From Trueperaceae bacterium (GTDB lineage Bacteria > Deinococcota > Deinococci > Deinococcales > Trueperaceae): a stretch of 64,000 nt of DNA. The position numbers were made by a program, and so were the translations under genes. Numbering within the stretch: position 1 is the stretch's first letter; each line of letters starts with the position of its first letter. The notes beneath the pieces were generated by a model. It was not told where the DNA came from. It ran no database searches and saw nothing but the letters and a program-made list of their open reading frames with translations. The stretch lies in the NCBI GenBank assembly GCA_965213925.1, contig OZ243927.1, positions 416,001-480,000 of the forward strand. Reading direction: 5' to 3'. Shown here one piece after another: positions 1-64,000 of the stretch.

Positions 1-685
1 AGCGAACCCCCCGCTTGAGCGCTTCCCAATCCACTCCGTCGATGCGAAAGACCAGCGTGTCCGCCATGCGCTCGTCCAGACCGAGCGACGAAAAGCCGAG
101 CGAGTAGGGTGCGCCCGCTCGAGCGGCTAAGTCCGCCTCGGCGGTGGCGTCGATCACTTGAGGCGCGCCGAGCGTGTCGCCGTCAGCGGTGACGCCCGTG
201 ACGCGCCCCGCCGCCAGCACAGGCTCCACGTCGGCGTCGAGCCTCAAGGAGACACCCGCTTCGCCCAGCATCGCCACGAACGCGCTTTCCGCCTCTCGTA
301 CGTCGAACGACGCGCCCCGCCCCACGCGCGCCCACCAGTCCAGAAAGAGCCCCTGCTGATAGAGCGTGGGCTGCGTGCGCAGGTCGAGCGAGTTCATCTG
401 ACCCAACACGAAGAGCCCGCCCACCTTGGTGTCCTCAGTGACCAGCAGCGTGCGCGCGCCCTCTTGCGCAGCCGCCACCGCCGCCGTGACCCCTTCGGGC
501 TCGCTGCCGACGACGATCACGTCATAATCGGCACTTGCCGCGCCGTTCTCACCCTGCACGTCAGCCTCACTCTGGGCGTGTCCTAAAGCGAGGCTGGCGC
601 AAAGAAGGATAAGTAGAGAGAGGCGCGAGGCGCGAAGCGGACGAAGGCGGAGCCAGGCGTGGGGCTGGAACGAAGCGCGTAGCAT
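1..685 (-). CDS. Exported FAD-dependent oxidoreductase (partial, runs off window start)
   Basis: Manual minus-strand translation from ATG at 685: signal-like LSLLILLCASLALGHA, then Rossmann-like YDVIVVGSEPEGVTAAVAAAQEGARTLLV. Not in the ORF track because it is truncated. Confidence 0.7.
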   Translation of the reverse strand, partial: MLRASFQPHAWLRLRPLRASRLSLLILLCASLALGHAQSEADVQGENGAASADYDVIVVGSEPEGVTAAVAAAQEGARTLLVTEDTKVGGLFVLGQMNSLDLRTQPTLYQQGLFLDWWARVGRGASFDVREAESAFVAMLGEAGVSLRLDADVEPVLAAGRVTGVTADGDTLGAPQVIDATAEADLAARAGAPYSLGFSSLGLDERMADTLVFRIDGVDWEALKRGVR

Positions 686-901
686 CACCGTCAATCTACC
701 AAGCCGACCTTTCGGCGATATGTGAGGTTCTTCCCTGATGTTTCGACCTCTTTCGTGCGTTTAGGGCCGTCCCTTTAAGGGGATGTTTACCTGAGGCTCA
801 TAGCCTCCTCTTACGAGGGTGATAGCATACCGCATGAAAGAAACGTCAACGACCATCCTCTACACCCTCATTGACGAGACTGATGAAACTAAGGAGACCT
901 C

Positions 902-1993
902 ATGCGTTATCTAGCTCTACTACTCGCGCTGCTACTTTCCAGTTGCCTGCCCGAAACCGAAGAGGGGCTCAGCTTGCACGACGTGTCGCTCTACGGCGAC
1001 GCGAGCCCCGCGACGCTCTACGGCTACTTCTACGGTCAGCCCGTCCAAGTCAACGCGGGCGGGCGCACCCTGACCCTGAGCGAAGGGCGCGCGGACGACC
1101 CACTCGCGGTGCCGAACGCGCTCCTGGTCAACGGCGAGCCAACCCTGAGCCAGCGTATCGCGCCCTTGGACGGCGTTCCCCTAACGGTAGCGCGCACGCC
1201 CCTCTCCACCGACCTCGTCCTGCAGACGAACGAGGACGTAGGGACCGTCGCATACTACGACGGCGACCTGTGGTTCACGCTCGCCGAAGACGTCGAGGCG
1301 AACGAAACGCGCCGCGTCGTGCCGCGCGAACGTGTGAGCGGCTTGTTCGGCTTGGGCGAACTGACCAGAGAGGAAGCGAGAGCCTTCGAGCGGCTGCTCA
1401 CGGAGCGCGGTCCCGTCGTGGTCGCCACGCTCCCCGAGCGCAGAACGCAGCCGCGCAACGTCGGCGGGCTCAGCGAGTACCGCCGCACCGCGCTCGTGGT
1501 GCAAGAGGGACTGGAGACCGAGATGAGCAGCGCAGACGCGGAGGACACGGCAGCTTCAGAGACGCAAGGGGAAACCGGGCTCACCTGGGAAGAACTCGCT
1601 AAGGGCAGCCAAGCCAGCGGCGGCGAGAGCCCGCGCTTTTTCGTGGCGACCAGCCAAGCGGAGCTAGAAAACGTGTGGGGCTTAGCCTACGGCAACCTCC
1701 TCACCCCGCCCGACTTGCCCGAAGTCGATTTCAGCCGCGAGAGCGTCGCCGGAATGTTTCTAGGTCAGCAGCCCACAGGCGGTTACAGCGTGAGCGTGCA
1801 AGACGTGACCCTAGAAGACGGCGAAGTCTACTTGCAAGTGAACGTCACCGAGCCCGCCCAAGGCGCAATCACCACCCAAGCGCTTACGAATCCTTGGGTC
1901 ATGGTACGCGTCAGCCAACCCAACCTCAGCAACGCTTGGTTTAGAGAGGTGGGTTCGGGGGAGCTGCTTGGGGTGGCGAGAGCGGGGAAGTAG
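902..1993 (+). CDS. Lipoprotein with C-terminal PrcB-like domain
   Basis: RBS AAGGAG; lipobox LLSSC; C-terminal GQQPTGGYSV...TQALTNPW typical of the PrcB_C domain. Confidence 0.75.
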   Translation: MRYLALLLALLLSSCLPETEEGLSLHDVSLYGDASPATLYGYFYGQPVQVNAGGRTLTLSEGRADDPLAVPNALLVNGEPTLSQRIAPLDGVPLTVARTPLSTDLVLQTNEDVGTVAYYDGDLWFTLAEDVEANETRRVVPRERVSGLFGLGELTREEARAFERLLTERGPVVVATLPERRTQPRNVGGLSEYRRTALVVQEGLETEMSSADAEDTAASETQGETGLTWEELAKGSQASGGESPRFFVATSQAELENVWGLAYGNLLTPPDLPEVDFSRESVAGMFLGQQPTGGYSVSVQDVTLEDGEVYLQVNVTEPAQGAITTQALTNPWVMVRVSQPNLSNAWFREVGSGELLGVARAGK

Positions 1994-2002
1994 TAGCGTT
2001 TG

Positions 2003-2035
2003 CAAAAAAGGTTGAAACGTTTTCAACCTTTTTTG
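2003..2035. terminator. Bidirectional hairpin / likely intrinsic terminator
   Basis: CAAAAAAGGTTGAAA-CGT-TTTCAACCTTTTTTG, a 15-bp stem just after the stop at 1993. Confidence 0.6.
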
Positions 2036-2440
2036 AGCGGAAGAGCTTTCAGCCAGAGGTAGCATCTTTGAATCTACGCACGTAGATAATGGCATGATAC
2101 GCCCAGGCTAAAAGCTTCTTAGCGGTTACCAATCGACGCTGTGATACGGATTCCGATTGATTACTGCATAAACTCCGTTACGAATTGCCTTTCGCATTCG
2201 CGAAAACGCTGTAACCGGCAAACGCTTCGCGCTTCTACGGTGTCGGAGTTTTTTCCGGTTTCTGCGGAAGTACTGACGTGAAGCTCATCGGAATCCGTAT
2301 TTTTTCTCGCACCCGCTCGGGTTAAATACGAAATAAACATTTCGTATTTAACCCGAAATGGTATGAGATGTTGCAATAAATTCTGCAAACGCTGACAGAA
2401 ACTGACGGTGTACTGACGCCCTGACCTGCTGGAACGCGGC

Positions 2441-3274
2441 TTAAACCGCCACCGCGTCAGGCGCGAGCACGAAACGCCGAATCGCGGCGGCAACGACGCC
2501 GTCGTCGCAGTGCGGACCGACCCAAGTAGCGGCGGCTCTGACCCTTGCTGAGGCGTTAGCGGGCGCGACGCCGATGCCTAAAGGAAACATCGTCGCGTCC
2601 GCAGGTGAGTCGCCGAGCGCGAGCACGGGCGCGCCGTCTAACCCTAAGTAGTGCTGGACCCAGCGCGCCGCCTCGCCTTTGCTGGTGCGTTCAGAAATCA
2701 AGCTCATCGCCTCGCGCGGGTCGTACGAACTCGGCGCGTAGAACGAGGGGGCGAGCCCCAGCGCCGTCCAGTCGTGCGCGGCGTAGAAAGGGGCGACCTC
2801 TTCACCGAAGAGGCTGAGCGAGGCGATGTCGGTGAAGTCACCGAAGTGCGAGTGGTCATCGACGGGTCTATAGTAGCGCCGGTTATCGAAAGGGGAGCGG
2901 CTCGTGTCGAAAGCGGGGTGCAAGTAGGCGGTCGCGCCGCGCCGCACGGACCAGTGGTGCGTCGTCTCAGCGAAGAGGTGGAAGATGTCTCTCGCCGTCG
3001 CGCGCTCGATGCTTTCGGTGTGGAGCACGCGCCCGTCCGGGTCTTGTACCAAGGTGCCGTTAGAGACGATGAGCGGCGTATCCAAGCCTAGCGCCTCATG
3101 AATGGGCAGCGCCCCGATGTAGCTCCTGGCGGTGGCGAGCACGACCGTCGCGCCTCTCTCCTGGGCTTCCGCTAGCGCCGCGACGTTCTCGGGCAGAAGC
3201 TGCCCTGCGTCATTCAGGAGCGTGTGGTCGATGTCGGAGATGATGAGGTAAGGGGCAAACGCAAAGTGGGACAT
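2441..3274 (-). CDS. Cof-type HAD-IIB hydrolase
   Basis: DIDHTL motif I, LATAR, SNG, SKG and GDSPAD motifs. Confidence 0.85.
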   Translation of the reverse strand: MSHFAFAPYLIISDIDHTLLNDAGQLLPENVAALAEAQERGATVVLATARSYIGALPIHEALGLDTPLIVSNGTLVQDPDGRVLHTESIERATARDIFHLFAETTHHWSVRRGATAYLHPAFDTSRSPFDNRRYYRPVDDHSHFGDFTDIASLSLFGEEVAPFYAAHDWTALGLAPSFYAPSSYDPREAMSLISERTSKGEAARWVQHYLGLDGAPVLALGDSPADATMFPLGIGVAPANASARVRAAATWVGPHCDDGVVAAAIRRFVLAPDAVAV

Positions 3275-3293
3275 AGGAAAACCTTTTTTTGGA

Positions 3294-3989
3294 TTAGGAG
3301 GCGCGCGCTAACCCCTCTAAGAGTGAGCGAAAGAGCGGCAGGCCGTCCTCGGAGCCTAAGAGCGCGTTGGCGGCGCGTTCGGGGTGGGGCATCATGCCTA
3401 AGACGTTGCCGCGCCCGTTCACGATACCGGCGATGTTGTTAAGGCTCCCGTTCGGGCTCGCCGCTTCGTCTATCTCTCCGCTGGGGGTGCAGTACCGAAA
3501 GACGACGCGGTTTTGCCCCTCGAGTTCCTCGAGTGTGCGCATATCCGCATAGTATCGCCCCTCATTATGTGCCACGGGTACGTTCAGCACTTGAGAATCT
3601 TCATACTTCCCTGTGAAGAGCGTGTCGGTGCGTTCAACGCGCAAAAGGACGCTTTTGCAGACGAAGTGCAGCGCAGGGTTGCGCGTCAGCGCGCCGGGCA
3701 AAAGCCTCGCCTCGGTCAAAATCTGAAAGCCGTTGCAGATGCCCAAAACTGGACCGCCGCGCGCCGCAAATGCCCTCACCGCATCCATGATCGGGCTCTT
3801 CGCCGCCACCGCTCCGCTCCTCAAGTAGTCGCCGTACGAGAAGCCGCCGGGGATAACCACAGCGTCCGTGTTCTCCAAACGGTCTTCTAAATGCCAAACC
3901 ATGCGCACGTCTGCGCCTAGTCGCGCCAAAGCGTAGCGCGTGTCGTCGTCGCAGTTCGAGCCGGGAAAGCGGATGACGGAGAGGTTCAT
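3294..3989 (-). CDS. purQ: Phosphoribosylformylglycinamidine synthase glutaminase subunit
   Basis: FPGSNCD, PGGFSYGDYLRSG, GICNGFQIL and MMPHPER motifs. Confidence 0.95.
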   Translation of the reverse strand: MNLSVIRFPGSNCDDDTRYALARLGADVRMVWHLEDRLENTDAVVIPGGFSYGDYLRSGAVAAKSPIMDAVRAFAARGGPVLGICNGFQILTEARLLPGALTRNPALHFVCKSVLLRVERTDTLFTGKYEDSQVLNVPVAHNEGRYYADMRTLEELEGQNRVVFRYCTPSGEIDEAASPNGSLNNIAGIVNGRGNVLGMMPHPERAANALLGSEDGLPLFRSLLEGLARAS

Positions 3990-4622
3990 AGCGTTACTTT
4001 AGCAGGTATACCCGCTGACGCCGGGCTTACGTAGTTTTGACCTTTCGCGTTTGCGAAAACTTCGTAACCGTCAAACAGGTCATCTAGTCAGAAACACTCT
4101 CACTGAAAAGAACATCGCCTAGCACGCACGTTCAGGGATGAAGTTCCATTAGCTCTGCGAGCTGAAATCTGCGGAGAAGTGTTGCTTCGCCCAGCGGGAG
4201 CGCGCCACGCGACTTGGCTTCGCCCAAGCAACGATAAGTGGAACTGTTACTTATAACGTCTGCGACCTCGCTTTGTACAGTTCGCGCGGCGTTCGTCTAA
4301 GCGCTAGGTCGAGGCGAGACGCCCGGACCTGTCTACTGAGCTAAGATCACGTTCCTTAGGTTAGCGTCCGACCTGGGCGCATAAAATGCACGTGTTGCCT
4401 AAACGTCTCTCCCCAGTAGGATAAAGGGTACGATAGGCAACTATGATGCGCACGAACGGCTGCAACCGTTGCGCTGACCTAATTTTTATGCATGAGTTAG
4501 TCACTCGGTGCGCACGTCTGCTCTAACATCACGGTGCAAGGCGCAATAGCACCTTAGCGCTGTCTTTGGAGTGTGGCGCGTATGTTAGAGTGACGCACTT
4601 GTAGTGTGGGGCAGGATGTGAG

Positions 4623-5927
4623 TTGGAGGGTCCTTTGTCAGACGCTGTGGATAACATACTGAATACGAGTGCGAAGCGCTCGGCGCGCAGCAGTGTTTTA
4701 GAGCCGCGCGCGGCGCAAGCCGAGGCGAAACCGCAGACCGCCGATATTTTCAGCAAAGCGTATAACTTTACCCGCGCTGACGAGGCCGCCGAGATGGGGA
4801 TGCACCCCTACTTCAAGGCGATCGCGTCGCAGCGTGGTGGCATGGTCGTCGTGAACGGGCGCGAGATGGTCATCACCGGCTCAAACGACTACCTGGGGCT
4901 AACGCAAGACGCGCGGCTTAAAGAGGCGGCGAAAGAGGCGCTCGGCGACTTCGGCACGAGCTGTACGGGCTCACGCTTTCTCACCGGCACCCTGACGCTG
5001 CACGAGGAGTTAGAGCGCCAGCTCGCCGACTTCTTCAAGGTGGACGCCGCCCTGACTTTTAGCGCCGGCTATTTGGGCTCGCTCGCCGTGCTGAGCGCAG
5101 TGACCGGTCGCCAAGACATCCTCTACTTCGACCGCGAAAACCACGCCTGCTTGTACGACGGGGCGCGGCTCTCCTTCGGCACGCTGCGCAAATACGAGCA
5201 CAACAACTTAGAAGACTTAGAGCGCCTCCTCAAGAAAGACGCCGACAAACCGGGCGGCCGCATGATCGTCACCGACGGCGTCTTCTCGATGAGCGGTCAC
5301 ATCGCCGACTTGCCGGGTCTCGTCAAGCTAGCCAAAAAGTACGGGGCGCGCATCGTCGTGGACGACGCCCACGCGACGGGCGTGCTGGGCGCGAACGGGC
5401 GCGGCACGGCGGAGCACTTCGGCTTGGAAGACGAAGTCGACCTCATCATCGGCACGTTCTCGAAGTCGTTCGCCTCGGTAGGCGGCTTCATGACAGGACC
5501 GCGCGAGGTCGTCAACTGGGTCAAGCACAAGGCGCGCCCCTTTATCTTCACGGCGGCGCTGCCCGCCATGCAGATGGCCGCGGCGCTGCAAGCGCTACAC
5601 ATCATGCGCGACGAGCCGCAGCACCGCGACAAACTCTGGCATAATGTCGAGCGTTTGCGGCGCGGCATGGACACGCTCGGCTTCGACACGATGGGCTCGC
5701 AGACGCCCATCGTGCCCGTTCTCATCGGCGAAGATGACCTGACGATGATGTTCTGGAAAGGGCTGTGGGAAGAGGGCGTCTACACGACGCCCGCACTCCC
5801 GCCCGGCGTCCCCGCCGGGCAGAGCATCATCCGCACCTCGGTCAACGCGAACCACACCGAGGAACAGCTGGACAAGCTTTTAGAGGCGTTCTCAGTTGTT
5901 GGCAAACGCTTAGGCGTCATCGTTTAG
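4623..5927 (+). CDS. PLP-dependent alpha-oxoamine synthase, serine palmitoyltransferase-like
   Basis: GSNDYLGL, GSRFLTG, NHAC, DGVFSM, DDAH and GTFSKS (PLP lysine). Start position uncertain. Confidence 0.8.
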   Translation: MEGPLSDAVDNILNTSAKRSARSSVLEPRAAQAEAKPQTADIFSKAYNFTRADEAAEMGMHPYFKAIASQRGGMVVVNGREMVITGSNDYLGLTQDARLKEAAKEALGDFGTSCTGSRFLTGTLTLHEELERQLADFFKVDAALTFSAGYLGSLAVLSAVTGRQDILYFDRENHACLYDGARLSFGTLRKYEHNNLEDLERLLKKDADKPGGRMIVTDGVFSMSGHIADLPGLVKLAKKYGARIVVDDAHATGVLGANGRGTAEHFGLEDEVDLIIGTFSKSFASVGGFMTGPREVVNWVKHKARPFIFTAALPAMQMAAALQALHIMRDEPQHRDKLWHNVERLRRGMDTLGFDTMGSQTPIVPVLIGEDDLTMMFWKGLWEEGVYTTPALPPGVPAGQSIIRTSVNANHTEEQLDKLLEAFSVVGKRLGVIV

Positions 5928-6115
5928 TACTCTGTCAACTAAATTCTGCGATACTGTTGTCACCCTGAGCCGAAGGCGTGAGGGTCTCGTTTTTCAATCT
6001 CTGCGAGAGGAGTCAGCAAGGTCAGAGATTCTTTCACTCCACTTCGTTGCAGCGGCTACGCCCAACTTCGTGAACAGAATGACATAACTCATTTTTCACT
6101 TAACGCTGTATTTAG
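5924..6115 (+). mobile_element. MITE/REP-like interspersed repeat family A, copy 1
   Basis: Shares TGTCACCCTGAGCCGAAGGCG...GAGGAGTCAGCAAGG.CAGAGATTC...CAGAATGACAT with copies at about 26.8, 49.1 and 50.1 kb; imperfect terminal inverted repeats bounded by TTAG. Confidence 0.7.
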
Positions 6116-6229
6116 ATCGATCTTGACATAAAATACAAACGTGCAGGGAGGAAGCTCGAGCCTCCTCCCTATTTTCGCGCCTAGCACAGCGTGTAACGCG
6201 CCCGACCTCATGCGGTATGCTACGCCAAC

Positions 6230-7336
6230 ATGACCCACATCGTTCACGTTAGCTCGAGGCGCGATCTGCGCCGCTTCATCGACTATCCCTATCAAAAATA
6301 TAAAGACGACCCCCACTGGGTTCCCCCGCTGCGCATGAGCGAGGCGGAGAGGCTCAACCCTAAAAAGAACCCCTTCTTCGAGCACGCCCACATCGACCTC
6401 TTTCTAGCGGAGCGTGGCGGCGAAGTCGTCGGGCGCATCGCGGCGATTGACGACGACTTGCATAACCAAACGCACGGCGATAACGTGGCGTTTTTCGGCT
6501 TTTTCGAGGCGGCGGACGAAGCGGTCGCGCGTGCCCTCTTAGAACGGGTTGAAACTTGGGCGCAGGAGCGCGGCAGGGCGGCGCTGCGCGGCCCGATGAA
6601 CCCCTCCATGAACGAGACGTTCGGCTTGCAAGTCGATGCGTTCGATCAGCCGCCCTACACTATGATGCCCTATAATCCGCCCGAATACCTGGCGTATTTA
6701 GAAGGCGCAGGCTACACAAAGGTGAAAGACGTCTATGCGTGGCTTTTCGAGAGCGGCAAGGGGATGGGCGAGCGCTTGGCGCGTCTCGCGGCGCGCGTCG
6801 AAAAGCGCTACCAGCCCGACATCCGCTCCCTCGACATGAAGCGTTTGGACGACGAGGTCACGCTGCTTAAAGACCTCTATGACCGCACCTGGGAGCAGAA
6901 TTGGGGCTTCGTCAAGTACACCGACGCCGAGATTCGCCACCTCATCAGCGAACTCAAACCCATCGCCGACCCCAATCTCATCCTCTTTATCTACGTGGGG
7001 GGCGAGGTCGCGGGCATGACGATTTCGCTGCCGAACGTCAACCAGGTCTTTGCGCGGATGAACGGGCGACTCTTTCCCTTCGGGTTTATCCAGCTCTTGC
7101 GGCGCAAACAGATCATCGACCAGGCGCGGGTCTGGGCGCTCGGGCTGGTGCCGGAGTACCGCTATAAGGGACTCGAGCTGGTCCTCATCAACGAACTTTA
7201 CCAGCGCAACCACCAGACGTACAGGAACACCGAACTTTCTTGGGTTTTAGAGGACAACGACGCGATGAACCGGGGCATCGAAGCGGCGGGCGCGACGCGC
7301 TCGAAGACGTACCGGCTCCTCCAAAAAAGCCTCTGA
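6230..7336 (+). CDS. GNAT-fold N-acyltransferase (bacterial ceramide synthase/YghO-like)
   Basis: N-terminal DPHWVPPL, GRIAA, FFGFFE, PYNPPEY and ELSWVLEDN motifs of this family; lies next to the SPT-like gene. Confidence 0.7.
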   Translation: MTHIVHVSSRRDLRRFIDYPYQKYKDDPHWVPPLRMSEAERLNPKKNPFFEHAHIDLFLAERGGEVVGRIAAIDDDLHNQTHGDNVAFFGFFEAADEAVARALLERVETWAQERGRAALRGPMNPSMNETFGLQVDAFDQPPYTMMPYNPPEYLAYLEGAGYTKVKDVYAWLFESGKGMGERLARLAARVEKRYQPDIRSLDMKRLDDEVTLLKDLYDRTWEQNWGFVKYTDAEIRHLISELKPIADPNLILFIYVGGEVAGMTISLPNVNQVFARMNGRLFPFGFIQLLRRKQIIDQARVWALGLVPEYRYKGLELVLINELYQRNHQTYRNTELSWVLEDNDAMNRGIEAAGATRSKTYRLLQKSL

Positions 7337-8049
7337 TGGGGAGCTTGCGGCTTCTCTTCGCCGACCTCGCCGCGCTTTTTAGGAGCAAGCTCGCGCTCTA
7401 CTTGTTGATGGCGGCGCTTTTGCAGATCGCTTACTGGTACCTCGGCAGCCCCGGTCCGCAGCTCCTCAGAGATACGCCGCGCGTCCTGAGCGCCGCGCTT
7501 TTCAACATCAGCACGGCGCTCGTCTTTTTGCTCCTGTTACCCGCCGGGCTGATGCTCGCTCTGGGCGACTCGCTCAGGAGCGTCGGTTGGGGGCTCGGCG
7601 ACTGGCGCTTCGGCGTGAGCGTGACGCTCACCGCGTCGCTCGTTGCGGTCGTCGTGATGGCGCTCGGCAGCGCCGACCCGTCGCTGCAACTGACCTACCC
7701 CTGGGCGGGCGAGTGGGTCGGCGCGTCGCCTCTCAACCTCCTCCTCTGGGTATTTCTTTACGGGCTCTACTACGTGTCGTTCGAGTTCTTCTACCGGGGC
7801 TTCATGCTCCGCGTGGTCGAGCCCGCGTGGGGGCTCTCCGCCGCCATCTGGACGCAGGCGCTCGCCTCCACACTCCTTCACCTAGGTAAACCGCCCGCCG
7901 AGACCTTCGCCGCACTACCCGCCGGACTGCTCTTCGCCGTTTTAGCCGTGAGAGGTCGCTCGCTCCTCTACCCTGTCGTCCTCCACCTCGTCATCGGGCT
8001 CAGCACCGACGTGTTCATCCTCGCCCGGCAGGGGGTGCTCTTTCCGTGA
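7336..8049 (+). CDS. CPBP (CAAX/Abi) family intramembrane metalloprotease-like protein
   Basis: TGATG overlap with the upstream stop; EFFYRG, LLHLGKP and HLVI motifs; multiple TM segments. Confidence 0.8.
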   Translation: MGSLRLLFADLAALFRSKLALYLLMAALLQIAYWYLGSPGPQLLRDTPRVLSAALFNISTALVFLLLLPAGLMLALGDSLRSVGWGLGDWRFGVSVTLTASLVAVVVMALGSADPSLQLTYPWAGEWVGASPLNLLLWVFLYGLYYVSFEFFYRGFMLRVVEPAWGLSAAIWTQALASTLLHLGKPPAETFAALPAGLLFAVLAVRGRSLLYPVVLHLVIGLSTDVFILARQGVLFP

Positions 8050-9017
8050 GGGCGCTCGTCACGGGGGCGCACGGGTTTATCGGCAGCCATCTCACCGAGC
8101 GGCTGCTGCGGGAGGGCTGGACTGTACGCGCACTAGTGAGCCCGTGGGGAAGGCTGGACAACTTAGCGGCAGTAGTAGCACATCCTCAGCTCCAGGTGAC
8201 CAGGGCCGACCTCACCCAACGCGACACGCTCGAAGCGGTCTGCAAAGAGGTCGAGGTCGTGTTCCACGCCGCCGCCAGAGTCGCGGATTGGGGCGCGTGG
8301 GAGGGGTTTTACGGGACGAACGTTTTAGGAACAGCGCACCTAATGAGGGAGGCGGAACGCGCCGGGGTCAGGCGGGTGGTGTTGGTCTCGAGCGTCGCCG
8401 TCCACCCCTACACCGGCTTTCGCGACGCGGACACGCGCGCCTTGCCGAGAGACGGACGCATAAACGCCTACGCCCGCTCAAAAGTTTTAGCGGAAGACGC
8501 CGTTATGAAGGCGGCTTTAGAAACGGTCATCGTGCGCCCCGGACTCATGCCTTTTGGGACGAGAGACCCAAATTTTTTGAGGGTCGTTCGGGAGGTCAAG
8601 CGCGGTACACTACCGCTCGTAGACGGCGGAACGTCGGTTTTCAATACCGCGTATATCGAGAATCTGGTGCAAGGACTTTTTCTAGCGGGAACCATTTCCG
8701 AAGCCGCCGGGCGAGCCTACCTCATCGCGGACGAAGGAGCCCCGAGTTGGCGCGCGCTGTTCGCTGAACTAGCCGACCTCTTGAATGCGCCCAAGCCGCG
8801 CCTCAACTTGCCGGGGAGCGTAGTCGAGCCTCTTTCTAGCGCGGTCGAAAGGCTCTACGCGAAGATAGCGCCACAAACGGAGCCGCCGCTCACGCGCTAC
8901 CGGGCGCGGCTCATGCGGCAAGATATTCATTTTTCTATCGGGGACGCGAAGCGAGAACTCGGGTACAGCCCAAAAGTGTCGTGGCAAGAAGGTCTAAGGC
9001 GGACGCTCGGCGTTTAG
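8046..9017 (+). CDS. NAD-dependent epimerase/dehydratase (extended SDR, 3-beta-HSD-like)
   Basis: TGAHGFIG Rossmann motif, VSS, catalytic YARSK; GTGA overlap with the upstream gene. Confidence 0.85.
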   Translation: MRALVTGAHGFIGSHLTERLLREGWTVRALVSPWGRLDNLAAVVAHPQLQVTRADLTQRDTLEAVCKEVEVVFHAAARVADWGAWEGFYGTNVLGTAHLMREAERAGVRRVVLVSSVAVHPYTGFRDADTRALPRDGRINAYARSKVLAEDAVMKAALETVIVRPGLMPFGTRDPNFLRVVREVKRGTLPLVDGGTSVFNTAYIENLVQGLFLAGTISEAAGRAYLIADEGAPSWRALFAELADLLNAPKPRLNLPGSVVEPLSSAVERLYAKIAPQTEPPLTRYRARLMRQDIHFSIGDAKRELGYSPKVSWQEGLRRTLGV

Positions 9018-9087
9018 GGACCGCGCGCCTTCTTGCCACCGCCGCGCCAACTCGAGCCCGAGCTTCCTTCGGCGATTCCCCTGAAGC

Positions 9088-10143
9088 TTAATGAACGATA
9101 AGAGGCTCTTCCCCCTGCTCCGTCACCTCTCCAATCACCGCGGCTTTTGGGAAGTTCGGACGGATAGTCTCTAAGACCTCATCCACCTTCTCGCGGTCTA
9201 CGCTCAGCAGTAACCCGCCGCTCGTCTGCGGGTCCACGAGCGTCCACCACTGCGTCTGGGTTAGAGCGCCGCGTCCTCGCACGTGAGGTTCGACATATGC
9301 TGTGTTGCTCTTGTGTGCTTTGGTAAGGATGTTTTTCCCTAACGTTTCTTCGGCGTGTTCTAAAAGAGGTACCGCGTCCGCGTCTATGTTGAGGGTGAGG
9401 CTCGAGCCCTGTGCGATATGTAAAGCGTGACCGAGCACGCCGAAGCCCGTCACGTCGGTAGCGGCGTGAACCGCGGCGTGCAAGTCGTCCGAGAGGTTCA
9501 ACTTATTAAGTGCTTTCATAGACGTAATCGCCTCGCCGATTTGCTCATAAGAAAGCTCATCGTTTTTCAGTGCGCCCGTAAGCGTGCCCGTGCCGACAGC
9601 TTTGGTAAGAATGAGTGCGTCACCCACCTGAGCACGGCGGTTCGCCCAGAGCTTCGCGGGTTGCGTCAAACCTGTGACGCTAAAGCCGAGTTTCAAAGTA
9701 TCATCGTCAATAGAGTGTCCGCCGACCAACAGCGCACCCGACTCGTTGATCTTTTCGGTCGCACCTGCCATCAGCTCGCGCAAGACCTCTTGCGGCAATA
9801 CGTCTAAAGGATACGCCAAAATGGTCAGCGCCGTCGTCGGCGTCGCGCCCATTGCGAACACGTCACTGAGTGCATTCGCCGCCGCCACCGCGCCGAAGTC
9901 ATAAGGGTCGTCTAAAATCGGCGTGAAGAAGTCCAGCGTTTGCACCATCACCTGGTTGTGATTGACCTGCCAGACAGCAGCGTCGTCTAAAAAGTCCGTA
10001 CCGACAAGCAGACTCGGGTGCTCCTGCCGCGGGAGCGACTTGAGCAAATTCGAGAGCGTTCCCGCTGCAATCTTAGCAGCGCAGCCTCCCTTTTTGACAG
10101 TCTGTGTAAGCCTTATCGGTTGGTCAGTGACTGGATTATCCAC
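9088..10143 (-). CDS. selD: Selenide, water dikinase (Cys form)
   Basis: GGCAAK, DFFTP, AAANALSD, GGHSI, TDVTGFG and DPQTSGGLL motifs. Confidence 0.93.
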   Translation of the reverse strand: MDNPVTDQPIRLTQTVKKGGCAAKIAAGTLSNLLKSLPRQEHPSLLVGTDFLDDAAVWQVNHNQVMVQTLDFFTPILDDPYDFGAVAAANALSDVFAMGATPTTALTILAYPLDVLPQEVLRELMAGATEKINESGALLVGGHSIDDDTLKLGFSVTGLTQPAKLWANRRAQVGDALILTKAVGTGTLTGALKNDELSYEQIGEAITSMKALNKLNLSDDLHAAVHAATDVTGFGVLGHALHIAQGSSLTLNIDADAVPLLEHAEETLGKNILTKAHKSNTAYVEPHVRGRGALTQTQWWTLVDPQTSGGLLLSVDREKVDEVLETIRPNFPKAAVIGEVTEQGEEPLIVH

Positions 10144-11183
10144 GCTTTACACTCCTCACGGCTACCTTGAAAGATGACGGGTCGGTTCATGGCGCTAAGA
10201 CTCTTGCGGTACAAGGGGTCGTAATACTCGGTTAAAAGCGGGGCGATCCAAGTGTGCGCGGCGGGGTCGCACCACGCGCCACACGCAGAAGCCTCCTCTA
10301 AATTTTTCGCGCCGCGCTCCACCACGTCATTGCTGAGGCGCTTTCTAAGTTTGAGCAGACTTTCTTGTAAGTACGCTTTCGTCGCCTCTACGCCGTGAGT
10401 ATCACTTAGGGAGAGAACGTAGTCGCGGTGGATTTGCACCGCGCGGCTCGCTACAGACTCTTCAACAAGGATAAGAGGCCCCTTCTCGATCTCCCTATAG
10501 ATAGGCTCGGGCAGTTGCCGCTTGCCGATATTACGCGACTCGTCCTCTAAAAGCAGCACGTTTGCCGAACTGAGCAGCAACTTCGTCGCCAGATTGTTCT
10601 CGAAGGTCGCTTGGGCGCTCTGCGGTTCTAAAAGACTCCCGAACGCGCTGCCCCGGTGTTTCGCTTCGCCCTCCAAGTCGAGGGCGAGCAGGTCTGGGTG
10701 CTCGTCAAGCTCGTGCAAGAGCGCCGTCTTCCCCGAGCCCGTCATGCCGCCGATGACATAGGTTTCTCTTTTCGCTAAAGAGGTCCCCAATTCGCTCATA
10801 ACGTAATTGCGGAGCGCCTTGTAGCCGCCGCGCACCCTCGGCACGTCTTCACGCCCGATAAACTGAGCCGCCAGCTTGCTGCGCATCCCGCCGCGCCAGC
10901 ACATCACCGCGGTTGGTCCTGCGTTACATACCTCCCGCCACGCGGCAACGCGCTTAGGCATCACCGCGTCCGTGAGATCATAACCCAGCGCTACCGCTGC
11001 CTCTTGCCCAACTCGCTTGTAACAAATCCCGACCTGATGGCGCTCCTCATCGGTGAGAATCGGCGCGTGTACTGAAAAAGGCATCGCGCCCCGCGCCACC
11101 TCGACGCTCGCACGCACGTCTAAAAGACGAAACGCAGGCACGCCAGCGCCTGCGGGGTAAAGAGTATGAGGTTCGATAAGCAC
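10113..11183 (-). CDS. selU: tRNA 2-selenouridine(34) synthase
   Basis: Rhodanese CWRGGMRS, GGYK, P-loop GGMTGSGKT, HRGSAFG, EDES and YYDPLY; overlaps selD. Confidence 0.9.
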   Translation of the reverse strand: MLIEPHTLYPAGAGVPAFRLLDVRASVEVARGAMPFSVHAPILTDEERHQVGICYKRVGQEAAVALGYDLTDAVMPKRVAAWREVCNAGPTAVMCWRGGMRSKLAAQFIGREDVPRVRGGYKALRNYVMSELGTSLAKRETYVIGGMTGSGKTALLHELDEHPDLLALDLEGEAKHRGSAFGSLLEPQSAQATFENNLATKLLLSSANVLLLEDESRNIGKRQLPEPIYREIEKGPLILVEESVASRAVQIHRDYVLSLSDTHGVEATKAYLQESLLKLRKRLSNDVVERGAKNLEEASACGAWCDPAAHTWIAPLLTEYYDPLYRKSLSAMNRPVIFQGSREECKAWIIQSLTNR

Positions 11184-11233
11184 GTTTATAGCTTACCAAG
11201 TCTGTCATCGGGGATAAGCGGTGGGGTTACTTA

Positions 11234-11289
11234 CAAGAAGCAACGAGCAATGAGTGAAAGGCTTTAGACTCATTGCTCGTTGCTTCTTG
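11234..11289. terminator. Long hairpin downstream of msrA
   Basis: 22-bp perfect inverted repeat CAAGAAGCAACGAGCAATGAGT / ACTCATTGCTCGTTGCTTCTTG with a 12-nt loop. Confidence 0.55.
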
Positions 11290-11320
11290 AAGATGGTTTG
11301 CCACCCTGCAACTCTAAACG

Positions 11321-11959
11321 CTAGTTCGCCTGGCTCGAGACCTCCTCCAGCTGATACACCATCTCGTCACCCTTCCAATTCCGGTTGATGAACCGGTCGC
11401 GCCCGGAGTTCTGGCGGTAGAAGGAGTAGCTGAGCGAGTTCTTCTTGTAGTAGTCCTGGTGGTACTCCTCAGCAGGGTAGAACGTGCCGCCATCCGCAAT
11501 CACAGTGGCGATATCTTTTCTGAACTTATCCGAGTTTTCTAGCGCCTCTTTCGAGCCCTCCGCTAAACGCTTTTGCTCCTCGTTCGCGTAGTAGATCGCG
11601 GAGGTGTAGGACTCGCCTCTGTCCACAAAGGAGCCACCTGCATCGGTGGGGTCGTGCATCCGCCAGAAGGCGTCTAGGAGTTCTTGGTAAGAGATGACGG
11701 AGGGGTCGTAGTTCACCTCGACGGTCTCGCGGTGTCCGGTGTTGTTTCTCGAGACCTCTTTGTAGGTCGGGTTCTCCGTCTCGCCACCCATATAGCCCGA
11801 AATCGCCTCGGAGACGCCCTCCAACTTCTCAAAGTCCGCCTCGGTGCACCAGAAGCAGCCGCCCGCGAAGTAGGCAACCGCCCCCTCTTGCGTGTCGTTT
11901 TGTGCAAAGGTGATGAAGCTGGCTAAGAACAGCGCTAAAAACAGCAGTCTTTTTGTCAT
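11321..11959 (-). CDS. msrA: Peptide-methionine (S)-S-oxide reductase with signal peptide
   Basis: FAGGCFWC, GYMGG and AEEYHQDYY; N-terminal signal peptide. Confidence 0.93.
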   Translation of the reverse strand: MTKRLLFLALFLASFITFAQNDTQEGAVAYFAGGCFWCTEADFEKLEGVSEAISGYMGGETENPTYKEVSRNNTGHRETVEVNYDPSVISYQELLDAFWRMHDPTDAGGSFVDRGESYTSAIYYANEEQKRLAEGSKEALENSDKFRKDIATVIADGGTFYPAEEYHQDYYKKNSLSYSFYRQNSGRDRFINRNWKGDEMVYQLEEVSSQAN

Positions 11960-12185
11960 GAAGGTCTTCCTTTCTTACCCTCCATCATGACGTAAAAGTC
12001 GCCTTACTCCCGTATAACAGTTACTATTTTTAGCGAGTTTAGCCTTCACATATCGAGACGCAGAGGGGCTAAAGAGGTAGCGATGTGCGTAGTGTGCACG
12101 TCGAAATCAACTGTGGGCTAGGTGTCTCGCAGCAAAGCGAAGAAGACGATAAGGTACTGAAAGACACACAACTTTCGGAGACCCT

Positions 12186-13463
12186 ATGGAACGCCTTAAC
12201 TTCTTCAATCCGTTCAAGCATAAAGAGATGGGACAAGAAGACCCACTCACCCGCGCCCTGCTCATCCTCTTGCGCTATGAGCCCATCACACAAGCGCTCT
12301 TTCTCGACCTTATCAGCGAGGCGCTTCCCGCTCACGATGTACCATCTCTTTCACGCATGAATGCGCCTTTGGAAGTTCGCACGCAGGTCAGAAACTTGAG
12401 ATACGCAAGCGGCACGCTCCTCTCTGTGCTGATAACTGACCAACCTATCAGCTTGCCGGAGGTGCGTTGGTCAGACCGGACAGCAGTCTATGACGGCGTT
12501 CTCAACTTTGGCGATTGGACGTTCATCATCGAATCAAAGCCGGACGCGGCGGACGTGTGGACGGAGCAACTGAGTCCGGCGCGGACGTCCGTGCCAGAGG
12601 AGCACGAGTTGACGCTGCTGCCGCACGCCGCTTGCCTGACCTGGCAAGACCTCTTCAAACGGCTTATCGAACTCGAGGCGAAAGACCTCATCTCTGCAAC
12701 GGGTAAGCTTTTGGTGCAAGACTTTCTAGCGTTAGTCGATGAGTTCTATCCGAAGCTAGCACCCTACCGCGAATTCGCGCTGTGCGGCGACCATCCGCTG
12801 CGCCTAACGAAGCGTTGCCAGATGCTCTTAGAACAGCTTGCGGCAGGAACGAGTGTCCAGGTCGGCAACCGACCCGGACGCCCCCCTTACCTCGCGTTAG
12901 ACGGCGACATTGCAACTGAAGCGCATCTTCTCATTGAGGACCCAAAAAGAGGTGGAGCGTGGGAGGTACGCCTCGACCTCTGGCCCGCCGACTCCGTAAC
13001 GCAAGCAAGAACGTTCTTTAGCACAGTCGATAAAGCGACCCTCTTTGGGCTCCGAGACCGAGGCTGGGAGGTGCGTCCAAACCTTCACTTCTCCTTTTTC
13101 AGCACCCACCTCGTTTGGGCGACGACCTCTTTGGAGGCGGAAGCGTACTTCGACCTGTGTATGCAAGGGCGCTTGAAAGCAGGACAAGTATCTGCTGAAG
13201 GAGGTGCGTTTAAGCGTGTTGTGAGCGAACTTTATGAACTCGAGCTAATAAGCGACCGAGACTGGCACCTGCTCGAGGAGAAGTTTTTGAACACAGCGAG
13301 GAGCAAGGTGAACGTGATTCCTGGCTTTAATGTACTTTACTGCTGGTCTCGTGAAGAGGCTATAACACTCGACGCGCAGGGTCAATTCAGCGAGCAGCTT
13401 CTCACGAGAATTCAGGAGGCGTTGCAGTCTTGGAAGCAGCCTTTTCTCAGCTTCACCCTCTGA
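12186..13463 (+). CDS. Hypothetical protein, possible PD-(D/E)XK nuclease fold
   Basis: 425-aa ORF with RBS GGAG; EDPLT helix and YDG...IIESK resemble a PD-(D/E)XK core. Confidence 0.55.
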   Translation: MERLNFFNPFKHKEMGQEDPLTRALLILLRYEPITQALFLDLISEALPAHDVPSLSRMNAPLEVRTQVRNLRYASGTLLSVLITDQPISLPEVRWSDRTAVYDGVLNFGDWTFIIESKPDAADVWTEQLSPARTSVPEEHELTLLPHAACLTWQDLFKRLIELEAKDLISATGKLLVQDFLALVDEFYPKLAPYREFALCGDHPLRLTKRCQMLLEQLAAGTSVQVGNRPGRPPYLALDGDIATEAHLLIEDPKRGGAWEVRLDLWPADSVTQARTFFSTVDKATLFGLRDRGWEVRPNLHFSFFSTHLVWATTSLEAEAYFDLCMQGRLKAGQVSAEGGAFKRVVSELYELELISDRDWHLLEEKFLNTARSKVNVIPGFNVLYCWSREEAITLDAQGQFSEQLLTRIQEALQSWKQPFLSFTL

Positions 13464-13481
13464 CATGGAAGCAGAGACCTC

Positions 13482-15377
13482 TTACAGCGCTCCCAAAAAC
13501 CTCTCCGCCTGCGGCTTCAAAAGCGGCTTCGCGAACAAAAACCCCTGCGCCTGCGGACAGCCGAGTTCGCGGAGCGCCGTGAGTTGCCCCTCGGTCTCCA
13601 CCCCTTCCGCCACGACTTGCAACCCCAAATTCTGCGCCATGCTGATAATGGTGCGCACGAGTTCGGCGCTCGAGGCGTTCTGCATCATGTTCTCGACGAA
13701 GGAGCGGTCGATTTTAAGCGCGTCTACGGGGAAGCGTTGCAAATAGGCTAGAGACGAGTAGCCCGTGCCGAAGTCGTCCAAGTAGAGCTTCACGCCCAGC
13801 GCTTTAAGGTCAGCGACGGTAGTTTTCACGAAATCAGACGAGTCGATGAGGACGCCCTCGGTGATTTCTAAGATGAGGTGCGCAGGGTCGAAACCCGTCT
13901 CTTGCAAGAGGTTGCCTAGGTCCTCGGCTAAGTCAGCGTGGAGAAACTGCTGGTGCGAGAGGTTCAAAGAGAGCGTGAGAGGTCGGGCAGTCTCCTCTTG
14001 CCAACGCTTCACCTGAGCACACGCGCTGCGCCAGACCCAGAAGTCAAGCTCGCGAATCAGCCCGGCTTCTTCGGCTAAACCTAAGAAGTGGCTGGGCTCT
14101 AAAAGTCCCCGCTCCGGGTGCTGCCAGCGCACGAGAGCCTCGAAGCCTAAAAGCTCGCCCGAAACCGCGAGAATGGGGTGATAAGCGACGCGGAGTTCGT
14201 CATCATATAAAGCGGCGCGGAATTCGCGCTCGAGTTGCAAAGCCGCCACCGCGTGCGCGTGCATCGCGCTACTAAAGACCTTGTAGCCACCGCGCCCTTG
14301 CGCCTTGGCGCGGTACATGGCGATGTCGGCGTCGCGCACGACCTCTTCAGCGTGGGCGTAGGGCGTCGTCGAGGTGACGATGCCAATCGACGCCGAGGTG
14401 TGCAACTCGTGACCCTCAACCATCAACGGGCTTAAAAAGGCGTCTTGGATGCGCTTGGCAACTCTGATAACCTCCGAGGCCTTAGCGACGGTTTCCAACA
14501 AAACCACAAACTCGTCACCGCCGAGCCGCGCCACCGAATCTGAGGGGCGGACGCAACTTTTAAGGCGCTCCGCAATCGCTCTTAGCATCGCGTCGCCTAG
14601 CGCGTGACCGAGCGAGTCGTTGACGACCTTGAAGCGGTCAAAGTCCATGTAGAGGAGCGCGGCGGTGTGCTCTTGATGGCGCACTTGCCGCTTCAAGACC
14701 CTCTCTAGGCGCTCGTGTAAGAGGAGCCGGTTGGGAAGTCCAGTCAGCGAATCGTGGAAGGCGTCGTAGTAGAGCCGCGCGTTAGCCCGCTCCAACTCAG
14801 CGACCTGACCTCGCACCTGGTACTGCCGCGCCCGCGCCCTGAGCGCCATCTTGAGGGTACTGATGAGGGTGTTCATGCGCACGGGGCGCTCGAGCAAAAT
14901 CACGTTGCCTAGAAGCTCCAACGCGCGGAGCGCCAGCATAGAGTCCGAGCCGCTCTTCGTGAGGAGCAAAACGGGCAAGTCCGACCAGTTGGGCTGCGCG
15001 TGGAGCGCGTCGATGAGCTTTTGAGTGTCTTGGAGTAAAAGGGCTTCTTCGGTTAAGACGAGCGCACCCGCGCTCTCCTCCAACTTCGCCAGCAAGTCCG
15101 CAAAGGTCGTCACGCTCTCGGCGTGAAGCTCAGCGCGAGCTAAGACCTCTTGGCTGAGAGCAGCGTCGAATCCGGTGGGGGCTAAGATGAGGACGCGGTA
15201 CTCGAGGGTTGGGTCGGCGTCCGCAGATTCCTCTTTGTCGTCTTCTGCTTGCATGTTGGCCGTTTGGGGAGTCGCACTCGAGGCGTTCTCCCTCTGAGCG
15301 TCCCTCTCTTCACGGCTCACTTCGTCCCCATCTGCTTTACATTCTACCCTATCGCCTGCCACCTTCGTCCCGTCCAT
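13482..15377 (-). CDS. Receiver-like/GGDEF/EAL diguanylate cyclase-phosphodiesterase
   Basis: DSLTGLPNR, RLGGDEF, FEAL, DDFGTGYSSL, KIDRSF and EGVET; N-terminal pseudo-receiver domain. Start uncertain. Confidence 0.9.
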   Translation of the reverse strand: MDGTKVAGDRVECKADGDEVSREERDAQRENASSATPQTANMQAEDDKEESADADPTLEYRVLILAPTGFDAALSQEVLARAELHAESVTTFADLLAKLEESAGALVLTEEALLLQDTQKLIDALHAQPNWSDLPVLLLTKSGSDSMLALRALELLGNVILLERPVRMNTLISTLKMALRARARQYQVRGQVAELERANARLYYDAFHDSLTGLPNRLLLHERLERVLKRQVRHQEHTAALLYMDFDRFKVVNDSLGHALGDAMLRAIAERLKSCVRPSDSVARLGGDEFVVLLETVAKASEVIRVAKRIQDAFLSPLMVEGHELHTSASIGIVTSTTPYAHAEEVVRDADIAMYRAKAQGRGGYKVFSSAMHAHAVAALQLEREFRAALYDDELRVAYHPILAVSGELLGFEALVRWQHPERGLLEPSHFLGLAEEAGLIRELDFWVWRSACAQVKRWQEETARPLTLSLNLSHQQFLHADLAEDLGNLLQETGFDPAHLILEITEGVLIDSSDFVKTTVADLKALGVKLYLDDFGTGYSSLAYLQRFPVDALKIDRSFVENMMQNASSAELVRTIISMAQNLGLQVVAEGVETEGQLTALRELGCPQAQGFLFAKPLLKPQAERFLGAL

Positions 15378-15382
15378 CCGCG

Positions 15383-16912
15383 CTAAACTTCGCCTATCTC
15401 TCCAGGCTCAGACAGCACCGGCGTGCCGCGCAAGATGCCTTCAAGCCCCTCTAACACCTCGCCGATACGCAGCCGCTCGGACGCCTCGCCTAGATGAAGC
15501 TCGCGAATGTCGCGCTGATGCGGTCCGTTGCGCTTTTTAAGCACGCTAATCGCTTTGCGGATGCACCCGCTTCGCTCGAAGTAGCGCAGCATAATCACCG
15601 AGTCCACCAAGTAGCTCGCGTTCACGGGCGTGGTGATGCTCTCGCCAATAAGCCCAGGCTGCGTCACGATTAGGAGCGTCGTCACCCCTTTGCGCCCTAA
15701 AAAGGTGAATAACTCATGGAACTGGATGAGCAGCGACGCTTCGCTCGGCATGGCGTGGAGGTAGCCGTTCAAACTGTCGATGACGAGGACGCGCACGCCC
15801 TCCTCGACCATCGTGCGAACCGTGTGCTCGAAACCGCCAGGCGAGAGTTGCGCCGGGTCTACTTGCTGAATGGTGAGCGTCCCCTTCTCTACAAGCGACG
15901 CCAAGTCTAAACCTATCCCCTTCGCCCGGTTGAGATACGTGCCGCGCCGCTCATCAAAGGTGAAGACGACGGTTTTGTCACCCCGCTTGGCAGCGGCGGC
16001 GGCAAAGTGCGCACTGATGGTGGATTTGCCCGCGCCCGTGGGTCCTATCAGCATCGTGCCCGTGCCGCGCTCCAAGCCGCCCCCCAACATCTCGTCTAAG
16101 GTCTCGACGCCGCTCGTAACCGCGCCACCAGAGTGCGTGTCGCTATGCTCAGCCGCGACGAGGCGCGGAAAGACCGCTAAGCCACCCGGTTCGATGTTGA
16201 AGTCGTGATAGCCCGGACGGTAGGTGCGCCCGCGCATCTTGATGACGCGCAAGCGCCGGTGGTCCACGCCGTATTCGCGCGACAGGTGCTCCAAGTAGAT
16301 GACGCCGTGCGCCGCGCTGTGCAGGCTGCGGTGCTCGCTGTCCACCACAGAATCGTCTAAGAGGAGCGCCGTACAGTTGTGTTTGGAAAAAAAGTGCTTG
16401 AGCGCTAAGACCTGCCGCCGGTAGCGCAGCGGGTCTTGCGCCAACATGCGGATTTCGGCGAGCGAGTCGAACACGACGCGCTTAGGTTTGAGCCTTTCGA
16501 CCTCCGCTAAAACGGTCTGCGTCGTCTTGCTCAGCTCGACCTCGGAGGGGTGGAACATGGTGTACTGCACGTCCACGCCCAAGTTCTCCTCGGAGACGTT
16601 GAGTTCGGAGACTTTGAGCTTGTCGTCGTCTAGTGACCAACCGTGCGAAGCGGCGACGCCGCGCAGTTCCTCTGCGGTTTCGGATAAGGTGATGTAGAGC
16701 CCTCTCTCGCCTTGCGCGACGCCCGTGAGCAAAAATTGGAGCGCCAGCGTCGTCTTACCTGCGCCCGGCGTGCCCTGGACAAGATAGAGCCGCTCCGCCG
16801 TGAGCCCGCCGTGGAGGACGTTGTCCAAGCCGGTGATGCCCGTAACAGCTAATTCACCTGTATAGACTGCGTCAAGCATAAACTGAGGTGAGCCTGAGCG
16901 TCGCTCGTTCAA
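15383..16912 (-). CDS. KaiC-like duplicated RecA-family ATPase
   Basis: Two Walker A motifs (GTPGAGKT, GPTGAGKS), VFDS/VIDS Walker B, KMRG and KKRNG. Confidence 0.85.
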   Translation of the reverse strand: MNERRSGSPQFMLDAVYTGELAVTGITGLDNVLHGGLTAERLYLVQGTPGAGKTTLALQFLLTGVAQGERGLYITLSETAEELRGVAASHGWSLDDDKLKVSELNVSEENLGVDVQYTMFHPSEVELSKTTQTVLAEVERLKPKRVVFDSLAEIRMLAQDPLRYRRQVLALKHFFSKHNCTALLLDDSVVDSEHRSLHSAAHGVIYLEHLSREYGVDHRRLRVIKMRGRTYRPGYHDFNIEPGGLAVFPRLVAAEHSDTHSGGAVTSGVETLDEMLGGGLERGTGTMLIGPTGAGKSTISAHFAAAAAKRGDKTVVFTFDERRGTYLNRAKGIGLDLASLVEKGTLTIQQVDPAQLSPGGFEHTVRTMVEEGVRVLVIDSLNGYLHAMPSEASLLIQFHELFTFLGRKGVTTLLIVTQPGLIGESITTPVNASYLVDSVIMLRYFERSGCIRKAISVLKKRNGPHQRDIRELHLGEASERLRIGEVLEGLEGILRGTPVLSEPGEIGEV

Positions 16913-17078
16913 TTGTCTGTTCTTGAAATGTTCTCTGAAAAAAAGCCAAATTCTGCTCCCTAAGACCGTGTTTTAGCTCGTCTTATAGTGGGAGTCTAAC
17001 AGGCTGCGTATGGGTGAGGCTCGAGGTGTAAGAAAGTTCACCGACTTAGCCAACACTCAGCTTTTACACCGCCGAGCT

Positions 17079-17576
17079 TTACGTTGACTCGGCAACTTGA
17101 AGCTTCTCAGCTAACTCGGTATGACCGTGACTTTGAGCAAGTTGAGACGCCGTGAGACCTCTTGCATCTACCACATCCAGTTCAGCGCCCCTAGCCATCA
17201 ACAGTTCGGCAATCTCCCGTTGATTGAACATCGCCGTAAACATGAGCGCCGTCGCGCCTGCGCCGTTACAAACGTTGGGGTCTGCACCTCTCTCCAAAAG
17301 CTGCTCGGCGACGTCCGCGTAGCCCTTAAAACACGTCCCCATAAGCGGTGTATTGCCCATCGGGTCGGGTCGGTTAGGGTCTGCACCGCGTTCCAAAAGT
17401 AGGTCAACCATCTCCTTTTGCTGGTTATACGCCGCAATCATCAAGAGGCTGTAGCCTTGTTCATTCAAGAGGTCGGGCTCTAAACCCGCCTGTAAAAATG
17501 CCGCCAGCACCTCCGTGTCCCCACGACGAACGATTTCGTGGAAGTCTACGTTGCTGATATCTATGGGGTCGGACAT
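17079..17576 (-). CDS. Ankyrin repeat protein (catalase-associated)
   Basis: Repeats such as GNTPLM..., LLERGADPN and GATALM; the ATG at 17576 has an AAGGA RBS. Confidence 0.85.
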   Translation of the reverse strand: MSDPIDISNVDFHEIVRRGDTEVLAAFLQAGLEPDLLNEQGYSLLMIAAYNQQKEMVDLLLERGADPNRPDPMGNTPLMGTCFKGYADVAEQLLERGADPNVCNGAGATALMFTAMFNQREIAELLMARGAELDVVDARGLTASQLAQSHGHTELAEKLQVAEST

Positions 17577-17743
17577 GGGGTTCCTTTGGGGCTCGAGGTT
17601 CTGATAGCGAGTCAGCATTTCAGCAGTTTAGGAAAACCTCGAGACTGACTTATGAGTTCATTTGGGAGATAAACGCTTGACAAATAGAAACATCCACCGC
17701 ATCTCATTCACGCGGCGGATGTCAAGACCGAACTTAGAACCTC

Positions 17744-19246
17744 TTAGCTGAGGACTGCTTCGCCATCAGGAACGTCGTCGTTGACGCCGAGTTCGCTGTG
17801 ACTGGGGGACTGCTTCAAAAACGCCCGCACGCGGCGACCGTAGTCCTCGTCCGCACGGTCGAAGTGCGGCAGTTGACGGTCGATAATCTCCTGCTTGCAG
17901 CCGCCCAAGGTCGAGGCGATCGCTTGCGCGAGTCGGTCCTTTTGCCCCTCGTCGAACATCCGATATAAGTTGCCCGCTTGGGTGTAGTCGTCGTGGTCCT
18001 CGCGCGAGTTAAAGCGGTCCACGGTCACGTCGCCCAAGTGCCACGCGGGTTCGGCGTAAGCAGGGTCAGGGCGCGGCGCACCCTCCACGCTGTTCGGGTA
18101 GTAGTTCGGGTGCCCGGTGCCCGCGCCCATGTACATGCCGCCGTCGCGCTGGTAGTACGAGACTTCCGCCTTGGGCTGATTGACCGGGAGCTGGCGGTAG
18201 TTCGTGCCGATGCGGTAGAGGTGCGTGTCCTGGTAGCTCATGAGCCGCGCCTGGAGCATCTTGTCGGGGCTCGGACCGATGCCGGGGACGAGCGAGCTGG
18301 GGTTAAAGGCGGACTGCTCAATATCCCGGTGATAGTTCTCGGGGTTGCGGTTGAGTTCCATCACGCCGACTTCGATTAAGGGGTAGTCCGCATGCGGCCA
18401 CACCTTCGTTAAATCGAAGGGGTTCCACTCGAACTGTTCCGCTTGTTCCTGCGTCATCACTTGGATATAGACCTTCCACTGCGGGAAGTCGCCCTGCTCG
18501 ATAGAACGGAAGAGGTCGCGCTGGTGGCTCTCGCGGTCCTGCGCGATGAGAGTCGCGGCTTCGTCGTTCGTCAGCGTTTCGTGCCCCTGCTCCGTCTTGA
18601 AGTGGAACTTGCACCAGACGCGCTCGCCCTCATCATTGATGAGCGAGAAGGTGTGCGAGCCGTAGCCGTTCATGTGGCGGTACGTTTTGGGAATCCCTCT
18701 ATCTGAGAAGAGGATGGTCACTTGGTGCAAGCTCTCCGGGCAGAGGCTCCAGAAGTCCCACTGCATGTTGCCGTCGCGCAGGTTGGTTTGCGGATGGCGC
18801 TTTTGCGAGTGGATGAACATCTGAAACTTGTAGGGGTCGCGCACGAAGAAGATGGGCGTGTTGTTGCCGACCATGTCCCAGTTGCCCTCTTCGGTGTAGA
18901 ACTTCACCGCGAAGCCGCGCGGGTCGCGCTCGGCGTCGGCTGCGCCGCGCTCACCCGCGACGGTGGAGAAGCGTGCAACGAGTTCGGTCTTCTTGCCGAC
19001 TTCGGAGAAGAGCGCGGCGCGGGTGTATTTCGTGATGTCGTTCGTAACGGTAAAGGTACCGAACGCGCCCGAACCTTTTGCGTGCACGACGCGCTCGGGG
19101 ATGCGCTCGCGGTTAAAGCGCTGCATCTGCTCTTGCAGTTGCACGTCCTGCATTAAGAGGGGTCCGCGTGGACCTGCCGAGAGCGCGTTTTCAGTGTCCG
19201 CGATGGGCGCGCCGTCCGCCGTAGTAAGAAGTTTTTTGTCCGCCAT
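17744..19246 (-). CDS. katA: Monofunctional heme catalase (small subunit)
   Basis: RERIPERVVHAKG, RDPRGFA, VGNNTPIFF and the proximal ligand motif RLMSYQD. Confidence 0.93.
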   Translation of the reverse strand: MADKKLLTTADGAPIADTENALSAGPRGPLLMQDVQLQEQMQRFNRERIPERVVHAKGSGAFGTFTVTNDITKYTRAALFSEVGKKTELVARFSTVAGERGAADAERDPRGFAVKFYTEEGNWDMVGNNTPIFFVRDPYKFQMFIHSQKRHPQTNLRDGNMQWDFWSLCPESLHQVTILFSDRGIPKTYRHMNGYGSHTFSLINDEGERVWCKFHFKTEQGHETLTNDEAATLIAQDRESHQRDLFRSIEQGDFPQWKVYIQVMTQEQAEQFEWNPFDLTKVWPHADYPLIEVGVMELNRNPENYHRDIEQSAFNPSSLVPGIGPSPDKMLQARLMSYQDTHLYRIGTNYRQLPVNQPKAEVSYYQRDGGMYMGAGTGHPNYYPNSVEGAPRPDPAYAEPAWHLGDVTVDRFNSREDHDDYTQAGNLYRMFDEGQKDRLAQAIASTLGGCKQEIIDRQLPHFDRADEDYGRRVRAFLKQSPSHSELGVNDDVPDGEAVLS

Positions 19247-19511
19247 AATTCCTCCCTAAAACTTGTTTCAGTAAGGTTGCGCCGTAAGATTGTAGTGGTG
19301 TTGTAAGAACATTGGACCGACGTCCTACTCTACCCAACCGAGATGAGGATAGACAGTTTTTCAAGAGACGTTTTGGCACTCATGTTAGGTAGGGGTTGAG
19401 CGATCACAGTTCAGACATTTCGAACGCCTCGGAGATGAGGTTGACAAAGGCTACCTGCGACATTTCAACGAGTAACCTCGAGTCCTTGCAGCGTGGGTCA
19501 AACCCTCAGCA

Positions 19512-19952
19512 TCAAAATCGGCGTATTAGATAAACACCTACCAAGAGCAGCGCCGCACCTAAAAGACGTTGCCAGCTAAGCGTATGCTGCGCGAAGTTGA
19601 GCCAGCCGAAGTGGTCAATAAGCAGAGCGAGTAAAAGTTGACCTGCAATGATAAGCCCTATCAACGTTGCCGCGCCGAGCCTAGGCGCGGCGATGATAGT
19701 GCCTACTTGATACAAAATTGCCAAGCCCGCTGCTGACCACGCCCACCACGGGACAGAGGGGAAAATAGACATACTCGGTGCGGGCGCACGGATGGCAAGA
19801 GCAAGAATAATAGAAAGCACCAACCCCTGCGCGAAGATAACGACAGAGACCCAGAACGGATGCCCTAGAAAGTTGCGAAGCTCCGTGTTCGCGGCGATCT
19901 GTAAAGGAATTGAGGCTCCGATGGAGAGCGCTAAAACGACAAATATCCACAT
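19512..19952 (-). CDS. DMT family transporter (YdcZ/DUF606-like)
   Basis: Q..AN..L, PWW, PRLGAA and GQL...IDHFG motifs; hydrophobic. Confidence 0.8.
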   Translation of the reverse strand: MWIFVVLALSIGASIPLQIAANTELRNFLGHPFWVSVVIFAQGLVLSIILALAIRAPAPSMSIFPSVPWWAWSAAGLAILYQVGTIIAAPRLGAATLIGLIIAGQLLLALLIDHFGWLNFAQHTLSWQRLLGAALLLVGVYLIRRF

Positions 19953-19961
19953 ACCGCTATC

Positions 19962-20921
19962 CTAGCGGATGATGTCGCTGTGGGCTTGGTCCAAAAGCCG
20001 GTCTAGCTCGAGCCGACTCACCACCGGCTGGTCGCCATATTGACTCAGCGAGAGCGCCGCGCAGAGCACGCCGTAGTGCAGACCCGTCTTGAAGTCATCC
20101 TGCAAAATTCCGTGCAGCACGCCCGCTACCATCGAATCGCCTGCGCCGATGCGGTCTAGGATGACGACATGCCGGGCGGGTACATGGGTGTAGCGTTCGC
20201 CATCCCAACCCATCAAACCCTCACTCGACATGGACATGATAATTTTGCGAGCACGAGTATGCTCCGCGAGCTGCGCGATCATCTCCTCAGTCTTACCTCG
20301 GCAACCGAATACGGTTTGCGCGTCGCCGCGTCCGCAAAAGAGGATGTCGAGGTCGCGCAGGAGCGGCAGCACGGCTTTTTTCGCCGCTTCGGGCGTCCAC
20401 AGGCGGCTACGGTAATTCATATCGAAACTCACGGGTATACCCGCCGCCTTCGCCCGCGACGCCGCTTCTTTCAAGACCGCTTCGCTGTTGCCGCACAGCC
20501 CAACGGTTATCCCTGAGAGGTGCAGGAGGCGCGTATCTAAAACATAATCCCAGTCGATGTCGTCGGGCGTGAGCTGCGTAAAACACGTTCCCCTACGGTC
20601 ATAGTAGACCTGCGTGGAGCGCGGCGGCACGGCGTACTCGACGTAGTAGGTGGCGAGGCGGTGGTCTTGGGACCAGATGACGGCGGAGAGGTCGAGCCCA
20701 GAGAAGCGGTAGTCGCCTGCGACGCGGCGACCCAAAGGCGTATCGGGCAAGGCGCTCACCCAACCGCAGGACCAGCCCAAACGCGAGAGCGTACACGCAA
20801 CGTTACCCTCTGTGCCCGAAACGTGCACGTCGAACTGTTTGGCTTGCTCGAGCATCATCCCCGCAGGCACGCACAAGCGGAGTTGCCCCTCCCCTATCGT
20901 CGTCACGTCGAAGCGCGGCAT
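19962..20921 (-). CDS. PfkB family sugar kinase (KDG kinase-like)
   Basis: IGE, SFDMNYR and DRIGAGDS PfkB signature. Confidence 0.85.
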   Translation of the reverse strand: MPRFDVTTIGEGQLRLCVPAGMMLEQAKQFDVHVSGTEGNVACTLSRLGWSCGWVSALPDTPLGRRVAGDYRFSGLDLSAVIWSQDHRLATYYVEYAVPPRSTQVYYDRRGTCFTQLTPDDIDWDYVLDTRLLHLSGITVGLCGNSEAVLKEAASRAKAAGIPVSFDMNYRSRLWTPEAAKKAVLPLLRDLDILFCGRGDAQTVFGCRGKTEEMIAQLAEHTRARKIIMSMSSEGLMGWDGERYTHVPARHVVILDRIGAGDSMVAGVLHGILQDDFKTGLHYGVLCAALSLSQYGDQPVVSRLELDRLLDQAHSDIIR

Positions 20922-21035
20922 CGCCCTGCCCTCCTCAAGATTTAGCTCATCCGTTAGCCCTCACTCTACTAAAATGTAGTCGAGACTGCAATAGCATCTA
21001 CTCGCCTCTTGAACACATGTGCAAACTAAAGGCTT

Positions 21036-21686
21036 TTACAGAGACCGCAAGAGGTCGAGCGAAAACTCGTTTAGTGACCCCAACACTGCGTCGGCTCGAG
21101 CCAACACCTCTTCGTCCACCGGAAACCTCTCGTCGGGAATAGCGATGACTTTCATGCCCGCATTCAAACCGGAGAGGATGCCGTTTTTAGAGTCCTCCAA
21201 GCACACGCATCTCTCCGGGTCAACGCCTAAACGCTTCGCTGTTTCTAAATAAACGTCAGGGTACGGCTTACCTCTTTCCACTTGGTCAGCGGACAAGATG
21301 ACTTCTAGCTTACCGCCCAATTCGGGTGATGCGGTCACAAGGTCGATCAAGCTGCGCTCCGAACCCGAAGCGAGCGCGGTTCGGTAGTGCGCCGCTGCCA
21401 AATCCACCGCCTCGACTGCACCTTCGCGAAAGGGGATTTGCTCGTTGTAGATGCCCCGCATCCGCTCAACAACCTCTTGGATGATGTCGTTTAGTGAGGA
21501 CTCGAGCCCCCACCTGTCGCGCATATACCGCGCCCACTCCTCCGTCGAAACCCCCATCACGGCGGCGTGGTCGTCCTCGTTCCAAGGTTTACCTAAGCGA
21601 GCCGCCATATCCGCCCGCGCCTGGTCCCACTTGGGCTCCGAGTCGATGAGAAGCCCGTCCATGTCGAAAATGACTGCGCTGAGCAA
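21036..21686 (-). CDS. HAD family phosphatase
   Basis: FDMDGLLIDSE, GKPYPDVY and EDSKNG. Confidence 0.88.
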   Translation of the reverse strand: MLSAVIFDMDGLLIDSEPKWDQARADMAARLGKPWNEDDHAAVMGVSTEEWARYMRDRWGLESSLNDIIQEVVERMRGIYNEQIPFREGAVEAVDLAAAHYRTALASGSERSLIDLVTASPELGGKLEVILSADQVERGKPYPDVYLETAKRLGVDPERCVCLEDSKNGILSGLNAGMKVIAIPDERFPVDEEVLARADAVLGSLNEFSLDLLRSL

Positions 21687-21876
21687 AATGCTACCTCCAA
21701 GTAGAGAGAATGCGGTGCGTATTCCTTAGCGACTCAGCACTTCAGCTTGTCAGGTTTTTGGGTTTCCCTGACTCGCTGACATAGGTTAGAGCGAAGCTCA
21801 AAGGCTTTTACAGGTTACGGCGTAAAGCCGGTCGCTTTCAGCGATCACCTGTGCCTTCACCTATGCTGACTAGCTT

Positions 21877-22815
21877 CTAGCCTTTTACCGCCCCCGCCGT
21901 CATCCCCTGAATAATCTGCTTCGCGGCGAAAAAGGTGATGATGAGGGGTGGAATCGCGATGAGGCTCCCCACCGCCATCATCTCGCCCCACAGCACGCCG
22001 CTGTCGCGGATGAATTCGGAGGCGAAGACGGGCAGCGTTTTGGTGTAGCGACTCGTCAGAAAGAGCGCCAAGATAAACTCGTTCCAGGCGATGCGAAAGG
22101 TGAAAATGGCGGAGACCGCGAAGCCGCCGCCCATGAGCGGGAAAATGACGCGGAATAAAACTTGCAAGAGGTTCGCGCCGTCTACGATGGCGGCTTCCTC
22201 GAGTTCCACCGGAATCTGCTGGATAAAGCCGAACAGGAGCCATACGGAGAAAGGTAGATTGAGCGCAGTATAAAAGAGCATCAAGCCGAGTTGCGAACCG
22301 TCCAAGAGGTCGCCGCGTCCGAGACCGTTCGGCAGATTAAAGCGCACCCCCTCCACCGCGTCCCCGATGCCCCACGAAATCCAAAAGCCGATGACCGCCA
22401 CCGCGATGACCGCAGGCGGAATCATGCGAATCACGAGCGTCGTCTGCGCGATGATGCCGCGCCCCGGAAAGCGCATTCGAGCGAGCGCGAACGCCGCCAT
22501 GCCCGCCGTGAGGAGCGTAAAAAAGGTCGAGCCGAGCGCGATAACCAGCGACGAGATGAGGTAGGGGATCATGCGGTAGGTCGTGATGACTTCCGTATAG
22601 TTGCTGACCGTCGGCATGAAAATCCAGCGGGGAACCCTGGACTGAATCTCCACGGGGAGCTTCAAAGAGGTCGCGAACATGACGAAAATCGGCGCGAGCG
22701 TGACGAGCGCGAGTGTCACGAGTGCGATGTAGCGCCACACGTCGCCACTTTTGGGGCTCGAGCGTTTCGCCCTGCGCTCCCGCTGTTCCAGACCTCTTTC
22801 TACCGTCCGCTGCAC
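21877..22815 (-). CDS. Carbohydrate ABC transporter permease (MalG-like)
   Basis: EAA loop IPVELEEAAIVDGA, WNEF and the C-terminal GMTAGAVKG. Confidence 0.9.
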   Translation of the reverse strand: MQRTVERGLEQRERRAKRSSPKSGDVWRYIALVTLALVTLAPIFVMFATSLKLPVEIQSRVPRWIFMPTVSNYTEVITTYRMIPYLISSLVIALGSTFFTLLTAGMAAFALARMRFPGRGIIAQTTLVIRMIPPAVIAVAVIGFWISWGIGDAVEGVRFNLPNGLGRGDLLDGSQLGLMLFYTALNLPFSVWLLFGFIQQIPVELEEAAIVDGANLLQVLFRVIFPLMGGGFAVSAIFTFRIAWNEFILALFLTSRYTKTLPVFASEFIRDSGVLWGEMMAVGSLIAIPPLIITFFAAKQIIQGMTAGAVKG

Positions 22816-22816
22816 C

Positions 22817-23725
22817 TTAAATCTCCCTGTCCTTGAGAGGATTGTTGTAGAGCATCAGCAAGATACTGAGGACGATTAAAATCACGCTGAGGAGTACCGC
22901 AATTGTCGCGGCGTAGCCCAAGTCTTGAGAGGTAAAGGCAGTTTGAAAGAGGAGGAGCGACAAAACCCGTGTCGAACTCCCCGGTCCGCCGTTCGTCATA
23001 ATGTAGATGACCTCTAAAGCCCTAAATACATCAATAATCCGCATCAGCAACGCGATCAACAAGATATTGCGCATCATCGGCAGCTTGATACGCCAGGTCA
23101 TCTGGAGCCAGTTCGCGCCGTCGATTTTGGAGGCTTCAATGATGTTCGAAGGTAAGCCTTGTAAACCCGCCAGCGCAATCATGAAGATGAAGGGCGTCCA
23201 CTGCCACACGTCGCTAATGACGATGGAGAACATCGCCAGCGCGGGGTCGGCGAGCCATTCTTGGCGGTCAAAGCCTAAGGTTTGTAAAAAGGGCAGGACG
23301 TCGCCGATGGACTCGAGGTAATAGTTAATCACGCCGTTACGGGCGTCGAGTAGATAACGCCAGATGAGTCCGACAACGATAGGCGCAATCATAAGCGGCA
23401 AGACAAAAATCGTGCGGAAGAACGACGCACCTCTTACGGGTTGCTCTAAGAGCAGCGCCAAGCCGACGCCGATGATCATCTCGAGCAACACCACCCAGAA
23501 CCCAAAGATAAACGTCACCCTGACCGCGCCCCATACGGTGGGGTCCGTCAAGAGGCGGCGGAAGTTCTGCCAGCCTAGATAGTCCTTCGCCGCCCACGCC
23601 TCACCGAAGTTCCAGTCGTAAAAGCTCAGCACGAGCGAGTTGTATAAGGGAACCATCAACCCAAGCGCCAGGATGGTCACAGCGGGGAGGAGAAACAAAT
23701 AGGGGACGAAGCGGTTTGTTCTCAT
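22817..23725 (-). CDS. Carbohydrate ABC transporter permease (MalF-like)
   Basis: WQWTPF, EASKIDGA and TNGGPG. Confidence 0.9.
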   Translation of the reverse strand: MRTNRFVPYLFLLPAVTILALGLMVPLYNSLVLSFYDWNFGEAWAAKDYLGWQNFRRLLTDPTVWGAVRVTFIFGFWVVLLEMIIGVGLALLLEQPVRGASFFRTIFVLPLMIAPIVVGLIWRYLLDARNGVINYYLESIGDVLPFLQTLGFDRQEWLADPALAMFSIVISDVWQWTPFIFMIALAGLQGLPSNIIEASKIDGANWLQMTWRIKLPMMRNILLIALLMRIIDVFRALEVIYIMTNGGPGSSTRVLSLLLFQTAFTSQDLGYAATIAVLLSVILIVLSILLMLYNNPLKDREI

Positions 23726-23751
23726 AAAGTTTTCTCGTGGGTTCTTCCATT

Positions 23752-23830
23752 AGCAGGTATCATCTGGTTTGAGACACTCTCACTATGCAAAGCGGTGTCT
23801 AGTACGCACATTCGGAGATGATATCTGCGC
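23752..23830 (+). repeat. Interspersed repeat family B copy
   Basis: AGCAGGTA.CATCTGGT...CTAG.ACGCAC.TTC.G.GATGATATCTGCG is colinear with the reverse complement of about 28875-28953 and with about 4076-4141. Confidence 0.7.
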
Positions 23831-23953
23831 TCATCCGTCTCAGTATGTCTTGGAACTGCTACGTGTGAAATTCTGTGTTTATGGAGCATTGGGAACCTTA
23901 AATATTTGGGGAATTTCTTTTGGTGTAGGCTCGAGGGACGAGGCGGGCAGCGC

Positions 23954-24063
23954 GTAGGGGCACGCCTATAGATAACTGTATGAATCGCCCCTACGGAGCG
24001 GTGCGTTTCCATCAGTATGAGAATTGTTGGCGATGTAGGGGCGGGTTTGAAACCCGCCCCTAC
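23954..24063. repeat. GTAG-type REP palindromes
   Basis: GTAGGGGC...GCCCCTAC (23954-23994) and GTAGGGGCGGGTTTGAAACCCGCCCCTAC (24035-24063); a related copy lies at 46484-46512. Confidence 0.7.
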
Positions 24064-24099
24064 GAAGCGAGGCATTATAAGTCAGTATGCACCGTGCCG

Positions 24100-25440
24100 C
24101 TACTGGTCCGTCCAGCTATAGTAACCCTCACGCGCTAACAGCTCACGGATACGCTCGTTCGCGCTGGTCATCGCTTCGGCAATGGACTTCTGTCCGGTCA
24201 ACGCAGCCGAAATCTCCTCGCCTAAAATCGGCGCGTTCATGGCGGGCCACTCGGGGATGAGGGGACGCCAGTCGGGGTCGGCGCACTCGAGCTGCTCCAA
24301 GACAACCGGAAACTCGGGGCGCATCGCTTGAAGCTCTTCGTTGGCGAGCGTAGACATCCGCATCGGGTTGCCGCCCGCTTCGACCACCATTTGGTCGCCC
24401 ATCTTGCTCGTGAACCACTGGATGAAGAGCCACGCGGCTTCTTTGTTCTGCGAATTCGAGGGAATCCCCATTGCGAAGCCGCCCGTTTCCGAGCCGCACT
24501 CGGCGGCGGTGGGGTGGAGCGCGTAGCCGACGTTGCCGACGATCGTAGAGGTCTCGGGGTTGTCCGCCATCGGCGCAATCGCCATGCGGTCTAGGTAAAT
24601 CGCGGCGTCACCTTGCAAAAAGGCGGCGTCTTGTTCGCCTGCACCGTTAGCCTCTGCGCCTGGGGGGGCGTTCTCGAGGATCGTCTTGAGCACCTGCGCC
24701 GCCTCAATCGCCTCGGGGCTATTCACTACGGGGTTGAAGTTGTCGTCCAAGACCGTCCCACCCAAAGGCGAGAGGTGGAGGAGCCAAGCGTGCACCACCT
24801 GGTGTCCCGCCGAGCCGCGCGTCGTTATGCCGTAGACATCGGGGACGTTTTCGGTGATGAACGCAGCCGTTTCTAACAGCTCATCGTAAGTCGTGGGTAC
24901 CTCTAGGTCGTACTCCTCGAAGATGTCCGTACGGTACGCTAAGATGCTCGTCTCGGGGCTAAAGGGGATGCCGTAAAGCGATGCGCCGGGTCCGTCCAAG
25001 TACCCTTTACGCCCACCCACCTTGCCGCCGTTCGTGAGGTACGCTGGGACGATATCCTCGATGTCGTAGTCGGGCATGGAAAGACGTGGATCGTTCAAAA
25101 AGGGCGCGAGCGGCGTGAGCCAGCCGTTGTCCACGTACTCGTTTTTGGTGAAGACCACCCAAGAGACGACATCTAAATCGCCCGAGTTGGGCTTGGAAAT
25201 CTCGGTGATTTGGCGGTCTTTCATGTTGAGGTACTGAGTCAAATCGAGTTCGACTTCGATGCCCGTCTCCTCGGTGAACTGCGGAATGAGGGTCGCGGCG
25301 TTTTCGAAGTGTGCCAGCGCGGGCCAGCTCACCACGATGGTCGTGCCGTCAAACTCCTCGTAAGGTTGGGCGAAGCTAAAGCCCGATAAAGAGATCAGTC
25401 CCGCCACTAACAAGAGAACGAATTTGCGGACGTGCGTCAT
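24100..25440 (-). CDS. Sugar ABC transporter substrate-binding protein
   Basis: Signal peptide; FTEETGIEV, YRTDIF, PTTYDEL and EAAWLFIQW (family 1 SBP). Confidence 0.88.
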   Translation of the reverse strand: MTHVRKFVLLLVAGLISLSGFSFAQPYEEFDGTTIVVSWPALAHFENAATLIPQFTEETGIEVELDLTQYLNMKDRQITEISKPNSGDLDVVSWVVFTKNEYVDNGWLTPLAPFLNDPRLSMPDYDIEDIVPAYLTNGGKVGGRKGYLDGPGASLYGIPFSPETSILAYRTDIFEEYDLEVPTTYDELLETAAFITENVPDVYGITTRGSAGHQVVHAWLLHLSPLGGTVLDDNFNPVVNSPEAIEAAQVLKTILENAPPGAEANGAGEQDAAFLQGDAAIYLDRMAIAPMADNPETSTIVGNVGYALHPTAAECGSETGGFAMGIPSNSQNKEAAWLFIQWFTSKMGDQMVVEAGGNPMRMSTLANEELQAMRPEFPVVLEQLECADPDWRPLIPEWPAMNAPILGEEISAALTGQKSIAEAMTSANERIRELLAREGYYSWTDQ

Positions 25441-25579
25441 CTTTTCTCCTTTACTGCCGTGCAGCTATTCGCGCACCGCATGTACTACCTAATTTTTGTG
25501 TGCCCAACGTAGTATAAGTTATCTTTTTCACTACCAACGTAGTCCCTGTCTACGATTAGCCTGACCGCTTCCCATCTCT

Positions 25580-26644
25580 CTACAAAAGCGCCTTAAAGGG
25601 CAGATCGGGCTCTTCACTAAACGCATCCTCGAAGCCGCGCCGGTAGTTGAACACGAGCCGGTCTTTGTCCAGTGGATGCGTATATCTGCCGCCGACTTGC
25701 CATATAAAGGGCTTGAAACCGTACTGATGACGCTCGCGGCGCATCTTCCAGAGCGTCAAAATCTCGTCTGTGTCCGCCTGAAAGTTCGTCCAGATGTCGT
25801 GATGTACTGGGATAACGACCTCTGCGTCCAGCCCTTCCGCCATCTTCAAGAGGTCGATGGCGGTCATCTTGTCGGTCATGCCGCGCGGATTATCGCCAAA
25901 AGAACCGAGCGCCACGTCAATATGGTGGTCGTTGCCGTGCTTCGTGTAGTAGTTCGAATAGTGCGAGTCGCCACTGTGATAGAGGTTGCCGCCCGGCGTT
26001 TTAACGAGATAGTTGACCGCACGCTCGTCCATCTCCAAAACGGGCTGGTCTTTGAGAGTCACGTCAGCGGTTGTCGTGACGAGTTCGGTGCGGTCAAAAG
26101 ATTCGAGCACAACAAGTTCCAAATCTTTAACCTGCAACGTATCGCCCGGCTTCACCACCACACACCGCGCTTCGGGCACGCCCCAATCTAGCCACTTGTC
26201 TACGCAGGTGTGCGGTCCGATGAACTGCACGGAAGGGTCACAGTTTTGCATTACGGCGGCGGCGACGTTTGGGTCGATGTGGTCGCTGTGGTCGTGGGTG
26301 GCTATCACGGCATCAATCTCGCGGATGGCGAAGGGGTCTAAGACGCAAACTGAGTTGCGTAAGTTCGGCTGGATGAGCTTCGCGCCGATGGCGCGGCGGT
26401 GCTGATGCCCTTCGCGCATCGTCTTGACCTTTTGCGTGCGCTTACCGCTGCCTACCCAGAGGTCGAAACAGAGGTTCGCGTTTCCCTCAGTTTTCAGCCA
26501 AATCCCCGTGCAACCGAGCCACCACATCGCGAAGGTACCGGGGTCAACCTCAGTTTGCTCGATCTCTTCATTGAGCCACGTGCCCCACTCGGGGAAGGTG
26601 TCTAAAATCCAAGACTCTCTGGTGATTTCGTCTACTTTGCTCAA
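25580..26644 (-). CDS. ulaG: L-ascorbate 6-phosphate lactonase
   Basis: [29 protein letters not shown]-terminus, WWLGCTG, THDHSDH, HSGDSH and HHDIW. Confidence 0.9.
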
Positions 26645-26729
26645 ACTTCACCTCTTGCTGTCTGCGTCTATAAATCTGCCGCTAGAGAAGGCGTTTCTCT
26701 TGAATAGGACGCTCGAGTTTGTTCTTTAA

Positions 26730-26937
26730 TTAATTAAAAAATGAATGATGTCATTCTGTTCACGAAGTTGGGCGTAGCCGCTGTAACGAAGTGAAGTGTA
26801 AGAATCTCTGACCTTGCTGACACCTCTTGCTGAGAGTGCGAGTTACAAAGTTTTGGCATAGCCAAACGAGACCCTTACGCCTTCGGCTCAGGGTGACATG
26901 CTAATAAGTATCAACACTTAGTCTACGGCGTATTTAT
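26730..26937 (-). mobile_element. Repeat family A, copy 2 (inverted)
   Basis: Reverse complement of the family A core (ATGTCATTCTGTTCACGAAGTTGGGCGTAGCCGCTG...CCTTCGGCTCAGGGTGACA). Confidence 0.7.
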
Positions 26938-27102
26938 ATATTCACAAATAGAATAGCGGCTCGAAATCAGCACGTCAACACATCTACCTACATTTTTGCA
27001 CATATGCTCAATCGTTCAACAGCTCAGCGTGAGATACACCTCTTGGGTCTCGAGACAATTTTCATCTTGATATTTCGGCTAGACTTCTATGCTGGGGCAA
27101 CT

Positions 27103-27438
27103 ATGAATAGACCTATCGACAATCCTCCCAACTTAAACCACTTTCGGGGCACTCGGCGCAGCATCCTGACGCTCGTCTGCGGCGTCGCAATCGGCTTCGC
27201 GGCGAGTTCCGACACCCCTCTTCTCTTAGGCGTCGCCTGGCTCTTCGCCGCGTTCGCCTATGCTGAAAAAAGCTACCTCGATGAGCAGTACTCGAGGGCT
27301 ATCATGCTGTGGACGTTCGGCGTGGCTGGCTTAGCAGGGACGCTCCTTGTGCAGCAGCAATATCTGGCGGGAGCCGTACTTGGCGCGTTAGCAGCGGGCT
27401 ACGCGGTGCAGGCGTGGTGGGCTAGGGCACGGGCTTAG
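27103..27438 (+). CDS. Small membrane protein, hypothetical
   Basis: About 111 aa with four hydrophobic segments; GC-rich coding-like codon usage. Start uncertain. Confidence 0.55.
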   Translation: MNRPIDNPPNLNHFRGTRRSILTLVCGVAIGFAASSDTPLLLGVAWLFAAFAYAEKSYLDEQYSRAIMLWTFGVAGLAGTLLVQQQYLAGAVLGALAAGYAVQAWWARARA

Positions 27439-27485
27439 CTCGAGCTTCACAATACGACGCTCAATCTTAATGAAGATTGTGGTGC

Positions 27486-27514
27486 TTGACACCTTATGTG
27501 AGGTTTGCTACACT
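27486..27514 (+). promoter_or_regulatory. Sigma70 promoter of the Y RNA/tRNA/rsr/rtcB locus
   Basis: TTGACA (27486-27491), 17-bp spacer, extended TGn plus TACACT (27509-27514); the first Y-like RNA starts at 27523. Confidence 0.8.
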
Positions 27515-27522
27515 TCTAATTC

Positions 27523-27590
27523 GCGGACCGAAGAGACTTCGTTACCTGACTTTCCCTCAGACCTAACCCGAAGTCTCACCACTCGTCCGC
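27523..27590 (+). ncRNA. Y RNA-like element 0 (minimal)
   Basis: GCGGAC-C-GA...CTC-GTCCGC bulged Ro-binding stem, inner stem AGACTTCG/CGAAGTCT, TTACC motif, small hairpin CTGA-CTTTCCC-TCAG. Confidence 0.75.
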
Positions 27591-27640
27591 TAATTTCCAA
27601 GAAAGGGAGACACTCACCGCTTTGTGAGGTCGTGGACGCT

Positions 27641-27772
27641 ATGAATAAACATTTTATACAACCCGAACACGGCTCCATCCTGAGCGCCGAGCCCACCTGG
27701 TTTTTCCAGCGTGCCACCTGGTTTTTCCAGCGTGCCACCTGGTTTTTCCAGCGTGATAGTCGGCGAGCGTAA
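27641..27772 (+). CDS. Candidate leader peptide (43 aa, TWFFQR x3)
   Basis: ATG at 27641 after GAGGT; the ORF spans the 21-bp triple repeat. Coding status unproven. Confidence 0.35.
   Translation: MNKHFIQPEHGSILSAEPTWFFQRATWFFQRATWFFQRDSRRA
27693..27755 (+). repeat. Perfect tandem repeat, 3 x 21 bp
   Basis: CCACCTGGTTTTTCCAGCGTG at 27693, 27714 and 27735. Confidence 0.95.
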
Positions 27773-27853
27773 GGATATTAAGGTGAGTTGGACCCCTCGA
27801 ATATTTTTAACCCCCAAAAACTGAATAGTACTCACCTTAATTTGGAGCTATAG

Positions 27854-27986
27854 ACGGGCCGAAGACGTTTCGTTATCTGGATCATCGTGTTGCGGGTTCG
27901 AATCCCGTCTAGCGTCAGCTAGTAGCTCAAACGGTTAGAGCATATGATGGAGCCTAGCTCCTACCGAAATGTCGTCTCTTGCCCGT
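27854..27986 (+). ncRNA. Y RNA-like element 1 (YrlA-type, T arm-acceptor hairpin-D arm)
   Basis: ACGGGC-C-GAAG...CTT-GCCCGT; GTTATC; T arm GCGGG-TTCGAAT-CCCGT; CTAGC-GTCA-GCTAG; D arm TAGCTCAAACGGTTAGAGC. Confidence 0.85.
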
Positions 27987-28054
27987 TTTCAAAGAAGAGT
28001 TGTCCGCAAGGGCTAACTCACAGGTCTTTATACCCCTCTGAGGCTATTCGCTCT

Positions 28055-28144
28055 GATGGACTGACGCAGTTTGGTTATCTGGATTCACAAGTTCGACTCT
28101 TGACCTAGCGCAAGCTAGCATCCAAACTACGTTCCTTGTCCATC
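28055..28144 (+). ncRNA. Y RNA-like element 2 (T arm + acceptor hairpin, no D arm)
   Basis: GATGGAC-T-GA...CTT-GTCCATC; GTTATC; CAAG-TTCGACT-CTTG; CTAGC-GCAA-GCTAG. Confidence 0.75.
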
Positions 28145-28156
28145 TCTACTAGACCT

Positions 28157-28232
28157 GGTGCCATCGTCTAGCGGTCTAGGACTCGAGCCTTTCACGTTCG
28201 CAACAGGGGTTCAAATCCCCTTGGCATCACCA
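28157..28232 (+). tRNA. tRNA-Glu(TTC)
   Basis: Full cloverleaf: GGTGCCA/TGGCATC, D arm GTCT/GGAC, CGAGC-CTTTCAC-GTTCG, AGGGG-TTCAAAT-CCCCT, encoded ACCA. Confidence 0.88.
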
Positions 28233-28243
28233 ACCTAATTTAC

Positions 28244-28414
28244 GATGTGGGCCGAAGCGTGTCCGTTATCGACTTCTAATCGGCAGGTCGCGGGTTCGAC
28301 TCCCGCCCAGCACCCCCAACATGGTGCTGGTAGCTCAGTGGCAGAGCAGCTCGAGCACCACTTGGTTTGGTAGAACCCCAGTGCTCGTTCGGACATTCAC
28401 CCCTTGCCTACATC
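28244..28414 (+). ncRNA. Y RNA-like element 3 containing permuted tRNA with TCT (Arg) anticodon loop
   Basis: GATGTGGGC-C-GAAG...CTT-GCCTACATC; GTTATC; TCGA-CTTCTAA-TCGG; T arm; CCAGCACC/GGTGCTGG; D arm TAGCTCAGTGGCAGAGC. Confidence 0.85.
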
Positions 28415-28419
28415 TTTTC

Positions 28420-28493
28420 AGCGCCATCGTCTAACGGCAAGATTCCTGGTTCTTACCCAGGGGATGAAGGTTCAAATCCTTCTGGCGCTACCA
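28420..28493 (+). tRNA. tRNA with CTT anticodon (nominal Lys) in a Glu-like body
   Basis: AGCGCCA/TGGCGCT, GTCT/AGAT, CCTGG-TTCTTAC-CCAGG, GAAGG-TTCAAAT-CCTTC, ACCA. Confidence 0.82.
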
Positions 28494-28494
28494 C

Positions 28495-28622
28495 AACTAA
28501 GCCGAAGGGCGTTCGTTATCGGTCAGAGCCCCTGAAAAGGGAGGACGCTGGTTCAACTCCAGCCTAGCCGCAAGGCTCAGTAGCTCAGGGAAACAACGCG
28601 AATGTCCACCCCTTGCCTAGTT
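28495..28622 (+). ncRNA. Y RNA-like element 4 containing permuted tRNA-Phe(GAA)-like module
   Basis: AACTAAGC-C-GAAG...CTT-GCCTAGTT; GTTATC; GGTCAGAGC, CCC-CTGAAAA-GGG, GCTGG-TTCAACT-CCAGC, then GGCTCAGTAGCTCAG. Confidence 0.82.
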
Positions 28623-28635
28623 TTATCTCTATCAT

Positions 28636-28783
28636 AGGCGAGCCGATTGGGTTCCGTTATCAGCCTGTCACGCTGGCGGTGCAGGTTCGATTCCTGCCTA
28701 GCCCTCGGGTCAGTCGTCTAAACGGTTAGGACACCAAGTCGGAAGCGATTCCGACATACCGAAGCCCGCCCACTTGCTCGCTT
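28636..28783 (+). ncRNA. Y RNA-like element 5 containing permuted tRNA with GTC (Asp) anticodon loop
   Basis: AGGCGAGC-C-GA...CTT-GCTCGCTT; GTTATC; TCAGC-CTGTCAC-GCTGG; GCAGG-TTCGATT-CCTGC; D arm TCGTCTAAACGGTTAGGAC. Confidence 0.83.
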
Positions 28784-28874
28784 TATCTTACGCGGATAGG
28801 TCGCTGAGTTCTTCTCAAATCCTTTCACCTGTCTGCTTTATCGACGCAAGCTCCAGCTCTTCTGAGCTTGTATC

Positions 28875-28953
28875 ACGCAGATATCATCCCTGAACGTGCG
28901 TGCTAGAGATTGCTTCTTCGGCTGAGCGCGTTTGTGACCAGATGCTACCTGCT
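28875..28953 (-). repeat. Repeat family B copy abutting the rsr RBS
   Basis: Reverse complement aligns with 23752-23830 and about 4076-4141. Confidence 0.7.
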
Positions 28954-28970
28954 TGAAGGAGGTGCTCGAA

Positions 28971-30563
28971 ATGCAAAAGTTCCACAAGCTCTTCTCACCC
29001 ACTAAAACGGCGCAAAACCGCCCGCTGGATAAATCGCAAATCAAGAACAGTGCGGGCGGATACGTCTGGGCGCTGGACCCGTGGAAGAGACTCGAGCGCT
29101 TCCTCATCTTGGGGACGGAGGGCGGCACGTTTTACGTCCGCGAAGCGCCCCTTACAGTGGAGAACGCCGAAAACGTCGTTAAGCTCCTCACAGAAGACGG
29201 CGTCCGTGTCGTCAACCGAGTTGCGGAGGTCAGCATGCAAGGTCGCGCTCACAAGAATGACCCAGCGCTCTTCGTCCTGGCGCTCGCATTCACGGTAGGT
29301 GACGTGGACACAAAGCGTGCAGCGGAAGCGGCGCTGCCTAAGGTCGCGCGTACTGGCACGCACCTCTTCACCTTCATGACCTACGTGAGCGAGATGCGCG
29401 GCTGGGGTCGTGTGCTGCGCCGTGCGGTAGCGGGTTGGTACGCGAGCAAAGATGTATCGGCGCTCGCTTATGGAGTCACTAAGTACGCCCAGCGCGGCGG
29501 CTGGACGCACCGCGACGCCCTACGTTTGGCGCACCCTAAGACGAATGACGCCGAGCGCGACGCGCTGTACCGTTACGTTACGGGGCATAGCGACAAGTTG
29601 AAGGAGGTGAGCGGCGAATGGGTTGACTACTTAAAGGCAGTCGAAGCGGTAAAGGTCGAAACGAACGTGCAAGCGGTCGTGGACGCCATCACGCGCTATA
29701 ACCTGCCGAGAGAGGTCATCCCTACCGAAATGCTTCGCAACAGTCAAGTCTGGGCGGCACTCCTAGCGCGTATGCCTATGACCGCGACGATTCGCAACCT
29801 CGCGACGATGACGCGCGTCGGCTTGCTGACACCTATGAGTGAAGCGTCAGAGGTCATCGCGGAACGCATCAAGAACGAAAAGGCGCTCCGCAAGGCTCGC
29901 GTCCACCCCATCGCCATCCTCGCCGCGCTGATGACCTACAGCGCAGGGCGCGGCGCAAGAGGTAAGGGTGTGTGGGAACCCGTGCAAGAGGTCGTGAACG
30001 CACTCGACACTGCGTTTTACCGCGCGTTCGAGAACGTCGTGCCGACGAACAAGCGCATCCTCATGGGGCTGGACGTATCCGGCTCGATGACCTGGGGTGA
30101 GGTGGGCGGCGTCCCTGGACTCACGCCCCGCGTCGCAAGTGCGGCACTCGCACTCGTCACGGCTTGGGCGGAGCCCAAGCACACGTTCATGGCGTTCTCG
30201 CACGAACTCGTGCCGGTCAAGATTTCGCCGCGTCAACGGCTGGACGACGTGGTGAAGCGCCTGGACGCTCTACCCTTCGGCGGGACGGACACCTCGCTGC
30301 CGATGCGTTACGCGGCGCAAAAGGGACTCGAGGTTGACGCCTTCGTCGTCCTGACCGACAACGAGACTTGGTACGGCAAGCAGCACCCCGCCGAAGCGTT
30401 GCGCGAGTACCGCCGCAAGACGGGTATCCCCGCCAAGCTCATCGTGGTCGGGATGCTCGGCAACCGCTTCACGATTGCGGACCCAAACGACGCTGGCATG
30501 TTAGATGTGGTCGGGTTCAGCACGGATACGCCGACGGTTATCGCGGATTTCATTCGCGAGTGA
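28971..30563 (+). CDS. rsr: Ro60/TROVE domain RNA-binding protein
   Basis: RBS GAAGGAGG before ATG 28971; NSAGGY, RFLILGTEGGTFY, RTGTHLF, KYAQRGGWTHRD, HPIAIL and vWA MIDAS DVSGSM, TDNE. Confidence 0.95.
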   Translation: MQKFHKLFSPTKTAQNRPLDKSQIKNSAGGYVWALDPWKRLERFLILGTEGGTFYVREAPLTVENAENVVKLLTEDGVRVVNRVAEVSMQGRAHKNDPALFVLALAFTVGDVDTKRAAEAALPKVARTGTHLFTFMTYVSEMRGWGRVLRRAVAGWYASKDVSALAYGVTKYAQRGGWTHRDALRLAHPKTNDAERDALYRYVTGHSDKLKEVSGEWVDYLKAVEAVKVETNVQAVVDAITRYNLPREVIPTEMLRNSQVWAALLARMPMTATIRNLATMTRVGLLTPMSEASEVIAERIKNEKALRKARVHPIAILAALMTYSAGRGARGKGVWEPVQEVVNALDTAFYRAFENVVPTNKRILMGLDVSGSMTWGEVGGVPGLTPRVASAALALVTAWAEPKHTFMAFSHELVPVKISPRQRLDDVVKRLDALPFGGTDTSLPMRYAAQKGLEVDAFVVLTDNETWYGKQHPAEALREYRRKTGIPAKLIVVGMLGNRFTIADPNDAGMLDVVGFSTDTPTVIADFIRE

Positions 30564-30620
30564 AACTCTAAGTTCTACACTGAGGCGCATAGGTTCAATG
30601 CCCCTCACTTCTGGAGAATC

Positions 30621-31838
30621 ATGGAATTGACGAAAAACATTTTCGGTCAACACGATGAAAAGACCTTGAAGCAGCTCGAGGACGTAGCGACGAGGGCTGA
30701 TAGAGTCGCCCTCATGTCAGACGGACACTTGGGCTACGTGATGCCCATCGGCGGCGTTGCTGCTTATGACAATAAAGTATCTGTCGCAGGCGTCGGCTTC
30801 GATATTGCGTGCGGGAACGCAGCCATCAAGACGAACTTGACCTTGGAACAACTCGAGCCCAACCTCACCACCCTCGCTGACGAAATCGCCGAGATCATCT
30901 CGTTTGGCGTTGGACGCAAAAACACCTCGGACGACGCGCCTGTGAATGACCCGCTCTTTGAGGACGCCGCTTGGGAAGTTGTCCCCACCAAAAAGGGCGT
31001 GCGCCAGCGTCTTTTAGACAAAGCGCGTAACCAGCTTGGCACGGTGGGCTCGGGCAATCACTACGTGGACGTCTTCGCGGACGAGAAGGGCGTGATTTGG
31101 GTCGGGGTGCATTTTGGCTCTCGCGGTTTCGGTCACACCGTCGCCTCCACCTTCATGGCGCTCCATCAGGGCGGCAAGTGGGGCGATAAGGGTAAGGAGA
31201 GCGAGGCACTTCTCAGCTTAGACGACGAGTTGGGCAAGGACTACTGGGCACTCATGACGCTCGCGGGGCGCTACGCCTACGTCGGGCGCGAGTGGGTCGC
31301 GCGTAAAGTCGTGGAGATTTTTGGGGGGACAGAGCAGGAACTCGTCCACAACCACCACAACTACGCCTGGAAAGAGGTGCATGACGGGCGTGAACTCGTC
31401 GTCGTGCGTAAAGGGGCGACGCCCGCTTTCCCTAGTCAAAAAGGCTTCGTCGGCGGCAGCATGGGCGACAACGCCGTCATTTTACAAGGTCGTGCGGATG
31501 CGGACGACGCAACCAAAGAACAACAAGCGTCAGCGCTCTACTCCACCGTTCACGGCGCAGGTCGCGTGATGAGCCGCACGCAGGCGGCGGGTAAGTGGGA
31601 CTATAAGCGCAAAGTCCGCAAGACTGAGGGGCTAATTTCAACAGAGATGATGCACGATTGGCTCGCCGAGAAAGGGGTCATCTTGCGCGGCGGCGGCTTG
31701 GACGAAGCGCCGCAGGCGTACCGCAGGTTGCCGGGCGTGTTGGCGTCGCAAGGCGCAACGGTTGAGGTCTTGCATACGCTCACGCCGCTTATCGTGGTGA
31801 TGGCAGGGGCGAACGAGTTTGATCCGTATAAGGATTGA
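30621..31838 (+). CDS. rtcB: RtcB family RNA ligase
   Basis: DGHLGY, GFDIACG, GTVGSGNHY, HFGSRG, HNHHN, RKGATPA, HGAGR and DEAPQAYR. Confidence 0.95.
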   Translation: MELTKNIFGQHDEKTLKQLEDVATRADRVALMSDGHLGYVMPIGGVAAYDNKVSVAGVGFDIACGNAAIKTNLTLEQLEPNLTTLADEIAEIISFGVGRKNTSDDAPVNDPLFEDAAWEVVPTKKGVRQRLLDKARNQLGTVGSGNHYVDVFADEKGVIWVGVHFGSRGFGHTVASTFMALHQGGKWGDKGKESEALLSLDDELGKDYWALMTLAGRYAYVGREWVARKVVEIFGGTEQELVHNHHNYAWKEVHDGRELVVVRKGATPAFPSQKGFVGGSMGDNAVILQGRADADDATKEQQASALYSTVHGAGRVMSRTQAAGKWDYKRKVRKTEGLISTEMMHDWLAEKGVILRGGGLDEAPQAYRRLPGVLASQGATVEVLHTLTPLIVVMAGANEFDPYKD

Positions 31839-31902
31839 TTTGCCGCGTCTCCCTTCCTCTTCTGAAGCCTTGGATTTTCAGCGAACAGAGTTTGTCAGCT
31901 TG

Positions 31903-32433
31903 TCAAGTTCCTGACAAGCTGATCCGCTCGAGCCCACCCCAAAGCGCCCAAGCTGTGACGACGGTGGCGTGAAACGCCACCGCGGTCCACAAGGAGCCGC
32001 TGCGCACGTAGAGCACCAGGCAGAGGAGCCCTAAGAGCGCAGTGAGCAGCAAAAAGGTCGGTGAGGTGAATGCAGCTAGGGCGTCCGGTCTGAAGAGGTA
32101 GGCACTAAGCGGATGCGCGCCCACGTAGAGCGCGAGCGAGGCCGCGCCCCAGCCGAGCCGCGCACGCCTTAACGCCCATCCCGGAGGCGGGTTCAAGAGC
32201 CCCCTGAAGAGAAGCTCTTCGGTCAACGCGGGCGTGACGAAAACGCGAGCGAAGAGGAGGAGCGCCGAGCCCAGACCCGGCCACCTAAGCGCCGCGATGA
32301 GGTCCGCCCACCCCGCGAGCGGGTAGGCGACGAGGGCAAAGGAGCCCGCTACTAACATCGTCTCGCCCCAGGCGCGCGGCGTAGGGCGACGGGTTAGGAG
32401 TGCGAGACGGCGCTGGAGCCACTTGGGAGGCAT
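31903..32433 (-). CDS. CPBP family intramembrane protease
   Basis: PALTEELLFRG, H-P and SGSLW...FH. Confidence 0.8.
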   Translation of the reverse strand: MPPKWLQRRLALLTRRPTPRAWGETMLVAGSFALVAYPLAGWADLIAALRWPGLGSALLLFARVFVTPALTEELLFRGLLNPPPGWALRRARLGWGAASLALYVGAHPLSAYLFRPDALAAFTSPTFLLLTALLGLLCLVLYVRSGSLWTAVAFHATVVTAWALWGGLERISLSGT

Positions 32434-32527
32434 ACGCCCACCTTATTACGAAGAAGGACGAAAGGCGACAAAGGAACCGGGATGCGCGGCGCGATCTGCT
32501 ACACTGCGGCGCGTGAGCCTTTGAGCG

Positions 32528-33043
32528 ATGACCCACATAGAAGCTAAAGACCTCATCCGCAGGGAAGTGCCGCGTACGGGTGGCACCTGGGCTGACCTTG
32601 GGGCGGGCTCGGGCGTGTTCACCCGAGCGCTCGCCGATTTGCTCGGACCTGCGGGGACGGTTTACGCGCTAGACCGACAGCCTGCCCGCGCGCCGCTCGC
32701 CATTTCAGGTGGGTCGACTATTATTCCTATGCAGGCGGACTTCACGAAGCCCCTCGAGCTGCCTCCCCTAGACGGGCTGCTGATGGCGAACGCGCTGCAC
32801 TTCGCGCGCCGCCACGAGCGAGTGCTTACGCAGCTCGTAGGTCACCTCCGACCGGGCGGCACCTTCCTGTTGGTCGAGTACGACCTGAAGAGGGGCAGCC
32901 CTTGGATTCCTTTTCCGGTTCCCTTCACGGCGTTCGGGCGGCTCGCTGCTCGGGTCGGGCTGAGTGAGCCCGAAGAGGTGGGACGCCGTCCCTCACGCTA
33001 CGGACCGCGCGAACTATATGCCGCCGCCGCAGTAAAGACTTGA
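32528..33043 (+). CDS. Class I SAM-dependent methyltransferase
   Basis: WADLGAGSG, ANALHF and LRPGG. Confidence 0.85.
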   Translation: MTHIEAKDLIRREVPRTGGTWADLGAGSGVFTRALADLLGPAGTVYALDRQPARAPLAISGGSTIIPMQADFTKPLELPPLDGLLMANALHFARRHERVLTQLVGHLRPGGTFLLVEYDLKRGSPWIPFPVPFTAFGRLAARVGLSEPEEVGRRPSRYGPRELYAAAAVKT

Positions 33044-33429
33044 ATCTAGGAAGGTGTCTGAAAGGAGCGTACTCCTTGGATTGGCGCGGCTTGTCGACAC
33101 AGGGCACACCGTAGCGGCTTAGGTCAGCGCTTCACTACTTAGGATACAAAGCACCGTAGAGATAGCGGGCGCTCTAAGCTGCTACTTCGTGTAGCCATCA
33201 AGCAAGCTGGGCTCGAGCTGACGGACGCTTTCGCCGACATGCTGCGCGTGCGTTAAGCGAAGCAGGTTTTCAAGTACCCTAGCTCGAGCCCTCTTTGTCT
33301 CTTCATGTTGGTTCAAAGCGCCTAAACGTTCTGCGCTGTTGCGCTAATATGGACCATGCTGGACACGACCGAGAACGCCAAGGTGCGCTCCAATAAATCT
33401 ACATAAACCTCTCGAGGAGGCCGTTACTT

Positions 33430-34977
33430 GTGACCGAGGCTGGACCATCCACGCGGCAAGCTGAACCGCATTCTACGCAACGTGCGGCTCAGCCGTCCGA
33501 ACAACACTTCGGCGTCGTCATCGTCGGCGCAGGGCTCTCGGGAATCGGCGCGGCGTGTTATGTGCAGCAGCGTCTCCCGGACAAGACGTTCACCCTTTTA
33601 GAAGCGCGGGGCAACTTAGGCGGCACCTGGGACCTGTTCCGCTACCCTGGCGTGCGCTCCGACTCCGATATGCAAACGCTCGGTTTTAGCTTCCGCCCCT
33701 GGACGAGCGACAGGTCCATCGCCGACCGGTCCGACATCTTTAGCTACATCAAGGAGACCGCCGAAGCGTACGATATCGAGCGGCACATCAAATACCATCA
33801 CGCGCTCCACAAAGCCTTATGGTGTTCTGAAAGGGCGCAGTGGCGGCTCGAGGTCGCTAGAGAAGGCGAACCGGTCTCAGTCACCTGCGACTTTCTCTAC
33901 ATGTGCAGCGGCTACTACGATTACGACGCGGGCTACACCCCGCAGTGGCAGGACATGGCGGCGTACGGGGGGAAACTCGTCCACCCGCAAGCGTGGCCCG
34001 AAGACCTCTCTGTAGAGGGAAAGCGCGTTGTCGTCATCGGCAGCGGCGCAACGGCCGTGACGCTCGTGCCCGAACTCGCCAAAGAAGCCGCGCACGTCAC
34101 CATGCTGCAACGTTCGCCCTCCTACATCGCCGCGCTGCCCGCCGAAGACGAACTCGCGAAAGGGCTCCACCGTTTCTTGCCGAGTCGCTTCGCACACCGC
34201 TTGGTGCGCTGGAAGAACCTGCTGCAAGGGATGTACATCTACGGGCTGTCGCGCTGGAAACCGGAGCTGGTCAAACGCTCGCTCATCAAAGAGGTGCAAA
34301 AAGAACTCGGACCCGACTACGACGTCGCGACGCACTTCACGCCGCGCTACAACCCCTGGGACCAACGCCTATGCCTCGCGCCCGACGGCGACTTTTTCGA
34401 AGCGCTCAAGTCCGGGAGCGCGTCTATCGTTACCGACGAGATCGCCTCGTTCACGGAGACGGGCTTGCGGCTCGCTTCGGGCGAGCATCTGGAGGCGGAC
34501 GTCATCGTGAGCGCGACCGGGCTCAAGCTCAAGATGGTCGGCGGCGTGCAGCTTTTCGTGGACAGCGCGCCTGTCGACGTCGCCAACACGCTCTCCTACA
34601 AAGGTGCGATGTATAGCGGCGTCCCCAACTTCGCCTCGGCGCTCGGGTACACGAACGCCTCGTGGACGCTCAAATGTGAACTGATTTCTAAGTTCGTCTG
34701 CCGCGTGCTCGCCTACATGGACGCGCGCGCTTACGACACCTGTACGCCCCGCTTGCCGGATGAGGCGATGCCGACGCAGCCTGCCGTCGGTCTAACCTCG
34801 GGGTACATCAAGCGCTCGGAGCATCTCCTGCCCAAGCAGGGTGAAAAGAAGCCCTGGAAGATTTATCAGAACTATTTCCAGGATGTCGCGGCGCTCGGCT
34901 TCGGCAGCTTGGAGGATGGGACACTCGAGTTTGAAAGAAGGTCTCACGCGGCTTCTCCTGTACACGGTTCAGGCTGA
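33430..34977 (+). CDS. Flavin-containing monooxygenase (EthA-like BVMO)
   Basis: GAGLSG, GGTWDLFRYPGVRSDSD, HPQAWP, GSGATAVT, PWDQRLC and GYTNASWTL. Confidence 0.9.
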   Translation: MTEAGPSTRQAEPHSTQRAAQPSEQHFGVVIVGAGLSGIGAACYVQQRLPDKTFTLLEARGNLGGTWDLFRYPGVRSDSDMQTLGFSFRPWTSDRSIADRSDIFSYIKETAEAYDIERHIKYHHALHKALWCSERAQWRLEVAREGEPVSVTCDFLYMCSGYYDYDAGYTPQWQDMAAYGGKLVHPQAWPEDLSVEGKRVVVIGSGATAVTLVPELAKEAAHVTMLQRSPSYIAALPAEDELAKGLHRFLPSRFAHRLVRWKNLLQGMYIYGLSRWKPELVKRSLIKEVQKELGPDYDVATHFTPRYNPWDQRLCLAPDGDFFEALKSGSASIVTDEIASFTETGLRLASGEHLEADVIVSATGLKLKMVGGVQLFVDSAPVDVANTLSYKGAMYSGVPNFASALGYTNASWTLKCELISKFVCRVLAYMDARAYDTCTPRLPDEAMPTQPAVGLTSGYIKRSEHLLPKQGEKKPWKIYQNYFQDVAALGFGSLEDGTLEFERRSHAASPVHGSG

Positions 34978-35031
34978 TCGGGTCCCAAAAATTTCTCTTC
35001 GCTCCGTTTGTCCTCCCAGTAGACTGCGTTC

Positions 35032-36363
35032 ATGCAGTGGACGAGCGAGCGAGTTCTAGCCCTCGCGCCTGACAGCAGTTCGGTCAAGGCGGTTAAAAAG
35101 CTCTCAACGCTAAGCAAGTGGTCGAATCTAGGCGACAACGCGCGAGCGCTCTGGGGCGAATGCAAGGGCAGCGGCAGCAAGCCCTACTTAACCCAGATCG
35201 ACTTAGAAGGCGGTCCTTCCTTCAAGTGCTCGTGTCCGAGCCGTAAATTCCCCTGCAAACACGGTCTCGCGCTCTTTTTGCTGCGCGTTGACCAAGCGGG
35301 CGCGTTCGGCAGCGGCGAACCGCCCGACTGGGTCAGTGAGTGGTTGGAGGAGCGCAGCAAACGCGACGAGACCCAAGCCAAACGCGCCGAAACCAAGGCG
35401 AAAAAAGACGCCGACCCCGAAGCCACCGCGAAGCGCGCGGAAAAACGCGAAGCCAACATTCAGGCGGGCGTTCGCGACTTGGAGCGGTGGCTGTGCGACC
35501 TCGTGCGCCGGGGTCTCGCCAGCGTTCAGAGGGAACCTTACGCCTTTTGGGACGAGATGGCGAGCCGCATGGTGGACGCGCAAGCGCCGGGGTTAGCCAA
35601 CCGCTTGCGCGTGCTCGGTGGTCTGGCGGTGCGGGGCGAAGCGCAGGTGGACGTGCTACTCGAGCACCTCGGGCTTTTACACCTCTTGCTCGAGGGCTAC
35701 AGCCGCATAGACACGTTAGCGCAGGCGCTGCAAGCGGATATCAGAACGCAACTCGGTTTGACACAGGACCAGAACGCGCTGCTGCAACAACCAGGCATCA
35801 GAGACCGCTGGCAAGTCTTAGGTCAGGCGAGCGAGAACGAGAACAACCTTACGGCGCGGCGTTCGTGGCTGCGCGGCGAGCGGAGCGGGCGCACGGTGTT
35901 CGTCCTCGACTTTGCCTACGGCGGGGCGTTTACCGACGAGTCTTTGCTCGTGAACACCGCCTTCGAGGGCGAACTCGTTCTCTTCGAGGGTCACGCGCCG
36001 CAGCGGGCGCTCGTCAAAACATGGGAGGAGAGCGAAGTGCTGAGCAGCTTCAGCGCCGAAATGGACATTTTGAACGGCACGGCGCACTACGCGCAGGCGC
36101 TCGCCGCCCAGCCGTGGCTGACGCGCTATCCGCTCGCCCTCGAGGAGGTCCAACTCATACCGACATGTGGTGAGAAGAGCGAGACCTGGCTCCTCACGGA
36201 CGCCTCGCATCAGCTTCCCGTCCACCCCGACTTCGCTCAGGGCTGGACGCTCCCCGCGGTGAGCGGCGGGCAGCCGCTGACGCTCTTCGGCGAGTGGGAC
36301 GGACGCGCCTTTTTACCCCTCGCGGCGAGCTTGACGGACAAGACGGTGAGACTGCATGGTTAG
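35032..36363 (+). CDS. SWIM zinc finger protein (YehQ-like)
   Basis: GSGSKPY, CSCPSRKFPCKH and RMVDAQAPG. Confidence 0.85.
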   Translation: MQWTSERVLALAPDSSSVKAVKKLSTLSKWSNLGDNARALWGECKGSGSKPYLTQIDLEGGPSFKCSCPSRKFPCKHGLALFLLRVDQAGAFGSGEPPDWVSEWLEERSKRDETQAKRAETKAKKDADPEATAKRAEKREANIQAGVRDLERWLCDLVRRGLASVQREPYAFWDEMASRMVDAQAPGLANRLRVLGGLAVRGEAQVDVLLEHLGLLHLLLEGYSRIDTLAQALQADIRTQLGLTQDQNALLQQPGIRDRWQVLGQASENENNLTARRSWLRGERSGRTVFVLDFAYGGAFTDESLLVNTAFEGELVLFEGHAPQRALVKTWEESEVLSSFSAEMDILNGTAHYAQALAAQPWLTRYPLALEEVQLIPTCGEKSETWLLTDASHQLPVHPDFAQGWTLPAVSGGQPLTLFGEWDGRAFLPLAASLTDKTVRLHG

Positions 36364-36414
36364 GGCGGTTGCGGTGGCGCGGCGTCGCAACGCCAGTTTG
36401 ACGGAGGAACGCCC

Positions 36415-37866
36415 GTGAGTTGGGACGCGCTCCAAAAGGGTGCGCTCTTAGGAACCGAGCGGCAAGCATACGAAGGCACGCTGCTCGCTGCAAGCCCTGA
36501 AGCGCAACTCCTGAGCGACGCGGCGGCGCTTACGTTGCAGCGTAAGGCGGGGCGTGTGCCCGCCGCGCGCAACCCCGACGACGCTCCTGCGCCCTGCCCA
36601 GAAGACGCGCAGCCCGCCGCCACTTACACCGCGACCTTACGAACGCTGCTCGAGACCCGCACCCACAGCCCCCTGCTTGCGCAGTGGTTGGACTGCGCCC
36701 AACGTGCCGACTTGCGCGCGCCCGAGCAGAGCCTGCCCGATTTGCTCGAGTACGGCAGACACGCCGCCGAGCTGCGCCCCGCTATCCGCGCCGTGCTAGG
36801 CGAAAGAGGTCGCTGGCTCGCGCGTTTGAATCGGGCGTGGGGCTGGGCGCTCAGACCTGAGGGGTGGATAGTCAATGGCGAAGTCATCCCCGAGGTGCGC
36901 CGCCGCGAGCCAGCACGCGCCCGCTCGCTCACCGAACAGGTATGGCAAGAGATGAGCGCACAGACGCGCACCGAGGTGGTCGATTGCCTCAGCGTCAACC
37001 TCAGCCTGGCGGACGAACCCTTTTTGGAACGCGCGTTGACTGACCGCAGCAAGAGCGTCCGTAGGAGCGCCTCAAGGCTCCTCACCCTTTTGCCCGGTTC
37101 CGCACTGAGCCGCCGCATGGCTAGGCGTGCCGATGCGCTTTTGAGCCTCGTGCCACAAGGCTCTAAAAAGGTCGTGACCTTAAACCTCCTCGCCCAAGCC
37201 GACGACGCCCTCTTGCCTGGCGGTATCGAACCGGAGAAAACGCGCGACGAGGGCGAGCGGGCGAGCCTGACGCGGCAGGTGCTAGAGGGCGTGCCGCTCG
37301 AGCATCTCACAGAACGCTTCGGTGAGCAGCCAAGCGTCCTCATCGACGCTGCTCTCGAAAATAAGGAGTGGGGCGCACTTATCTTGGCAGCGTGGACCGT
37401 GCGCACCGTGCGGGCGCAAAACACAGCGTGGGCACGAGCCTTCTTCGAGAAGCGCTCGAAGCTCATAAATATTACCTATACGGCGCTGCCCGACCTCTTT
37501 CGCCTGAGCATCCCCGCAGAGGAGCGCGACGCCTACCTCTTGGCTGAGGTCCGCCGCCACAAGCCGCCCTTGTATAAACATGGTGACTTAGCAGCGCTTC
37601 TCCACGCTCACGAACGCGCGTGGTCGCCCGCGCTGACGGCGGCGGTGCTGGCGGGTTTACCCGCCGACCTGAGCAGCGCCAAACACTACCGCCCCAACCT
37701 GCAAAGTTTCTACACCGCGTGCGCGCACTCCATGCACCCGGCGACGCTACAAGAGGTTCTCCAGACGCTTACCTTGCCCGAAAGTGCAAACTGGATAGAT
37801 ACCCTACTCGCCTATCTGCGCGACGTGGCCAACCTGCGCCGCGCCATCCTCGAGGAGTTCAGGTAA
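36415..37866 (+). CDS. DUF5691-like helical protein
   Basis: ALLGTER, LGERGRWLARLN..W and DEPFLERALTDRSKSVR; this position in SWIM-MoxR operons is typical. Confidence 0.65.
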   Translation: MSWDALQKGALLGTERQAYEGTLLAASPEAQLLSDAAALTLQRKAGRVPAARNPDDAPAPCPEDAQPAATYTATLRTLLETRTHSPLLAQWLDCAQRADLRAPEQSLPDLLEYGRHAAELRPAIRAVLGERGRWLARLNRAWGWALRPEGWIVNGEVIPEVRRREPARARSLTEQVWQEMSAQTRTEVVDCLSVNLSLADEPFLERALTDRSKSVRRSASRLLTLLPGSALSRRMARRADALLSLVPQGSKKVVTLNLLAQADDALLPGGIEPEKTRDEGERASLTRQVLEGVPLEHLTERFGEQPSVLIDAALENKEWGALILAAWTVRTVRAQNTAWARAFFEKRSKLINITYTALPDLFRLSIPAEERDAYLLAEVRRHKPPLYKHGDLAALLHAHERAWSPALTAAVLAGLPADLSSAKHYRPNLQSFYTACAHSMHPATLQEVLQTLTLPESANWIDTLLAYLRDVANLRRAILEEFR

Positions 37867-37873
37867 TCGACCC

Positions 37874-38914
37874 ATGACAGACCTAACCGCACTCAAACGA
37901 GAAGCCCGCAACAAGAAGACCCGCCCCGAACGCCTGCGCCAACTCGCGGCGCTGGACGAGGCGCTTTCACGCGCCGTCGCCAAGAGCAAAAACACGCCCC
38001 CCGAAGTGCTCGCCGACCTCGCCCGCAGCGGCGATATGCCCACGCGCCGAAGAGTGGCGGCGAACCCAACTACTCCGGTTGACCTCTTGGAACAACTTGC
38101 GAACGATAACCAGTGGACGGTGCTCAAAGCCGTTGCGCTCAATCCGAACGCGACTCCTCAACTTTTAGACGACCTATCTCAGCATCCGCGTTGGAGCGTT
38201 CGGGAGACGGTCGCACGGCTTCGCCCGCTGCCACAAACCACAATCGAGCGGCTCGCTAATGACAGTCACGCAAGGGTGCGGGCACAACTCGCCTTGTCAA
38301 CCTTACCGCCAGACCTCTTGGAGAAGTTACAGAGCGATTCGGACGCCTTGGTCCGCCGCCATGTCGCGCTCAACCATCAGCTTTCTGCCGCCGCCTTGAC
38401 CGAGCTTTCGAACGATTCAGCAGAAATCGTCAGGGCTGCTGTGGCGATAAATAATGCGACACCCCGAGAAATCGTCAGAAAACTGTCGCATGACTCTGCG
38501 GCGACCGTAAGAGAGCTTTCAATCATAAGCGGTCGAGGCTTTTTCAACATTGAGGATTTCGAAAGGCTTGCGCTAGACGAAGCTGCGAATGTTCGTTTTC
38601 AGACTCTACAAGACCACGATGCGGCTCAAGCCCTACTCATCAAGCTTGTTGGTGACGAAGACTGGAGGATTAGAGTGCAAGTTGCCTATAGAGTGGCTGA
38701 CGCTACCGCACTCGAGACGTTATCCCATGACCCCGTGGACAGGGTGCGCCAAGAGGTCGCAAGCAACCATTTCACGTCTCAGAAAACGCTATTGCGGCTA
38801 GCCTCTGACACCAGTGCAAAAGTCAGGGAAGCGATTACTTACAACACAGATGCAGCGGAGGAGGTTTTGCTAAAACTTGCTCTTGACCCTAATGAGAAGG
38901 TCGCGGGGAGCTAG
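37874..38914 (+). CDS. HEAT/leucine-rich-variant repeat protein
   Basis: Many ~24-aa repeats of the form LA.D....VR..VA.NP.TP..LL. Confidence 0.75.
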   Translation: MTDLTALKREARNKKTRPERLRQLAALDEALSRAVAKSKNTPPEVLADLARSGDMPTRRRVAANPTTPVDLLEQLANDNQWTVLKAVALNPNATPQLLDDLSQHPRWSVRETVARLRPLPQTTIERLANDSHARVRAQLALSTLPPDLLEKLQSDSDALVRRHVALNHQLSAAALTELSNDSAEIVRAAVAINNATPREIVRKLSHDSAATVRELSIISGRGFFNIEDFERLALDEAANVRFQTLQDHDAAQALLIKLVGDEDWRIRVQVAYRVADATALETLSHDPVDRVRQEVASNHFTSQKTLLRLASDTSAKVREAITYNTDAAEEVLLKLALDPNEKVAGS

Positions 38915-38925
38915 CGCTTCGTAGG

Positions 38926-39273
38926 ATGTCACTCGCTATGAATCCCTATGACGAGGCGGAGCGAGAAGAGGCGGGATACAGCTACGCGCCGCTCGAGGCG
39001 CTGCGTACTCTTTTTGAAGACGATGACGAGAACGTCCGCTACTGGGCGAAAGAAACACTCGTATTTCATCACCCCAATTGCCCCTTAGAACTTCTCTTAA
39101 AGTTTTGCAGAGATGAGAACGTTTTTACTTCCTTCCGCGCTAAAGCGCGTCTTTGCGAGCAAACAGATACGCCTACCCACATGTTAGAGCAGCTCGCTAC
39201 CGATGAAGAGCAAGTCATTGCTGAGCGAGCCCAGGCACGCCTTCACGCGCTATCCCAAGAAAGTGAGACCTGA
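38926..39273 (+). CDS. Short HEAT-like repeat protein (possibly split from the upstream gene)
   Basis: LFEDDDENVR, HPNCPLELL and LEQLATDEE repeats. Confidence 0.55.
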   Translation: MSLAMNPYDEAEREEAGYSYAPLEALRTLFEDDDENVRYWAKETLVFHHPNCPLELLLKFCRDENVFTSFRAKARLCEQTDTPTHMLEQLATDEEQVIAERAQARLHALSQESET

Positions 39274-39276
39274 GTC

Positions 39277-40386
39277 ATGTCCGAGAACAATGTGCGCCCC
39301 GCCGCATCTCAAACCATCCTCCGCCAACACGCCGAACAAGCGTACGCCCACGAACTCGCCGAACTCGCCCAAGCGGATAAACGCCCGCGCCCTCCCAACT
39401 GGCACCTCTCGCCCTGGGCGGTGCGAACGTATCTGTTAGGCGGCACGTTGGAGAACGGCTTCGAGGTCTCCGCTAAGTATATCGGTGGGGCTCGAGTGGT
39501 CGAAATCGCCGTGGCGACGCTCGCCACCGACCGCGCCTTGCTGCTTATCGGCGTCCCTGGCACCGCGAAGACATGGGTGTCCGAGCATTTAGCCGCCGCG
39601 ATTTCGGGCGATTCGACGCTGCTGATTCAAGGCACGGCAGGGCTCAGCGAGGAGGCGGTGCGCTACGGCTGGAACTACGCGCAGCTTCTCGCGAAGGGAC
39701 CGAGTTTGGAGGCGGTGGTGGAGAGCCCCCTCATGCGGGCGATGAAAAGGGGCAAGGTCGCCCGCGTCGAGGAGCTGACGCGCATCCCGAGTGAGGTGCA
39801 AGACACGCTCATCACGGTTTTGTCCGAGAAAACGCTGCCTATCCCTGAACTGAATAGCGAGGTGCAAGCGGAGAGGGGCTTTAACGTCATCGCCACCGCG
39901 AACGACCGCGACAAGGGGGTGAACGACCTCTCGAGCGCCCTCAAGCGCCGCTTCAACACCGTCGTGCTGCCCCTACCTGCCAGCGCCGACGAAGAGGTCC
40001 GCATCGTGCAGCAGCGCGTGGCGAGCTTGGGCCGGGCGCTCGAGCTGCCCGCCGAGCCGCCCGTATTAGAGGAAATCCGCCGCGTCGTGACGGTCTTCCG
40101 CGAACTCAGAAGCGGCGTGACCGAGGACGGCAAGACCAAGCTCAAGTCGCCCAGCAGCGTGCTCTCCACCGCCGAAGCTATCGCCGTGGTCAACCAGGGG
40201 ATGTCTTTAGCGGGTCACTTCGGCGACGGCAGCCTCGGGGCGAGCGACTTAGCGGGCGGGCTGCTCGGCGCGGTCGTCAAAGACCGCGTGCAGGACAGCC
40301 CGATCTGGCGCGAGTATTTGGAGACCGTCGTCAAGGAGCGCGAGGGCTGGAGCGACCTCTACCGCGCCTGCCGCGACATCAGCTAG
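39277..40386 (+). CDS. MoxR-type AAA+ ATPase (YehL-like)
   Basis: GVPGTAKTWVSEHL, RYGWNY, EELTR and TANDRDKGVNDLSSALKRRF. Confidence 0.9.
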   Translation: MSENNVRPAASQTILRQHAEQAYAHELAELAQADKRPRPPNWHLSPWAVRTYLLGGTLENGFEVSAKYIGGARVVEIAVATLATDRALLLIGVPGTAKTWVSEHLAAAISGDSTLLIQGTAGLSEEAVRYGWNYAQLLAKGPSLEAVVESPLMRAMKRGKVARVEELTRIPSEVQDTLITVLSEKTLPIPELNSEVQAERGFNVIATANDRDKGVNDLSSALKRRFNTVVLPLPASADEEVRIVQQRVASLGRALELPAEPPVLEEIRRVVTVFRELRSGVTEDGKTKLKSPSSVLSTAEAIAVVNQGMSLAGHFGDGSLGASDLAGGLLGAVVKDRVQDSPIWREYLETVVKEREGWSDLYRACRDIS

Positions 40387-40389
40387 CGC

Positions 40390-42711
40390 GTGGTTCACCT
40401 CTACGGCATCCGGCATCACGGTCCCGGCTCGGCTCGGGCGCTGCGCCGCGCGTTGGAAAGGTTGGGTCCCGACCTCGTCCTCGTCGAGGGTCCGCCCGAC
40501 GCGGATTCGGTCATCGGCTTCGCCGCGCAGGAGGCGATGCAGCCGCCCGTCGCGCTCATGGTCTACGCGCTCGACAGACCGGAACACGCTGCGTTCTACC
40601 CCTTCGCGACGTTCTCCCCGGAGTGGCAAGCGCTGCGGTTTGCCCTCTCAAGAAACGTACCCGTGCGTTTTATGGACTTGCCGCAAGCACAACGGCTGGC
40701 GTTGACTGACTCCGCCCGAGAGAAAGAGGTCGAATCAGCAGATGAGACGGGAGAAGCTGACGAAGCCGGTGGAGCAGATGACGCAGGACTCGAGCCCGCC
40801 ACCGCGCCTCACCCTCGCCACGACCCCTTAGGACAACTCGCCGCCGCCGCTGGCTACGCGGACGGCGAACGCTGGTGGGACCAGGTGGTGGAGTCGCGGC
40901 GTGAAGACGAGGGGATGTTTGAGGCGATTCAGGAGGCGATGGTGGCGCTGCGTGAGGAAGTGCCGTCTTTGAGAGACACATTTGAGGACAGGCTCGAGGC
41001 GCGAATTGAAACGCTGCGCGAAGCCGCTATGCGCGAGACGATTCGCCGCGCTGAGCGGGAGGGCTTTGAGCGCATCGCGGTGGTGTGCGGCGCGTGGCAC
41101 GTGCCCGCCCTCTTAGAGCGGTCGAACGCAAAAGCGGACGAGGTGCTTCTCAAAGGGCTGCCTAAAATCAAGGTGAGCGCCACCTGGACGCCCTGGACCT
41201 ACGGACGCTTGACGCAGCGCAGCGGCTACGGCGCGGGCATCCTCTCGCCGGGTTGGTACGACCACCTCTGGCACGTCCGCAGCCGCGATGATAGTAGAGG
41301 CGACGATCAAGTCAGCGCCCGCTGGCTCACGCAGGTTGCGATCCTCTTCCGCGAGCAGGACCTGAGTGCTTCGTCCGCGCACATCATCGAAGGGGTGCGT
41401 TTAGCGGACAGTTTGGCGGCGCTGCGCGGAAAGTCGGCGGCAGGCTTGGAGGAGCTGAACGAGGCGGTGCAGGCGGTCTTCTGTGGCGGACGCACCCAGC
41501 CGCTGCGCCTCGTCGAAGAGAAGCTCATCGTCGGCGAGCGGCTGGGCGCGGTCCCTGAAGACGCGCCGATGCTCCCCTTACAGCAAGACCTCACGCGCTT
41601 GCAGAAGTCGCTACGGATGCAGCCTAAAGCGAGTGAAGTGGGGCTCGAGCTAGACCTCCGCAAAGAGGTGCACCTAAAGCGCAGCCACCTCCTTCACCGC
41701 TTGCGCCTCCTCCACATCCCGTGGGGCGAGCCGCGTTCCGCCTACGGCAAAAAGGGAAGCTTTCACGAGCACTGGCTCTTGCGCTGGCAGCCTGAGTTCG
41801 CGGTTCGGCTCGTCGAGGTGGCGGTGTGGGGCAACACGGTCGAACGCGCGGCGAGCGCCTTTATTCAGCACGAAGCGGCGCACGCGCCCCACCTGCCCGC
41901 GCTCACTGCGCTGCTCGAGGACACGCTCCTCGCTGACCTCCCAGACGCGGTCGCGGCGCTGACGAGCGCTTTAGAGGACAAAGCCGCCCTCACGAGCGAC
42001 GTGACGCACCTCATGGCGGCGCTCCCGCCCTTGGTGCAGGTGCTGCGCTACGGCAACGTCCGCAAGACGGACGCGGGTCAGGTCGCGCAAGTTTTGAGCG
42101 GGCTCGCGCCGCGCCTCTGCATCGGCTTGCCGGGAGCGTGCAATTCGCTAGACGACGACGCGGCGAACGCGATGTTTGAGCGCATCATGCGGACGCACAG
42201 CGCCCTCCGAACCCTCGCCGACGAGCGCTACAGCGCGATGTGGACGGACGCGCTGCGCGCTTCTCTGGAACACCCGAACACCCACGCGCTCGTAGCGGGA
42301 CGCGCCGCGCGGCTCCTCTTCGACACGGGCGACCTGAGCAGCGAGGCGGCGGCGCGGCGGGTGAGCATAGCACTCTCACGTGCGAGTGAACCCGCCGACG
42401 CTGCCGCTTGGATCGAGGGTTTTTTACGAGATAGCGGCGCGATTTTGCTCCACGACGAAGTGTTGTGGCGCGTGCTGGACGGTTGGTTGCAAAGCTTACG
42501 CGAAGAGACCTTCGTGCAGCTCGTCCCCCTTTTGCGGCGCACCTTTTCGACCTTCGCCGCGCCCGAGCGCAGGCAGATGGGCGAGCGGGTCAGACGTGGG
42601 GTCGGGGACCCTAGTTCCGACGAAAACTTGGACGAAGCGCGGGCGCAGGCGGTCATGCCTACCGTCCGGCAGCTTTTAGGTATTGGCGAAGACCTTGCGG
42701 AGGTGCCATGA
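40390..42711 (+). CDS. YehM/DUF5682-like protein
   Basis: GIRHHGPGSA, EGPPDA, FSPEWQA, CGAWHVPAL and SGYGAG. Confidence 0.85.
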   Translation: MVHLYGIRHHGPGSARALRRALERLGPDLVLVEGPPDADSVIGFAAQEAMQPPVALMVYALDRPEHAAFYPFATFSPEWQALRFALSRNVPVRFMDLPQAQRLALTDSAREKEVESADETGEADEAGGADDAGLEPATAPHPRHDPLGQLAAAAGYADGERWWDQVVESRREDEGMFEAIQEAMVALREEVPSLRDTFEDRLEARIETLREAAMRETIRRAEREGFERIAVVCGAWHVPALLERSNAKADEVLLKGLPKIKVSATWTPWTYGRLTQRSGYGAGILSPGWYDHLWHVRSRDDSRGDDQVSARWLTQVAILFREQDLSASSAHIIEGVRLADSLAALRGKSAAGLEELNEAVQAVFCGGRTQPLRLVEEKLIVGERLGAVPEDAPMLPLQQDLTRLQKSLRMQPKASEVGLELDLRKEVHLKRSHLLHRLRLLHIPWGEPRSAYGKKGSFHEHWLLRWQPEFAVRLVEVAVWGNTVERAASAFIQHEAAHAPHLPALTALLEDTLLADLPDAVAALTSALEDKAALTSDVTHLMAALPPLVQVLRYGNVRKTDAGQVAQVLSGLAPRLCIGLPGACNSLDDDAANAMFERIMRTHSALRTLADERYSAMWTDALRASLEHPNTHALVAGRAARLLFDTGDLSSEAAARRVSIALSRASEPADAAAWIEGFLRDSGAILLHDEVLWRVLDGWLQSLREETFVQLVPLLRRTFSTFAAPERRQMGERVRRGVGDPSSDENLDEARAQAVMPTVRQLLGIGEDLAEVP

Positions 42712-43883
42712 AGGATATGAGCAATGACCTCGAGTCGGAGATTCACGAAAGCGAACGCGAGCGCCGCTGGCGGCTCGTTCTAGGCACTGAAGCCTCGGAC
42801 AGCATCGGCGTGTCGCTTTCCGCCGCCGACGCGGGTATGGACGCCGCCCTCGCCGCGCTCTACGACACAGAAGGCCGGCGCGGCGGGCTCGGCGCGTCCG
42901 CACCCAAGGTGGCACGCTGGCTCGGCGATATTCGCGGCTACTTTCCAAGCAGCGTGGTGAGGGTGATGCAGCGAGACGCTTTAGAGCGCCTCAACCTGCG
43001 GCAGATGCTCCTAGAGCCTGAGATGCTCGAGGTAGCCGAAGCCGATGTGCATCTAGTCGCCAATCTAGTCTCGCTAAGCAGCGTCATCCCCGAAACGACC
43101 AAGGATACGGCGCGTCAAGTCGTGCGTCAGGTCGTGGACGAACTGCTCCGCAAGCTCGCCGGTCCCACCGAACAGGCGGTCAAGGGCGCGCTGAACCGCG
43201 CCGCGCGCAACCCCCGTCCGCGCTATAACGAAATCGACTGGCCGCGCACCATCCGCGCCAACCTCAAGCACTATCAGCCTGAGTACAAAACCGTTATTCC
43301 CGAAAAGCGCATCGGCTATGGGCGCAAGCGCGCGTCCCTGCGCGACGTGATCCTCTGCCTCGACCAGAGCGGGTCGATGGCGACGTCGGTGGTCTATTCG
43401 GGGATTTTCGGCGCGGTGCTCGCCTCGCTCCCTGCGCTCAAAACGCGCCTCGTCGCCTTCGACACGAACGTCGCCGACTTGAGCGAAGACCTGCGAGACC
43501 CCGTGGACCTCCTCTTCGGCGTGCAGCTCGGCGGCGGCACCGATATCAACCGCGCTCTCGGCTACTGCCAGACGCGAATTACGCGCCCCCAAGACACTAT
43601 TTTGGTCCTTATCAGCGACCTCTTCGAGGGCGGCAACGCAGAGGAGATGCTGAAACGCGCCGCCGCTTTAGTGGATTCTGGCGTGCAGATGATCGCGCTT
43701 TTGGCGCTCAGCGACGACGGCGCGCCGAGCTACGACCACCGCGTCGCTGAAGCGTTCGCGAGCCTGGGTATCGTGTCGTTCGCCTGCACGCCGGAGCTGT
43801 TTCCAGAGCTGATGGCGGCGGCTATCAACCGTCAGGATTTAGAGCAGTGGGCGGCGAAGCGTGACATCGTGGTGGCGCGTTAG
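42708..43883 (+). CDS. VWA domain protein (YehP/CoxE-like)
   Basis: RWRLVLG, MIDAS DQSGSM, GGGTDI and ISDLFEG. Confidence 0.88.
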   Translation: MKDMSNDLESEIHESERERRWRLVLGTEASDSIGVSLSAADAGMDAALAALYDTEGRRGGLGASAPKVARWLGDIRGYFPSSVVRVMQRDALERLNLRQMLLEPEMLEVAEADVHLVANLVSLSSVIPETTKDTARQVVRQVVDELLRKLAGPTEQAVKGALNRAARNPRPRYNEIDWPRTIRANLKHYQPEYKTVIPEKRIGYGRKRASLRDVILCLDQSGSMATSVVYSGIFGAVLASLPALKTRLVAFDTNVADLSEDLRDPVDLLFGVQLGGGTDINRALGYCQTRITRPQDTILVLISDLFEGGNAEEMLKRAAALVDSGVQMIALLALSDDGAPSYDHRVAEAFASLGIVSFACTPELFPELMAAAINRQDLEQWAAKRDIVVAR

Positions 43884-43928
43884 TGCTCGAGACGCAAGAG
43901 GTCGCGCAAACTCACCGAGGAGCGTCCG

Positions 43929-44435
43929 CTACTGAACGACCACGCGGTAGACGAACGCCTCTTCTTGGGCGGGCTCCATCGGCACGAGGAGCGTCCAACG
44001 GACGGCGGTGTAGTCGCTCGGGGTGACGCTCTCTCCTGAGCCGCCCGTGGTGCTTTCGCCTGAACCGGAGAGGGGCGGCTCGCTGTAGGTTTGACCGTCC
44101 GCCGTGAACTCGGTTAAGACCCGCTCGGAGGTCGGCGTGGCGGAGCCGTCAACGTAGCGCGTGCTTTCGGGGACGGGTCCGGTGATGACGACCGTGCCGG
44201 CAGGCAGCGTCGTGTCCTCCTGATTTCTAGCAATCAGGCGGTATTCGACGACCTGCCCCGGCCGTGCGGTCGAGGCGGCGCTAAAGCGCTCTTGCACGTT
44301 GCCGTCGTCGCCCGTCACCTCGCTGACGACGAACGCTTCGACGCCTACGGAAACGGGCTCCGAACCGCTTTCGCCGCCCGTCTGCGCCCACGCGGTTGTC
44401 GCGGTAAGAAGGATTAAAAAGAGAACTTTGAGCAC
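43929..44435 (-). CDS. Exported protein with DUF11-like Ig domain
   Basis: Signal peptide (AWA|Q); PGQVVEYRL, GPVPESTRYVDGSA and YTAVRW. Confidence 0.65.
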   Translation of the reverse strand: MLKVLFLILLTATTAWAQTGGESGSEPVSVGVEAFVVSEVTGDDGNVQERFSAASTARPGQVVEYRLIARNQEDTTLPAGTVVITGPVPESTRYVDGSATPTSERVLTEFTADGQTYSEPPLSGSGESTTGGSGESVTPSDYTAVRWTLLVPMEPAQEEAFVYRVVVQ

Positions 44436-44731
44436 GGTTGCCTCCAGAGAGTTTAGTACAACTTCCGACTGTTTCCTTTACCAGGCCGAGCGAAGCGAGT
44501 AAGAACAGGTATTTGCGTAGGTTTGCTGTAAGCGAAACGGATAGCGCGGTAGGGACATGTCCCCAAACGCTCGTCTCGGTGATAGGAAATATAGCAAAAT
44601 CCATGTGATGCGGTACCTTTTACTTGCTCCATCCTTGTTTTATCGTGCCTGACTCTACCTTCAAATATATGAGAGAAACGTTAAAACGCGCTAGAAACGG
44701 CTCGAGCCGTGCGCCATCCGAACGAATTACA

Positions 44732-46234
44732 TTACCCCGATGATACCCGCCGCGCGTCCCAACGCCGTTCCTCCGCGACCCCTCTGCTAACGACTTGCGG
44801 CACGCTGCCTACCCCGAGCCCTAAAAGCGCCCAGACGAGCGGGTCGACGTTTTGCGTCGCGAACCAAAACATGCCGTAGAGGAGATAGGTCGCAAGCGCG
44901 AACAGCGTCGCGAGGGCTAAGGGGGTGCGCGCCTGATAGAGCAGCTTCGCGCAGGAGAGCAAAAAACCCATAAAGAGGAGCAGCGCAGGCACACCGCTCG
45001 CAAAGGCGATATCTAAAAAGTAGTTGTGGACGCCGTACGGGTTCATCGCAGTGAGGGTGAGGGTGCCTGTGTCGGGGTGCGTATAGATGGCGAGCTTGCC
45101 GACGCGCAGCGCGTCTTTAGCGATAGGGGCGGGCAGAAATTCGTACATGAGCGTGTCAGCCTGTTCGGGCGTGGCGAGCGGCCACACGACGTTGGCGAGT
45201 GCGTACGCGCCGTGACCCGTCAACGGGCGCTCTAGGGTGGCTTTCGCGGCTACGCGCCAGAGGATCATGCGGTGCGAAACGTTGGGGTCCTCGCCCTGCA
45301 CCGCCGCGCCGATGCGCCCCACGCGAAACTGCGCATGAGACGAGGTCTGCAGAACGCCCAAGCCCGCCGCAAGCGCGAGCATGCCGAGGAGCAAAACGCG
45401 CTTTCGGTATAGTTTCTTATAGAAGATATAGCCGCTGAGAACGCCGAGCACGAGAACGGCGGCGAGCAGCCCGGCGCGTCCGCCGCTGGCGACCAGGGCG
45501 GCAGCCAACACCGCCACAAGCACCCCGTCGATGAACCTGAGTCGCGCCTCGAGCGAACGCCACGCGAACCAGAACACGAGCGCGACGCCCACAAACGCCG
45601 AGACGTACGCCTGGTGCCCCATCGACGCCAAGAGGTTCGGGCGCAGCGCCGTCTGCGGGTCGAGCAGCGACAGCGGCTCGAAGCCGTGCGCCTCGCTGAG
45701 CGTCCAAAGACCGACGAGCGCCGCGCCGCCTATCATCATAGCGAGAGGGATACGTAGCGGCAGTACGCGGCTCGAGGCGAGCACCGCCGCGATTAGGGCG
45801 AGGCTGTACCAGGCGCTCTCGAGCAGCTTGATCACGACGCTCTCCGCTTGACTGCTCAATAAGGGCAAGCCGAAATTGAGATTTGCGGGGCTAAAGAGAC
45901 TGGCGACGATAAGCGCCGCGACGAACGCGCCGAGCCATAAAAACGTGGTCTGCGCTTGCGGCGGCACGAGGTGAGCGAGCAGGTGAGCAAAGGGCACGCC
46001 GCGCCGCCGCAACCGCTCAGCCCGCCACACTACCAGCGCGACCCCGAGCACCCAGAGCAGCACGAAGGTGATGACCTTAGGGACGAGCGTCTCGATCTGC
46101 TCCTCCTCGCGAAAGTCGGCAACTGAAGTAGGAAACGCCCGCATGAGCGCGTCAGGCAAGCGCCCTAGCGGAAACACGACGAAGATGAGCGACCAAAAAA
46201 GGAGATGATAGGTGCGTTCTGTAACATTAAACAT
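44732..46234 (-). CDS. O-antigen ligase/O-oligosaccharyltransferase family membrane protein
   Basis: Multi-TM; SGGRAG, R..LW, RPLTGHG and HNYFLD (Wzy_C). Confidence 0.8.
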   Translation of the reverse strand: MFNVTERTYHLLFWSLIFVVFPLGRLPDALMRAFPTSVADFREEEQIETLVPKVITFVLLWVLGVALVVWRAERLRRRGVPFAHLLAHLVPPQAQTTFLWLGAFVAALIVASLFSPANLNFGLPLLSSQAESVVIKLLESAWYSLALIAAVLASSRVLPLRIPLAMMIGGAALVGLWTLSEAHGFEPLSLLDPQTALRPNLLASMGHQAYVSAFVGVALVFWFAWRSLEARLRFIDGVLVAVLAAALVASGGRAGLLAAVLVLGVLSGYIFYKKLYRKRVLLLGMLALAAGLGVLQTSSHAQFRVGRIGAAVQGEDPNVSHRMILWRVAAKATLERPLTGHGAYALANVVWPLATPEQADTLMYEFLPAPIAKDALRVGKLAIYTHPDTGTLTLTAMNPYGVHNYFLDIAFASGVPALLLFMGFLLSCAKLLYQARTPLALATLFALATYLLYGMFWFATQNVDPLVWALLGLGVGSVPQVVSRGVAEERRWDARRVSSG

Positions 46235-46483
46235 GGAGGGAAAAGGGGCGCTTTCTAAAGGGTTTTTATCTGGTTACCTCGAGCCCATAACCAAAGCCGA
46301 GGTTCGTTAGTTCCAGCTTATACCACTAGACTACATTAGAGAGGTGCAAAGGACGCTTTTCAGTTTTTTCCAGGCAGCAGTACTGTGGCGGATCGGGGCA
46401 AATAAACGCATATTTCAGCTCACAAGTACCCCTACAAAATGAGTTTCAACTGCTCCGAAAGATTACGCGAACAGCGCTGCTTC

Positions 46484-46512
46484 GTAGGGGTGGGTTTGAA
46501 ACCCACCTCTAC
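46484..46512. repeat. GTAG-type REP palindrome
   Basis: GTAGGGGTGGGTTTGAAACCCACCTCTAC, a variant of 24035-24063. Confidence 0.7.
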
Positions 46513-46707
46513 CACGCCAAAACGTTCTCTGTCATCCATAAGCAGCACCGAGATTCATAACTTTGACAGACGTTATTTCTTACTTGATGCTGTAAGTACT
46601 GTGCTGGACTGAAACAGATAAACGCATAGTTCAGACTTATTCGTCTCTTGACCCTTGCACGCTACCCTTTTAGGTCGCGCTGCTACCACTCACTTCTACC
46701 TCTTACT

Positions 46708-47652
46708 TTAGCTGAGGAGCTTGTCCAACTCGCTGGCGATGTGCGCGTGCTGAAAGACGAACCCCTCCGCTTGCAGTCTGGCGGGCATGACTTTGGCGCT
46801 CGGCAAGAGGAGCGCGTCAGCGACTTCGCCAAGTGCTAGGCGCAACAGCGGGGCGGGCGTCGGGAAGATAGCGGGTCGACCTAAGCGCCGCGCCGCCCTC
46901 TCGATAAGGTCGATCTGACGCACGGGCTCCGGCGCGGTAAGGTTGTAAGCGCCTTCACTTTCATCGTTCTCCACAAGAAAGAGCATCGCCCGCGCGAGGT
47001 CGTCCGCGTCGACCCACGGGTACCACTGCTCCCCGTCGCCGAAGCGTCCGCCTACAAAGAGCTTGACGGGCAAGAGCATCTTTTGCCAAGCGGGTGCGTC
47101 TTTCGCGAGAACGAGCCCAATGCGGCCGATCACGAGGCGTGCGCCGTTCGCGTCCTCGGCGGCCGCTTCCCACGCCTTACATACGTCCGCGAGAAAGAAA
47201 CCCTCGGCGGGCGGCGCGTCCTCGGTCAGCTCGACCTCGCCCGCGTCGCCGTAGTAGCCCGTCGCCGAGCCTTGCAGCCAGACGCCCGGCGGCGCAGGGC
47301 TGCGTTTATGCGCCGCCAAGAGCGTCGCTGTGCTGTCGACACGGCTCTCCAACACGCGGCGCTTGTGGTCTTCGTCCAGCCTACCGTCCGCGATGGACGC
47401 GCCCGCGAGGTTGACGAGCGCCGCCGCGCCCGAGAGCGCCTCGCCGACCCTGAGGAGAGCCGCCTCATCCTCCTCTTTCGCCGCGGTCGGGTTCCACGTC
47501 ACGGCGGTGACGCCCGCGGGCGTTTGAACGTTGCTGCGGCGCGTCAAAATACGGACGTCGTAGCGTCCTAGCGCCTGACGGACGAGGTGCGTACCGACCA
47601 CGCCGGACGCGCCCGCGATGACCAAAGTAGGACGTGCTTGCTGGTGTTCCAT
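46708..47652 (-). CDS. TIGR01777-like NAD-dependent epimerase family oxidoreductase
   Basis: GASGVVG, VNLAGASI, SRVDST, SATGYYG, WE and GDGEQWYPWV. Confidence 0.85.
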   Translation of the reverse strand: MEHQQARPTLVIAGASGVVGTHLVRQALGRYDVRILTRRSNVQTPAGVTAVTWNPTAAKEEDEAALLRVGEALSGAAALVNLAGASIADGRLDEDHKRRVLESRVDSTATLLAAHKRSPAPPGVWLQGSATGYYGDAGEVELTEDAPPAEGFFLADVCKAWEAAAEDANGARLVIGRIGLVLAKDAPAWQKMLLPVKLFVGGRFGDGEQWYPWVDADDLARAMLFLVENDESEGAYNLTAPEPVRQIDLIERAARRLGRPAIFPTPAPLLRLALGEVADALLLPSAKVMPARLQAEGFVFQHAHIASELDKLLS

Positions 47653-47655
47653 AAC

Positions 47656-48216
47656 TCACCATAGCGGACGCTTTGGGGAAGGAGTAGGCGCTGCGGAACG
47701 AAAGAGCTTTTTATACACTCGCGCAGGCAGGACCATCTGAAGCGTCATGCCGCCCCCTTCCAAGTTCCCGCTGAGCTGTACGAGCATCGCTTTTTTGAAC
47801 TTTAAGCTGACCTCCCAAGCGTCCCCCGTCAAGAGGTAAGAGGTCAGCTCGCTCAGATGGGGCTCGTGACCGACGAGCGCGATGTGGACGTCGTTTGTAG
47901 CTTCATCTCCCGAGTTATCCACAGCCTTATCCACAAGCTGCGCGAGGAGCTGCGGATAGCGCGAAGAGGTCAGTTCGACGAGCGTTTCTATCTCCCCGTC
48001 GGAATGTGCGCTAAGCGGCGCAGCCGTTTCTAGCGCCCTAGTATAAGGACTCGAGAACAGCCTGCCGAACCTTATGTCTAAAACGCTCAGCGCCTTCGCC
48101 AGCGCTTTCGCCTGTTTGTGACCCTTGGCGACGAGCGGGCGCACGCTGTCGTCGGGATACCGGGGACCGCGCGCGTCGGCTTGCGCGTGGCGGATGAGGT
48201 AGAGCGTCACGTCCAC
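47656..48216 (-). CDS. sixA: Phosphohistidine phosphatase SixA-like
   Basis: LIRHA, SSPYTRA and LVGHEP. Confidence 0.8.
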   Translation of the reverse strand: MDVTLYLIRHAQADARGPRYPDDSVRPLVAKGHKQAKALAKALSVLDIRFGRLFSSPYTRALETAAPLSAHSDGEIETLVELTSSRYPQLLAQLVDKAVDNSGDEATNDVHIALVGHEPHLSELTSYLLTGDAWEVSLKFKKAMLVQLSGNLEGGGMTLQMVLPARVYKKLFRSAAPTPSPKRPLW

Positions 48217-48220
48217 GCTT

Positions 48221-48847
48221 TTAGGTCCATGTGCCTAAACTGAGCAAGGCCAAGGAGCGCTCGAGCTTATTCACGCCGCTAGGGGTGAGCGCGACGAGCC
48301 CGTCCAGGACCTCCGCGACGCGCTCCAGGTCGGCGTCTGCGCGCAGCGCCTCGATCTCCAGCTCTGAAAAATGCACGCTCACCTCACCGCCTCGCTGCCT
48401 CGCCACGACGCTGTCGAAGGAAAGCTCCGCGAAGGGGTCGCCGCGTCGTCCTACCAGATAGCGCGTGCGCTCCGTGCTCAGCGCCAGCACGGGCTGCAAC
48501 ATGGTGAGCGGCGCGACCTCCGCGACCTTCATGCGAACCTCTTGCGGCCAAGCCTCGCCCTCCAATGGAAGCTCGAGTTCGTCTCTCGTGTGCAACGCGC
48601 CCCGCGCCGTTCCCGCCGCCTTGAGCGTCGCGAGTGGCGCGCCGCCGTCGATGACGCGCCGCCTCAGCGCTAAGCCCGCCCGCTTCAGATGCTCCCTTCT
48701 CGTGTCGAAATAGAGATCGTCGTGCCTTTCCACGCGCTGAGGTCCGAGGCTGAAACCTTCCTCCGCTAAACTGAGCCGCAGCGCCTCGGTCTCGGGCGGC
48801 TCATCCATGAGAGAAAACTTGAGTTCGCGCTCTGTCTGGAAGTCCAT
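48221..48847 (-). CDS. CYTH domain protein
   Basis: ERELKF, YFDT, LRRR, TLK and ELEIE; start reassigned to ATG 48847. Confidence 0.82.
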   Translation of the reverse strand: MDFQTERELKFSLMDEPPETEALRLSLAEEGFSLGPQRVERHDDLYFDTRREHLKRAGLALRRRVIDGGAPLATLKAAGTARGALHTRDELELPLEGEAWPQEVRMKVAEVAPLTMLQPVLALSTERTRYLVGRRGDPFAELSFDSVVARQRGGEVSVHFSELEIEALRADADLERVAEVLDGLVALTPSGVNKLERSLALLSLGTWT

Positions 48848-48980
48848 AGAACAGTGTAGCGCACACGAAAAGAGGGTGGCTCGAGGTGTAGCGCTACCAT
48901 CCTTTAGCCCACCTCCCTTCAGCCCAACTCGCCACACTCGAGAGGTCACGTCTCGCGCTTCTGAATTTCTTTTGAGAAGA

Positions 48981-49216
48981 CTCAGTGCAGCGTTAAGTAA
49001 AAAACAACATATGCTATTCTGTTCACGAAGTCTGACGTTAAGCCTTGCGGAGCGTAGCGGAGAGAAAGAATCTCGTCCCCTATTCTCGACTAGCTGAGAT
49101 TGCGAGTTACAAAGTTTTGGCAGTGGTCAAACGAGACCCTTCGACAACCGGGCTTCGCCATACTTCGTGAACAAGGTGACAACAGTGTCGCACTCCTTGC
49201 TTAACGGTGTACTTAG
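48981..49216 (-). mobile_element. Repeat family A, copy 3 (inverted)
   Basis: Shares ATTCTGTTCACGAAG, TGCGAGTTACAAAGTTTTGGCA and AAACGAGACCCTT with copy 2; ends CTTAACGGTGTACTTAG. Confidence 0.65.
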
Positions 49217-49260
49217 CGCAGTAATGACGGTGCAAAAGCCACCTGAGCGGTGACGCCTAA

Positions 49261-50022
49261 CTACCAGTACAGGTCGTAGCGTGTATTTTTACTCCTTACT
49301 TCAGCGCTGGGAGTTCTCTCGCCTAGTACGGGAGCACTCCGCGGACGCTTCACCACGACGCGCTTTTTAGCGCACGTCAAGGCGCTGTTCAGCAGCGTGT
49401 GCGCGTCCGCATCGTCCCCTACGAGGTCTCGGAAGAGACGCATCTCTTTTTTCTGCAGCGCGGACCCCTTGCCGTGTGGGTACATCGGGTCTAAGTAGAC
49501 GACGTCGGGGCGTTCGGCGTCCGTAAGGGCGCGCATAACGTGCGCCGCCTGTCCGACGCTCAGCGACATGCGCGCAACGATATAAGAGACTTCAGACTCG
49601 GGCCCGGCCCGCCTCAACCCGTCCTCTAAAAGCGCCCCGATGATGGGCGAGCGCTCCACGAGGTGAACCGTACAGCCGAGCGTCGCCAGCACGAAAGCGT
49701 CTCGACCGAGCCCCGCGGTGGCGTCCAGGACGTGCGGCGCGTTCTGTCCTTTCAGACCTACCGCCCTCGCTAGCGGCTGCTTTCTGCCCCCACCGAACCG
49801 CCGCCGGTGCGCCGCTTTGCCCCCCACGAAGTCCACGTAAACGGACCCTGTAGACGCGCCGACTTCGCGCAGCTCGAGCCGCTCCCGCGTCCAAACGAGC
49901 AAGAGGTCGGCGTCAGGGTCCTCGAGCGGGACGAGGGGCAGACCCAACGCTCGAGCGAGGTTCTCCGCCCGCTCAGTGAGCAGTGGAGAAGAGGTCGTGA
50001 CAGCGACGCGCATGGCGTTCAT
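49261..50022 (-). CDS. rsmJ: 16S rRNA m2G1516 methyltransferase
   Basis: VDFVGG...HRRRFGGG, DATAGLGRDAFVLA, YLDPMYP, KKEM, RVVVKRP and RYDLY. Confidence 0.88.
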   Translation of the reverse strand: MNAMRVAVTTSSPLLTERAENLARALGLPLVPLEDPDADLLLVWTRERLELREVGASTGSVYVDFVGGKAAHRRRFGGGRKQPLARAVGLKGQNAPHVLDATAGLGRDAFVLATLGCTVHLVERSPIIGALLEDGLRRAGPESEVSYIVARMSLSVGQAAHVMRALTDAERPDVVYLDPMYPHGKGSALQKKEMRLFRDLVGDDADAHTLLNSALTCAKKRVVVKRPRSAPVLGERTPSAEVRSKNTRYDLYW

Positions 50023-50039
50023 TCTAAGAGGTGGAGCAC

Positions 50040-50216
50040 TTAGTACATCGTTAAGTAAGTATTGATACTTATTACTGATGTCACCCTGAGCCGAAGGCGT
50101 AAGGGTCTCGCCTTTCGTTCTCTGTCAGAGGAGTCAGCAAGGGCAGAGATTCGTTCACTCCGCTGTCGCTGCGTTCAGAATGACATGCTTCACTTTTTAG
50201 CTAACAGAGCACTTAG
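50040..50216 (+). mobile_element. Repeat family A, copy 4
   Basis: TTAGTACATCGTTAAG...TGTCACCCTGAGCCGAAGGCGTAAGGGTCTCG...CAGAATGACAT...CTAACAGAGCACTTAG. Confidence 0.7.
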
Positions 50217-50340
50217 AGGAGTGTTACCAAAGAGGTGCAAAACGGAGCGCCCCGGCGATTGTAGTTGAGACTGGTATCTGAGCGAGATCAATTTGTTACC
50301 TTAAATATTAAGGTATTTTATGAATCTTTAGGAGGTTCAC

Positions 50341-50724
50341 ATGGCAGTTGACGATTTGAGGCAGAACAGGATGATGACGCATTTATTAGAGGCGCTCGAG
50401 GACGGCAAAGACATCGGTCACTACGGGCGTTTGGTCTTTACGATGGTGGCGCGGCACTTCGTGGACAACGAAGAACTCGTCGACCTCTTGGCGCAGGATA
50501 AGGACGAGGATAAAGATGAGGCGAGAGGTTTGGTGCAGCAAGTCGAGGACGCCGACTACAGCCCGCCTAGCCGCGACACGATCCTGGGCTACCATAAGCA
50601 GCAGGATTTCCCTATCCTACCCGACGCCGACGACCCGGATGTCGGCAACGTCTATCAAGATTTGACCTTTCCCGACCACGTGTACGAGAGCATCGCCGAG
50701 TACCGTGAGCAGAAGGCGACTTAG
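50341..50724 (+). CDS. Conserved-looking hypothetical protein
   Basis: Strong RBS AGGAGG; 127 aa, acidic; followed by a hairpin at about 50773-50805. Confidence 0.7.
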   Translation: MAVDDLRQNRMMTHLLEALEDGKDIGHYGRLVFTMVARHFVDNEELVDLLAQDKDEDKDEARGLVQQVEDADYSPPSRDTILGYHKQQDFPILPDADDPDVGNVYQDLTFPDHVYESIAEYREQKAT

Positions 50725-51135
50725 GGTATTACTGTTAGAACCGGGTTGCGATAGGTCGCAATAGTTTTAGGTAGAGGAGGAGAACCGCGAAGGTCCTCCT
50801 CCTCTGTCTTTGGGTCGGTCACGGCTCTGCTTAGACGATGCAATATCGAATGGTGCGAGGTTACGTTGCAACCCGCTGTAGCAGAGCGCCTTAGCCGGTC
50901 TGCGTAGAGACGTTCGACCTGGCGCTGCAGCCGAAGCGACATCGGCGAAACGGTTGCGTGAAGGAAACGTTAAAACTTTGCGCCCTAGACACCCTATATG
51001 TCACAGTCAAACCTCTTGAAATGCTATAAGTTGGGTTTATGTAACACGCGCTGACTGTCTGCTCAGACTTGTCTGGGTTGTTCACTACTATCAGCACGAC
51101 GCACATTACGTCATAGAATTGCTTTATAAGGGGTC

Positions 51136-52353
51136 ATGATCATGCCGAATACCGCAACGCTTAAAAAAGAGCTTCCTGTACGGACGACACCTTTTGCGCC
51201 GTGGCCCCACTTCGAAGAGGATGAGATGGGGGCTGTGCTCGAGGTCATGCGTTCGGGGCAGGTCAACTACTGGACGGGCGAGCAAGGACGCCTGTTCGAG
51301 CAGGAATTCGCCGACTATACGGGCTGCAACTACGCGATCGCCCTCGCCAACGGGACGGTGGCGCTCGAGCTAGCCCTCTACGCCTTAGGCGTCGGCGCGG
51401 GCGACGAAGTGATCACCACGACCCGCACTTTTATCGCCTCCGCGAGCGCCGCCGTGATGCGCGGCGCGACGCCCGTCATTGCCGACGTGGACCCCGAGAG
51501 CCAAAACATCACCGCCGAGACGATCGAGGCGGTTATCACGCCCCGCACAAAAGCGATCATCGCCGTTCACTTAGCGGGCTGGCCCTGCGACATGGACGCG
51601 ATCATGGCGCTCGCTGAGAAATACGACATCAAGGTCATTGAGGATTGCGCGCAGGCGCACGGCGCGACCTATAAGGGTCGTCCGGTCGGCTCGCTCGGTA
51701 ACGTGGCCGCGTTCTCCTTCTGCCAGGACAAGATCATGACGACGGGCGGCGAAGGGGGTCTGCTCACCACCAACGACAAGGACATTTGGGAGAAGGCGTG
51801 GTCTTACAAAGATCACGGCAAGAGCTACGACGCCGTCTATAACCGCGACCATCCGCCAGGCTTTCGTTGGCTTCACGAGTCTTTCGGCACCAACTGGCGA
51901 CTCACCGAGATGCAGTCCGCTATCGGCAGGCTCCAACTGCGCAAGCTTCCGGCTTGGCACGAGGCGCGTCAGCGTCACGCGGCTATCCTGACAGAGCGTT
52001 TCTCTAGAATCGAATCCCTTCGCGTTGCCAAGCCGCCCGCAGACATCGAGCACGCCTACTACAAGTACTACGTCTTCGTGCGTCCCGAACGGCTGCGCGC
52101 GGGCTGGAGCCGCGATCACGTCATGCAAGCGGTCAGCCATGAGGGTATCCCTTGCTTTAGCGGTAGCTGCAGCGAAATATATTTAGAGAAGGCGTTCGTC
52201 GAGGCGAGCTTAGGTCCAGCGAGACCGCTGAGCGTCGCTAGAGAGTTAGGCGAGACCTCACTGATGTTCCTCGTTCATCCAACGCTCTCAGAGAGGGACA
52301 TGGAAGACACTTGTGACGCCGTAGAGAAGGTTATAGCGTACGCCACGTACTAA
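51136..52353 (+). CDS. DegT/DnrJ/EryC1/StrS nucleotide-sugar aminotransferase
   Basis: NGTVAL, VHLAG, EDCAQAHGA, SFCQDKIMTTGGEGG and GTNWR. Confidence 0.92.
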   Translation: MIMPNTATLKKELPVRTTPFAPWPHFEEDEMGAVLEVMRSGQVNYWTGEQGRLFEQEFADYTGCNYAIALANGTVALELALYALGVGAGDEVITTTRTFIASASAAVMRGATPVIADVDPESQNITAETIEAVITPRTKAIIAVHLAGWPCDMDAIMALAEKYDIKVIEDCAQAHGATYKGRPVGSLGNVAAFSFCQDKIMTTGGEGGLLTTNDKDIWEKAWSYKDHGKSYDAVYNRDHPPGFRWLHESFGTNWRLTEMQSAIGRLQLRKLPAWHEARQRHAAILTERFSRIESLRVAKPPADIEHAYYKYYVFVRPERLRAGWSRDHVMQAVSHEGIPCFSGSCSEIYLEKAFVEASLGPARPLSVARELGETSLMFLVHPTLSERDMEDTCDAVEKVIAYATY

Positions 52354-52384
52354 AAAATTGGGCCGCAAGATGTCAAAGGTAAGC

Positions 52385-52438
52385 GTCCAACTGTAGCAGC
52401 GAGCTAAAGAATTCTTTAGCTCGCTGCTACAGTTGGAC
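52385..52438. repeat. Perfect 54-bp palindrome
   Basis: GTCCAACTGTAGCAGCGAGCTAAAGAA|TTCTTTAGCTCGCTGCTACAGTTGGAC with no spacer. Confidence 0.95.
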
Positions 52439-53002
52439 ATCCCTACGAACTGCACGCTTCCCAACGATGGGGTGAAATATTCGAGGTGCAGAAGCAGACG
52501 GCCTCATGGTGTACACTCATTTACGTGTTAAAGTGCACAAAACTACCCTGCCGAGAGGCGCGAAACATCCCAAAAAGACACAACAGGAAGCGCTACGCCC
52601 AGCTTATTACACCTGCACCCATCACTTTACTCATTCCACTTTGGAACATCATAAGCAGCGTTGAATGGGATAAGCCTTGACCCCTTCATCAACCCTTAAA
52701 GAAGCTGATCCCCTCTATCAAAAGTGTGACGTGTCTGCGATTATAGAGTGTGACTTGCCTATAAGGTAAGTAGGTAGAACCAGAGAGACGATACGTACGG
52801 TGACGGAATTATACGTGACATGAAGACATTAGCCTCAACACCGCGCTCAGCTAACGTTGAACGCATCTCCACCCCACGTCTAAGCTGTGCGAACACCGCG
52901 CGCCGTTTAGGATCGTCACTCTGCCAAACTAGCACATGGCTCAGCGGAGCACCGCTCGAGCCGCAGCCACAGCGTAAACTATAACAACGTCAGGATGGGG
53001 GC

Positions 53003-54916
53003 ATGGTGCAATCTAACCTCGAACACACTCGCTCATTTAGGAATCAACTCATAAACCTCGATATTCGACGTCGCCGTAAGCTTACAAAGTTCGCTATCGA
53101 CCTAACGATATGGTCTTTGGCACCGCTGCTCGCTTTCTTTGTTCGCTACGACGGCTCGGTGCCCGCGCAAAGCGCTAACGGCATAGTCACCATCACGGCG
53201 CTGCTTGTTCTACTCAAGATCGCCGCTACGGTTCCTTTCGGATTTTACCAGCGAAGCTGGAGCAAAGTTGCGTTTAGAGATGTTGGCAACGTTGTCAAAG
53301 TTATTGTAGGTACAGCGTTCGTCGCTAGCGTCTTGCTGCTTTGGCTCGGCCCACTCTTGCAGATACCGAGGTCTATCGCTGTCATCGACGGGTTTATTGC
53401 GCTCCTCGCGATGAGCGGCGTGCGGGCGTCGTTTCGCTATCTGCATGAAAGCCGCTTGGAGCGGGCTGCGAGCGACCAAAAGCGCAAAGCCGTTCTCATC
53501 ATCGGCGCAGGCGAAGCGGGCTCGCTCATCGTGCGTGAGATGTTGCGCCATCCAGAAACCGGGCTCCAGCCGGTCGGTTTTCTCGACGACGACCAGCAGA
53601 AGATCGGCTACCGCATCGCCACGGTGCCCGTACTCGGCACAGTTGACGAGCTTAGCACTGTGGTTAGAGAGCACCACGTTGACGAGGTGCTTATTGCGCT
53701 CCCCTCCACCGACGGTAAAACGGTGCGTAAGGTCGTCGAGCGTATTGAGCGCGCACGAGCAGACCTCAAGTATAGAATCATTCCCGGCGTTTACGAGCTT
53801 TTAAGCGGCGAGGTCGATATCAGCCGCATCCGTGAGGTCGAAATCGAAGACCTCTTGCGCAGACCGCCCATCGAACTCGATACGGACACGATCAGCAGCT
53901 ACATCACCGGCAAAACGGTGATGGTCACGGGCGCGGGCGGCTCGATCGGCTCCGAGTTGGTGCGGCAAATCTGCCGCTTCGAGCCTAAAGAGTTGATCTT
54001 ATTTGGGCACGGCGAAAATAGCATCTACAAGCTCGAGCGCGAACTCGACCGCGACTGGCCCGGCATCCCCTATCACAGCGTGATCGCCGCCGTCCAGAAT
54101 GTCGTGCGCTTAGACTATATTTTCCAGTACTACAGCCCGCAAGTCGTCTTCCATACGGCGGCGCATAAGCATGTCCCCTTGATGGAACTTAACCCTGAAG
54201 AGGCGATTTTCAACAACATCATTGGCAGCAAAAACCTCGTCACCTTAGCGCTCAAGTACGGCGTGTCACACTTCGTCAACATCTCGACCGACAAAGCGGT
54301 CAACCCCACCTCGATCATGGGCGCATCTAAATGGATGGTCGAGCGCGTCGTGCAGGCGGCGGCGCGGCAGGCGAGCAAGGACCAGGTCTTCGCCTCGGTT
54401 CGCTTCGGCAACGTGCTAGGAAGCCGTGGCAGCGTGATACCCGTATTCAAGCAGCAGATTCGCGCAGGGGGTCCCGTCACCGTGACGCACCCCGACATGA
54501 CCCGCTACTTCATGACCATCCCAGAGGCGACGCAACTCGTGCTACAAGCCGCAGGTCAGGGCAAGAACGGGGAGATTTATATTCTGGACATGGGCGAGCC
54601 CGTCAGGATTTTCGACCTAGCGCGCGACCTCATCAAGCTCTCCGGCTTCGAACCCGACGTGGATATTCCCATCGTTTTCTCCGGTAAAAGACCCGGCGAA
54701 AAACTCTACGAGGAGCTGATGACACAAGAGGAGCGGGGCGCGTCGACCGCGCACAAGAAAATCTTCGCCGCCAAACCCTCCCGCTTGGACCTCGAAGCGT
54801 TGGAATATACCGTTAGAGAGTTGCAAGAAGCCGCGCTCAACTCGGATCACGACAAGATTCGGCAACAACTCTCTGAATATATCCAGGGCTGTAACTTTGA
54901 AAGCTTGAAAGCTTAG
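53003..54916 (+). CDS. Membrane-anchored nucleotide-sugar 4,6-dehydratase (PglF/CapD/WbpM-like)
   Basis: N-terminal TMs, GAGEAG, TGAGGSIGSE, AAHKHVP, STDKAVNP, RFGNVLGSRGSV and RPGEKLYEEL. Confidence 0.92.
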   Translation: MVQSNLEHTRSFRNQLINLDIRRRRKLTKFAIDLTIWSLAPLLAFFVRYDGSVPAQSANGIVTITALLVLLKIAATVPFGFYQRSWSKVAFRDVGNVVKVIVGTAFVASVLLLWLGPLLQIPRSIAVIDGFIALLAMSGVRASFRYLHESRLERAASDQKRKAVLIIGAGEAGSLIVREMLRHPETGLQPVGFLDDDQQKIGYRIATVPVLGTVDELSTVVREHHVDEVLIALPSTDGKTVRKVVERIERARADLKYRIIPGVYELLSGEVDISRIREVEIEDLLRRPPIELDTDTISSYITGKTVMVTGAGGSIGSELVRQICRFEPKELILFGHGENSIYKLERELDRDWPGIPYHSVIAAVQNVVRLDYIFQYYSPQVVFHTAAHKHVPLMELNPEEAIFNNIIGSKNLVTLALKYGVSHFVNISTDKAVNPTSIMGASKWMVERVVQAAARQASKDQVFASVRFGNVLGSRGSVIPVFKQQIRAGGPVTVTHPDMTRYFMTIPEATQLVLQAAGQGKNGEIYILDMGEPVRIFDLARDLIKLSGFEPDVDIPIVFSGKRPGEKLYEELMTQEERGASTAHKKIFAAKPSRLDLEALEYTVRELQEAALNSDHDKIRQQLSEYIQGCNFESLKA

Positions 54917-54935
54917 GCGCTCGTTGTAACGAGCT

Positions 54936-54969
54936 AAGCCCCTCAACCTCACGAGGTTGAGGGGCTTTT
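54936..54969 (+). terminator. Intrinsic terminator
   Basis: AAGCCCCTCAACCTC-AC-GAGGTTGAGGGGCTTTT after the stop at 54916. Confidence 0.75.
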
Positions 54970-55046
54970 CACATGGGGACAATTGTCTATTAAGAGACGG
55001 CGCACTTATGACGTAGACTGAATACTGAAATGATGAGAGTTACGCC

Positions 55047-55760
55047 GTGACGCCAACCCTGCCCCTCGCGTTCTTTGCGGGCGTTCTGTCGTTCTTGTCG
55101 CCCTGTGTGCTGCCGCTCGTGCCCTCCTATTTAGCCTATGTCGGCGGAAGTTCGGCGGGCGGAGAAGCACCCAGAAACCTCCTCATCCGCAACAGCTTGT
55201 TTTTTATCCTCGGTTTCTCCCTCATCTTCATAGGACTTGGCGCGTCCGCAAGCCTCATCGGAAGCGTGTTGCAAGAGAACCGCCGTATCCTTACGCTCGT
55301 CGGCGGCGTCCTTATCGTTTCATTTGGTTTAGTTATGCTGGGCGTGATCAAGCTGCCCTTTTTGTACCGCGATACCCGCCAACAGTTCAGTGGCGACAGC
55401 AGCACACCCGTCGGTGCGGTGCTGCTAGGCATGGCGTTTGCTGCGGGTTGGACACCCTGCATCGGTCCCGTGTTGGGCGGCGTGCTCACGCTCGCGGGGG
55501 CGTCGGGCACGCTCGGCTTCGGCGTCATCCTCTTAGCGAGCTACGCGCTCGGGCTAGCGGTGCCTTTTTTGCTTTCAGCCCTGGCGATAGGCTCGTTTAC
55601 GCGCTTCTCGCACCGCTTCCGCAATTACCTCCCCTGGGTCGAGCGCGTCTCGGGCGGCATTTTACTGATTGCCGGTATCATGCTCCTCACCGGAACCTAC
55701 ACCGAACTCAACACCTATCTCATCCGCTTTACGCCCGAATGGTTGTGGAGTCGCCTATGA
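55047..55760 (+). CDS. ccdA: Cytochrome c biogenesis protein CcdA
   Basis: SFLSPCVLPLVP and GWTPCIGP. Confidence 0.9.
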   Translation: MTPTLPLAFFAGVLSFLSPCVLPLVPSYLAYVGGSSAGGEAPRNLLIRNSLFFILGFSLIFIGLGASASLIGSVLQENRRILTLVGGVLIVSFGLVMLGVIKLPFLYRDTRQQFSGDSSTPVGAVLLGMAFAAGWTPCIGPVLGGVLTLAGASGTLGFGVILLASYALGLAVPFLLSALAIGSFTRFSHRFRNYLPWVERVSGGILLIAGIMLLTGTYTELNTYLIRFTPEWLWSRL

Positions 55761-56494
55761 CGCAAGGTGTAAAGGCGATCGAACTACGCAACCTCTCGAG
55801 GCGTTACGGCGCAGTCTATGTGCTGCGGGACATCAGTTTAACGGTGTCAGCGGGCAAAACGGTCGTGCTGCGCGGCGGCAATGGCGCGGGCAAGACGACC
55901 TTTTTGCGCGTGCTCTCGAGCAAGCTCCGCCCAAGTCGTGGTGACGGCAAGGTTTTCGGTCACGACCTCATCAAAGAGGCAGCGCAGGTGCGGCAGCAGA
56001 TTGCCTACTTGACCGTCTTAGGTGGAAGCTACGGGACACTTTCGGCGCTGGAGAATTTGGAGTTTGCTGCGAAACTTTACGGGAAGAGGTTGGGCAAGGA
56101 GGAACTGGAGGGGATGCTCGAGCGTGTCGGACTCCTCGAGGCGAAGGATAAACTCGTGAGGACGTTCTCGAGCGGCATGAAAAAACGCTTAGGCGTCGCT
56201 CGGCTTCTTTTGTCGGACGCGAACCTCTGGCTTTTAGACGAACCTTACGCCGCGCTCGACGAGGGCGGTAAGACGCTGATTGACGACCTCTTGGTTCAGG
56301 CGAAGACGCAAGGTAAAACCGTCATGATGGCGTCCCACGATCTGGCGCGGAGTGCGCAGTTTGCCGATAGCGTGTTGGAACTGAGGCAGGGTCAGCTCTT
56401 TGCGGCTTCGGCTTCGGTGGAAGAGGTGGCGCGAACGAATCTTGATGTGCCTACGGATACGCCGAAGGTCAAGCTCGAGGCTGCCCATGTCTGA
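55757..56494 (+). CDS. ccmA: Heme ABC exporter ATP-binding protein
   Basis: ATGA overlap; GGNGAGKTT, FSSGMKKR and WLLDEPY. Confidence 0.88.
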   Translation: MTQGVKAIELRNLSRRYGAVYVLRDISLTVSAGKTVVLRGGNGAGKTTFLRVLSSKLRPSRGDGKVFGHDLIKEAAQVRQQIAYLTVLGGSYGTLSALENLEFAAKLYGKRLGKEELEGMLERVGLLEAKDKLVRTFSSGMKKRLGVARLLLSDANLWLLDEPYAALDEGGKTLIDDLLVQAKTQGKTVMMASHDLARSAQFADSVLELRQGQLFAASASVEEVARTNLDVPTDTPKVKLEAAHV

Positions 56495-57164
56495 ATTCGT
56501 GACAACGTTCGCCCTAGCGCGAAAAGACCTTTTACAAGAGGTCAGGAGCAAAGCGGTCACGGTGGCGACGCTCTTCTTCTCCGGCTTGGTGCTCGTCATC
56601 CTCGCCTTCGCCATCGGTCCGAGCGACGCCGCTTTAGCTAACGCTGCCCCCGGCGTGCTCTGGGTGGCACTCGCCTTTGCTGGCGTCATCTCGGCGGCGC
56701 AGAGTTATCAGACGGAGCTTGAAGAGGGAGCCTTAGAGCAACTCCTCCTCTACCCTGTGCCGAGAGCGGTTATCTTTCTAGGTAAGCTGGCTGCGAACTG
56801 GCTCTTTATGAGCCTCTTGGGGTTCATCCTCTTACCACTCAGCGCAACCCTTTTTGGCGCGTCTTTAACAGAGAACCGGGCGTGGCTCCTGCTTACCATC
56901 TTGCTCGGCACATTAGGCTTTTCGCTCATCGCGACCTTCTACGCGGCGCTCACCGCGAACCTGCGTGCGAGAGAGTCCCTGCTCCCCGTTCTGATGTTTC
57001 CCGTCGTCGTTCCGGTGCTGCTCGCAGCGGTACGTTCTACAGGTGAAATCACGCGTTCAGGCAACCTCCAAATCGCCCAAGACTGGTTACAATTACTAGC
57101 AGGATTCGACCTCATCTATCTGGTGGTCTGCACCGCTATTTTCCCTTTTGTTGTTGAAGAGTAG
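56487..57164 (+). CDS. ccmB: Heme exporter permease
   Basis: KDL..E.RS, GVLWVA, E.EEGALEQLLLYP and LLPVLMFP. Confidence 0.88.
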   Translation: MSEFVTTFALARKDLLQEVRSKAVTVATLFFSGLVLVILAFAIGPSDAALANAAPGVLWVALAFAGVISAAQSYQTELEEGALEQLLLYPVPRAVIFLGKLAANWLFMSLLGFILLPLSATLFGASLTENRAWLLLTILLGTLGFSLIATFYAALTANLRARESLLPVLMFPVVVPVLLAAVRSTGEITRSGNLQIAQDWLQLLAGFDLIYLVVCTAIFPFVVEE

Positions 57165-57245
57165 AGTGAACGTGAAATATTTCTATAGACCTTCCCCATC
57201 GCGGTCAGTAGACACACTGATGACCTTAAAGTCAGAGGAGCACGC

Positions 57246-57995
57246 ATGACATCACCATCCATGAAGCGCCCGCAAAAACGTCCACAGAAACGTCCTATGT
57301 GGCTCAACCTCTTCGGGCTAAGCGTCCTCGCCCTTCTCGGCATTGGGATGTTCATGGCGCTCGTCACCTCACCCGCGGACGTGAACCAAGGAGACTTGAT
57401 TCGCATCATGTACGCGCACGTCTCGGTTGCGTGGATTAGCTTTGTGGCGATTATCGCCACGGCGATTTTCGGCTCGCTTTTCTTATGGCGCAGCAAAAAA
57501 ACGGACGACATTCTGGCAGTCGCGAGCGCGGAGATGGCGGTCTTATACGCAGGGCTTACGCTCATCGGCGGCATGACCTACAGCAAACCGACCTTGAACA
57601 CCTGGTGGACGTGGGACGCGAAGCTCACGCTGACCGCGCTCATGTTCGCGCTTTTAGTCGGCTACTTCATCGTGCGCGGGCTCATCGACGACCCCGAGCG
57701 GCGCGGGCGAGTGAGCGCGGTGGTGAGCATCATCACGGCGGTGAGTTTGCCCTTCAACTACCTTGCCTCAGAATGGTTTCGCACGCTGCACCCCGCGAAG
57801 AGCGTCAACTTGGATGGCAGCGGCGTAACGATGGAACCGGCGATGCTGCAGACGCTTCTCTTCAACGTCGCTGTAGCGGGACTTATCTACGTGTACTTTA
57901 TGGTTGAGCGCGTGCGCATCGGTCGGCTCGAGGCGAAGCTCAGCGAAGCGGAGGAGCACGAGCGTGCGCCGCGCGGGGAGGTCGTTCATGTTTGA
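57246..57995 (+). CDS. ccmC: Heme exporter/CcmC
   Basis: IMYAHV, WWTWDAKLT (WWD domain) and RTLHP. Confidence 0.9.
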   Translation: MTSPSMKRPQKRPQKRPMWLNLFGLSVLALLGIGMFMALVTSPADVNQGDLIRIMYAHVSVAWISFVAIIATAIFGSLFLWRSKKTDDILAVASAEMAVLYAGLTLIGGMTYSKPTLNTWWTWDAKLTLTALMFALLVGYFIVRGLIDDPERRGRVSAVVSIITAVSLPFNYLASEWFRTLHPAKSVNLDGSGVTMEPAMLQTLLFNVAVAGLIYVYFMVERVRIGRLEAKLSEAEEHERAPRGEVVHV

Positions 57996-58128
57996 GTCTC
58001 TAAGTGCGTGGGGCTGGGTCGCCTTTGCGTGGGCACAACTCTTTGTCGCTTACGGTGGATACTTAGGGTATTTACGTTGGCGCGAGAAGCGTTTAGAGCG
58101 GGAGGGAGAGCGAACATCAAACGAGTAG
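57988..58128 (+). CDS. ccmD: Heme exporter protein D
   Basis: 46 aa, single TM plus basic tail, located between ccmC and ccmE, RBS GGGGAGG. Confidence 0.65.
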   Translation: MFESLSAWGWVAFAWAQLFVAYGGYLGYLRWREKRLEREGERTSNE

Positions 58129-58541
58129 TGTACAGCGCAGCGGGCGTGGCGATTCTGGGCGTGGCGAGCTTCTTCATCTACCAGGCGCTCTCCTCGAGCC
58201 TCGTCTACTTCATCTTGCCGAGTGAATACGCCGCCAACCCGAGCGAATACGACGGACAACTCATCCGCTTAGGCGGCATGGTCGCCGAGGACAGCGTGAA
58301 CTACGACAGCGATAACGTGACGCTCACCTTTCACGTGACGGACAGTATCGAGGCGTATCCGGTGAGCTACCCCGCTTCGCCCCCCGAGTTGTTCAAAGAG
58401 AATACAGGCGTCGTGATTGAGGGCAGCTTCGATGGCGATACGTTTATCGGCGACAACCTTTTGATTAAACACAGCGAGAACTATCAAGCCACCCAAGGCG
58501 AAGAGGTTGATCTCGAGCTACTAAAGGACAGTTTGCAATGA
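58128..58541 (+). CDS. ccmE: Cytochrome c maturation heme chaperone
   Basis: LVYFILPSE, RLGGMV, PELFKE and KHSENY (HxxxY). Start ambiguous: GTG 58128 or ATC 58116. Confidence 0.85.
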   Translation: MYSAAGVAILGVASFFIYQALSSSLVYFILPSEYAANPSEYDGQLIRLGGMVAEDSVNYDSDNVTLTFHVTDSIEAYPVSYPASPPELFKENTGVVIEGSFDGDTFIGDNLLIKHSENYQATQGEEVDLELLKDSLQ

Positions 58542-58553
58542 CGGAACTTTATA

Positions 58554-60548
58554 ATGGATAACTTCTTTACACTCAGTTTAGGGCAGTTGGGCGGCTCGAG
58601 CGTCCTCCTAGCGGTTGGTGTCATTATTTACGCGATCGTTACGGGTATTTTAGGGGCAGTGCGCCAGGATGCGCGGCTCCAAACTTCGGCGCGTTTCGCC
58701 GCCGTTGCCGCTTTTCTCGCGACGACGACTGCTGTTTTGGTGATGGAAGCCGCGCTCCTCACGGACGACTTCAGCGTGAAGTACGTAGCGGAACACTCGA
58801 GCCGCCTATCGCCGCTGTGGGTCAAAATCGTGACGCTCTGGGCGGCGTTAGAAGGCTCGGTGCTCCTCTGGGCGTGGCTCTTGACGGCGTACACCGCCGT
58901 TCTCGCCATGACCGCGCCGAACAACGCTTTGCGCCCTTGGGCGCTCGTCACCATGCAGGTCGTTCAGCTCTTCTTCGTGGGCATCGTCGCGACGATTGCG
59001 AATCCCTTTATCGTGCTTGCCAATCCGCCGCTAGATGGACCTGGACCCAACCCGCTCCTGCAAAACCATTGGATGATGGCGGTGCACCCCTTCTTGATGT
59101 ACTTGGGCTTCGTCGGCTTGACCGTACCCTTCGCTTTTGCCATGTCCGCGCTCATCACCAGACGCCCCGGCTCGGAGTGGATGAGCCAGACGCGGACGTG
59201 GACCTTGACGGGCTGGGGTTTCCTAAGCGCCGCTATCATCGCGGGCGGCTGGTGGAGCTACGAGATTTTGGGCTGGGGCGGCTACTGGGCGTGGGACCCG
59301 GTGGAGAACGTCTCGTTCTTGCCGTGGCTTACAGCGACAGCGTTCATCCACAGCGTCCAGGTGCAAGAGCGGCGGCGGATGCTCAAAGCGTGGAACATCT
59401 TGCTCATCACGCTGACCTTCGCGCTTACGATTTTAGGGACGTTCCTGACGCGCTCGGGCGTCGTCTCGTCAGTTCATGCCTTTGGGGACGGACCCGTCGG
59501 ACCCGCCTTTTTCGTCTTCTTTATCCTCACTGTGCTTATTTCGTTCGGACTTTTAGCGCTCAGGTGGGACCAGGTGCAAGACCGGGCGGAACTCGATTCG
59601 CCGGTATCACGCGAAGGCAGCTTCTTGTTCGGCAATGTGCTCTTCTTGGCGATGGCGTTCACTATATTGCTCGGCACGCTCTTTCCCCTCATTGTCGAGG
59701 CGACGACGGGCAACAAGGTCACGGTGGGCGCGCCCTTCTTCGATCAGGTGAGCATCCCGATTTGGCTCGTCGTGTTCGCGCTGATGGGCGTCGGACCGCT
59801 CTTGCCCTGGCGCAAAGCGGACAATCAATCTCTCCTAGTCAATCTCGCGTGGCTCGTCGGGGGCGGCGTTCTGACTGGGCTCGTCGCGTACCTCTTGGGC
59901 GTGCAGAAGCTCTACCCTCTGCTAACCGTTGCGCTCGCGGGTTACAACCTGGTCAGCGTCGGGCTACTGTTGAGTGGTGCGATTCGTCCTAGAGTTCGCG
60001 CCACCAAACGGAGCGTTGCGTCCGTTTTCGGACAGTACGCCTTGGAGAACCGCCGCCGCTTCGGGTCGATTATCACGCATCTAGGCGTCATCGTGATTGC
60101 GCTAGGCATTGCAGGCAGTGGCGGCTACCGCGTGGACGAACAGGTGCGCATCAACATCGGCGAGAGTGCGATGTTTAGAGGCTACGAACTCTTCGCGCAA
60201 GATATCTTCATGGAACGGACGCCCGCACGCATCAGCTCAGGTGGCGTCGTGGAGGTGCGGCGGGACGGCGAACTCGTGACGACGATGCGCCCTCAAAACA
60301 ACCTCTTCGCAGGCTCGCAGCAGCTCGTACCCACGCCCGACGTATACTACACGCCCCTTCACGACCTCTACCTCAACGTAAGTACGGTGCGACCCGGTCA
60401 AGACCACCTCATCTTGCGCGTGGTGCAGAGCCCCTTAGTCACCTGGATTTGGGTAGGCGGCTTTATCCTCGCGTTCGGCACGGTTTACAGCCTTATTCCG
60501 CAGCGCGAGCGCAGACCGCGCACAGAGAGTAGGGCGGTGACGGCGTGA
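58554..60548 (+). CDS. ccmF: Heme lyase CcmF
   Basis: EGSVLLW, NPLLQNHWMMAVHP, WGGYWAWDPVEN and SVHAF. Confidence 0.95.
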   Translation: MDNFFTLSLGQLGGSSVLLAVGVIIYAIVTGILGAVRQDARLQTSARFAAVAAFLATTTAVLVMEAALLTDDFSVKYVAEHSSRLSPLWVKIVTLWAALEGSVLLWAWLLTAYTAVLAMTAPNNALRPWALVTMQVVQLFFVGIVATIANPFIVLANPPLDGPGPNPLLQNHWMMAVHPFLMYLGFVGLTVPFAFAMSALITRRPGSEWMSQTRTWTLTGWGFLSAAIIAGGWWSYEILGWGGYWAWDPVENVSFLPWLTATAFIHSVQVQERRRMLKAWNILLITLTFALTILGTFLTRSGVVSSVHAFGDGPVGPAFFVFFILTVLISFGLLALRWDQVQDRAELDSPVSREGSFLFGNVLFLAMAFTILLGTLFPLIVEATTGNKVTVGAPFFDQVSIPIWLVVFALMGVGPLLPWRKADNQSLLVNLAWLVGGGVLTGLVAYLLGVQKLYPLLTVALAGYNLVSVGLLLSGAIRPRVRATKRSVASVFGQYALENRRRFGSIITHLGVIVIALGIAGSGGYRVDEQVRINIGESAMFRGYELFAQDIFMERTPARISSGGVVEVRRDGELVTTMRPQNNLFAGSQQLVPTPDVYYTPLHDLYLNVSTVRPGQDHLILRVVQSPLVTWIWVGGFILAFGTVYSLIPQRERRPRTESRAVTA

Positions 60549-61171
60549 GTGACCAGACGAATAAGGCTGTCAATAATAGCGTCAGCAGCGGTGCAGTGGA
60601 CGGCTCTAGTGGAGCAAACGCAAACGGCCTAAAACGCCTTCTCATCGTCGTGATCGTCGTGTCGCTGCTCGGCGCACTTTTCGCCTACGGGCTCCTCACC
60701 GACCAGCGGGACCGCAGCGACATCGGCTCGCCGCTCATCGGCAAAGAGTTGCCCGGATTCACCATGCCCCTCTTTAGCCGCTACGAACCCGAGTACGGCG
60801 AGACCTTCGCCTACGCGAATTACGCCGGGCAGAGGCCGATGGTCGTCAACTTCTGGGCGTCGTGGTGCGCGCCCTGCTTCGCGGAAGCGCCCGAGTTGCA
60901 AGCAGCAGCGGAGGAGTACGGAGACGACGTGCTCTTTGTCGGCATCAACACGCAAGACAGCAACGAAGAGAATGCTCGAGACTTCCTGAACCGCTTCAAC
61001 TTAACCTTCCCCAACGGACGCGACGCGCAAAGCCGCGTGAGCGTAGAGTACGGCATCTTTGGGCTGCCCGAGACCTTCTTCATCAACGCGGACGGGACGC
61101 TTAACTATAAGCACGCCGGACCGCTGACCCCTGAGATTCTCGCGGAGCAGACGCAAGCTCTGATTCAATAG
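60545..61171 (+). CDS. ccmG: TlpA/CcmG thiol:disulfide oxidoreductase
   Basis: NFWASWCAPC and GLPETFFI. Confidence 0.85.
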   Translation: MSDQTNKAVNNSVSSGAVDGSSGANANGLKRLLIVVIVVSLLGALFAYGLLTDQRDRSDIGSPLIGKELPGFTMPLFSRYEPEYGETFAYANYAGQRPMVVNFWASWCAPCFAEAPELQAAAEEYGDDVLFVGINTQDSNEENARDFLNRFNLTFPNGRDAQSRVSVEYGIFGLPETFFINADGTLNYKHAGPLTPEILAEQTQALIQ

Positions 61172-61180
61172 TGGTTTTTA

Positions 61181-61639
61181 ATGACTAGATTTTTTATCTT
61201 CCTTCTTCTCTCTTTGCTCGCCTTTTTTGTAGGGGCGCAAGAGGTCCAGCTCGAGGCGCAAGTCTTCGATATCGCCCGCGAACTGCGCTGCCCTGTCTGT
61301 CAAGCTGAATCGGTAGCCGATTCAAATTCAGCAACGAGCATCGAGATGCGCAACATCATCAACGAACGCTTGCAAGCAGGCGACAGCCGCGCAGAGGTGC
61401 TCGACTATTTTAGAGCGCGCTACGGCGACTGGATTTTACTCTCGCCGCCTAAGCGCGGGCTCCATCTCTTTGTTTGGGTCGTGCCTATCTTAGCGGGACT
61501 TCTGCTCGTCGCGGGGCTCGTCTACTATCTGCGCCGCTGGACGCGCAACGCGGAAAAACCCATCGAGGCGGACGAGGCGGAGTTGGAGCGGGTGAGGCTC
61601 GAGCTAAACCGCCAAAACCAAAGAGGGAGCGAAGCGTAG
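61181..61639 (+). CDS. ccmH: Cytochrome c-type biogenesis protein CcmH
   Basis: LRCPVCQ and RYGDWILLSP. Confidence 0.9.
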   Translation: MTRFFIFLLLSLLAFFVGAQEVQLEAQVFDIARELRCPVCQAESVADSNSATSIEMRNIINERLQAGDSRAEVLDYFRARYGDWILLSPPKRGLHLFVWVVPILAGLLLVAGLVYYLRRWTRNAEKPIEADEAELERVRLELNRQNQRGSEA

Positions 61640-62920
61640 ATGGGCATCGTCGTTATCGTCCTCCTCGCCGCCATGATTTTCGCCTACCTCGCTATCCCAC
61701 TTCTCCTACCGAGCCAAGCGGACCCGCTGCCGAATCTGCGGGACCCCATTACGCAAGACTTGGAAGAGGAGCGCGACGCCCTCTTCCGGGCGATCCGCGA
61801 ACTCGATGCCCGTGAAGACCTCCCCGAAAAACGCCGCGCCGAACTCCACGCCCGCTACGAGGCGAAAGCAGCCAAAGTTCTGCGTGCGCTAGACGAACGC
61901 CAAGCCAAACTGAGCGGACAGCCAACGGTGAAGCGTCCCACTACCCCGCGCCGCGTGCCTTACGCCGCGCTCAGCTTGCTCGGCATCATGGTCGTGAGCG
62001 CGTCGCTCTTGGGGGGCAACCTCGCCGCGCGAGTTGGTGAAGATGCGACGGTGACGACCTCGGATGAGGGGCAGCTCGAGGCAGGACGTCAACTCTTAGA
62101 ACTCCAAAACGCCGTCCGCCGCGACCCTACTGAAGAGACGCTCCTCTCTTTAGCCGACGCCTACTGGCGCTTAAATGACGCCGATCAAGCCGAGGCTACG
62201 TATCAGCGCGTCATCGCCGAGGTTGACCCGACGCCCGCCGTCGCCTACCGCCGCTTAGGATTTTTGACTTTGCAAGAGGACACGCAGGCTGCATTAGGTT
62301 ATCTGGAGCGGGCGAGAAACGCCGACCCGCAGGACTTAGAGACCCTCTTCGCGTTAGGTGAACTCTACTTTGCGATGGGCAACGTCCAGGCGGCTGAGGA
62401 AACCTGGGAGAGCTACTTAGCTGCGCCCGGCGGAGCCGAGGACCAGGAGGTTCAGGCGCGGCTGCAAACCGTTCGCGAACTCGCGCCGCTGGTGCAAGCT
62501 GCTACCGATAATCCGTCTGAGGCGAACCTCATCGCCTTAGCCGACGCCTACTGGCAACGCGAGGAGCGCGAGAGCGCCTCGAGCGTCTACTTGCGCGTTT
62601 TATCTGAAGTCAACCCCAACAACGCTCAAGCCATGAGCCGCATCGGGCAGATGCTCTTCTTTAGCGGGCGTAACGAAGACGCGGTTGCCGCGTTAGAAAG
62701 AGCGCGAACCGCCAATCCTGAAAACCTTCAGACCCTCCTCTTCTTAGGCAACGCGCACTTCAGCTTAGGGCAGTTTCAAGCCGCGATTGACGTGTGGGAG
62801 TCCTACGTCGAGGTGGCGGGCGGACCCGAGCGGGCGGGGCGTGTGCCGAGCTTGATTCAGGGTGCGAAGGACAGGCTGAGTAACGCGCCGCAAAACAGCC
62901 AGGACGACGGGACCTCTTAA
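61640..62920 (+). CDS. TPR protein, CcmI/CycH-like
   Basis: N-terminal TM, RELD motif, second TM, multiple TPR repeats. Confidence 0.75.
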   Translation: MGIVVIVLLAAMIFAYLAIPLLLPSQADPLPNLRDPITQDLEEERDALFRAIRELDAREDLPEKRRAELHARYEAKAAKVLRALDERQAKLSGQPTVKRPTTPRRVPYAALSLLGIMVVSASLLGGNLAARVGEDATVTTSDEGQLEAGRQLLELQNAVRRDPTEETLLSLADAYWRLNDADQAEATYQRVIAEVDPTPAVAYRRLGFLTLQEDTQAALGYLERARNADPQDLETLFALGELYFAMGNVQAAEETWESYLAAPGGAEDQEVQARLQTVRELAPLVQAATDNPSEANLIALADAYWQREERESASSVYLRVLSEVNPNNAQAMSRIGQMLFFSGRNEDAVAALERARTANPENLQTLLFLGNAHFSLGQFQAAIDVWESYVEVAGGPERAGRVPSLIQGAKDRLSNAPQNSQDDGTS

Positions 62921-62928
62921 CACTGAGT

Positions 62929-63540
62929 ATGTCAGATACGCCATCCGACAAGGAGGAAGAGGTGAGAGAGGAAACCCGAGCCTCTTCCTCCGAGCCTCCC
63001 ACGAGTGAAGAGCGCCGCGCCGTCATCAAATGGCTCTGGCGTGTGCCCGTTTTAGCTACGCTCGCCGCCGCAGGTTGGGGCGTCAGAGAGGCCTATCAAG
63101 TCCACTTCAACAAGGCGCGTCCCGACGAAAACCCGGCTTTCACTCCAAAGGTTCCTCAGCGCGTCGCCGCTTTATCTGAATTTGGAGAGGTCTGGAGCGC
63201 GCTCCCCTTCGTTTTAGAGGGAACGCCCGCGCTCACCTTGCGTCTACCTGAACCTATTTCAGGGGGGCTCGAGGCAAATGGCAACCACTACGCCGCCTTT
63301 AGTCAGGTCTGCACGCACCTGGGCTGTTTAGTCAATCTGAACGACAACCTCGAGGCCATCAACTTCGCCTTCAACTACCGCACCGAGCACCCCGCGCTGG
63401 TTTGCCCCTGTCATTTGAGCGTATTCGCGCCCTTGGAGTCAGGCAGAGCGGTGAGCGGTCCGGCGGTGGAGCCGCTGCCGAGGGTGCAGCTTAAGGTAGA
63501 AGGGGATGCGCTCTTTGCGGTAGGGCTGGAAGAGGGTTAG
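62929..63540 (+). CDS. Rieske 2Fe-2S protein
   Basis: CTHLGC and CPCH motifs, GPAVEPL, and an RR-containing N-terminal anchor. Confidence 0.88.
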   Translation: MSDTPSDKEEEVREETRASSSEPPTSEERRAVIKWLWRVPVLATLAAAGWGVREAYQVHFNKARPDENPAFTPKVPQRVAALSEFGEVWSALPFVLEGTPALTLRLPEPISGGLEANGNHYAAFSQVCTHLGCLVNLNDNLEAINFAFNYRTEHPALVCPCHLSVFAPLESGRAVSGPAVEPLPRVQLKVEGDALFAVGLEEG

Positions 63541-63755
63541 GGGAGATTCTCAAGTTTAACAACCTCAAAAACTCTTTGAAGCCCTTCGGTAGTCGGATCG
63601 TAGCCATAATTCACCTGACGCATAAGCTCAGCGGCTTCTAAACGTTCTGCTGGCGTGCGGCTTAGCCAATACGCTTTATCGTCGCTCTCCTCGTGTAAAG
63701 ACGCAACCGAAAAGGCTGTTTTATCGAGTTTAATAGAGGGAACGTCGCTCATCAC
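63537..63755 (-). CDS. Small hypothetical protein
   Basis: 72 aa, YWLSRTPAERLEAAELMR; RBS GGTGAG. Confidence 0.55.
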   Translation of the reverse strand: MMSDVPSIKLDKTAFSVASLHEESDDKAYWLSRTPAERLEAAELMRQVNYGYDPTTEGLQRVFEVVKLENLP

Positions 63756-64000
63756 TCACCATTATAAACTAAAGCAATTAACATAAACACTGAGCTTGAA
63801 TCACGCAAGTATCATTCCTTAAAATGCGTGCTAAACCGCGTTCTCTCTTCTCAGATTGGCTCAAACCAAATGATACTTGCTATAATCGTCGCACCACCCA
63901 GCACCTCAGCCTCTTTACTTCTTGCTAAACTACGCTATGACCCAGGCTGCACCCAAACCCGCGCCCCACGTACTTACGGTTCGCCCGGCAACGGCTCACG

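Follow-up and report, generated by a model that had tools for sequence, protein, structure and literature searches.

Anticodon-arm-like hairpins in YrlA-type Y RNAs of a Trueperaceae array upstream of rsr and rtcB

Introduction

The closest described relatives of the RNAs reported here are the YrlA RNAs of Mycobacterium smegmatis and its relatives (Rfam family RF02553). They lie upstream of rsr on the same strand and carry the motif GNCGAAG, the tetranucleotide YUAY and then a hairpin of 3 bp with a 7-nt loop, together with a T arm, a closed acceptor (7 bp in M. smegmatis) and a D arm. The M. smegmatis RNA is bound by Rsr, cut by RNase P and extended by CA. The stem-loop that follows the conserved YUAY was already seen by Chen et al. 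(2014, RNA 20:1715), who named it 'V' for variable arm and placed the beginning of the V loop at YUAY; the anticodon-like loop of this hairpin was not described. An earlier note on the DNA analysed here had taken it as established that YrlA RNAs mimic the T, acceptor and D arms only. These arms stand, but the premise is incomplete in that it leaves out stem-loop V.

The YrlA of Salmonella Typhimurium (crystal structure 6CU1; Wang et al. 2018 preprint) has T, D and closed acceptor arms on a Ro-binding stem. It has no anticodon loop, and its YUAY lies in a kinked anticodon stem. Hughes et al. (2020) suggested that YrlA might act as a competitive inhibitor of anticodon nuclease, and reported that the Salmonella RNA, which lacks the hairpin, is not cleaved by an SOS-induced anticodon nuclease.

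Three other systems are relevant. For Yrn1 of Deinococcus radiodurans, from the same phylum as our sequence, a potential anticodon arm with a stem of 5 bp has been described. In red algae and some archaea, circularly permuted tRNA genes have a loop-closed acceptor helix and encode the 3' half first; a splicing endonuclease and a ligase convert their transcripts into functional tRNAs. Finally, a tRNA-like RNA, b7a-tRNA, was predicted beside rtcB and occasionally rsr (Burroughs and Aravind 2016, as cited in the 2018 preprint). Here we describe an array of Y RNAs from a Trueperaceae bacterium, found in a 64 000-nt stretch of DNA that we call the window and to which all coordinates refer.

Results

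Organization of the array

The array extends over positions 27523–28781 of the forward strand, where two tRNAs accompany six Y-RNA-like elements. Downstream of it are rsr (28971..30563, +), which codes for a Ro60 orthologue with TROVE and Ro60 vWA domains (PF05731, 2.2e-44; PF25045, 4.4e-63), and the RNA ligase gene rtcB (30621..31838, +; PF01139, 1e-67). The Y elements are all on the + strand and end 190–1450 nt 5' of rsr (28971), a distance that agrees with the same-strand position, less than 4 kb away, used to recognize YrlA. In contrast to M. smegmatis YrlA, the window contains several paralogues, with differing triplets and topologies, in one array.

A promoter-like site (27486..27514, +; TTGACA, a 17-nt spacer and TACACT, with TG) is located just 5' of element 1. 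Taken alone it is weak, because one such site was found where 0.8 were expected; a TTGACA-bearing stretch is also present 5' of the first element in the orthologous loci L001, L002, L003 and L005. Judged by its sequence, the site is a candidate start for a polycistronic array transcript. No terminator-like sites were found between 27300 and 29000, and the array may be co-transcribed with rsr and rtcB, which are on the same strand, from this single promoter-like site.

The two tRNAs, both predicted by ARAGORN, are tRNA-Glu(TTC) (28157..28232, +; Rfam tRNA model, 56.4 bits) and tRNA-Lys(CTT) (28420..28493, +; 61.2 bits), and in each the CCA is encoded. They are the only sequences (28157–28229 and 28420–28490) to pass a search for native-order cloverleaves with free acceptor ends at an Rfam tRNA score of at least 29 bits; the acceptor helices of the Y elements are closed loops. 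As far as b7a-tRNA is described in the literature citing it, the Glu and Lys tRNAs of the array could be of that kind.

Element 1 (27523..27590, +) is a small Y RNA without a T arm; its tip is TTACC, with the hairpin CTGA-CTTTCCC-TCAG 3' of it. The GNCGAAG motif is present and the element folds well (minimum free energy (MFE) −20.5 kcal/mol, z −3.30, equalled by 0/200 shuffles). Element 2 (27853..27987, +) is a canonical YrlA-like Y RNA with YUAY (TTAT) at 27873–76, a T arm, a closed acceptor and a D arm, and all three hairpins are contained in its MFE fold (z −2.73). Its Ro-binding stem continues the anticodon-stem equivalent and an anticodon-like hairpin is absent, so that it resembles the Salmonella RNA. 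Element 2b (28055..28144, +; z −3.65) is Y-like and similar to YrlB; it consists only of a T-arm-like hairpin and a GCAA-capped acceptor-like hairpin, and has orthologues in L001 and L003.

Elements 2, 3 and 5 share the 5' to 3' order T arm, closed acceptor, D arm. None of them reaches the gathering score of RF02553 (69), a model without the hairpin positions: element 3 scores 39.0 bits over 28283–28350, element 2 38.9 bits in a full-length match and element 5 23.9 bits, a range of 24–39 bits for the window elements.

Elements 3 and 5 carry an anticodon-like hairpin

Element 3 (28247..28411, +; z −2.40) is a Y RNA of the YrlA type that contains a complete look-alike of a tRNA. Its Ro-binding 5' strand (28247–65, +), with the motif GNCGAAN0-1G as GCCGAAG at 28251–57, is followed by YUAY (TTAT, 28266–69, +) and by a hairpin (28270–82, +) in which CGA and TCG enclose the loop CTTCTAA (28273–28279), with the triplet TCT at 28275–28277. 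This loop is identical to that of M. smegmatis YrlA. Next come the bases GC (28283–84, +) at tRNA positions 42–43, paired with 28349–50, the variable loop AGGTC (28285–89, +), the T arm (28290–28306, +), a closed 8-bp acceptor helix (28307–14 with 28323–30, +) with CCA in its loop (28316–18), and the D arm (28333–47, +), preceded by TA. An extra 3' hairpin (about 28351–88, +) and the 3' strand (28389–411, +) complete the element. The anticodon-like arm, T arm, CCA-bearing acceptor loop and D arm described in the earlier note are thus all in place.

The arm had been drawn as TCGA-CTTCTAA-TCGG, and of this the inner CGA/TCG stem holds. The outer pairs are not robust: among 20 distinct relatives T:G/A pairs in 15/20 and A:C in 0/20. 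The two bases 3' of the hairpin pair instead with the two bases 3' of the D arm. The MFE fold of element 3 has a competing helix, which uses the variable loop (GAC with GTC), and not the hairpin; this competing helix fits most sequences (86% of cells pair). In orthologous arrays the element 3 hairpin is kept, with the loops CTTCTAA in the window and L001, CTTTTAT in L002 and CTTTTAC in L003 and L005. In a 21-sequence alignment of CGA/TCG hairpins, the two innermost pairs are invariant and only the third shows compensatory change, in 2/20.

Element 5 (28638..28781, +) is also a YrlA-type Y RNA with an anticodon-like hairpin. It has a variant motif, GCCGATTG, near the 5' end (28641–48) and YUAY (TTAT) at 28657–60. 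The loop CTGTCAC (28665–71), with GTC at 28667–69, had been reported as a canonical Asp loop, and its reality was borne out: it is closed by AGC and GCT (hairpin 28662–74, +), extendable to TCAGC/GCTGG. The GG at positions 42–43 (28675–76, +) can pair with CC at 28734–35. After a 4-nt variable loop there are a T arm (28681–97, +), a weak closed acceptor (28698–713, +) whose helix has a mismatch, a D arm (28716–32, +) and a 3' hairpin (28738–56, +). The L005 orthologue has no D arm. The MFE fold of element 5 does not reproduce this tRNA-like fold and its z score (−0.64) is not significant; the tRNA model gives 25.3 bits over 28636–28705 in a forced native reading, against a gathering score of 29.

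Element 4 has a stub in place of the arm

Element 4 (28497..28620, +), with GCCGAAG at 28501–07 and YUAY (TTAT) at 28516–19, is a Y RNA in which the Ro-binding stem enters the tRNA-like fold via the D loop. The 3' strand of the D stem, GAGC (28526–29, +), precedes a stub (28530–41, +; CCCT-GAAA-AGGG), a variable loop (28542–46, +), a T arm (28547–63, +), a GCAA-capped acceptor (28564–80, +) and the 5' strand of the D stem, GCTC (28583–86, +). With the two strands of its D stem meeting across the Y stem, the element is a variant of the YrlA layout. That the break is in the D loop, as had been proposed, was confirmed by the pairing of GCTC with GAGC across the Y stem, which is conserved in 5/5 sequences.

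The anticodon GAA (Phe) assigned to this element was not upheld. The letters are present, but the better parse, and the MFE fold, is a 4-bp stub capped by a GAAA tetraloop; the MFE fold has exactly the helices listed above, with a z score (−0.75) that is not significant. At this site four orthologues have stems of 2–3 bp capped by the tetraloops GCAA or GTAA. Of the anticodon arm element 4 retains only a GNRA-capped stub, and its topology differs from that of elements 3 and 5. Distinct anticodon-like loops exist in two of the three elements for which they had been claimed. The Ro-binding stem joins the tRNA-like fold at different points within the array: as an extension of the anticodon stem in element 2, at a nick between positions 28 and 29 in elements 3 and 5, and through the D loop in element 4.

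The hairpin in the wider Y RNA family

The hairpins of elements 3 and 5 stand at exact tRNA spacing 5' of the variable loop and T arm. A 3-bp/7-nt hairpin at this spacing exceeds chance, with 29/72 Y-type elements against 935/14400 shuffled segments; the chance hairpins of the shuffles had T33 in 25% and R37 in 47% of cases. The family set of 40 hairpin elements comes from Deinococcota, Gemmatimonadota, Chloroflexota, Armatimonadota, cyanobacteria-like MAGs and a Gordonia phage. Of these 40 sequences, 33 have C and 5 have T at loop position 32, 37 have T at position 33, and 38 have a purine at position 37. Positions 34–36 are hypervariable (entropy 1.74–1.87 bits). There are 11 stem types, including CGA/TCG (20 elements), CCA/TGG (7) and CCG/CGG (4).

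The 2-bp helix between positions 27–28 and 42–43 covaries: both pairs vary on both sides, 14/14 cells pair, and both positions pair in 12/16 elements that have their own D arm within 65 nt. Inspection of the published seed by eye gave the further combinations AA/TT, GG/CC, GC/GT and AG/CT. Together with the 3-bp hairpin this helix makes a composite arm of 5 bp and a 7-nt loop, with U33 and a purine at 37, if the two helices stack on each other as we infer. One element in L004 (886–962) has an un-nicked 5-bp arm, TCTGC-CTGTCAC-GCAGA, directly 3' of a D-stem strand and position 26. L004 also has an element with a 5-bp stem and a 6-nt loop, to which Yrn1, with its potential 5-bp anticodon stem, may be compared. 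Yrn1 differs from the window elements by its 6-nt loop, the lack of a V arm and of a full D arm, and the other order of the T and D arms. The comparison was made by description, and homology of Yrn1 with element 4 or with L004 is a lead only.

These data bear on the published interpretation of the stem-loop, by which it would be a tRNA variable arm, the helix of the 5' and 3' strands would be the anticodon stem, and the anticodon-like features would be coincidental. The naming of Chen et al. (2014), with YUAY as the start of the V loop, accords with it, as does the fact that the 5'/3' helix fills the anticodon-stem position in element 2 and in Salmonella. Against this, six or seven bases (2 + 5, typically NN-AGGTC) separate the hairpin from the T stem, and the NN pair with the bases 3' of the D arm, which puts the hairpin at positions 29–41 and not 45–47. 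Its loop has 7 nt with the T33/R37 signature, and in L004 a hairpin of like kind comes directly after a D-stem strand and position 26. In class II variable arms the loop is of 3–5 nt and 1–2 bases follow. This hairpin lacks the features of a variable arm (a place between 45 and 48, a short loop, 1–2 bases to the T stem), and we find the variable-arm interpretation very doubtful. The anticodon-like hairpin is present in published Y RNAs but has been read otherwise.

Recurrence and variability of the triplet

Identical loops recur on different stems and in distant organisms. CTGTCAC is found on the stems CGA/TCG, AGC/GCT, TGC/GCA and CGT/ACG, and CTTCTAA is common to the window, L001 and the YrlA RNAs of M. 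smegmatis and Streptosporangium. G37 goes with the triplets TGG and TAG, which is the pattern of m1G37 tRNAs. Within one array the triplet differs between paralogues; the window has both TCT and GTC, and L054 and L059 have GAT and GTC. In the latter two loci GAT and GTC are both kept although the Y stem of the GAT element differs. Between L079 and L080, 5/7 loop positions differ while the flanks are near-identical; the spacers have diverged too. Many elements of Gemmatimonadota carry tetraloop stubs in place of the 7-nt loop.

One possible, although rather unlikely, explanation is that the hairpin is a relic, the leftover anticodon arm of the upstream tRNA in a dimeric-tRNA ancestor of YrlA, which now serves as a folding aid with an unread loop and a neutral triplet. 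The high entropy of the triplet amid conserved surroundings agrees with this, and so do the L079/L080 loops, the real tRNAs interleaved in the arrays, the stubs that replace the loop in some lineages (element 4, many Gemmatimonadota elements) and the elements' lack of affinity to tRNAs of matching anticodon (below). A dimeric-tRNA origin of YrlA is, moreover, a model cited in the 2018 preprint. Against a relic are the recurrence of the 7-mers CTGTCAC and CTTCTAA on different stems or in different phyla, the retention of GAT and GTC between L054 and L059 despite the differing Y stem, and the association of G37 with TGG and TAG.

Relationship to tRNAs

When un-permuted at the natural join, element 3 is called tRNA-Arg(tct) and element 5 tRNA-Asp(gtc) by ARAGORN, and 0/500 whole-sequence shuffles of each are called; elements 4 and 2, un-permuted in the same way, gave no call. 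A tRNA was still called in 454/500 (element 3) and 182/500 (element 5) sequences in which only the anticodon arm was shuffled. When a grid of 1717 joins was tried for each element, 256 joins of element 3 gave Arg(tct) (563 calls in all) and 165 joins of element 5 gave Asp(gtc) (235 calls in all). Element 4 was never called, and element 2, although it lacks an anticodon hairpin, was called 115 times with scattered anticodons. As the shuffle control indicates that the caller hardly depends on the arm, ARAGORN was dropped as a test of it. ARAGORN also calls seven related elements as tRNAs in native order. Some Y elements can thus be mistaken by tRNA finders for tRNAs, among them apparent suppressor or SeC tRNAs, which is an annotation trap.

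The nearest tRNAs were sought among 228 class-I-sized ARAGORN tRNAs from the loci, a reference set without host housekeeping tRNAs. Element 3 is nearest to Thr and Asn tRNAs (0.77 identity), element 5 to Thr, Asp and Pro tRNAs in a tie (0.71–0.72) and the L004 element to several in a tie (0.65–0.66); within this set the un-permuted elements are not nearer to tRNAs of their 'own' anticodon. The view that different tRNAs had been captured independently is thus unsupported: the CGA/TCG stem is shared by 20/40 elements whatever the triplet, CTTCTAA is shared with published YrlA, and no affinity to the matching isoacceptors is seen within the reference set.

The loop flanks match those of ordinary tRNAs of the same anticodon weakly (21/35; permuted mean 16.0, with 150/5000 permutations as high). 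A first set for this comparison (35/52; 12/2000 permutations as high) was contaminated by real tRNAs with a Y-like 5' motif and was discarded. Kissing of the loop with the segment 3' of the D arm was considered but found no support: with Watson–Crick pairs only, the mean longest match was 3.86 versus 3.65 (205/1000 as high), and with G-U allowed 5.07 versus 4.57 (13/1000), the latter driven by T-rich loops of related sequences.

That elements 3 and 5 are circularly permuted tRNA genes, which would yield functional tRNA-Arg and tRNA-Asp by excision, ligation and opening of the acceptor loop, appears extremely improbable. This would explain the ARAGORN calls, the acceptor helix of 7–8 bp in element 3 with CCA in the loop in L001, L003 and L005, and the RNase P cut and CA gain of M. 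smegmatis YrlA. However, the break is inside the anticodon stem beside a long Ro-binding helix with the Rsr motif; the window's CCA (CCCA) is out of register and L002 has none; the triplet of element 3 shifts from TCT to TTT in orthologues; and element 5 has the acceptor mismatch and an orthologue lacking the D arm. The 2018 preprint states that bacteria have no known splicing endonuclease. In the window elements we found nothing that points to maturation into tRNA.

Discussion

The effector module of elements 3 and 5 may be a look-alike of a whole tRNA, which goes beyond the T, acceptor and D arms. Positions 42–43 adjoin the V stem-loop and would, by pairing with 27–28 after the D arm, produce a 5-bp stem with a 7-nt loop; coaxial stacking of the 2-bp helix and the hairpin would then create the mimic of an anticodon arm. 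The signature of the loop (pyrimidine 32, U33, three free bases, purine 37) is that expected of an anticodon loop. An Rsr-bound Y RNA could thereby present a full tRNA mimic, anticodon loop included, to proteins that dock on tRNAs. The likeliest partners would be anticodon-directed nucleases or tRNA-modifying or repair enzymes, for which the Y RNA might be a bait or competitor, and the triplet would be free to vary without damage to the fold; it may also be simply unconstrained. What is observed is the hairpin with its spacing and loop signature, the covarying 2-bp helix, and conservation across phyla; we hold with about even confidence that elements 3 and 5 are YrlA-class whole-tRNA look-alikes acting as such baits or competitors.

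A more specific proposal, which we regard as unlikely, is that V is a tethered, diversifiable mimic of the tRNA region on which anticodon nucleases and anticodon-loop enzymes act, its exposed triplet swapped between paralogues and species. Loci with spare Lys, Glu, Gln and Asp tRNAs, some of them with RtcB, would then be islands of response to anticodon damage, in which the Y RNAs sense the damage, soak it up or present it for repair. Glu, Lys, Asp and Gln tRNAs are classical targets of anticodon nucleases.

The earlier note had raised a version with a panel of regenerable decoys or sensors. Anticodon nucleases would cut the Y RNA loop and the co-encoded RtcB would reseal the 2',3'-cyclic phosphate and 5'-OH ends. 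The adjacent rtcB, the different triplets among paralogues of one array and the Glu, Lys, Asp and Gln tRNAs interleaved in Trueperaceae arrays are in keeping with this, as is the competitive inhibition suggested by Hughes et al. (2020). Yet hairpin and rtcB adjacency show no association in the 60 loci with enough flank (both in 17, hairpin only in 17, rtcB only in 10, neither in 16), so that the hairpin is as common without rtcB in the flanks covered as with it. Salmonella YrlA is no substrate, though it has no such loop, and triplets that are unusual as tRNA anticodons occur (TTA, TCA, ACT, ATT). We think regenerable decoys or sensors distinctly improbable.

The reading of V bears on the search for the partner of the tRNA-like half of bacterial Y RNAs. 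If V is a look-alike of the anticodon arm, many YrlA RNAs would be complete tRNA mimics, and the missing partner should be sought among proteins that read the anticodon loop. This is directly testable in M. smegmatis, whose YrlA is validated and has the same loop as element 3. The D-loop entry in element 4 and in L004 shows that a tRNA fold can accept the Ro-binding helix at several sites, which bears on the origin of Y RNAs from tRNAs.

The Y-RNA array and its neighbourhood

The array occupies positions 27523–28781 of the forward strand and comprises six Y-RNA-like elements (1, 2, 2b, 3, 4 and 5) and two tRNAs called by ARAGORN, Glu(ttc) (28157–28232, +) and Lys(ctt) (28420–28493, +). These tRNAs are the only Rfam matches in the array above the gathering thresholds. 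In relaxed searches, the model of YrlA, a class of bacterial Y RNA, matched at 27865–27975 (38.9 bits), 28283–28350 (39.0) and 28680–28732 (23.9), none of which reaches the model's gathering score of 69, and the tRNA model reached 25.3 bits over 28636–28705 (threshold 29). Downstream lie rsr (28971–30563), encoding TROVE and Ro60-vWA domains, and then an RtcB ligase gene assigned by domain annotation (30621–31838). Among Rsr proteins that bear a name, the closest belong to MAGs of Trueperaceae and Deinococcota. A promoter-like site is predicted from the sequence at 27486–27514 and no terminator-like site was found in 27300–29000, which would fit transcription of the array as a single precursor; such a precursor has been reported for M. 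smegmatis (Chen et al. 2014).

A 43-codon ORF (MNKHFIQPEHGS...) between elements 1 and 2 (27641–27772) contains a perfect 3 × 21-nt tandem repeat (27693–27755) encoding TWFFQRA three times; an ATG is similarly placed, after a GGAGG-like stretch, in L001, L003 and L005, three of the relatives' loci around Rsr genes (L001, L002 and so on). A conserved stretch (ACGCGGATA-G-CGCT-like) separates the last Y RNA from rsr in Trueperaceae loci (about 28790–28806 in the window, 1613–1628 in L002, 5893–5908 in L003 and 5897–5912 in L005) and could serve as an operator or processing site, or mark where another small RNA begins. Downstream of rsr–rtcB, a cluster at 35032–40386 encodes a SWIM zinc-finger protein, DUF5691, an LRV/HEAT-repeat protein and a MoxR-like AAA ATPase.

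An anticodon-like hairpin in elements 3 and 5

Elements 3 (28247–28411, +) and 5 (28638–28781, +) are YrlA-type Y RNAs with the same order of parts. In element 3 this runs, 5' to 3': Ro-binding 5' strand, TTAT, a hairpin with a 3-bp stem and 7-nt loop (CGA-CTTCTAA-TCG, 28270–28282), GC, AGGTC, T arm, acceptor (a loop-closed 8-bp helix), TA, D arm, A, GC, a long extra hairpin and the 3' strand. The hairpin of element 5 is AGC-CTGTCAC-GCT (28662–28674). The triplets at loop positions 34–36 (tRNA numbering), TCT and GTC, lie where the earlier note, which read the elements as circularly permuted tRNAs, had placed them. Element 3 is of the same type as the validated YrlA of M. smegmatis, which is Rsr-bound, cut by RNase P and CA-extended, and which carries CCA-CTTCTAA-TGG in the seed of Chen et al. 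(2014).

The stem is shorter than first proposed: in an alignment of 21 sequences (20 distinct rows) the three inner pairs are formed in 20/20, with two compensatory changes at the third, while the fourth, which fails in 5/20, and the fifth, which never pairs, did not hold up. Instead, the dinucleotide that follows the hairpin pairs with the dinucleotide that follows the D arm. Seven full-length sequences show variation on both sides of both pairs of this 2-bp helix, and 14/14 cells pair. Both positions pair in 12 of the 16 elements whose D arm lies at most 65 nt from the T arm, and in 4/12 where the next D arm is at least 79 nt away and probably belongs to another gene. In the published seed alignment we read, by eye, AA/TT (M. 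smegmatis), GG/CC (Streptosporangium), GC/GT (Gordonia) and AG/CT (phage ET08). This pairing places 2 + 3 bp and a 7-nt loop at the exact place of tRNA positions 27–43, ahead of a 5-nt variable loop. Because the 2-bp helix continues directly from the 3' strand of the hairpin, and the Y stem is attached through YUAY at one side and through a linker or an additional hairpin at the other, the helices could plausibly stack coaxially to mimic an anticodon arm. GAC could alternatively pair with GTC of the variable loop; this helix is the MFE in element 3 and compatible with 86% of cells. In L073 it loses a pair where the anticodon-like hairpin keeps one.

Conservation and spread of the hairpin

One genome per species was scanned with an alignment of 27 Rsr proteins, yielding 80 loci. 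Orthologous arrays occur in four Trueperaceae MAGs (L001, L002, L003 and L005; Rsr 70–72% identical), and their element-3 orthologues all keep the stem and the 7-nt loop. The window and L001 share the loop CTTCTAA, L002 has CTTTTAT, and L003 and L005 both have CTTTTAC. The element-5 orthologue of L005 keeps the AGC/GCT stem with the loop CTTTCCC and a reduced D region. A further Y element of L001 (4975–5120), which resembles class II tRNAs, combines the hairpin TCGA-CTGAAAA-TCGA (GAA loop) with a D arm of the GGCGGAGCGGTTAAACGC kind and has a long insertion in front of its T arm.

A covariance model built from 21 sequences, from YUAY to the T arm, gave 326 matches (E up to 1) in 885,629 bases. 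Among the best 150 of these, 76 lie outside ARAGORN tRNAs and 72 of the 76 have the Y-RNA 5' motif; in 29/72, a hairpin with a 7-nt loop on a 3-bp stem ends 6–7 bases before the T arm, and the same type of hairpin occurs in 935/14400 shuffled segments. A stricter scan, whose filter lost a few known elements (L004, L012, L060, L065, L081), retained 40 elements with the hairpin. Their loop has C at position 32 in 33 (T in 5, A in 2), T at 33 in 37, a purine at 37 in 38 and A or C at 38 in 39, with an entropy of 1.74–1.87 bits at positions 34–36; chance hairpins in the shuffles have T at the second loop position in 25% and a purine at the sixth in 47%. The 40 stems are of 11 types (CGA/TCG 20, CCA/TGG 7, CCG/CGG 4, CCT/AGG 2 and seven singletons). 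The hairpin also occurs in two phages that carry Ro genes, HyRo of Mycobacterium (CUC-AUUGAAA-GAG) and Cashline of Gordonia. Two Longimicrobium elements (L079 5232–5272 and L080 5395–5435) have nearly identical flanks, whereas their loops, CTCCAAC and CTTGGGA, differ at 5/7 positions; the triplet CCA of one is the reverse complement of TGG in the other.

Entry through the D loop in element 4

In element 4 (28497–28620, +) the Y stem enters via the D loop, as initially suspected: GCTC (28583–28586) pairs with GAGC (28526–28529), and the stem leaves from the D loop in the window and four orthologues (5/5). The Phe anticodon (GAA) attributed to this element is absent, since the MFE contains a GAAA tetraloop and, in the orthologues of L001, L002, L003 and L005, stems of 2–3 bp are capped by GCAA or GTAA tetraloops. 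The arm CCC-CTGAAAA-GGG was rejected because CCCT-GAAA-AGGG is both the better parse and the MFE.

L004, from a Deinococcota MAG, has a D-loop-entered element with an intact 5-bp arm, TCTGC-CTGTCAC-GCAGA, directly after GAAT (D-stem strand) and one base. Two more such elements lie at 1073–1230 and 1281–1420 of L004; in one, a 5-bp stem carries a 6-nt loop (CTTTAC), which recalls D. radiodurans Yrn1, whose potential anticodon arm was reported to have a loop of 6 nt (Chen et al. 2014).

Relation to tRNAs

A 2018 preprint on Salmonella YrlA discusses permuted tRNAs and an origin from dimeric tRNA. The proposal that different tRNAs were captured independently found no support: the triplet changes against a constant CGA/TCG stem, AGGTC and T arm, and un-permuted elements are 0.65–0.77 identical to many tRNAs, the matching anticodon not being preferred. 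After un-permutation, ARAGORN did call elements 3 and 5, though not 4 and 2, and a control showed that its calls depend mostly on the T, D and acceptor arms. Element 5 has a D arm similar to those of neighbouring array tRNAs, which may reflect exchange with adjacent tRNA genes.

The interleaved tRNAs (28157–28232 and 28420–28493 in the window; L001 5561; L002 1410; L003 5118; L004 1593; L005 4832/5175/5249/5583) are mostly of one body (NNNNCCATCGTCTA...GGTTCRAATCC...) with Glu, Lys, Asp or Gln anticodons. Immediately ahead of the element-3 Y RNA, the window has a Glu(TTC) tRNA, whereas L003 and L005 have Asp(GTC) on an almost unchanged body. At least five ARAGORN calls occur near rsr, in the fetched flanks, in 16 of 81 sources (L007, with up to 29, L009, L010, L013, L014, L017, L019, L038, L043, L045, L047, L051, L077, L078 and others); large tRNA arrays are thus common beside Ro60 genes, in Chloroflexota and cyanobacteria-like MAGs.

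Read in their native order, Y-type elements are themselves called as tRNAs by ARAGORN (Ser, Trp, Ile, Cys, Gln, Lys and 'Stop(tta)'; L062 3903–3969, L079 5209–5282, L054 5099–5171, L012 3639–3715, L055 5530–5597, L061 5155–5220, L060 5249–5319), and others have TCA loops. Such calls are likely to be false tRNA, suppressor or SeC annotations.

Possible function and published work

Hughes et al. (2020) proposed competitive inhibition of an anticodon nuclease as a possible role of the tRNA-like domain. The hairpin may act as bait or decoy. The locus context, the different triplets of paralogues in one array and exact tRNA-like 7-mers that recur on unrelated stems would favour such a role; against it, or neutral, are an absent link to rtcB adjacency, loop flanks that match real tRNAs weakly, unusual triplets such as TTA, TCA and ACT, and a loop–loop contact within the RNA that was unsupported on testing.

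Chen et al. (2014) equated the stem-loop after YUAY with the variable arm (V), stating that the conserved YUAY begins the V loop, and the 2018 preprint describes the Salmonella structure as that of a YrlA without an anticodon loop. A full-text literature search, with incomplete coverage of key reviews and analyses, found no description of V as anticodon-like. New here, from sequence comparison, are the proposed assignment of V to the distal anticodon arm, a triplet that is hypervariable within a conserved U-turn frame, and the D-loop-entry topology.
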